32,000 bases of DNA, from positions 1,350,001 to 1,382,000 of the forward strand of contig NC_016070.1 in the NCBI RefSeq assembly GCF_000253055.1, written 5' to 3'. Both the position numbers and the translations under genes were made by a program. This DNA is from Thermoproteus tenax Kra 1 (GTDB taxonomy: Archaea > Thermoproteota > Thermoprotei > Thermoproteales > Thermoproteaceae). The notes under the pieces are model-generated. The model saw only the letters and a program-made list of their open reading frames with translations. It was not told the DNA's origin and made no database searches. Below, one piece after another: positions 1 to 32,000 of the stretch. Every line of letters starts with the position of its first letter. Positions within the stretch are counted from its first letter, which is position 1.

Positions 1-1437
1 AAACAACGCAAAGAGGTATCTCTCAACGCTGCCCAATATGGCCGTATGGATTATTACAGGATATCTTATCTTATTTTCATCGTCTATATATTTGATATTG
101 AACCTCATCGCGTTGCCGACATCTATCTGGAAGGTCGCAATCTCCCTCGGCCGTCCCAACTCGTCTATTATGTGGAACTCCACGTTGAGAACCCAGTAGT
201 ACTTCTGCTCTGGCAGTATCCTCAGCAATATTGGCTTGCCCTCGCGCTTGGCCAACTCAATTAGATAGTCCTTGTATCCCCTATAGAACTCGGCTGTTAC
301 GTTATATAATGAGACGTAATCTCGTCCAATTTTTCTTATTTCTTCAAATATTTTATTATGTAACTTATAGGTTACCTCAATTGCTTGTTTTAAATCTTTT
401 GTGAAAATATGAAGGTCTGGCATATAAAATCTCCTTAGTCTAAACAGGAGAACAGTTTCGCCGGGTTGTTCGTATCGGTACGAGTCCGCCACTTCCAACA
501 TTCCGAAAGGCAGATTCCTGTAGCTCACGACCCAGTCTCTCACCATGGCAAACTGTTGGAAACATGCGGCATAGCGGAGTATCGATTCAGTGTCTGCTTC
601 TACTATGTACAGACGTTCCCCGAATAGTTTAGCATGGGTCTCAATGGGTCTCTCGCTCAGCTTGAACATATTAGTGCCTCTTATCTTGAATATGGGTATT
701 CCGAGAGACTTCGCGACTTGGTAGGCGTAGTCCTCCACCAGTTCCATCATTATTGTGGCATCAGGCCCATATCTCATGTGGCCCACATCGGACATAGGTT
801 CCCACTCGAAGCCAAAACGTTTTACATACTCTATGTATTTTGGCTCGCCGCCTGGCAACTCCCTTTTGAATACCTCCTTATCTACCAGAGCTTTTAGATC
901 GGGGTATTTATCCAACGGATAGTCGGCTGGATTGTACTCTTCACCCTCAGGCGACAGAATAAGATAGATATCAGGAGCTGCGCGCTCGGCTTGAGCTTGC
1001 GGCCTTCCGCTGAAAAGCTCCGGCTTGTACGAGTAAGATCTGCTGAGCTCAGAAAGAGGATGCCCTATACATTTTATTTCAAATGATTTATAATATCCAA
1101 ATGGAGCTTTTAACACTTTAAATTGATTAAATCCATTTAATATATCGAATAACTTATTCAATATTTCTCTTGAGGTATAGGGCTTTGCTAAATTGGGCGA
1201 TAGATGGGCGTATGGATATATTACTATTGTTTGAGCGTCCACCTTCTTAGCAACCTCAACAATATCTCTTGAGATAGCCGCAAGATACGCCTCGTCGGGC
1301 TTATCGCCCTCCTCAACAGTAATAAACGCAACGAGGGCATTATCGGCATTGCCTGAGACAGGGTCATCCCTGATATCTAACGCCGGCTCCTTTGGCTCCC
1401 ACCTAAAATATTGGGCATGTATCAGGAGCACGCGCAT
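1..1437 (-). CDS. thrS: Threonyl-tRNA synthetase, archaeal type with an N-terminal editing domain. The 3' part of the gene runs off the left edge, so it is missing from the ORF track.
   Basis: Manual translation from the ATG at 1437-1435 gives MRVLLIHAQYFRWEPKEPALDIRDD...IVIYPYAHLS...RYAACFQQFAMVRDW...FRLRRFYMPDLHIF...VIIHTAILGSVERY. The frame stays open for 479 codons down to position 1. A TATA-like AAAATTATATAC (1470-1459, minus strand) lies about 28 nt upstream. Confidence 0.88.
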   Translation of the reverse strand, partial: MRVLLIHAQYFRWEPKEPALDIRDDPVSGNADNALVAFITVEEGDKPDEAYLAAISRDIVEVAKKVDAQTIVIYPYAHLSPNLAKPYTSREILNKLFDILNGFNQFKVLKAPFGYYKSFEIKCIGHPLSELSRSYSYKPELFSGRPQAQAERAAPDIYLILSPEGEEYNPADYPLDKYPDLKALVDKEVFKRELPGGEPKYIEYVKRFGFEWEPMSDVGHMRYGPDATIMMELVEDYAYQVAKSLGIPIFKIRGTNMFKLSERPIETHAKLFGERLYIVEADTESILRYAACFQQFAMVRDWVVSYRNLPFGMLEVADSYRYEQPGETVLLFRLRRFYMPDLHIFTKDLKQAIEVTYKLHNKIFEEIRKIGRDYVSLYNVTAEFYRGYKDYLIELAKREGKPILLRILPEQKYYWVLNVEFHIIDELGRPREIATFQIDVGNAMRFNIKYIDDENKIRYPVIIHTAILGSVERYLFALF

Positions 1438-1921
1438 TAGGTGATTCCTCGCTCCCTCGTATATAATTTTGGCCCCTTGTGGCGCCCGGCCTCCGTGTGG
1501 GCGGCCCCAGGTGTACTCGGAGCGGGGCCCAAGCACGCCGAGGATGCCAAGAGAGGTGGTGAACATCCAGCCGCCGTAGATTTCGTATGAACCTCTATCC
1601 GCTCCACTGTGGGAGTCTCACCGGTTGCCCTCTCCGGGGCTGATGGGAGAGACCACGACTGGATGCCGCGGCGAAGCGGACATCGCGGCGGGGCACCCCA
1701 GCTGACCCCATCCCATTGTGTGAGAAATAAACTATCATCGACTCTTTCTTCATCGCTATGCCATAGAAGATGTGGCTTGCTTAAAATCCATCCCCGATTT
1801 GAAGGGCGAGGCTTTCGGTTGCAAGTTCACATCCAACGATCACTCGCCTAATGATAATATGGGCTGATGCCCTAATTCTCCTCAATACGACAAGTATACA
1901 ATCCTATCTTAAGTAGAAAGC

Positions 1922-1929
1922 TTTTATAC
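1922..1929 (+). promoter_or_regulatory. TATA box for the leaderless speH-like gene
   Basis: TTTTATAC lies about 25-30 nt upstream of the ATG at 1953. The same spacing recurs at most genes in this window. Confidence 0.5.
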
Positions 1930-1952
1930 TGGAGCGATTTGCCCTCTCAGCA

Positions 1953-2348
1953 ATGCAAGAAGCACGAGCAAAGTTGGGAAGCATCCCAGTCGTCGGAAAA
2001 CACTACTACGGCGAGGCCTATGGAATTGATAGCGGGCTTCTGTCCAATGAAGACCTATTGAAGCACATAGTAATCGCAGCAGCGAGACGTGCCAATATGC
2101 ATGTGGTCGAGGTAAACAGTTGGAGATTCAAAGGCGGCGACAAAGAGGGCGTCTCTGTGATCGCATTGGTGCTCGAGAGCCATATAGCAGTACACACGTG
2201 GCCCGCATACGGCTATGCGACCATTGATGTGTATACATGCGGCGAGCACTCAGATCCTCTGTCCGCTTTTAGATATATAATAAGCCAACTGAGACCAAAA
2301 CGGTACACCATCAACTACTCAGATAGATCATATAAATATCCCTTATAA
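1953..2348 (+). CDS. speH: Pyruvoyl-dependent S-adenosylmethionine decarboxylase family proenzyme. In Crenarchaeota a paralogue of this family can act as arginine decarboxylase.
   Basis: 131 aa. The motif VLESHIAVHTWP contains the Glu-Ser self-cleavage site typical of class 1 AdoMetDC. Size and start context fit. Confidence 0.8.
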   Translation: MQEARAKLGSIPVVGKHYYGEAYGIDSGLLSNEDLLKHIVIAAARRANMHVVEVNSWRFKGGDKEGVSVIALVLESHIAVHTWPAYGYATIDVYTCGEHSDPLSAFRYIISQLRPKRYTINYSDRSYKYPL

Positions 2349-2360
2349 TTTTTCTTTTTT
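2349..2360 (+). terminator. T-rich archaeal-type terminator after speH
   Basis: TTTTTCTTTTTT follows the TAA stop (2346-2348) directly. Confidence 0.45.
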
Positions 2361-2365
2361 ACTTA

Positions 2366-2626
2366 TTATCTGTATGGTAGAGTTGCCAATATATCTTTTT
2401 TCATAATATCTATATTTTTTCTATCAATGACCCAAGTGCCCTTCTTCCACTTGGTGGCAAGCCCCATATCTTCATACCTTTTCATTATTTCATATATAGC
2501 CCAGGAGCATCTTCTATCCGTACCACAAATCTTCTCCGTTTTGATCACGATCGTGGATCCTTTTGATCTCGACATTAAGTCTATGTACACCAGCAGGCCG
2601 CTTATATATCTCGTTCTCCCCTTCAC
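2366..2626 (-). CDS. Small hypothetical protein, possibly an excisionase/MerR-like HTH protein
   Basis: 86 aa with a GTG start. TTATATAGC lies about 22-29 nt upstream. The segment CSWAIYEIMKRYEDMGLATKWKKGTWVIDRKNID resembles the HTH-plus-wing pattern of excisionase-type DNA binders, but this is a weak, by-eye match. The ORF sits in a low-GC islet. Confidence 0.4.
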   Translation of the reverse strand: MKGRTRYISGLLVYIDLMSRSKGSTIVIKTEKICGTDRRCSWAIYEIMKRYEDMGLATKWKKGTWVIDRKNIDIMKKDILATLPYR

Positions 2627-2799
2627 AAGATAACTTTCTCGCTATATAATCTTCTTACCTTTATATATGGTAAGTTAAATAATATTATTTTATTATTTTG
2701 TTATACATATTTTATAATTAATTAAATTTATATTTTTATTTGTCTTTTTGTATTATTAAATATAGAAAAATTTATAAAACATGTCATCTCTGTAGACCG

Positions 2800-3849
2800 A
2801 TGATACTGCCCTATTTCCTCTGGTTCGACCCGGTCTATTGGATCACTATGGTAATCGGATACGTGGTTTTAATGATCGTCGCGTCTACTGTGGCCCCCAA
2901 GCTTGCGCGAGGGCTTAGTGGCAGGTTTTCTCTCTATATCTCAATGGCGCTGCTGGCCTTGGTCCTCACGTCGATTACTGCGCTATCTATTTGGGCCGCG
3001 TTGTATCTGGGGGGTCTCGTTACACTCTATGAGATACCCTTAATTGTTATATTTATTGTAGCGATGAATTTCTTAACATATATAATATCACCCTTTATTA
3101 TAAATCTTTTCTATAATGCAGAAAAAGACAATGAACTTCAACAAGTAGTGGATGCCGTTGCGAAAAGATTGGGGTTGGGGGGACGCATAAAGGCGGTCCT
3201 CGTCAATGGACCTCCTAACGCTTTCTCTTACGGCAACTTTATAGCGGGTAGATATGTCGCAGTCAGCAGATCCTTATATCGCATGTTGAATAGAGACGAG
3301 CTCGAGGCTGTCGTGGGGCACGAGTTGGGACATCATATTCACAGAGACAACTTGGTAATGACTTTCTTCGGCCTCTTCCCTGCGGTCGTCTACTATTTGG
3401 GATATAGCCTGGTGTGGCAGGGTATACTGGGAGGCAGAGATGAACGGGGAAGTTCCGGCGGAGGGCTTTTCATGTTGGTAGGTATAGCGCTTGTGGTCAT
3501 ATCGTTTATTGAGCAACTGCTTGTATTGGCCTTCAGCAGGATGCGCGAGTACTATGCCGACTATGTGGGGGCCAGAGCGGCAGGCAGATGGCCTATGCAG
3601 AAGGCGTTGGCAAAACTCCATCTATACTATGAAAATAGAGATGAGGCGGCTGAGGATCTAAGGGGTAGCAAGCTCAAGACGTTGTTCATATACGCATTTG
3701 TGCAAGCCTTTGGGAGTCCCCTTTATGAGGTAACTCCCGATACTGTAGAGAGGATCAAACGCCTTGAGGTCGGCGGCATAGGAGAGGTGTTATCAGATCA
3801 TCCGCCGGTGCCTAAACGCCTTAGGTTCCTTGATTCTATCGAAATTTAA
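2800..3849 (+). CDS. htpX: Membrane Zn-metalloprotease, HtpX/M48 family
   Basis: Has the HELGHH zinc motif, several TM segments and a C-terminal DHPPVPKR. I place the start at the ATG at 2800 (MILPYFLW...), not the TTG at 2740, because TTTATAAAA (2771-2779) lies about 25 nt upstream of 2800. Confidence 0.8.
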   Translation: MILPYFLWFDPVYWITMVIGYVVLMIVASTVAPKLARGLSGRFSLYISMALLALVLTSITALSIWAALYLGGLVTLYEIPLIVIFIVAMNFLTYIISPFIINLFYNAEKDNELQQVVDAVAKRLGLGGRIKAVLVNGPPNAFSYGNFIAGRYVAVSRSLYRMLNRDELEAVVGHELGHHIHRDNLVMTFFGLFPAVVYYLGYSLVWQGILGGRDERGSSGGGLFMLVGIALVVISFIEQLLVLAFSRMREYYADYVGARAAGRWPMQKALAKLHLYYENRDEAAEDLRGSKLKTLFIYAFVQAFGSPLYEVTPDTVERIKRLEVGGIGEVLSDHPPVPKRLRFLDSIEI

Positions 3850-4166
3850 TCGTTTTTCGCCTCCAAGAATTTCAATAAATTTTTTATATCAGATAGAGCT
3901 ATCCTGAAATATTTAAGTCCTTGCTCACTTACTATATATACTTTTTTCCCATCTAGTTCTCTCTCTTCAAGAACGCCGTCGGCCACCATCCTTTTCAGAA
4001 GGACGTATCCGTACACATTGCTTATGTCGAAGCCGAGCGCTCTCAGCTTAGATATTATGCCGTAGCCATGTAGCGGGCCATCGCGAAGAATTATTGCAAC
4101 AGTATAGAGCCACAGATTGCCCTTACCGATACAGTTCTTGAACCTCATATAGGCTCTAAGGGGCAT
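3846..4166 (-). CDS. PadR-family winged-helix transcriptional regulator
   Basis: 106 aa. The pattern GPLHGYGIISKL...VYGYVLLKRMVADGVLEE...GKKVY is PadR-like. TATTTAAC lies about 27 nt upstream of the ATG. Its stop overlaps the htpX stop on the opposite strand. Confidence 0.78.
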   Translation of the reverse strand: MPLRAYMRFKNCIGKGNLWLYTVAIILRDGPLHGYGIISKLRALGFDISNVYGYVLLKRMVADGVLEERELDGKKVYIVSEQGLKYFRIALSDIKNLLKFLEAKND

Positions 4167-4239
4167 TTGACCTCCGGACGCGGGGGGTTAAATACTTATG
4201 CTTACAGAATTGTTTATTAACAAGTCTGTTTAGATAACT

Positions 4240-5295
4240 ATGCCCATTAGGGTCGCCATAGCTGGAGTGGGCAACTGTGCATCGGCCTTGGTGCAAGGTG
4301 TAGAGATGTATAAACATAAGCCTGAGGTAGAGCCCTTTGTTGCCTTCAAAAAAGTGGGGGCCTATGCTGTATCCGATATCACCTTCACGGCAGCATTTGA
4401 TATAGATGCCCGGAAAGTTGGCAGGGACTTAGCGGAGGCCATCTTCTCGCCTCCCAACAACGCCACTAAAGTCTTCGAGCCCCAGAAGTTAGGAGTTATT
4501 GTCAGAGCGGGGCCTCTGCTCGATGGAAGGCCGGAGGGGGGATTGGTAGAGAAAGTAGTGGAGGGCACTGTCGAGGATGTCGTGAGAGAGCTGGAGTCCA
4601 CAAACACCGAGGTTTTGGTTAACTATCTGCCGACGGGCGCGCGTAGGGCCGCTGAGGCATACGCCGAGGCATCGCTGAGGGCGAGGGTCGCATTTATAAA
4701 CGCAATGCCGGCGCCCATTGCGACCAACGAAGTGTGGCAGAAGAGGTTTATAGAGAGGGAGGTCCCGCTCTTAGGCGATGACACTCAGAACCAAATAGGC
4801 GCCACAGTGCTTCACAAGATGTTGATTCACTTGCTCAACCTGAGAGGCGTCAGAATCTTTGATACATATCAGATAAACGTGGGCGGCACTCCGGATTTTG
4901 CCAACTTAATGTATAGGCGCACGGACAAAGAGAAGACTAAGACGGCAGCGGTGAAGAAGATGGCTGACGATCAAGACTTCAAGGCATATATAGCGCCCGT
5001 GGCCTATATTCCGTTCTTAAACGATAGAAAAATAGCACATATGCTGATTGAGGGCGCCATATTCGGCGGAGTGCCCATCACCATAAGGGTTGAGCTCGAC
5101 GTCCACGATGCTTGGAACAGCGCGGCCATAGTCACTGACGCAATAAGACTGGCCAAGCTAGCGCTGGATAGGCACATAGGCGGCCCAATATACAGTGCAT
5201 CTGCCTGGGGATTTAAAAACCCGCCTATCCACATGCCGCCAGAGGAGGCTTACAAGGCGGTCATAGAGTTCATAAACGGAGAGAGGAATAACTGA
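4240..5295 (+). CDS. ino1: myo-Inositol-1-phosphate (inositol-3-phosphate) synthase
   Basis: The N-terminus IRVAIAGVGNCASALVQGVEMY matches the Rossmann motif of prokaryotic Ino1 (VGVGNCASSLVQG). 351 aa. Confidence 0.82.
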   Translation: MPIRVAIAGVGNCASALVQGVEMYKHKPEVEPFVAFKKVGAYAVSDITFTAAFDIDARKVGRDLAEAIFSPPNNATKVFEPQKLGVIVRAGPLLDGRPEGGLVEKVVEGTVEDVVRELESTNTEVLVNYLPTGARRAAEAYAEASLRARVAFINAMPAPIATNEVWQKRFIEREVPLLGDDTQNQIGATVLHKMLIHLLNLRGVRIFDTYQINVGGTPDFANLMYRRTDKEKTKTAAVKKMADDQDFKAYIAPVAYIPFLNDRKIAHMLIEGAIFGGVPITIRVELDVHDAWNSAAIVTDAIRLAKLALDRHIGGPIYSASAWGFKNPPIHMPPEEAYKAVIEFINGERNN

Positions 5296-6004
5296 GCCTT
5301 TTTACGTCATCTACATACTTCCTCCTGGCCTTTGCATAATCTACCTCTTCCTTATGCAGTTCGGCCAACTTGAAGCCCTCCTCACCGCCCATCTCCTCAA
5401 CAATTACACCGTTGGGCGATGTAACGGAGCTTCCTCCGTCCACCTCTCTCCCGTCTGGATATACTGCCCTCACGTTATTAACGAAGGCGACATACATATG
5501 GTTTTCGAACGCCCGGGCTACAGCTAAGGATCTCCACAGGGATACTCTGTCTCTCGTTATATTGGCTGGATTGAGAAGGAGGTTGACTCCCCTCGCAGAA
5601 TAAAAACGGGCTAGCTCGGGATATACGAGGTCAACGCAGATGAGAACCCCTACCTTTAGCCATCCGTGCTCAGTTATACATAGTTTGTCGCCCGCCGACA
5701 CTCTAAGCGATTCTCCCACTGCGTGGCTCGGGAATATCTTTTCACAAAAATCGGTCACAGTGCCGTTTTTTAAAACATAAGCCTTAGATTTAACTACATT
5801 ATTATTTTTCACATAAAAAGCGCCAGGCACCAATATCGGAAATTTGGGCATCCTCGAGAAGATCTCCGCCAACTCTTCTTCCGAGACAACTCTGGAGATC
5901 CAATTCTCGGGCAGAACCACGACGTCTGCGTTGATCGTCGATAAAATGTCGATGACCTTATCGGGCGAGGATCCTTTAGCTACTTGGACTATGGCTAAGA
6001 ACAT
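5270..6004 (-). CDS. Carbon-nitrogen hydrolase (nitrilase superfamily)
   Basis: The start MFLAIVQ is typical of the family. The E-K-C triad context is present (VVLPENW, CEKIFPSH, GVLICVDLVYPE). The start overlaps the end of the upstream GT2 gene by 29 nt. Confidence 0.78.
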   Translation of the reverse strand: MFLAIVQVAKGSSPDKVIDILSTINADVVVLPENWISRVVSEEELAEIFSRMPKFPILVPGAFYVKNNNVVKSKAYVLKNGTVTDFCEKIFPSHAVGESLRVSAGDKLCITEHGWLKVGVLICVDLVYPELARFYSARGVNLLLNPANITRDRVSLWRSLAVARAFENHMYVAFVNNVRAVYPDGREVDGGSSVTSPNGVIVEEMGGEEGFKLAELHKEEVDYAKARRKYVDDVKRLSYSSLRL

Positions 6005-7217
6005 TAGTCTGTTTTCTCTGAGTTCTGATCCATCCGTACTCTCTGCCCATAAGCCCCAACAAAGTGCCCGCCAAGTGGACGAAGGCGGTGGCGAACTCTA
6101 TAAATGGGGGCAGAATATGCGGTCTCACTGGCGTGTTGTGTTTGGCCTCTACATACAGATCTATGGTTAATCCAACAATTAATAAATAAAACATAAGTAT
6201 TAATTCATATATTGAGAAATATATACCAGTTATTACTTTATAGATAATGAAAATTACTATTGTTATATATAAAGCGCTTGTCGCAAACACTGTACCTTGG
6301 AAGATGAAGTCTATCTTTCTGCCGAGCGGCATATCGCTCTTCAGTACTTGTTTAAAATACCTAGTGAAAACCCTTATAGTTCCCGACGACCATCTTAGCT
6401 GTTGTTTAAAGAACGACTTGATGTTGCGCGGGGGTCGCCCCCAGGTATAGAAGCTCCATGTAGCCGCTATCGTGTATCCGTTGAGCCACATTCTGACCGA
6501 TAGATCTAGATCCTCTGTCACAGTGTCCTCAGAGAACCACAGCCTAGTTACCGGCTCCAATCTGGCTATCGCGGTGGAACCCGTGAAAATCGGCATCAGG
6601 TTGAGCTTGCTCCTGCCCACCAACATTGTGCCCGATATATCGTGTGAAAGCGATACCAATGCGTCAAGCGCGGACCCCAGATACAGATGCCTTTGAACGC
6701 CTTGGACCAGATCGGCGCCCAATCTCTTTATTGCAGATACGGCTCTAGCTATGAACCACGGATCGGGGGGCTCGTGATCGCTGTCTATGAACACCACATA
6801 GCGCGGATTCCTCAGAGGATTCAACGCGATGAGCGCCCTTATTGCGTCGTTCAGGGCGCCGCCCTTTAAGCCGTGGCGTCCATCTCTGACTAACAAGAGG
6901 AGTTTCTCGCCTGCGTATACCTTTATCCGCCTGGATGTCTTTAAATCGCCGACATATCTAAGCCCGTAGGTCTCGGCTATGCCGTTGTCAGCACAATCCT
7001 CAACGACGGCCACCTTGTAATTGTTGTACTTCTGGGCCAGCCATTTGGGCAGAGTCTCGCCGAGGTTTTCATCGTTGCAAGACGGAATAACTATATACAC
7101 ACCGTCTTCCCCGTCCTCAAGCGAGGACGTCTCCGTCTGTTCCGAAGAATAGATAGTTGTAATTAAGTGCCAGGTAGCAAAAATAGAGCCGACTGCCAAT
7201 AACACAAGGAAAATCAT
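5976..7217 (-). CDS. Integral-membrane processive family-2 glycosyltransferase (cellulose/chitin/PNAG-synthase-like)
   Basis: Contains IVIPSCNDE, FIDSDHEP (DxD) and QQLRWSSG (Q(Q/R)xRW), with an N-terminal TM segment and several C-terminal TM segments. Confidence 0.82.
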   Translation of the reverse strand: MIFLVLLAVGSIFATWHLITTIYSSEQTETSSLEDGEDGVYIVIPSCNDENLGETLPKWLAQKYNNYKVAVVEDCADNGIAETYGLRYVGDLKTSRRIKVYAGEKLLLLVRDGRHGLKGGALNDAIRALIALNPLRNPRYVVFIDSDHEPPDPWFIARAVSAIKRLGADLVQGVQRHLYLGSALDALVSLSHDISGTMLVGRSKLNLMPIFTGSTAIARLEPVTRLWFSEDTVTEDLDLSVRMWLNGYTIAATWSFYTWGRPPRNIKSFFKQQLRWSSGTIRVFTRYFKQVLKSDMPLGRKIDFIFQGTVFATSALYITIVIFIIYKVITGIYFSIYELILMFYLLIVGLTIDLYVEAKHNTPVRPHILPPFIEFATAFVHLAGTLLGLMGREYGWIRTQRKQTNVLSHSPSS

Positions 7218-7233
7218 GAGGGAGAGTATCTTG

Positions 7234-7410
7234 TTATTTATGTAAGTTCTCGGCCAATACCTCGGCTATGTCTCTTATTTTCACTTGAACTTCCTTAGTG
7301 CGCGCGGCATCCGATAACATTGCGTTGCAGAATGGACAGAGAGTCACGATCGTGTTTGCGCCCGTCTTCACAAGTTGTTCAAGCCGTATGTGGCTTATCC
7401 TCTTCTCCTC
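7234..7410 (-). CDS. Detached C-terminal fragment (58 codons) of the HdrD-like gene, in a different frame from the main ORF
   Basis: Manual translation gives EEKRISHIRLEQLVKTGANTIVTLCPFCNAMLSDAARTKEVQVKIRDIAEVLAENLHK*. This is the expected end of a CCG-domain protein (IVTxCPxC). Confidence 0.7.
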   Translation of the reverse strand, partial: EEKRISHIRLEQLVKTGANTIVTLCPFCNAMLSDAARTKEVQVKIRDIAEVLAENLHK

Positions 7411-7448
7411 AAGGGCGAATTCGCGGCCGCTAAATTCAATTCGCCCTA
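7411..7448. other. Cloning-vector-like polylinker sequence (TOPO-TA type) embedded in the gene, probably an assembly artefact
   Basis: AAGGGCGAATTCGCGGCCGCTAAATTCAATTCGCCCTA contains EcoRI and NotI sites. From memory it matches the sequence 3' of the insert in pCR4-TOPO. The stop codon of the upstream ORF (7436-7438) lies inside it. Confidence 0.75.
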
Positions 7449-9169
7449 GTTCCGCAGCAGAATGTCTTATCGCCGCTGAGTTCGGGCTCCCGCAGTTGAC
7501 CTATTCTCACGACAATCCGTCTCTGTGGATCTACGACCTTATTATGTCTTGCTAAATAGCAGGGATCATGTATAGTCATTACATCGGAAGTCGATTTAAT
7601 TTTTATTGAATTTTCTTCTAAAAGTTTAGCTAAGAATTCACTGTGATGATATACTTCAATCTCTACGCCAAAACGTCTATATTCATTCTTAAATGTATTA
7701 TATCCATGAGGACATATAGTAATGATTTTTTTAACGTTATATTTTAAAAATATATTTTTGTTATTTAGGACTATTTCTTGGAATCTGCTCTCCTCGCCTA
7801 GCCTTCTGGCAGGGTCTCCACAACATGTCTCCTCATCGCCTAAGATGGCAATTTTATCAAGCATTTTAGCCTCCCTCAGAATCTCAATAAGGGATCTGAT
7901 TATCTGCTTTGCCCTATTGTCAAAGCTCCCCATACAGCCGACCCAAAGCAGATACTCAAACTCCGGGTTTTCCGCCACCGTCTTAACGCCAAGCTCCCTC
8001 AACCATTCGTGTCGCCCATAGTTGCTCTGCATGAGCGTGTTCCCGTACTGGCTCAGAGACATCAATAGATCGCTCTTCTTCTGGTCTATCTTGGAGCTAA
8101 ATACAAGGCTCCTCCTAAGGTCAACTATATAGTCGATATGCCTTATATACACAGGACATACGGCCATGCAGGCCCCGCATGTAGTGCACGCCCAGACCTC
8201 ATCCTCCGATAGGCCGACCTCAAAAATATTCTTGTCGCTCGGCGCCTCGGCTATTTTGTTAATTAACGCGCGAGGGCTCAGAGGACGGCCGGCCGCATAG
8301 GCAGGACAAAGGTCGTCGCACCTGCTACATCTGGTACAGGCGTCGGGCATGATCTTATGGACTATATCAAGGTCCGCCTTAGTGCCCACGCCTATTTTCA
8401 AATCGGTCTGGCCGCTCTCAAGAACTTTTTCCAAATCGAAGGGCGTTGTTAGCTCACCAGATGGTCTATCTATTGAAATATAGTTAATATATCCTATTAA
8501 CATATGTTTTAAAATTGATATTGGAATTATAGTTAATAAAGTAAAAGCTATAATAATATGAATAAAATAAGATATCTCATATACTATTAAGGGCGGCCTC
8601 GGCACTATGTAGGACAGCGGAGACCAGACCGTTGGTCCACCGAAGTAATACTCCACTCTGAACCTCTGAAGTATTATTCCAGTAATAGAAATGATAATAA
8701 ATCCAATTAATATTAAAATATATTGATTATATAAATTATTATATTTAGTCCTATTTCTAAATATACGATATATTCCTAGAACAGGACCTATTATTAGAGA
8801 TAAGGCGGCCACGTCCAGAAGAAATCTGAACGCCAAAAAGAGCGGACCGCCATATGTCAGTCCAGTATACTGGTAGAACGCAACTATTATAGTCGCAATG
8901 AGCGAGATCAAAAGTCCGATCACCGTTAGGGAATGAGCGATGCCGCCTAAGGTCTCGGTGGCAAAAAACCGTTGATGTAACAAAAATTCTTTTAAGAAAT
9001 AATATGTTCTTTTTTTGAAAATACTCTTAATAAAAAATTTTAATCCACCAAGTTCTCTGAAAACTTTATTTATGAAATACAATAGGAAAATAACAGATAG
9101 TGTAGCCATGGCGTATACAACGAACTTAGTGTAGGGAGGCATCGCAAGATATTCGATATAATACTCCAT
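7436..9169 (-). CDS. Membrane-anchored Fe-S oxidoreductase: an N-terminal NarI/HdrE-like polytopic domain fused to an HdrD/GlpC-like domain. Truncated at the vector-like insert.
   Basis: Two ferredoxin motifs (CTRCSRCDDLCP, CTTCGACMAVCP) and two CCG motifs (ETCCGDP, KTFCCG). About 240 aa of His-containing TM helices lie at the N-terminus. Confidence 0.82.
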   Translation of the reverse strand: MEYYIEYLAMPPYTKFVVYAMATLSVIFLLYFINKVFRELGGLKFFIKSIFKKRTYYFLKEFLLHQRFFATETLGGIAHSLTVIGLLISLIATIIVAFYQYTGLTYGGPLFLAFRFLLDVAALSLIIGPVLGIYRIFRNRTKYNNLYNQYILILIGFIIISITGIILQRFRVEYYFGGPTVWSPLSYIVPRPPLIVYEISYFIHIIIAFTLLTIIPISILKHMLIGYINYISIDRPSGELTTPFDLEKVLESGQTDLKIGVGTKADLDIVHKIMPDACTRCSRCDDLCPAYAAGRPLSPRALINKIAEAPSDKNIFEVGLSEDEVWACTTCGACMAVCPVYIRHIDYIVDLRRSLVFSSKIDQKKSDLLMSLSQYGNTLMQSNYGRHEWLRELGVKTVAENPEFEYLLWVGCMGSFDNRAKQIIRSLIEILREAKMLDKIAILGDEETCCGDPARRLGEESRFQEIVLNNKNIFLKYNVKKIITICPHGYNTFKNEYRRFGVEIEVYHHSEFLAKLLEENSIKIKSTSDVMTIHDPCYLARHNKVVDPQRRIVVRIGQLREPELSGDKTFCCGTRAN

Positions 9170-9241
9170 GGCGGTTTGCTTAGAACATCCTTAAATATTT
9201 TTTCTATGCTCTGTGTTCAAATAATTATATTTTTCTTTTTA

Positions 9242-9267
9242 TTCATAGAAAATTTATTTTCTATGAA
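9242..9267. repeat. Near-perfect palindrome: two 12-bp arms with a 2-nt spacer
   Basis: TTCATAGAAAAT-TT-ATTTTCTATGAA lies between the cas4-like stop (9284) and the hdr-like start (9169). Confidence 0.7.
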
Positions 9268-9283
9268 ATGAATATAATTATAT

Positions 9284-9931
9284 TTAGACATATTTTTTGC
9301 ATATAGATCTAAATGGACAGCTCCTGCATCTGCTCTCGTCTACTGGAGGCGGGCTCGCGCTCCTCACTATTTCTCTGATTTTGTCCAGTATCTCTAAAGC
9401 CCTTGAGTCTCTCTCTATTCTTTCTACTCTATTTCTATAGACCAAGTATCCGAAGTCTGCTCTTAAGAGCTCCATGTATATCTGCAGCTGCTTGACGTGC
9501 GAACTACGCGAGACGTAGCCGCTCTTTATTTCCACAGGTATTATTTTTCCGCCCCTCTTGAAAATCAAGTCTATCACGCCTACCATATCTCTCAACTCCA
9601 CCTTGTACTCAGACAACACATCCTCGACGCTTGACACAACTCTTTGGTATCTCTCATGGAGTAGGCGTCCCTTGACTAATGCCACCAGAGTCTTCCTGGT
9701 GAGAAGCTTCTTGCCAAGCTTGGCTTGGATCCACAGAAGCCTAGGGCAGTACTCGTAGTCGTTGATCATCGAGGGCGTTATCCTCTTGAAGTCGTATTCA
9801 ACGGCATAGATCGTTGGAGCCAGTTGGTACACCTTATCTGTCTTCTCAAGCTCTCTGAGCGCCTCGTCGAGACTTAGGTCTTCTAAGTCGTCGCAACGGA
9901 CAACCTTACAGAGGGGTGGAGGTATCAGCAC
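9284..9931 (-). CDS. cas4: Cas4-like / RecB-family PD-(D/E)xK exonuclease with a Cys cluster (stand-alone)
   Basis: Has an N-terminal YEYCPRLLW, a core VIDLIF...IIPVEIKSG and a C-terminal CRSCPFRSIC. The GTG start lies 21 nt after the GTPase stop. The N-terminus is longer than usual, so the start is uncertain. Confidence 0.7.
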   Translation of the reverse strand: MLIPPPLCKVVRCDDLEDLSLDEALRELEKTDKVYQLAPTIYAVEYDFKRITPSMINDYEYCPRLLWIQAKLGKKLLTRKTLVALVKGRLLHERYQRVVSSVEDVLSEYKVELRDMVGVIDLIFKRGGKIIPVEIKSGYVSRSSHVKQLQIYMELLRADFGYLVYRNRVERIERDSRALEILDKIREIVRSASPPPVDESRCRSCPFRSICKKYV

Positions 9932-9952
9932 CGTTGCTCATCAATTCGCAAT

Positions 9953-11497
9953 TTAAAACACTTGGGCTACCTTGCCCAAGACTCTGGTGGGACCGTTCCT
10001 GAAGATAAACCTATCTCCCTCGACAATATACCATGGCTTCGCCAGCTTCAACTCTATCCTCCCCATATCTCCCAACATCAACGCGCCCTTGTCTATCCAA
10101 GTGATTGTAGCCGGCGTCCTTATTGTCCTAAGGTGCACCACGCCTGTGAAGCCCGGCCTTATAGCGGTGGGATGCCTCAGGACAATGACGTCGGCTATCA
10201 GCCGCGTCACCGAGCCCGCGGGCTCTGGCAATATGACCATCCCCTTCGCCACTTCGTCGACGCCATCCACGGCCACAGTGATATACTGCCCTGGCCTTGC
10301 GGTGGCCACCGAGACTTTGTTTATATGGATCGACTTGATTCTCACCTGTTTCCAAGAACCGTCGGCATATGGCCCCATGTACATCCTCTGTCCGACGTGT
10401 AGCTCGCCGCCCTCCAACAGGCCGCCGACGACAAGGCCGACGCCCCTTACTAAGTAGATCTCCGATATATATAACAACGGCTTACCTGTGTTTGGGACTA
10501 CTATCCTCTTGGGAATGAGAGACAGAAACCTCCTCAATAGTTCAAGTCCCTGTCCTGTGACGTTAGAGACTAAGAAGATCGGGGCCACGCGGCCATTGGG
10601 CATTACCTTGGCGGCCACCGCCACATCTGCCTCGTTTCTGACTAGATAGGGCAACTTGCTAACACCAGGCATCTTGAGCAGGGCCATCACGTCGTTGAGC
10701 GTTCTCTCTAATACGTCGTTGGGCGTTATGTCTATCCTAGTGATTACTACGAAGACGGGTATAGACATGGCTACGGCTATCCCCAGATGTTCCTTGGTCA
10801 TCCTCTGGACGCCGGAGTTCGCCGCGACGACCAACATAGCGTAGTCTGGCGCCGTCCCCAAGATACCCCTCAGAGAGGTCCTTAGATACCCCTCGTGGCC
10901 TCCTACGTCTATTAAGAGTATCGTCTTGTCCGAGTTTAAGAAAACAGAGGCCTCATCAAGCGGATCAGGTAGTTCTGCGTTGACTATGTCGTATCCTCTG
11001 AAGCCCAACAGCCTCGTGGATACAGCCGAGGTCCGGCCCGTCAGAACCTCATGCTTATAGCGCGCTGCATAGGCCCTCGCCCTTCCTCTTCCGTCATCGA
11101 GGTTGCCTGAGACCAAGACGCCGATCAATGTAGACTTTCCAGCGTCTACGTTCCCTATCGCCACTACATACACCGTCGGAGGCGGCTTATCTTCGCCTGC
11201 TCTGTTCCTTATCAAAACCTCTGCTATCTTTCCTCTTATCCCCTCGCCTATTCTGACCAAATAGACGACAGCTCCTATCCTCTCTGCCGCCCTTCTGACC
11301 GCCTCCAACGCTTGATTGAGCTCCTCGTCCCCTATACCAAGAGGCTTTCCGTCGTCCGATACTCCTATTAAGTAAATGGCCTCACCTCCCCCCTCCAGAA
11401 TTCTGCGCCTCATCTGGCCTGCGAAATGGTCTAGATCTATGTCTTTCACGAGCAGTTTGTACTCTATATTGCCCTCCTCCGACTCTGGAGGATACAT
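9953..11497 (-). CDS. GTPBP1-family translational-type GTPase (EF-1alpha-like)
   Basis: Has the P-loop GNVDAGKST, DVGGHEGY and ITRID, followed by beta-barrel domains. 514 aa. Confidence 0.78.
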   Translation of the reverse strand: MYPPESEEGNIEYKLLVKDIDLDHFAGQMRRRILEGGGEAIYLIGVSDDGKPLGIGDEELNQALEAVRRAAERIGAVVYLVRIGEGIRGKIAEVLIRNRAGEDKPPPTVYVVAIGNVDAGKSTLIGVLVSGNLDDGRGRARAYAARYKHEVLTGRTSAVSTRLLGFRGYDIVNAELPDPLDEASVFLNSDKTILLIDVGGHEGYLRTSLRGILGTAPDYAMLVVAANSGVQRMTKEHLGIAVAMSIPVFVVITRIDITPNDVLERTLNDVMALLKMPGVSKLPYLVRNEADVAVAAKVMPNGRVAPIFLVSNVTGQGLELLRRFLSLIPKRIVVPNTGKPLLYISEIYLVRGVGLVVGGLLEGGELHVGQRMYMGPYADGSWKQVRIKSIHINKVSVATARPGQYITVAVDGVDEVAKGMVILPEPAGSVTRLIADVIVLRHPTAIRPGFTGVVHLRTIRTPATITWIDKGALMLGDMGRIELKLAKPWYIVEGDRFIFRNGPTRVLGKVAQVF

Positions 11498-11539
11498 TCT
11501 ATAAATCTCCTATTAAAAAGATTTATAGCTTTAGGTTGT

Positions 11540-13705
11540 TTAAAAGTGTAGAAGGCCCGAGAGCGCTATACCCATGTGTGTATTTGCTAATATTATAGCG
11601 AATGCGAATACTACCGAGAGCGTATTTAATACCTTTATCAACGGGTTGAGCGAGGGGCCCGATGTGTCCTTGAAGGGATCCCCTACAGTATCTCCTATCA
11701 CGACAGCCTTGTGTAACTCCGTCTTCTTAAGGCCTTGTAGCTCTATGTACTTCTTGGCGTTGTCCCATGCCCCTCCGGCGTTAGCCATAAGCAACGCCCT
11801 GGGGACGCCTGATATAACAGCGCCCATTATAAGCCCCGCCAACGCCTGCCAACCTAACACGAAGGCTGTGACGAGGGGCACGACAATAACCACAATGCCT
11901 GGCAGGAGGAACTCGCCTAAGGCCCTCCGCGTAGCTATGTCGACCACGCGGGCATAATCTGGAGTCTCCTTCCACTCCAAGATGCCGGGCTTCTCCTTGA
12001 ACTGTCTCCTGATCTCCTCAACTATCTCCATAGCTGTTCTGCCGACTGCGCCCAACGTCCTGCTTGTAAAGAAATATACTATGATGACGCCTATGAAGGC
12101 CCCTATCAGCACGTTGGGGTTTATTATTGAGATCTCTGATATCGAGGTTCCTAGCAGCGAGGTAAACGGCTGGTGGAGTAGAGTTGATAGAGACCTCATT
12201 ATCTCGAACATTAGGGCGATGAAGAGCACTAGCGCTGCCAACGCAGCGCTTGCAATCGCGTACCCCTTAGTAGTCGCCTTTGTCGTATTGCCTATTGAAT
12301 CCAGCACGTCTGTAACCTCTCTGACGTTGTCGGGAAGACCTGCCATCTCCACTACCCCATTAGCGTTATCGCTCACGGGGCCGTAGGAGTCTGCGGTTAT
12401 TATAATGCCGGCTATAATCAGCAGGCCGACTGAGGCAAGGGCCGTTCCGAAGATGCCGGCAAGATAGGGGCCGTATGACGCAAAGCCTGCTGTTATACTG
12501 CTTGAGAATGCGTAAAAACCAATAATGTACGAAATACCTAATACGCCTATTATGACCAACAGCACGGGCACAGCGCTCATTAGCCCAACGCCGTAGCCCG
12601 TTATAATGACGGTGGCCGGACTTATTTTAGCCTGTTCTGCTATCCTTCTAACAGGCGAGTAGCTATATGACGTATAATAGTCGGTTATCTTAACCACCAA
12701 CGGCGCTATTATGGCACCGAGGGATACTGCGGATGCCATCGCAATGGCTTGCACGAAGGGTAGGCCTAAGGCGAGTGCGCCTACAAAGAACAGTATTATA
12801 GATACAGCTATAGTCACGTACACAGCCGTGCTTATAGAGCCCATGGGGTTCTTGACGCCTTTAGTCCTCAGGGAGTTGATGCCCACGAACGTCGCCAGTA
12901 GGGCCAGAGATGCAAAGAGTATTATCCCCTTTATATACGTCGAGGGAAGGCCTAGGATGTATGCTAGGAATATTGAGGCAGTCACTGTAACTATATAGGA
13001 CTCGTATACGTCTGCGGCCATGCCTGCCACATCGCCGACATTATCGCCGACGTTGTCCGCTATAACGCCGGGATTCCTTGGATCGTCCTCGGGTATACCC
13101 GCCTCTATTTTGCCAACTAGGTCTGCGCCCAGGTCTGCGGCCTTAGTGTATATACCGCCGCCAACTCTCATGAACAACGTCACGAGGCTTGCTCCGAACC
13201 CCAAGGCGACTAATGGGACCGCCCACTCGGCAGTGATTCTGCTGAAAATAAGATAGAAACCCGATATAAGCATCAGAGCTATGCTGGCCAGCGATAGGCC
13301 CATTACAGCACCGGCGCGCCATGAGACCTGTAAAGCCTTGCCCATACCCCCAGATGCTGCGGCCTGGGCCACACGTGAGGCAGATCTAGTGGTCACATAC
13401 ATGCCCAAGTAGCCTGCTAACATAGAGCCCAGGGCGCCGACGACGAAGCCCAACGCTGTCAGCCCGGGCAGGCCCCGCGGAATATCGATGGCCGCCAGTA
13501 TAGCTACCGCTAGGACGACCAAAAGAGCCGCCAAAGTTCTGTACTGTCTAAACAGATATGCGCGCGCTCCCGTCGCGATGGCGTTGGATATGAACCTCAT
13601 TTTCTCGTTGCCGGGATCCTGACTCAGCACCCATCTGGCTAGGTAAACAGCGTAAAGAAGGCCTAAAAGGCCGATAATCAACCCTAATATTGGTATAATC
13701 GCCAT
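11540..13705 (-). CDS. hppA: Membrane-bound proton-translocating pyrophosphatase
   Basis: 721 aa and polytopic. Carries the signature motifs GDNVGDVAGMAADV and GDTVGDPFKDTSGPSLNPLIKV. Confidence 0.95.
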   Translation of the reverse strand: MAIIPILGLIIGLLGLLYAVYLARWVLSQDPGNEKMRFISNAIATGARAYLFRQYRTLAALLVVLAVAILAAIDIPRGLPGLTALGFVVGALGSMLAGYLGMYVTTRSASRVAQAAASGGMGKALQVSWRAGAVMGLSLASIALMLISGFYLIFSRITAEWAVPLVALGFGASLVTLFMRVGGGIYTKAADLGADLVGKIEAGIPEDDPRNPGVIADNVGDNVGDVAGMAADVYESYIVTVTASIFLAYILGLPSTYIKGIILFASLALLATFVGINSLRTKGVKNPMGSISTAVYVTIAVSIILFFVGALALGLPFVQAIAMASAVSLGAIIAPLVVKITDYYTSYSYSPVRRIAEQAKISPATVIITGYGVGLMSAVPVLLVIIGVLGISYIIGFYAFSSSITAGFASYGPYLAGIFGTALASVGLLIIAGIIITADSYGPVSDNANGVVEMAGLPDNVREVTDVLDSIGNTTKATTKGYAIASAALAALVLFIALMFEIMRSLSTLLHQPFTSLLGTSISEISIINPNVLIGAFIGVIIVYFFTSRTLGAVGRTAMEIVEEIRRQFKEKPGILEWKETPDYARVVDIATRRALGEFLLPGIVVIVVPLVTAFVLGWQALAGLIMGAVISGVPRALLMANAGGAWDNAKKYIELQGLKKTELHKAVVIGDTVGDPFKDTSGPSLNPLIKVLNTLSVVFAFAIILANTHMGIALSGLLHF

Positions 13706-13900
13706 AGCGATTATGCTTAAATCTACCTTTTAAATATTATCTAAAATTACAAATTGAGGCCGCCTACTTTTTCACTTTAATAAAATAATATTTTTATAAT
13801 ATAATTAAAAAAATACAGTTTCTAAATAATATAATATAGATATCTTTTTATAACTTATTAGTTTATTTATCTATGCTTGTTGTGCCAGAAGGGGGTACAA

Positions 13901-13908
13901 TATAAAAA
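13901..13908 (+). promoter_or_regulatory. TATA box for atpI
   Basis: TATAAAAA lies 27 nt upstream of the GTG at 13928, at the end of a 222-bp very AT-rich divergent spacer. Confidence 0.5.
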
Positions 13909-13927
13909 GCGGTGATTTCTTTGGCCA

Positions 13928-16264
13928 GTGCCTGTTGAGCGGATTGTGGAATTTCGAGTGGCTGCGCCTATTGATATACTACCCGAGATCATATTCTACA
14001 TAGGTAAAACTAGAGTTGCCATGTTCGAAGACAGACATCCTAGGCTTGTCCGACCCAGAGATCCAGAGGTTGTACAAAGGTTGAGGAGGCTCGATGAAAT
14101 TATCTCCTTTATTTCTCAATATTATCAACCAAATATTGTTTCTTTACCAAGATTACCTTTAATATCTCTCTTGGATCAAATTGAGAACGAAATGATGAAT
14201 TTATTTAACGAGTTGAGGAGTTCTGTAGAACAACTACAAGCCCTCAAGAGCAGACTACTGATAGCGTCTGTGATCAGCCAGATCAAGGGATATAGTTTAC
14301 CCAAGACAGAGGTGCTCGACAGTTATATAGTAATTCCAGGTAAATATCTAAATGAAATTATATCTATATCTAAAAATTTTGGAGCAAGTAATATTTATTT
14401 AAAAGATGCTATATTGATAACTATTGAAAAGAGTAAATCCAAGCTTCTGCTGCAAGCCTTGAACAAATTGGGAGTTCCCGTCCTCTCGTTCGAAGATATC
14501 GAAAAAATAGAAGACCCCAATGAACTAAATAATAAGATTGTTGAATTAAATGAAAAAATAAAAAATATAATAAGTAAAAATAAAGAGGCCATTGACCGAG
14601 CCTATACATTAAAATATGCGTTAACCCTCGTGATTGAGACCTTCAATAAGTCCGCAATTGCTGAGGGCGAGGAGCTGGGACATCTGTTTTCTTCGCTGGC
14701 CTCTGAGATCGAGCGGCTCCATAAAGAGATTGATGAATTAAAGGCAATAAGAGAGGTTATAGGCGCCTTAAAGTCTCTGGGCAAGACCAGCTTGAGGATC
14801 CCGGAGGAGCTTGAGCTATATGCCGAGGTCGCTGACGTCTCCCAGGCAACTCCGATAAAGATCGGCGATAGGGTCGCGTATTTCGCAAGAAGCGGAACCA
14901 AAGGCATTAAGGTACCTCGGCAATACTTAGAGGACGTCCCATCCTCTCTCAACGTGATCGACGAGACTCTGAAGTCGGCGCACAAATCTCTTGAGGGACG
15001 GATGCGCGATCTCGAGACGCTCAAAAGGATCTACGAGGAATATTCAACTTACGGAGATTATCGGTGGGATCTGCATAGAGATGTCGCCTCAATCATCTTC
15101 TATGTACAAGAAAAAGATGTACAAAAGATCGATGATGTATTAACCGATGCAATAAAGGCTCTATCTATAAAAATAGATATAATTAGAAAAATACGATATA
15201 AATACTTCGATAAAATACCTGCTGAGAGAAGGCCCACTCTGGAGAAATTCCCGGCGCCAGTGAGACAGATAGTCAACAAGATAGCGTATATGTACGGCGT
15301 TCCCAGCGCCGAGGAGATCAGCCCGTCGATCTTGGTAGCTGTATTGTTCCCTGTATTCTTCGGTTGGATGTTTGGCGATCTGGGCCACGGGGCACTGCTG
15401 TTCCTCCTAGGGCTGTTTCTTTATACGAAACTCTTCGGAGGGAAGTATAAAGATTGGGGCGTCATATGGATGACCACGGGCATACTCTCAATGATATTCG
15501 GTGGCATTGTGTACGGGGAGGTCTTTGGCCTTCCCTTGTCGAGCCTTGGGGTAGGATGGGACGGACTTGTGCATATGTTCCAGCCGGTCGTCGGGCCTCA
15601 GATGGGTACTGCGATAGAGACTGAAGGCATATTCCTGGACCTCCTCATCGCGCTCCTATTTGGATACCTAATAATGGCCGGGTCATTCTCGCTCAAGATA
15701 GTAAACTTTATAATCAAGGGCGAGGGCGATATGGCGTTAGGCATCGGGTTGCCCATCCTTTTGGTGTACGTTTCTGCCGGCATGATAGTGTTCAACCTAC
15801 TGAGGGCTGTCTTGCCTATGCCCGACGCCATGCTTGCCGTGGTCGATCTTCCATGGATCTATATTTTGATTATTTCAATTATTCTATTAATTATTGGTTC
15901 TATATATTTGTTATTAAAATATAAAAAATATGAAGAGAAGCCGCCAATAGGTTTAGAGATGGCTGTGGGATTGGTCGAGGGCATTTTCGGCGGTCTCGCC
16001 AATGTACCAAGCTTCGCGCGTCTCATGATATTGATTCTGATGCACGCCATATTCACGAAAATGGTCGCCGGCTGGGCGTTGGCCATAGCTTCCTCGGGCA
16101 ATCTTGCGGCGGCTATCACGATAGCGATAGTCTTTAATGGGCTTATAGCGGTAGGCGAGGGCTTCATGTCGCTTGTGCAATCATTGCGTCTTACCTTCTA
16201 CGAGACTCTGAGTAAGTTCTACGAGGGGAGGGGGAGGCTCTTTACGCCTCTCGCGTTACCCTAA
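13928..16264 (+). CDS. atpI: A/V-type ATP synthase subunit I (membrane a-subunit)
   Basis: 778 aa. The N-terminal half is a soluble coiled-coil region and the C-terminal half is polytopic, with SFARLMILILMHAIF and SLRLTFYE (the conserved Arg region). Confidence 0.85.
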   Translation: MPVERIVEFRVAAPIDILPEIIFYIGKTRVAMFEDRHPRLVRPRDPEVVQRLRRLDEIISFISQYYQPNIVSLPRLPLISLLDQIENEMMNLFNELRSSVEQLQALKSRLLIASVISQIKGYSLPKTEVLDSYIVIPGKYLNEIISISKNFGASNIYLKDAILITIEKSKSKLLLQALNKLGVPVLSFEDIEKIEDPNELNNKIVELNEKIKNIISKNKEAIDRAYTLKYALTLVIETFNKSAIAEGEELGHLFSSLASEIERLHKEIDELKAIREVIGALKSLGKTSLRIPEELELYAEVADVSQATPIKIGDRVAYFARSGTKGIKVPRQYLEDVPSSLNVIDETLKSAHKSLEGRMRDLETLKRIYEEYSTYGDYRWDLHRDVASIIFYVQEKDVQKIDDVLTDAIKALSIKIDIIRKIRYKYFDKIPAERRPTLEKFPAPVRQIVNKIAYMYGVPSAEEISPSILVAVLFPVFFGWMFGDLGHGALLFLLGLFLYTKLFGGKYKDWGVIWMTTGILSMIFGGIVYGEVFGLPLSSLGVGWDGLVHMFQPVVGPQMGTAIETEGIFLDLLIALLFGYLIMAGSFSLKIVNFIIKGEGDMALGIGLPILLVYVSAGMIVFNLLRAVLPMPDAMLAVVDLPWIYILIISIILLIIGSIYLLLKYKKYEEKPPIGLEMAVGLVEGIFGGLANVPSFARLMILILMHAIFTKMVAGWALAIASSGNLAAAITIAIVFNGLIAVGEGFMSLVQSLRLTFYETLSKFYEGRGRLFTPLALP

Positions 16265-16935
16265 TGAAGATAATAGCAGAGCTGCCTCCATCGGCGTCTC
16301 GGGAAACGCTGGCTCGTAGAGTTTCCCTCGTCCTTAACTATACAGATATTGTCGATATACCAGACTCGCCTGGAGGGAGGCCGTCGGCTCACGCGATCGC
16401 GGTGGCGTATATAGCTAAGAACATGGGCGCCTCCCCTATAACGCACATGCGCATAAGAGACATCAACTTGCTGGCCTACAAGTCCCTCCTGGGGGCCGCG
16501 AGACTCTTCGAGCTAAGGGACATAGTCGTATTAACAGGCGATCCGCCAACGGTAGGCAGCCCAGTGGATCAGTTGACCACCGAGGAGGCTGTAAGAATAG
16601 GCAAGGAGTACGGCTTTAGAGTCGGGGCTTTGTTGAGCATGCGTAGAAACTACAGTGAAAGGCTTAAGATGGGCGCCGACTTCTACTTGGTGTTAAACTT
16701 AGCTGATCCTAAGAGCATGGAGACTTTGAGAGGAGTCGCCGCATATCCCTACGTCATGATAAGGACCGAAAAGAACTCACAGCTCTTAGCCAGGCTGGGT
16801 CAACCGTCAGTGACGTTGGATCAACTCCTTCGTTATGTTGAGGAGCTAGAGCCGTTCGCGGAGGCAATAGTGGCCTCCGCTCCAGGCGACTTCGAGGCCG
16901 AGCTCAGGGCGTTGGACCTTTTGACCAAACGCTGA
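16264..16935 (+). CDS. Hypothetical protein with weak resemblance to the MetF/methylenetetrahydrofolate-reductase TIM barrel
   Basis: 223 aa. The pattern IAELPP...VDIPDSPGG...ITHMRIRD.N...DIVVLTGDPP resembles the MTHFR family by eye only. Its ATG overlaps the atpI stop (TAATG). Confidence 0.4.
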   Translation: MKIIAELPPSASRETLARRVSLVLNYTDIVDIPDSPGGRPSAHAIAVAYIAKNMGASPITHMRIRDINLLAYKSLLGAARLFELRDIVVLTGDPPTVGSPVDQLTTEEAVRIGKEYGFRVGALLSMRRNYSERLKMGADFYLVLNLADPKSMETLRGVAAYPYVMIRTEKNSQLLARLGQPSVTLDQLLRYVEELEPFAEAIVASAPGDFEAELRALDLLTKR

Positions 16936-17167
16936 GGCACCTATCGCCAAGGAGTCTGACGTCTCTGTAGCCAATTATGTCCTTGCCCCGTACTATTTTA
17001 TATGTACCGAGCAACAGAAAGTCGCAGGGCGCCTTAGGCACGATGGCTGTCCGCCCGTCTCTCCATATATATAAAGCGTTCCGGCTCTCGCCAACCACCA
17101 AGCCCTCAGTCTTGTGTGCACAGTTTATCGTCTTTACCTTTTCTCCGAGCAGATCTATACAGTTCAC
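16904..17167 (-). CDS. rnp1: RNase P protein component 1 (Rpp29/Pop4)
   Basis: LLGEKVKTINCAHK.EGLVVGESRNALYI....IVPK matches the Sm-like core of Rpp29. It has the canonical position right after L29, and the two genes overlap by 4 nt. Confidence 0.7.
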   Translation of the reverse strand: MNCIDLLGEKVKTINCAHKTEGLVVGESRNALYIWRDGRTAIVPKAPCDFLLLGTYKIVRGKDIIGYRDVRLLGDRCLSVWSKGPTP

Positions 17168-17373
17168 TTCGCAGACTCTCTCTCGATGGTGAGAATTCTG
17201 GCGATAGCTCTTCTTATATATCTAATTCTGCCAGAGTTCTCCACAATGCCCCTAGCTCTCTGAGTCTGAAGCTTGATGTACTCCGCCCTTAGTTGGTCCA
17301 AAAGCTTTAGCCTCTCCTCTCTGGCCATCTGTCTCAGAGTCTTCGCGTTGAGCTTCTTGGGCGTAGACGACAT
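17164..17373 (-). CDS. rpl29: Ribosomal protein uL29
   Basis: 69 aa. Contains LRQMAREERLKLLDQLRAEYIKL...RIRYIRRAIARILT. Confidence 0.85.
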   Translation of the reverse strand: MSSTPKKLNAKTLRQMAREERLKLLDQLRAEYIKLQTQRARGIVENSGRIRYIRRAIARILTIERESAK

Positions 17374-17402
17374 GAGGATGCGTTATGATGCCCTTTAAAA
17401 GC

Positions 17403-18053
17403 TTAGCTCTGTTGAGTCTCTTGTTTGACCGGCGGCTTGATCTTGAAGTCATCGGCGAATTTAGCGTTAGCAGGCGCGATCGCTATTCTAATGCCGTATA
17501 TGCCAGGCTTCAAGAGCACGTGGACCGCCGCCCTTCTCACCGTTTTCATTGAGTCGTTGCCGGACTTATACACCTTGCCCACCTTGTACTTCTCGAACTT
17601 GGCCCTCTCAGTGGAGAGCTTGCCGCTTATAACCAATTCAAAACCCCTGGCTCCGGCCTCTGTGACTTGCCTCACGGCGACGAACGCCACTCTGCGGAAT
17701 CTGATGCCCTTAGCCATCGCGTTCGCTATTCTATACGCTATCACCTTGGGGAACATCTCGGGGACGTCTACCTTAGATATGTCGATCACGTCTATCTGTG
17801 GATTGTCGACCCCCATCTTGGCGCTGAGTATCTGGCTGAGCTCTTTCACTACAGCGCCCTTCTTGCCGATAATTCTACTGGGCCTCTCGGCGTAGATCAC
17901 TATTCTAGTTCCCAACGGCGTCTTCAAAACTTCCGAATATATATAGCCGAGACGCGCCAGCTTGTACTCTAGGAATTCTTTTATCATCCACCGTTTTACG
18001 TTATCTTGGAGTATCTTCTTATAGACCGCCAATCTCCTCCCCTGTTGTGCCAC
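17403..18053 (-). CDS. rps3: Ribosomal protein uS3
   Basis: Has the KH-domain pattern RIVIYAERPSRIIGKKGAVVKEL. GTG start with TTTTTTAAAC about 25-30 nt upstream. Confidence 0.9.
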   Translation of the reverse strand: MAQQGRRLAVYKKILQDNVKRWMIKEFLEYKLARLGYIYSEVLKTPLGTRIVIYAERPSRIIGKKGAVVKELSQILSAKMGVDNPQIDVIDISKVDVPEMFPKVIAYRIANAMAKGIRFRRVAFVAVRQVTEAGARGFELVISGKLSTERAKFEKYKVGKVYKSGNDSMKTVRRAAVHVLLKPGIYGIRIAIAPANAKFADDFKIKPPVKQETQQS

Positions 18054-18101
18054 GTAGCCTCTGCGAAAGGTCTGTTTAAAAAAGTTCTCTCAATGCTAGG
18101 C

Positions 18102-18150
18102 GTGATGAAGACTCCAATTAGGCTGGGCTTGCCGAATTACCCCTTGCTGA
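18102..18150 (+). ncRNA. Weak C/D box sRNA candidate
   Basis: C box GUGAUGA (18102-18108) and D box CUGA (18147-18150) are 49 nt end to end. The internal boxes are degenerate (CUGG, UGCCGAA). It lies in the hemB-rps3 spacer, with TTTAAAAAA about 20-28 nt upstream. Confidence 0.2.
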
Positions 18151-19179
18151 TCAAAACGGTGTGCCCTCTTTGAGCCAAAGGGCTACATCCCTAGCGTAGT
18201 ATGTAAGTATCAAGTCGGCGCCAGCCCGCCTTATCGCATAGAGAGTCTCCAAAGCGATAAGCCTTTCGTCGAGATAGCCCGCCCGCGCAGCAGCCTTTAT
18301 CATAGAGTACTCGCCCGAGACGCTATACGCCGCCACAGGCGCCCACGGGAAGGTCTCTTTCACTAGCCTTATGACGTCGAGATATGCTAATGCGGGTTTC
18401 ACCATGACTATGTCAGCCCCCTCGGCGAGATCCAACATGACCTCCTTTACGGCCTCCTTAGCGTTTCTCGGGTCCATCTGATAAGTCCTTCTGTCGCCGA
18501 ACTTAGGAGCCGACGCGGCGGCCGTTCTGAACGGCCCATAAAACGCAGAGGCGTATTTAGCTGAGTATGCCATTATGCCAACGTCAGTATAGCCCGCCGA
18601 ATCCAGCGTTTGTCTGATCGCTCTGACCTGGCCGTCCATCATCCCGCTTGGCGCTACAAAGTCGGCACCGGCCTCTGCATAAGTGACAGCCTCCTTTGCA
18701 TATATTGAGATAGTCTTATCGTTGTCTATTTTCCAACCCTTCTTATCGTAGACGACGATTCCGCAGTGGCCGTGGTCTGTATACTCGCACAGACACACAT
18801 CGGCGAAGAGCAATACTCTGTCGCCGAAAGTCTCTTTCAATAACCTCAGCGCCTTAGGCACTACTCCCTCCGGGTCGTAACCGGCTCTGCCCTCGGGGTC
18901 TTTGATGTCATCCGGCAGAACTCCGAAGAGTATGAACTTATTCACACCTAAATTGAGCGCCTCCTCAACGTGTTTCACTAGCTCGGAGCCCACAGGCCAT
19001 CTGAAGTAGCCCGGCATGGACTCTATGTGCTCGATGGAGGAACCCTCTTTGACAAATATGGGCATTATTAGATCGTCGGGAGATAGAGAGGTCTCCGCCA
19101 CGGCATCTCTTATAAGCTTGTTGGCGCGCAACCTTCTGGGCCTCACGCTAGGATACGCCAAATTTAACAGCATGCCCAC
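18151..19179 (-). CDS. hemB: Porphobilinogen synthase (ALA dehydratase)
   Basis: 342 aa. Has the Zn site CLCEYTDHGHCG, active-site Lys contexts and a typical C-terminus. Confidence 0.93.
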   Translation of the reverse strand: MGMLLNLAYPSVRPRRLRANKLIRDAVAETSLSPDDLIMPIFVKEGSSIEHIESMPGYFRWPVGSELVKHVEEALNLGVNKFILFGVLPDDIKDPEGRAGYDPEGVVPKALRLLKETFGDRVLLFADVCLCEYTDHGHCGIVVYDKKGWKIDNDKTISIYAKEAVTYAEAGADFVAPSGMMDGQVRAIRQTLDSAGYTDVGIMAYSAKYASAFYGPFRTAAASAPKFGDRRTYQMDPRNAKEAVKEVMLDLAEGADIVMVKPALAYLDVIRLVKETFPWAPVAAYSVSGEYSMIKAAARAGYLDERLIALETLYAIRRAGADLILTYYARDVALWLKEGTPF

Positions 19180-19811
19180 TAGCCTGCGTACTTCTTTAAT
19201 ATCTCTCTCGCCCTATAGATCGCCTTGTCGAGGTCTCCGTCTCTCACGTAGCCCATAAACAGTTCGTCCTCAACAAGCTCTTGATAGAACGCCAGACGCT
19301 TTTTGGCCTCTGCAATGCTCCTCTTGGCCTCAGCCTTCGCCGTAGAATACGCCTTAAAGAACGTCGGGATCCAACTTTTAGCTAGGCAGTCCTCAATTAC
19401 GTCTAGAGCCAGCCTGGCCGGAGTACCGGCTGCTCCCTCGCTCGTCGTGGCCACCCTCACTCCGCCTATATCTCTGAAATAGGGGACCACGACGTGGGTC
19501 CTCTCAGCGTTAGTCGCATCGTTGACGAGCTTGCCTGCTCTACTCGCCCTCTCGTACAAGTCCGATGCTATGCGTTGGTCGTTGACGGCTATCACAATGA
19601 GATCGGCCCATCTTATGAGCCTATCAACATCGCTTCTTGTTAGATCGACGACTAGTATATCGTAAGGCCCCCTCTCCTTGAAATCTAACGCCGCCACTAG
19701 CACTTGGGCTCCGGAGTTTGCGAAGAGCCTGGCCCTTCTAAGGCCGACTGAGCCGCCGCCGAATATCAATACCCTCAGTCTGGATGCATCGATCCACAGC
19801 GGGATTCTCAT
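19179..19811 (-). CDS. sirC: Precorrin-2 dehydrogenase / sirohydrochlorin ferrochelatase (CysG N-terminal / Met8 / SirC-like)
   Basis: Has the Rossmann motif LRVLIFGGGSVGLRRARL. I place the start at the ATG at 19811 (MRIPLW), which forms an ATGA overlap with the hemD stop. The longer ORF up to 19958 lies inside hemD. Confidence 0.72.
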   Translation of the reverse strand: MRIPLWIDASRLRVLIFGGGSVGLRRARLFANSGAQVLVAALDFKERGPYDILVVDLTRSDVDRLIRWADLIVIAVNDQRIASDLYERASRAGKLVNDATNAERTHVVVPYFRDIGGVRVATTSEGAAGTPARLALDVIEDCLAKSWIPTFFKAYSTAKAEAKRSIAEAKKRLAFYQELVEDELFMGYVRDGDLDKAIYRAREILKKYAG

Positions 19812-20449
19812 GGTCTCAATGCATTTGCGAACTCCACAGCGTCTTTTATGAGTGGAACCGGAGACACATAGTGGGACACACCGAGTTCTCTTAAACGCTC
19901 TGATGTGGCCTGCCCTATGGCGACCACAAGCCTTTTGTTCAAAAGCCCGTGGCTCCATGCTATCTCCGCGACATAGCTGCTGGCCACGACTACTACATCT
20001 GCGTCGATATTTCTCGCCGTTGCGATCCCATCGGGATCCTCCTCGAGGTCATATACGGGCACTTCCACTACGTTGGGCACAGAGCTTCGAAGTATACTAT
20101 TGCCCTTCGCCGATCTCAAGACTATAACTCTCCCCGGCCTTAAAGACCTTAGTAGTTCCACCAGGCCGTAGCTGTCGTACCGCCTTGGAACTATACATCT
20201 CTCTCCCACAGCAGCAGCTGTGGACGGGCCTACACATATAATGCACTTAAATCTCGCCGAAATCTTCCGAATATCGACAAGGTCCGCCACGGCTGCGCTC
20301 ATCACCACTAAATATTCTCCATCCGGTATATTGATGGCGGACATGGGCTTGATCTTGGCCACTTTGACGCAGACGGCGTTGGGCGGACATGGGCCATCCT
20401 TGGCTCTTAAGACTAACACAACCCTTTTGCCGCTATCAACTGCCGACAT
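19808..20449 (-). CDS. hemD: Uroporphyrinogen-III synthase
   Basis: 213 aa. Two half-domains with VGPSTAAAV and AIGQATSERLRELG. It lies between cobA and sirC, overlapping both. Confidence 0.65.
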   Translation of the reverse strand: MSAVDSGKRVVLVLRAKDGPCPPNAVCVKVAKIKPMSAINIPDGEYLVVMSAAVADLVDIRKISARFKCIICVGPSTAAAVGERCIVPRRYDSYGLVELLRSLRPGRVIVLRSAKGNSILRSSVPNVVEVPVYDLEEDPDGIATARNIDADVVVVASSYVAEIAWSHGLLNKRLVVAIGQATSERLRELGVSHYVSPVPLIKDAVEFANALRP

Positions 20450-21176
20450 ATTTACGCAACAGCTCGCGAAGCCTCAGCCCCTCCTCCACAACGTTTCCTA
20501 CGACTATGATGCTGGGGCTCTCGACCGCCCTCAGCTCTGATAGCCTCAATACAGTGAACTTCTCCCCCTCCATGTAGGCCCTAGTTATAACGGCGACCGG
20601 CATATCAGAGGGGATACCTCCCGCCAGAAGCTCGCCAGCTATACGGTCCGCGTTGGATGCGCCCATGTAGATTATTATTGTGTCCACAGCTCTCGCAAGT
20701 GCCTTGAAGTCAACAAAGCGTCTTCCCTTAGTGGGATCCTCCTTGCCTGTCACTAACGCTACAGAGCTCGCCTTACCTCTCAACACGGGCGGTATTAGGT
20801 ATTTGGCAGGCGCAGCGAGGCCGGACGTAACGCCGGGCACTATCTCGCATTCTACTCCGCGCTCTACAAGGTAGGCGCATTCCTCAAAGCCTCTGCCGAA
20901 GATAAACGGATCACCTCCATGTAAACGGACTACGCTCTCGTACTGAGTGGCGCACTTTAATAACATTTCGTTTATCTCCCTCTGGGCGGGTCCCCTATTG
21001 CCTGGCTCTTTGCCCACGTAGACTAGCTTAGCGCCGTCCTTTACCTCCTTGAGGAGCTCTCTCGCCACAAGCCTATCATAAAGAACGCAGTCGGCCGTTC
21101 TGAGGGCCCTCAGCCCCTTCACTGTTATCAGCTCCGGGTCTCCAGGTCCCGCGCCTACTATGATCACACGGCCCAC
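20436..21176 (-). CDS. cobA: Uroporphyrin-III C-methyltransferase (SUMT)
   Basis: VIIVGAGPGDPELITVKGLRALRTADCVLYDRLV and GGDPFIFGRG are present. GTG start. Confidence 0.9.
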   Translation of the reverse strand: MGRVIIVGAGPGDPELITVKGLRALRTADCVLYDRLVARELLKEVKDGAKLVYVGKEPGNRGPAQREINEMLLKCATQYESVVRLHGGDPFIFGRGFEECAYLVERGVECEIVPGVTSGLAAPAKYLIPPVLRGKASSVALVTGKEDPTKGRRFVDFKALARAVDTIIIYMGASNADRIAGELLAGGIPSDMPVAVITRAYMEGEKFTVLRLSELRAVESPSIIVVGNVVEEGLRLRELLRKYVGS

Positions 21177-21210
21177 TTTGTACTTATAGGAGGTGAATTA
21201 ATTTCTTGAT
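21177..21210. promoter_or_regulatory. 34-bp bidirectional promoter between cobA and hemL
   Basis: ACTTATAGG lies about 21-29 nt before the hemL ATG. AAATTAATTC (minus strand) lies about 20-29 nt before the cobA GTG. Confidence 0.45.
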
Positions 21211-22485
21211 ATGCTCTGGGATAGGGCTAGGGCGATATTCCCAGGCGGCGTCAACTCGCCGGCAAGAGCATTACGACATCTTCAGAGTCCTCTGATCGCT
21301 GAGAGAGGCGAGGGGGCCTATCTATACACAGACAGAGGCAAGCTAGTGGATTTCTGTATGGGCTTTGGCCCACTTATTCTCGGCCATAGGCCCAAACCGG
21401 TGCTAGACGCCGTGAAGGCTTGGCTCGAGAGAGGCTGGCTCTACGCCATGCTTACAGAGCCGGAGGTGGAGCTGGGAGAGACAATAATAAGACATGTGCC
21501 GTCTGTGAAGAAGATTCGCTTTGTTAGCACTGGCACCGAGGCCACCATGAACGCCGTTAGACTGGCCCGAGGTTATACAAAGAGAGATGTTATCATTAAG
21601 TTCGAGGGAAACTTCCACGGCTCGCACGACTACGTGTTGGTCAAGGCCGGCTCAGGCGCCGCAACGTGGGGCATACCGACCAGCGCAGGTATACCGGCCG
21701 ATGTAGCCAAACTGACGGTGGTAGTCCCGTACAACGACGTCGAAGCATTCCGCAAGGCAATTAGAGAGGTCGGAGACAGATTGGCCGCAGTCATAGTGGA
21801 GCCTGTCGCGGGAAACTACGGGCTCATAATACCAGACATAGACTTCCTGAAAACGTTAAGAGAGGAGACAGAAAGAGTGGGAGCCCTCCTTATATTCGAT
21901 GAGGTGATCACTGGCTTTAGACTCGGGCTGTCGGGCGCCCAAGGCCGTTTCGGCGTGATTCCCGACATCACGACGCTCGGCAAGATCATAGGGGGCGGAT
22001 TCCCCATAGGAGCCTTCGGTGGTCGCCAGGAGGTGATGGACCTTGTAGCGCCCAGCGGTCCTGTGTACAATGCTGGCACGTTCAATGCACACCCTGTGTC
22101 CATGGTAGCGGGTTTGGCAACTTTAAGGGAGCTGGAGCGAGGGTATCCCTACGAGGTCGCCGATAGAGCGGCCGAAAAGATGGCCAGAGGCCTTGAGGAC
22201 CTGGCTGGCCGCTACGGGTTTGACGTTGTAGTGAAAAGAATAAGCTCTATGTTCCAGCTGTACTTTAAGAGGGGCGATGTCAAAACGCCCCAAGACGTTA
22301 GAGAGAGCAACGAGAAATTATACCTGAAATTGCACGAGATCGCTCTAAGCCACGGCGTCTATCTGACTCCAAGCCAGTATGAAGTCAACTTCACGTCGTC
22401 GATGCACACAGACGAGGTAGTCAACGAGGCTCTGCAGGCGTTGGAGTTAGCCTTTAGGAAGTTGAAGCTTGTGGGATCTTCATAA
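21211..22485 (+). CDS. hemL: Glutamate-1-semialdehyde 2,1-aminomutase
   Basis: 424 aa with a class-III aminotransferase pattern. FDEVITGFR is present, and the PLP-binding Lys lies in TLGKIIGGG. Confidence 0.93.
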   Translation: MLWDRARAIFPGGVNSPARALRHLQSPLIAERGEGAYLYTDRGKLVDFCMGFGPLILGHRPKPVLDAVKAWLERGWLYAMLTEPEVELGETIIRHVPSVKKIRFVSTGTEATMNAVRLARGYTKRDVIIKFEGNFHGSHDYVLVKAGSGAATWGIPTSAGIPADVAKLTVVVPYNDVEAFRKAIREVGDRLAAVIVEPVAGNYGLIIPDIDFLKTLREETERVGALLIFDEVITGFRLGLSGAQGRFGVIPDITTLGKIIGGGFPIGAFGGRQEVMDLVAPSGPVYNAGTFNAHPVSMVAGLATLRELERGYPYEVADRAAEKMARGLEDLAGRYGFDVVVKRISSMFQLYFKRGDVKTPQDVRESNEKLYLKLHEIALSHGVYLTPSQYEVNFTSSMHTDEVVNEALQALELAFRKLKLVGSS

Positions 22486-23671
22486 GCCTCTTTGCGTCAT
22501 TCAATATCTGCATCACAGTCTCAATGTTTCCACTTTCAGCATGTTTTTTTAACGCCTCAATTAGGGGCAAGACGGCCCTCTTTGCGGCCGAGTTGGCCGC
22601 AAGCGAGGCGTTGGCTCCCGCCCTCCGGCCCTCCTCTTGCGATATAAGAGCAACGAGCCTCATGTACTCTCCAAGCTCTATCTCGACGGCCCTTCTAGCT
22701 AGAGCCCTCTCGATGTTCTCCACCTCTTCCAACGCCATAGCCTTCACTTTCTGAATCTCTTGAAGTCTTTCAGAATTGTATCTATCTGCAATCGGCTTAA
22801 GGTCGTCCAATCTAACTACTTTAACGGGCAGATTGTTGGAGACGTTCATTGGAACTCCAAGATCTACTATGAGCCTTACCTTGTGATTAGGCGGCACCTC
22901 CTTGATTATAGGCTCGAACGATGTGGCTGTCGCAAAGACTACGTCGCATTTCTTCAGGCACTCATCTATGCTTTCCCTGTTCAGCGGCATTGCGGTAGCG
23001 CCTATCCTTTCGGCGATCTCCTTCGCCTTTTCGAAAGTACGATTCAATATATATATCCGCCTAGCCCCCTCGTCTTTGAGCTCCTTGGCGAGGCCTTGTC
23101 CGACGGATCCGGCGCCTATTATCCCAATAGATAGGTTTGATAAATCGCCCATAGTTTCCTTTACATATATTATAGATAGGCTACCGAGGCCCCTCGGTCC
23201 CCGAGATATGTTTGTGTTCGTCCTAACCATCTTACCGAACCTTATTGCTCTCTCGACAACTACCTTTAGCAGATCCCTTGTTACATGAGACTTGACTTGG
23301 CTATCGAAGGCTTCTTCCATCTGGCCCAATATGTCGGTCTCGCCGATCAACATTGAGTCAAGGCCTGCAGCGACCTCCAAAAGGTGTAGCGCGGCCTCCG
23401 TGCCTCTCCTGACTACAACTCGGTCTGCGTATCCTCCGTACCGCGAGAGCACTGCGTGCACTATTGGCTGGGGCACGTCCCACGCATAAACCTCAACTCT
23501 ATTGCACGTGTGAAGTACGTATAATGGTATAGGGAAGTACGGAGCAACGCCGAGCATCTCCATCACGCTTCTGCCAAGCTCGCCCAACTTTTCCGTAGGC
23601 ACCTCGCGAAAAGTTATGGAGGCCGAGAACAGCTTCTCCAAAAGAGGCATATTGAGTTGATTTAGCTCCAT
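22454..23671 (-). CDS. hemA: Glutamyl-tRNA reductase
   Basis: Has the catalytic HTCNRVEVY and the NADPH site IGAGSVG. The true start may be Met8 (23650), given the TATA spacing. Confidence 0.9.
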   Translation of the reverse strand: MELNQLNMPLLEKLFSASITFREVPTEKLGELGRSVMEMLGVAPYFPIPLYVLHTCNRVEVYAWDVPQPIVHAVLSRYGGYADRVVVRRGTEAALHLLEVAAGLDSMLIGETDILGQMEEAFDSQVKSHVTRDLLKVVVERAIRFGKMVRTNTNISRGPRGLGSLSIIYVKETMGDLSNLSIGIIGAGSVGQGLAKELKDEGARRIYILNRTFEKAKEIAERIGATAMPLNRESIDECLKKCDVVFATATSFEPIIKEVPPNHKVRLIVDLGVPMNVSNNLPVKVVRLDDLKPIADRYNSERLQEIQKVKAMALEEVENIERALARRAVEIELGEYMRLVALISQEEGRRAGANASLAANSAAKRAVLPLIEALKKHAESGNIETVMQILNDAKRLMKIPQASTS

Positions 23672-23686
23672 TTAAATGCGTTTAAA
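23671..23686. promoter_or_regulatory. Twin TTTAAA boxes in the 34-bp hemA/hemC divergent spacer
   Basis: The sequence is TTTAAATGCGTTTAAA. The second box lies 20-25 nt before the hemC GTG (23706). The boxes lie 21-36 nt before the hemA Met8 codon. Confidence 0.45.
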
Positions 23687-23705
23687 GCAGACAGAATGAT
23701 GTTGC

Positions 23706-24614
23706 GTGAAGATCAGAGTGGCGACTAGAGGGAGCAAACTCAGCTTGCTTCAGACCGAGATGTTCCTGATGCGAATAAAGGCTGTGGAACCGGACGTCAA
23801 GTTTGAAATAATAACTGTGAAGACGACAGGAGACCTTGTGCAGGATCGGCCATTGTATGAGATAGGGGCCAAGGGTATATTTGAAAAAGAGGTCAATATG
23901 GCATTATTGAGAGGCGATGCAGATATAGCGATCCACTCCCTCAAAGATCTGCCGTCTGTGATAAGCGACGAGCTAGTTATTGCTGGCTTCTCAGAGAGGG
24001 AGACTCCATACGATGTTTTGGCAAGCAAGTCTGGCTATAATATATACACGCTCCCGCCGGGCGCCAGAGTGGGTACCTCCAGCGTCAGGAGGGCCGCCTT
24101 CCTCAAAAGGGTAAGGCCCGACGTGAACATTGTACCATTGAGGGGAAACCTCGATACTAGGGTGGGGAAAGTATTAAACGGCGTTGTCGACGCAGCGATA
24201 CTCGCCGAGGCTGGCCTTAGGAGGCTTTACGGCGCCGGCGCGCCCCTAAATCTATACAGGATCCGGCCCGAGGTGATTCCGCCGCCGCCGGGACAGGGCA
24301 TTATCGCAGCAGTAGCCCGGCGAGATGACGTTGGTATAATTGAACTGCTAAGGAGGGCGAGCGACAGGAGGGCGGCCGTGGAGGCCGCCGCCGAGCGCGC
24401 ATTTCTTAAAGAGGTCGGGGCCGGTTGCCACACAGCAGTGGGAGGTATCGCCATTGCGGGCCCCCTCGGGATCGAGTTCCTCGCAGCCTATGCCTCTCTC
24501 GATGGCAGAAGGGCTGTGTTCGTCAGAGTGTTCGGAGAAAGCCCGGAGGAAGTGGGAACCCGCGCAGGTAGGAGGTTGAAGGAGGCGATGAGCTCGGAGG
24601 GGCTTAAAGCTTAA
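23706..24614 (+). CDS. hemC: Porphobilinogen deaminase (hydroxymethylbilane synthase)
   Basis: Starts [15 protein letters not shown] and contains HSLKDLP and [10 protein letters not shown] (the cofactor Cys). GTG start. Confidence 0.9.
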
Positions 24615-24637
24615 AATATCCTGTCATATAACGAGTT

Positions 24638-24725
24638 GGGCCGGTAGTCTAGCGGAAGGACGCCCAGGCTGTGCCGCGTAGGCCTTGCGCGCGGGAGATC
24701 CCGGGTTCGAATCCCGGCCGGTCCA
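24638..24725 (+). tRNA. tRNA-Ala: tRNA-Ala(UGC) with a 16-nt intron at the non-canonical position 29/30
   Basis: Manual cloverleaf: acceptor stem GGGCCGG/CCGGUCC with G3:U70, T arm CCGGG-UUCGAAU-CCCGG. Removing 24666-24681 gives the anticodon arm CCCGC-CUUGCGC-GCGGG. Discriminator is A, and CCA is not encoded. Confidence 0.85.
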
Positions 24726-24773
24726 CCTCTTTATAGACATATATTTATCAGTGCTAAGAGGTGTGTGACCAGA

Positions 24774-25343
24774 ATGGCAAAACCGTGTATCTTGGTCGGG
24801 AGGTGCCCAGGCGATATGGGGGACACCGAGGTCCTCTGGTTCGGCGAAGCTAAATGCGTATCAAAGGCTTCGGCGATCGTCAAGCTGTTCGGAGCTTTAG
24901 AGGCAGCCCAAGTACACGTCAATCTGGCCGCCGTTAAGGCCGATGGAAGGATCAGGAGGACCTTGTGGCTCGTGTTCTGGTCGCTTCAATATGCTGGGTT
25001 CTATCTATCGACTGGAGATCATAGGTATCTGAAGAAGGCGATGGAGTCTCTGCACAGGGCGACGAGATATGCGTACATCCTGGCCTCGGATGCTCCATTG
25101 GGGTGGGTCGTTTGTCTAGACGAAATATGTGCTTATATAAATACAGCGAGAGCATGGGTTAGATGGACTGAGAGAAGATTGGCCCAAGTAGATAGAGGCC
25201 GCGAAGTTATAATGTTGTTAAACCACATTGGAAATATTTTGTTCGAACTCATGAGAACAAGGGGCCACTTAGTGGTAGACCAAGGCAGAATTCATAGGTA
25301 CGTGCCCAGCTTGGGCGCCACCGATTCGGTGCTAAATTTTTAA
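24774..25343 (+). CDS. Hypothetical protein with weak resemblance to PduO-type ATP:cob(I)alamin adenosyltransferase
   Basis: The segments GDMGDTEVL..G, ARAWVRWTERR and LLNHIGNILFEL resemble GDxGxT, ARxVxRRxER and NRLSDxLF of the PduO family, by eye and from memory only. The ATG at 24774 lies about 25 nt after ATATTTAT. Confidence 0.4.
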   Translation: MAKPCILVGRCPGDMGDTEVLWFGEAKCVSKASAIVKLFGALEAAQVHVNLAAVKADGRIRRTLWLVFWSLQYAGFYLSTGDHRYLKKAMESLHRATRYAYILASDAPLGWVVCLDEICAYINTARAWVRWTERRLAQVDRGREVIMLLNHIGNILFELMRTRGHLVVDQGRIHRYVPSLGATDSVLNF

Positions 25344-25364
25344 ACACTTCAATCCCTGCGTGTT

Positions 25365-25829
25365 GTGTCTGAGGTTAGGGGGATCGTACGCGTAGGCGAT
25401 ACGGATCTTGACGGAGGCAAGGCCACAGCGTATGCCTTAACAAAAATAAAAGGCATAGGGATAGCCTCTGCGTTGGCAATCTGTAGAAGGCTGGGCATAG
25501 ATCCATATGCTCCACTCGGCTCGTTGGGCGAGGAGCAGATATCGAAGCTTGATTGGGCGGTCAGAAACCTCAACGAGATAGCGCCTCCGTGGTTCCTCAA
25601 TAGAAGGAAGGATCCCGTAAGCGGTAGAGATCTTCACTTAATCGGCTCAGAGCTTATCCTCGCCGCCAAGAACGATATTGATCTCATGAAGAAGCTGAGA
25701 AGCTGGAAAGGCATGAGGCACGCGGCCGGCCTAAAGGTGAGAGGACAGCGCACAGTCACTACTGGCAGATTTGGGCCGACCGCAGGCGTTGTTAAAAAGA
25801 AGGAGGGGCCACAACAGAGTAAGCAATAG
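25365..25829 (+). CDS. rps13: Ribosomal protein uS13
   Basis: IVRVGDTDLDGGKATAYALTKIKGIGIASA and RHAAGLKVRGQRT are present. GTG start with TTTTTAAAC about 25 nt upstream. Confidence 0.9.
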   Translation: MSEVRGIVRVGDTDLDGGKATAYALTKIKGIGIASALAICRRLGIDPYAPLGSLGEEQISKLDWAVRNLNEIAPPWFLNRRKDPVSGRDLHLIGSELILAAKNDIDLMKKLRSWKGMRHAAGLKVRGQRTVTTGRFGPTAGVVKKKEGPQQSKQ

Positions 25830-25832
25830 GCT

Positions 25833-26351
25833 ATGGGAGGCAAGAAGAAAAGTAGAAAGACATATCTCGAGGGCAAGCCGAAGAAGCTCTGGAATACCCA
25901 GCTGTTGCTTGAGGAGCTTCAGCTGATGGGTGAGTACGGCCTGAGGAATAAACGCGAACTATGGAAAGCGCGGTCTCTATTGAAGCACATAGTGAGACGC
26001 GCCAGAAGCTTGTTGTCCATGAGGGCTGAGGAGAGAGCGCCTCTAGAGCTCCCATTTAAGGAGAGACTATACAAGCTCGGCTTTATTGACGATGTCAATA
26101 TTCCTCTTGATAGAGTGCTCTCTCTAGACGTGAGAGCTATCTTGGACAGAAGGCTCCAGACAATTGTATACAGGAAGGGGCTAGCCAAGACTATCTACGA
26201 GGCCAGACAACTTATCACGCATGGCCATATAGCGATCAACGGAAGGAGGATGAGATCCCCTGGCTTTTTAGTGCCGCGAGAGCTGGAGGACAAGATAGGA
26301 TACGCGCCCACAAGCCCTCTGCTCGCCCGCTCCCAAGCCCAGCAACAATAG
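25833..26351 (+). CDS. rps4: Ribosomal protein uS4
   Basis: GEYGLRNKRELW is present, and the S4 domain shows RQLITHGHIAINGRRMRSPGFLV. Confidence 0.9.
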   Translation: MGGKKKSRKTYLEGKPKKLWNTQLLLEELQLMGEYGLRNKRELWKARSLLKHIVRRARSLLSMRAEERAPLELPFKERLYKLGFIDDVNIPLDRVLSLDVRAILDRRLQTIVYRKGLAKTIYEARQLITHGHIAINGRRMRSPGFLVPRELEDKIGYAPTSPLLARSQAQQQ

Positions 26352-26355
26352 TCTC

Positions 26356-27301
26356 GTGGACGCAGTCCTCGCAGTTCACGGGGGGGCCGGGAAGTGGGCC
26401 ATTGATAAACAAGAGGCACGCTCAGTTCTTGACGCGCTGAGGGGAGCCGTAGATGCAGGCCTTCTTGCCTTGGCCAGAGGCAACGCCCTCGATGGCGTAA
26501 CTGAGGCAGTCGCATATATGGAGGAGTCAGGGCTGTTCAACGCAGGCATTGGCGCCGTCTATACTATTGACGGAAGCGTGTTGTTAGATGCAGGCGTCAT
26601 GGATGGAAAGACCGGGAGAGCAGGCGCAGTCGCGGCCGTTGAGGGAGTCAAGAGCGCTGTCAAGCTAGCCCGCTTCGTATTAGAGAACACCGACCACGTG
26701 CTGATCGTGGGCGAGGGGGCCGAGGAGCTTGCCAGAGCTGCTGGTTTGGCAATAGCTAAAAATATTTTTTATAACGATGTAAAGAATAGGCGATACGTTG
26801 AGGCTAAAAGAGAGGCCGTCTCTGGACGCTGGCACTATAAGAAAGTTGTAGAGATCGCGAGAGAGTTGGGCATAGGCGATACGGTCGGTGCAGTGGCCAG
26901 AGATCGCGAGGGCAATATGGCGGCGGCCACGTCGACCGGCGGCGTCTGGCTTAAACTGAAGGGCAGAGTGGGGGATTCCCCCATCGTTGGCGCTGGATTT
27001 TGGGCCGAGAACGGCGTAGGCGCCTTCTCCGCCACAGGTATAGGCGAAGTCATCATGTTATCGTTGCTCTCTTTCAAAGCAGCGGAGCGCCTCAAGAGCG
27101 GGGTCGACATTGATACCGCTCTGCAGGATGTATTGGGGCGAGGTCACGCGGAGGTTCGGCGCTGATACCGCGGGGATCTTAGGCCTTGATAAAGATGGCA
27201 GAGTCTCTGCCGCGTTCAACACTAGGGCTATGGCCAGAGGATGGGGAATGGGCAAGGAGATTAAAAGGGTCGCCTTGTTCTCTGAAGACCCCTGGCCTTA
27301 A
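26356..27301 (+). pseudogene. Plant-type L-asparaginase / isoaspartyl peptidase (Ntn hydrolase) interrupted by a +1 frameshift near 27135-27140
   Basis: Frame 1 reads VLAVHGGAG...GDTVGAVARD (autoprocessing Thr)...ALQDVLGRGHAEVRR*. Frame 2 continues EVTRRFGADTAGILGLDKDGRVSAAFNTRAMARGW, which is the family C-terminus. Deleting one G from GGGG (27135-27138) joins the two as ...DVLGEVTRRFG... Confidence 0.8.
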
Positions 27302-27516
27302 GACCTCTTTCGCCAAGTCTTAGTGTCTGGATCGAACTTGAATCCCATTCTCTTCAGCTTGGCTATAGTCTCCCTAAATTCGTCCTCCGGCAATCTCCTG
27401 CCTCTGCCGACCTTCACTACAATCTCGTCATCCTCTCTGCTTACATCGACAGGAAGTTTAGACAACTCTTCTTCCACGTCTTTAGGCCTAGCCCTCCTGC
27501 CGCTCTCCTCGTCCAT
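27298..27516 (-). CDS. Small charged hypothetical protein
   Basis: 72 aa with non-repetitive composition. TTAATATAC lies about 22-30 nt upstream of the ATG. Confidence 0.45.
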   Translation of the reverse strand: MDEESGRRARPKDVEEELSKLPVDVSREDDEIVVKVGRGRRLPEDEFRETIAKLKRMGFKFDPDTKTWRKRS

Positions 27517-27596
27517 CTGGACTTAAGATCACTAGTATATTAAGTTATGCTCAAGGTTGCTACGACCGAGGGCCTCGCTCCCTTAGGGCGAGGAGA

Positions 27597-27953
27597 TTAT
27601 AGCAATCTGCTTAGGCGTATCAGCTTTCTAGCCGCCATCTCTCGGGCCCACGACGGCAACGAGTACGATCTCAGCGTCTCGTTTACTAACTCCTCTATCT
27701 CATCGCAGTCTCTTCCGCCTTGTTTTCTACATATTTCGACTAAGTATTTCGATCTCGCCTTAAATAGCTCGTCAGTCATCGGTATCCTCCTACAGGAGTG
27801 GTCATAAGTGTAGCCCCTCTCGCGATCGCTCAGATGAAGGAGCAAGTGCGCTGCAGCTTTGGCTAGATCCATACGTCCGGGCTCCACGTATACGCCCTCT
27901 ATTCTCGCGTAGCAACTCTTTATGCCTGAATATATGGATTGGCCCTCCTCCAC
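27597..27953 (-). CDS. Hypothetical protein
   Basis: 118 aa, and the only long ORF in the interval. It is followed by the hairpin CCTCGC-N9-GCGAGG (27573-27593). I recognised no family. Confidence 0.4.
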   Translation of the reverse strand: MEEGQSIYSGIKSCYARIEGVYVEPGRMDLAKAAAHLLLHLSDRERGYTYDHSCRRIPMTDELFKARSKYLVEICRKQGGRDCDEIEELVNETLRSYSLPSWAREMAARKLIRLSRLL

Positions 27954-27990
27954 GAGACTCTCTTTAATAGCATATAAAACTGCTATAGTT

Positions 27991-28698
27991 GTGATAGTGG
28001 GGATATGCGGCTTCGCGCGTAGTAGAAGGGACGTCTATAGTGCTCTGGATGCAGTTGAGCTACAGGAGACCTTCTATAATCTCCCAAATGAGGAAAGGCT
28101 CAGGGCCCTCAGCAGGGAGGCGCCTCCTGGTTTTGTCTTCACAGTTAAAGTGTTTCAAGGCATCACCCATCCGCCGACAAGCCCCACCTTCAAACGCACC
28201 AGAGGCTTCAGACCAACCGAAAACCACGGTCTGCTCAAACCGACAAGTGAGAACTTAGAGCTTTGGGATCTCTTCAGACGGCTGACTAAACCCTTAGGCG
28301 CCAGGGTCTATGTCTTTCAGACGCCGCCAAGCATGAGGACAGAGCATCTATCCGCCGCGCTGGAGTTCTTCAGAACTATAAGAGGCGATGAAACGATAGC
28401 ATGGGAGCCGAGGGGGGAGGTGGCCAACGTAGAGGGGCTCGATGCCGCGCTGGCCGAGATCAACGTCTCTCTAGTGGTAGACCCTCTGAAGAGGCCGTTG
28501 CCGAACTCCCCAATACACTATTTCAGACTGCACGGAATGGGGGGCGAGGTCAATTATAGGTATAAATATACTGATGATGACTTAAATAAATTATTAATTA
28601 TTTCTAAAAAAGCAAAAAATCCTTATATTATGTTTAATAATATTTATATGTTTGATGATGCAGTTAGATTTAAGAGGCTGGCGTCAGCTATTTCTTGA
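27991..28698 (+). CDS. DUF72 (YecE/UPF0759) family protein
   Basis: IVGICGF...LDAVELQETFYNLP...PPGFVFTVKVFQGITH is the DUF72 N-terminal pattern. The start is uncertain (GTG at 27991 or 27997). The annotated ATG at 27922 would overlap the upstream gene. Confidence 0.68.
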   Translation: MIVGICGFARSRRDVYSALDAVELQETFYNLPNEERLRALSREAPPGFVFTVKVFQGITHPPTSPTFKRTRGFRPTENHGLLKPTSENLELWDLFRRLTKPLGARVYVFQTPPSMRTEHLSAALEFFRTIRGDETIAWEPRGEVANVEGLDAALAEINVSLVVDPLKRPLPNSPIHYFRLHGMGGEVNYRYKYTDDDLNKLLIISKKAKNPYIMFNNIYMFDDAVRFKRLASAIS

Positions 28699-29653
28699 GC
28701 CTATAGGTGCGCGTCCCTAGGCCTCTGTCGTAGTCTATCTCTACTTTCCCAGTCAAGAGAAGGAGCGCCGGCAAATAGGGCGAGGCATCTATCTTTCTCC
28801 TCTCTTGGCCGTTCTTCAACGACCTCTTCCAAGCCTCGTGGACTGGGGAGGCCGGCGCATATTTCAGAGATCTCTCGATGAGCTTCACAGTGGTCTTGAG
28901 ACAGGGCGATCCGTTGCATGTGTCCGTAGGATTTCTCAAGATTCTTACGGAATAATAGACTAGGGGGGCAGTTATAGGAAGACCAGTGGTTGGATCGTCT
29001 ACCAGCTTAACTGAGATATTACGGGCCGAGAAGATAGTGGACCAATAGCGGCGGGCTATTTCGTCGTAATCGTCTATGCCGAACACTCTGCGCGCGTGCT
29101 CTCTGACAAGCCTATCGACTATCTCCTCCTCGTCATCTCCTTTCAATTTCAACGACCTTAACTCTGCAATGACCCTATAATGGTTCCAGTCCCTCGTCCT
29201 GCCCACAAGGTATGGATCCACTTCCAGAATATTCCGGGCTCTCTCCCATAGTTTCTCAAAAAATTTGAGAGCGCCCAGAGCGTCGTCTCCGCAGTTAGAC
29301 AAGAGGACGCCGGTAGAGGAGCCGGAGACAACATCATAGGTTAAGTCTCCGCCGAAAGCAGCACAGACGGTCTGTTCCCTTTTGAATATATAGAACGATG
29401 AGAACAATTTTGGTACATATCTCACTTCGACGTTGAAGTTGTCTATCGCCTCTAACATCTTCAACTTTCCCAAAACGGGCCCTTGCGTGACTACTTTGAC
29501 CGAATACTCCCGTGAGACTAAGCTCCGGAGCCCCGCTCCCCCCAAGATCCTAGTGGCGATGAGGATCTCACGGGGCCTATATTCTGAGAGACAGTTCTCC
29601 AAACTGGCGCAAAGCATGAAGGGAAGGGCTTGCTTAAAATATAAGTATTGCAC
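28688..29653 (-). CDS. Hypothetical protein whose N-terminal roughly 145 aa resemble a PLD-like (HKD) fold lacking the catalytic His and Lys
   Basis: 321 aa. The segment ILIATRILGG...VKVV...FSSFYIFKREQTVCAAFGGDLTYD...LKFFEKLWERA follows the lHxKxxxxD...GSxN spacing, but has F-S-S where H-x-K is expected. GTG start with CATTTATC about 25-30 nt upstream. Confidence 0.5.
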   Translation of the reverse strand: MQYLYFKQALPFMLCASLENCLSEYRPREILIATRILGGAGLRSLVSREYSVKVVTQGPVLGKLKMLEAIDNFNVEVRYVPKLFSSFYIFKREQTVCAAFGGDLTYDVVSGSSTGVLLSNCGDDALGALKFFEKLWERARNILEVDPYLVGRTRDWNHYRVIAELRSLKLKGDDEEEIVDRLVREHARRVFGIDDYDEIARRYWSTIFSARNISVKLVDDPTTGLPITAPLVYYSVRILRNPTDTCNGSPCLKTTVKLIERSLKYAPASPVHEAWKRSLKNGQERRKIDASPYLPALLLLTGKVEIDYDRGLGTRTYRLKK

Positions 29654-29660
29654 AGCGAGC

Positions 29661-29710
29661 GTGATGAAAGCCTCCGTACAAGATAAATGAAGAGTTCACG
29701 TACCGGCTGA
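29661..29710 (+). ncRNA. C/D box sRNA candidate (2'-O-methylation guide)
   Basis: C box GUGAUGA (29661-29667), 12-nt guide AAGCCUCCGUAC, D' AAGA, linker UAA, C' AUGAAGA, 13-nt guide GUUCACGUACCGG, D box CUGA (29707-29710). This is the canonical 7-12-4-3-7-13-4 layout. TTAAAATATAAG (29634-29645) lies about 20-27 nt upstream. Confidence 0.5.
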
Positions 29711-30127
29711 TTTCACCGAGGTATATATTCTACATCTGCCCTGTATATTCAACGTGGATCGCACCGTCTTACAAAGCGCTATGGCGCCCAATTCTGCGAG
29801 GTAGTTCCATAGCGGGCCTCTCTCTAGGGGGACTATCTCGGCGTCGCTCTCGTTGTGACGGGCGACAGAGTCTATCAACGTATAAATCGTCTTACCGAAG
29901 GAGATGGCCCTCCCTCTCACGTCGAAGTGCGGCCAAAACTCGCCGCATTTATAAACGGCCATTAATGCCTTTGCAAATACGCGGGGCCAAGACATCATAA
30001 GCACATCCAGCCTTACGTTTACTGCTATCTTGCAGGGGGAGCCAAAGCTAACAGTGTACTCAGCAGGACCTGAAACATTGAACGAGGGGTTTTCCAATTC
30101 TCCCTCGGTTATCTCAGGAAGCTCCAT
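29696..30127 (-). CDS. Hypothetical protein
   Basis: I place the start at the ATG at 30127 (MELPEITEGE...), because CTTTATTCC lies about 25-30 nt upstream. The ORF extension up to 30220 is Gly/Arg-rich and runs into a GC hairpin. I recognised no family. Confidence 0.42.
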   Translation of the reverse strand: MELPEITEGELENPSFNVSGPAEYTVSFGSPCKIAVNVRLDVLMMSWPRVFAKALMAVYKCGEFWPHFDVRGRAISFGKTIYTLIDSVARHNESDAEIVPLERGPLWNYLAELGAIALCKTVRSTLNIQGRCRIYTSVKSAGT

Positions 30128-30530
30128 GTCAGCATTAATACCTAAGGAATAAAGAGTTTCTCGGCCCAGAGGGGCTCTGCAAAACCGCGGCCCCCACCCT
30201 GAGAGGCCATAGGCGCCCACCTCGCGCCGTCAGTCCAATCTGGAGCTCCGGGCCGCCGGAGCTGTGGCTCAGGTCAAGGGGCCGGATGTGCCCCCTGGTC
30301 GCCGGGCAGTTCAAAAACGGAGGGTAGTTGAAAACTGGAACGTTTTTCGGCGGGTTTATTGCAGGTTTCTTCCTGCATCGTCATGCCGAAAATCAGAAGG
30401 TCAGGAATTTTCGTGAGGCCTCGGCGGAGGCGCTGGGAATTCCTGAAGTGAATTCGCCGAAGATAGGCGCTCCGTGCAGGAGGAAGTGACATGTTTTGGG
30501 CGGATCGATATCCTCTTACTGATTTTTTCC

Positions 30531-30791
30531 ATGGAAGTATACAGAGCGCTCAAGGTCGAGCTGCCCCACCTTCTCGCCGAGGAGCGGCCGGACGTCCTAG
30601 ACCTCGCCGTAAGGATGCGCCCTGCGGCCGAGGAGTACGCCGAAAGGCTGTTGAAGGAGCTGGCGGGGAAGGGGGAGCCCAGACTCACGGCGGAGGAGTT
30701 GAACAGACTCCTCACTCCCGACAAACGCGAATTAGCGCACCGGATAATCGAGGAGGTGCCCCCAGGTACGACCTCAAGAAGTACTTCATAA
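30531..30791 (+). CDS. Small helical hypothetical protein, possibly the 5' part of a frameshifted longer gene
   Basis: The product MEVYRALKVELPHLLAEERPDVLDLAVRMRPAAEEYAERLLKELAGKGEPRLTAEELNRLL... has protein-like composition. The overlapping minus-strand ORF is Ser/Arg-rich, typical of antisense. Confidence 0.38.
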   Translation: MEVYRALKVELPHLLAEERPDVLDLAVRMRPAAEEYAERLLKELAGKGEPRLTAEELNRLLTPDKRELAHRIIEEVPPGTTSRSTS

Positions 30792-31057
30792 AACAAGCTA
30801 AAACGTTCTGGAGCGATGTGGCGTTCCACCGGATGATCCCGTTGAGGACGAGCCGAAGGTTTCAACAGCGAGCGTTTGGTGCGGCCAAATTCGCCGAGCA
30901 TGTCCTTGATGTGCTTGACGCGATGTATGTGGAAAACGCGTTAAATCCCTTTAGCTCTGGCTGTCTAGATCAAACATCTATTTTTCTTGGCGTTTTTACT
31001 CGACGTTTAAGAGTTGGGATTCTGTGCGAGATGAGGCTCTATCTTAGCAAAGATCAG

Positions 31058-31178
31058 CGGGCCCGGTGGGATTCGAACCCACGACCTACGGCTTTCCACG
31101 GGCGCCACGCGCCCTTAGGAGGCTCGGCGGACTTGGGCTGGGTCCACCGCCGCTCTATCCATGCTGAGCTACGGGCCC
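31058..31178 (-). tRNA. tRNA-Arg: tRNA-Arg(CCU) with two introns: 24 nt at about position 30/31 and 22 nt at the canonical 37/38
   Basis: Manual cloverleaf on the reverse complement: GGGCCCG-UA-GCUC-AGCAUGGAUA-GAGC-G...AGGUC-GUGGG-UUCGAAU-CCCAC-CGGGCCC-G. Removing 46 nt leaves the anticodon arm GCGGC-CUCCUAA-GCCGU. Both introns contain GC hairpins. CATTTAAAG lies about 25-30 nt upstream. Confidence 0.78.
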
Positions 31179-31218
31179 CTCCTCTTCTTGTTAATTGGGC
31201 TTTAAATGTTCAACACCC

Positions 31219-32000
31219 TTAGCTCACAGGCCTCCACACTAGGCCCAACTTGTCCGCATATCTGTACGCCTCCTCCATCTCCAACTCGCTTACGAGTCTG
31301 TTTATATCAGCATAGCGCCGGTATCTAGGCACCAGATAGTCTGGGTGATACTGGTCCATTATGTTCACCAATGCCCTCGGGCAGTTCTCCGCTATCCACT
31401 TCAGCACAGGCTTAGTACAACACTCCACATGGCCGGGCAGGACGAGGTGCCTTATTATTATGTCCTCTCCGCGCCTACAGAGCATTAGGAGATTCCTCGC
31501 GACCACCTCAACATAGCGCGGAGCTATGGAATATCTGAGCGCACATGAGTCGTTACCGTATTTGAAGTCGGGCAACCATATATCGATCACGTGGAGCATC
31601 AAGGAGAGCCCCTCGTGGGTCAAGTACATATTGCTGTTCCACAGCTGAGGGACGTTTATTCTCTTTTCCGCCAAGATCCTCATGGACTCGATTATAAAAG
31701 GTATATTTGGAGTGGGCTCTCCCCCGACCCAGTTTATATTGCGGGCTCCCTCTGACCTCAATTTGATCTGGATAAGGGCTAGCTGTCGTGAGCTGACCTC
31801 TACGCCGTTGTCAGGCCGTTGCGAGATGTCCCAGTTCTGGCAATAGACACATCTGAAGTTACAGCCTGTAAAGAACACAGTCCCCGAGGGCACGAGCGGC
31901 GCCTCCTCGCCAAGGTGATGAAACCAACTTGCCACCCTCGGCGTATCGTTGAGGAGACAAGCCCCCCTTGTCTTCGATCTATCTATGCCGCACCGCCTCT
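31219..32000 (-). CDS. Radical SAM protein, PflX-like (homologue of pyruvate formate-lyase activase). The 5' end runs off the right edge.
   Basis: Contains GCNFRCVYCQNW (CxxxCxxC), IRHLVLPGHVECC and VNIMDQYHP. The frame stays open upstream of the listed GTG (31935) to position 32000 (...RRCGIDRSKTRGACLLNDTPR-VASWFHH). Confidence 0.85.
   Translation of the reverse strand, partial: RRCGIDRSKTRGACLLNDTPRVASWFHHLGEEAPLVPSGTVFFTGCNFRCVYCQNWDISQRPDNGVEVSSRQLALIQIKLRSEGARNINWVGGEPTPNIPFIIESMRILAEKRINVPQLWNSNMYLTHEGLSLMLHVIDIWLPDFKYGNDSCALRYSIAPRYVEVVARNLLMLCRRGEDIIIRHLVLPGHVECCTKPVLKWIAENCPRALVNIMDQYHPDYLVPRYRRYADINRLVSELEMEEAYRYADKLGLVWRPVS

Follow-up and report, generated by a model that had tools for sequence, protein, structure and literature searches.

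The gene annotated as the iron-sulfur subunit D of heterodisulfide reductase 2 in the chromosome record of Thermoproteus tenax Kra 1 (FN869859; 1,841,542 bp) is broken by a short piece of cloning vector, located at positions 7411-7448, possibly up to 7450, of the window, by which we mean the whole stretch of 32,000 nt that was analysed. We hold with very high confidence that this piece is untrimmed shotgun-vector sequence, which was retained in the Phrap/Consed consensus at the join of two contigs lying approximately 33 nt apart. At this join 33 genuine bases are replaced by 40 that are foreign or ambiguous, and a TGA stop codon borne by the vector is introduced. The gene is intact in five close relatives, and the three of these that were read as DNA have the 33-nt segment; the 577-aa protein in the databases is therefore an artefact of truncation. 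In the organism itself the gene almost certainly encodes an intact 642-aa protein with a membrane part, a ferredoxin domain of the 2x[4Fe-4S] type and two CCG domains. The features concerned are the following.

7411..7448, plus strand: exact 38 nt of the pCR4-TOPO / pCR4Blunt-TOPO polylinker, non-genomic
7449..7450, plus strand: two bases of ambiguous origin (GT on the plus strand, AC on the minus strand), delimited by comparison with relatives
7436..7438, minus strand: spurious TGA stop inside the vector stretch, which ends the deposited 577-aa protein
7451..9169, minus strand: genuine 5' part of the gene, 573 codons, M1 to G573, up to ...TFCCG
7234..7410, minus strand: genuine 3' part of the gene in a different frame, 58 codons and a stop, EEKRISHIRLEQLVKTGANTIVTLCPFCNAML...ENLHK
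7410..7451, minus strand: site of the missing genomic segment, between GGA (7453-7451) and GAG (7410-7408)

The 38-nt stretch and its vector

The plus strand at positions 7411-7448 reads AAGGGCGAATTCGCGGCCGCTAAATTCAATTCGCCCTA, letter for letter as the first-pass annotation had given it, and this 38-mer occurs in a single copy in the 32,000-nt window even when 3 mismatches are tolerated; at the same tolerance it was matched by none of 100 dinucleotide-preserving shuffles. Its layout is that of a polylinker, beginning with the AAGGG of a TOPO junction, continuing with EcoRI and NotI sites, and ending in TAAATTCAATTCGCCCTA, the 3' end of which represents the first 5 nt of the T7 promoter complement; the 38-mer is also partly palindromic (AAGGGCGAATT...AATTCGCCCT). 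The last genomic base is at 7410 and AAGGG starts at 7411, which creates a TOPO ligation junction (insert followed by AAGGG on the plus strand, CCCTT followed by insert on the minus strand), with 7410 being the first insert base after the vector CCCTT on the coding strand. A second AAGGGCGAATTC was not found in the window.

The same 38-mer is present, with 38 of 38 positions identical in each case, in two unrelated metagenome contigs, L002 (1697-1734) and L003 (2119-2156), and in both it is followed by TAGTGAGTCGTATTACAATTCACTGGCCGTCGTT, that is, by the complement of the T7 promoter and the M13 forward site. A BLAST comparison of the whole window with L002, a 4.75-kb vector contig, aligned positions 7410-7448 (39/39, 100 %, E = 5.7e-16) and returned no other match above 14 nt. 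L002 (JGI Ga0208551_10277) is a complete circular plasmid whose termini overlap by 127 nt and whose 4623-bp unit is composed of a 667-bp archaeal 16S rRNA insert and a 3956-bp backbone, the insert being flanked by GAATTCGCCCTT on one side and by AAGGGCGAATTC on the other, which is the same TOPO junction as in the window. From the 38-mer, the plasmid runs on via T7/M13F through lacZalpha into a CcdB ORF (PF01845, E = 3e-32), and the backbone further carries a Tn5-type aminoglycoside phosphotransferase / neo ORF (PF01636, E = 1e-39), bla and a pUC origin, with the PmeI/PstI/SpeI/T3/M13R arm lying across the insert from the 38-mer side. The size of this backbone and the order of its elements are those of pCR4-TOPO, for which 3956 bp is listed. 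In addition, a construct made with the Zero Blunt TOPO PCR Cloning Kit for Sequencing has been printed with its end, ...AAGGGCGAATTCGCGGCCGC (10.1101/2021.10.28.465024), and the first 20 nt of the 38-mer are the bases printed there after the insert. The identification as pCR4-TOPO is thus supported by two metagenome contigs, two papers and the pCR4 map, and the initial attribution of the 38-mer to the sequence immediately 3' of the insert in this vector is borne out. Among 185,579 representative prokaryotic genomes, a set that does not include T. tenax and its close relatives, the 38-mer has no match, and neither do 30 nt of the left genomic flank. A megablast search of PLSDB with the 38-mer also gave no match, which is uninformative because PLSDB collects natural plasmids.

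Compared with pCR4-TOPO and pCR4Blunt-TOPO, the window is identical over 38 nt of the T7 / M13-forward side, from AAGGG through EcoRI, NotI and TAAATTCAATTCGCCCTA, but it holds these 38 nt only (possibly 40 of a 42-nt stretch, if TA dropped out), with genomic sequence in place of the T7 promoter core and of all the vector that follows the core. The TA and Blunt versions of the vector are the same over the 38-nt stretch and are indistinguishable there. It can be noted separately that cloning vector is to be found in public metagenome assemblies: L002 represents an entire circular clone of an archaeal 16S rRNA fragment in pCR4-TOPO, and L003 (ENA OOOV01000263), from a human oral metagenome, has the terminal polylinker and T7/M13F at 2119-2190, with a bla-promoter-like stretch preceding the polylinker.

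The right-hand boundary of the foreign stretch is ambiguous by 2-3 nt. Of the replaced bases, 38 are certain vector and two, 7449-7450, are ambiguous, with GGAGCTGGC of the relatives corresponding to GGAACTAGG of the window at this junction. Past 7448 the vector match does not continue ungapped, and it reaches 7450 only if a TA drop-out is assumed. Two readings are equally parsimonious, namely that the two bases are more vector, ACTA[TA]GGG, from which 2 nt dropped out where a read began, or that they belong to a genomic Ala codon GCT miscalled as ACT (G-to-A).

The interrupted gene and its intact relatives

The minus-strand ORF 9169..7436 encodes 577 aa ending in ...LSGDKTFCCGTRAN (...DKTFCCGTRAN) and is exactly the protein deposited as CCC82172.1 / WP_014127426.1 / UniProt G4RKS7, "heterodisulfide reductase 2 iron-sulfur subunit D". 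The residues (T)RAN at its end derive from bases of the vector or the junction. Exact-sequence look-ups assign five proteins of the window to T. tenax Kra 1. The reading of the ORF agrees with the first-pass annotation, in which the protein ran to ...DKTFCCGT and then met a TGA at 7436-7438, and in which the C-terminus resumed at 7410 in another frame; from 7410 the minus strand indeed reads, in a frame other than that of the long ORF, EEKRISHIRLEQLVKTGANTIVTLCPFCNAMLSDAARTKEVQVKIRDIAEVLAENLHK followed by a stop, and these 58 codons of the 3' part lie outside the deposited product. Deletion of the 38 nt does not restore the frame, as had also been claimed, because 7450-7449-7410 then becomes one codon; removal of 40 nt (7411-7450) joins GGA to GAG in frame. 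An 85-aa ORF on the plus strand (7298-7555), antisense to the gene, also crosses the vector stretch; it is mechanical and unsupported.

The 5' part of the gene encodes a hydrophobic N-terminal region of approximately 250 aa, a 2x[4Fe-4S] ferredoxin domain, the first CCG domain and the first half of the second. In the deposited form, Pfam detects Fer4 and one CCG stretch (E = 1.5e-13). When the gene is patched with the 33 nt described below, it becomes a 1929-nt ORF of 642 aa with no internal stop, in which two CCG stretches are detected, the second at 532-616 (E = 2.3e-24); the relative P0001 also has two. The repaired gene thus shares with the HdrD / HdrDE-, DsrK- and GlpC-type proteins (PF02754) a 2x[4Fe-4S] ferredoxin domain followed by two CCG domains, and it resembles the fused, membrane-anchored HdrED-like proteins in its hydrophobic N-terminal part, the NarI-type family PF02665 being matched in this part of some distant homologues. 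In contrast to the HdrD family, the deposited product is without half of the second CCG domain, and the artefact is the only cause of this difference. T. tenax is a non-methanogen, and the annotation as heterodisulfide reductase 2 subunit D is therefore a family label only.

A protein search with the N-terminal part recovered a 642-aa protein of 99 % identity, along with homologues of approximately 640 aa across the Thermoproteales and beyond. In the 90 % cluster to which the deposited protein belongs there are five 642-aa members, each from a different Logan assembly. All five are intact and approximately 99 % identical to the deposited protein, and all read ...TFCCGAGGANYWYDVKEEKRISHIRLEQL... 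across the missing segment. Three of these relatives were read as DNA, SRR28178317 (L001), SRR28178319 (L004) and SRR31758307 (L005), and all three have at this place the 33 nt GCTGGCGGGGCCAACTACTGGTATGACGTTAAG, that is, the 11 codons of AGGANYWYDVK, flanked by ...TGCTGCGGA and GAGGAGAAGAGG.... The same block on the coding strand of the window consists of the 40 nt ACTAGGGCGAATTGAATTTAGCGGCCGCGAATTCGCCCTT (7411-7450), as compared with 33 nt in the relatives, and the net gain of 7 nt therefore results in a frameshift (+1). The loss had originally been put at about 8-12 residues after the CCG motif and at a few tens of genomic bases; the comparison with relatives and homologues narrows these to exactly 11 codons and to 33 nt, replaced by 40 nt.

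Outside this block the window and its relatives differ little. Collinearity with the window extends over 19.2 kb in L004 and over 9.2 kb in L005, at 99.2 % identity, and the only structural differences are the block 7411-7450 and three 1-nt intergenic indels (~1598-1709). These indels, at approximately 1598, at 1696 and at 1706-1709, distinguish Kra 1 from L004/L005 in homopolymer-like runs of the ~390-bp intergenic region that separates the AdoMet decarboxylase and threonyl-tRNA synthetase genes, and they could be either real strain differences or Sanger base-calling errors.

The missing peptide follows directly on the CCG motif, in the middle of the second CCG domain, and the segment is nearly invariant (CCG[AG]GG[AGS]NYWY[DE]V) in 31 homologues down to approximately 42 % identity, with CCG(A/G)GG found in all 31 of the aligned sequences and the Thr of the deposited protein in none. 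The two halves of the gene are both open, the N-terminal one differing from the relatives by 3-6 aa and the C-terminal one by 0-1 aa; signs of decay, such as further stops or frameshifts, were found in neither, and no disruption was found in any of the five ~99 % relatives. Taken with the three relatives verified at the DNA level and the 642-aa product of the patched gene, this sustains the earlier proposal that the gene disruption is artefactual.

It has to be noted that the relatives are not the sequenced strain itself. Residue 36 is Ile in all five relatives and Val in Kra 1 (in the region of window position 9064), and window position 7463 is A in Kra 1 and G in the DNA-read relatives (synonymous, ACA/ACG), which means that none of the five assemblies is Kra 1; they appear to represent a closely related environmental population. 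A resequencing of Kra 1, sought among the Logan assemblies via an identical inositol-3-phosphate synthase, was not found, the search yielding only contig L005, of a ~99.2 % relative. A look-up of contigs that encode the 577-aa ORF had no entry for it.

Origin of the stretch and rival explanations

The way in which the Kra 1 genome was made bears directly on the origin of the 38-mer. The shotgun libraries were cloned in Invitrogen "TOPO subcloning vectors", for which only this generic name is given, both ends of the clones were sequenced on ABI 377/3700 instruments, the reads were assembled with Phred/Phrap/Consed at 8-fold coverage, and gaps were filled in by primer walking, with bridging clones as templates, or by sequencing chromosomal DNA directly (Siebers et al. 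2011, PMC3189178). The Invitrogen TOPO Shotgun Subcloning Kit comes with pCR4Blunt-TOPO (PMC3128862), and the 38-mer belongs to the type of vector with which the Kra 1 genome was cloned. Of the proposal in the first-pass annotation that the sequence is untrimmed vector at a "gap-closure or assembly junction", the untrimmed vector and the assembly join stand, and the gap-closure clone falls away, as the vector was already in use for the primary shotgun library and a PCR clone made for gap closure need not be assumed. The HdrD-like gene is not discussed in the genome paper (PMC3189178), and a literature search found no earlier report of vector contamination in T. tenax.

In the model that we favour, the insert of a shotgun clone would have ended at window position 7410, and a read from the M13-forward side of this clone would have delivered, as its first legible bases, the vector leader TAGGGCGAATTGAATTTAGCGGCCGCGAATTCGCCCTT and then the insert, GAGGAGAAGAGG..., which corresponds on the coding strand to the order of vector (...GAATTCGCCCTT) followed by insert (GAGGAGAAGAGG...). 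Left unclipped, the leader would have been taken as consensus at the end of the contig whose first genomic base is 7410, following which it would have been abutted, either by Phrap or by a human finisher, to the neighbouring contig ending in ...TTCTGCTGCGGA (...TGCTGCGGA), the join thereby concealing 33 nt that no read covered. When the retained stretch is located in the vector (L002), its far end lies within the T7 primer itself, 22 nt past the 3' end of the M13(-20) primer and 41 nt past that of M13(-40). A distance of 22 nt from M13(-20) would be approximately where a dye-terminator Sanger read turns legible. Under this artefact model the 38 nt are presumably absent from the Kra 1 chromosome, and the true coding strand is expected to read ...TTCTGCTGCGGAGCTGGCGGGGCCAACTACTGGTATGACGTTAAGGAGGAGAAGAGG..., which is 7 bp shorter than the record. 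A variant in which the reads were masked with the wrong vector file (pCR2.1/pCRII), leaving the pCR4-specific part behind, was considered and rejected, as the retained stretch includes AATTCGCCCTA, which is presumably common to pCR2.1/pCRII and pCR4.

An alternative placing the fault in the cloning step, rather than in the assembly, is that a chimeric or rearranged E. coli clone carried the vector piece physically between two genomic fragments and was faithfully sequenced. The start of the piece at a TOPO junction and the TOPO cloning of the Kra 1 libraries would both be accounted for in this way. However, the two genomic flanks are co-oriented and only 33 nt apart in the relatives, a near-impossible arrangement for independently sheared fragments, and the far end of the piece coincides with no cloning site, its position 22 nt downstream of M13(-20) fitting the start of a read instead. 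We consider such a chimera highly improbable; were it true, the artefact would stem from an aberrant TOPO ligation or from recombination, and the outcome in the databases would be unchanged.

Even less credible is the possibility that the Kra 1 culture used for sequencing truly carries the 38 nt in its chromosome, with the gene being a strain-specific insertion-deletion pseudogene and a synthetic polylinker fragment residing within an archaeal chromosome. Kra 1 does differ from all of its relatives at a few other positions, but this explanation would require an anaerobic hyperthermophile to have acquired a 38/38 match to a synthetic E. coli polylinker, ending at a junction that is formed in vitro and derived from the same type of vector that was used to clone its genome. 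It would further require that the insertion replaced a segment which is nearly invariant in the family, in a gene whose halves are otherwise undecayed, 99 % identical to the relatives and free of further stops or frameshifts. The idea that a natural archaeal sequence merely mimics the polylinker by chance can draw on nothing but the partial palindromic character of the 38-mer, and it is to be regarded as practically negligible in view of the complete match (38/38, or 39/39 by BLAST, E = 5.7e-16), the failure of all 100 shuffles to reproduce it even at 3 mismatches, and its absence from the DNA-read close relatives, in which the conserved domain that it breaks out of frame is whole.

Neighbouring genes and consequences for the record

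Several features of the surrounding window can be noted in their own right. A stand-alone cas4 gene (PF01930, E = 5.5e-17) lies on the minus strand at 9284-9931, where it immediately precedes the HdrD-like gene and separates it from a gene for a GTP-binding protein, and this arrangement is kept in L001 and L004; no CRISPR array or other cas genes were seen beside it. The family-2 glycosyltransferase at 5976-7217 (minus strand) is annotated with 374 aa in INSDC (CCC82171.1) as compared with 413 aa in RefSeq (WP_167828107.1), and the gene calls of the relatives have 413 aa. Two tRNA genes are overlong, one of 88-90 nt at 24638-24727 (plus strand) and one of 121 nt at 31058-31178 (minus strand), and are therefore presumably intron-bearing. 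They score 46.5 and 49.1 bits, respectively, with the Rfam tRNA model, while ARAGORN labels the former tRNA-???, giving it a 4-base anticodon, and does not detect the latter; many intron-bearing tRNAs are reported for T. tenax (PMC3189178), which fits these two genes.

The Kra 1 case is an ordinary but instructive instance of internal vector contamination in a "complete" genome of the Sanger era. It belongs with the class of vector and adaptor contamination addressed by VecScreen, UniVec and NCBI FCS-adaptor, with a short internal piece of vector standing in a "complete" record, and it shares with that class the false frameshift and the truncated protein carried on to RefSeq and UniProt; it differs in that the contamination is internal, away from a contig end, and in that it also hides a 33-nt deletion. 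Excision of the vector match alone does not repair the record, because genomic bases are missing as well. The entries to be corrected are FN869859, WP_014127426.1 and G4RKS7. More realistic than a polylinker fragment in the chromosome is that the same trimming failure occurred elsewhere in FN869859, in which case further "truncated" or "split" T. tenax genes in the literature and databases would be artefacts too, and the case suggests a vector screen of the rest of this record.

The value of the finding is one of curation; it is a database artefact and holds no new biology. The genome of Kra 1 is the type-strain reference for the order Thermoproteales, and it contains 38-40 vector bases and lacks 33 real ones, while INSDC (CCC82172.1), RefSeq (WP_014127426.1) and UniProt (G4RKS7) spread a vector-ended 577-aa protein from which half of the second CCG domain is missing. 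Phylogenies, structure predictions and the choice of cluster representatives can be misled by this protein, as can any inference that T. tenax has lost a membrane Fe-S oxidoreductase; apart from the artefact, the HdrD-like gene is an ordinary member of the widespread HdrD/DsrK/GlpC-like CCG-domain family with a fused membrane domain.
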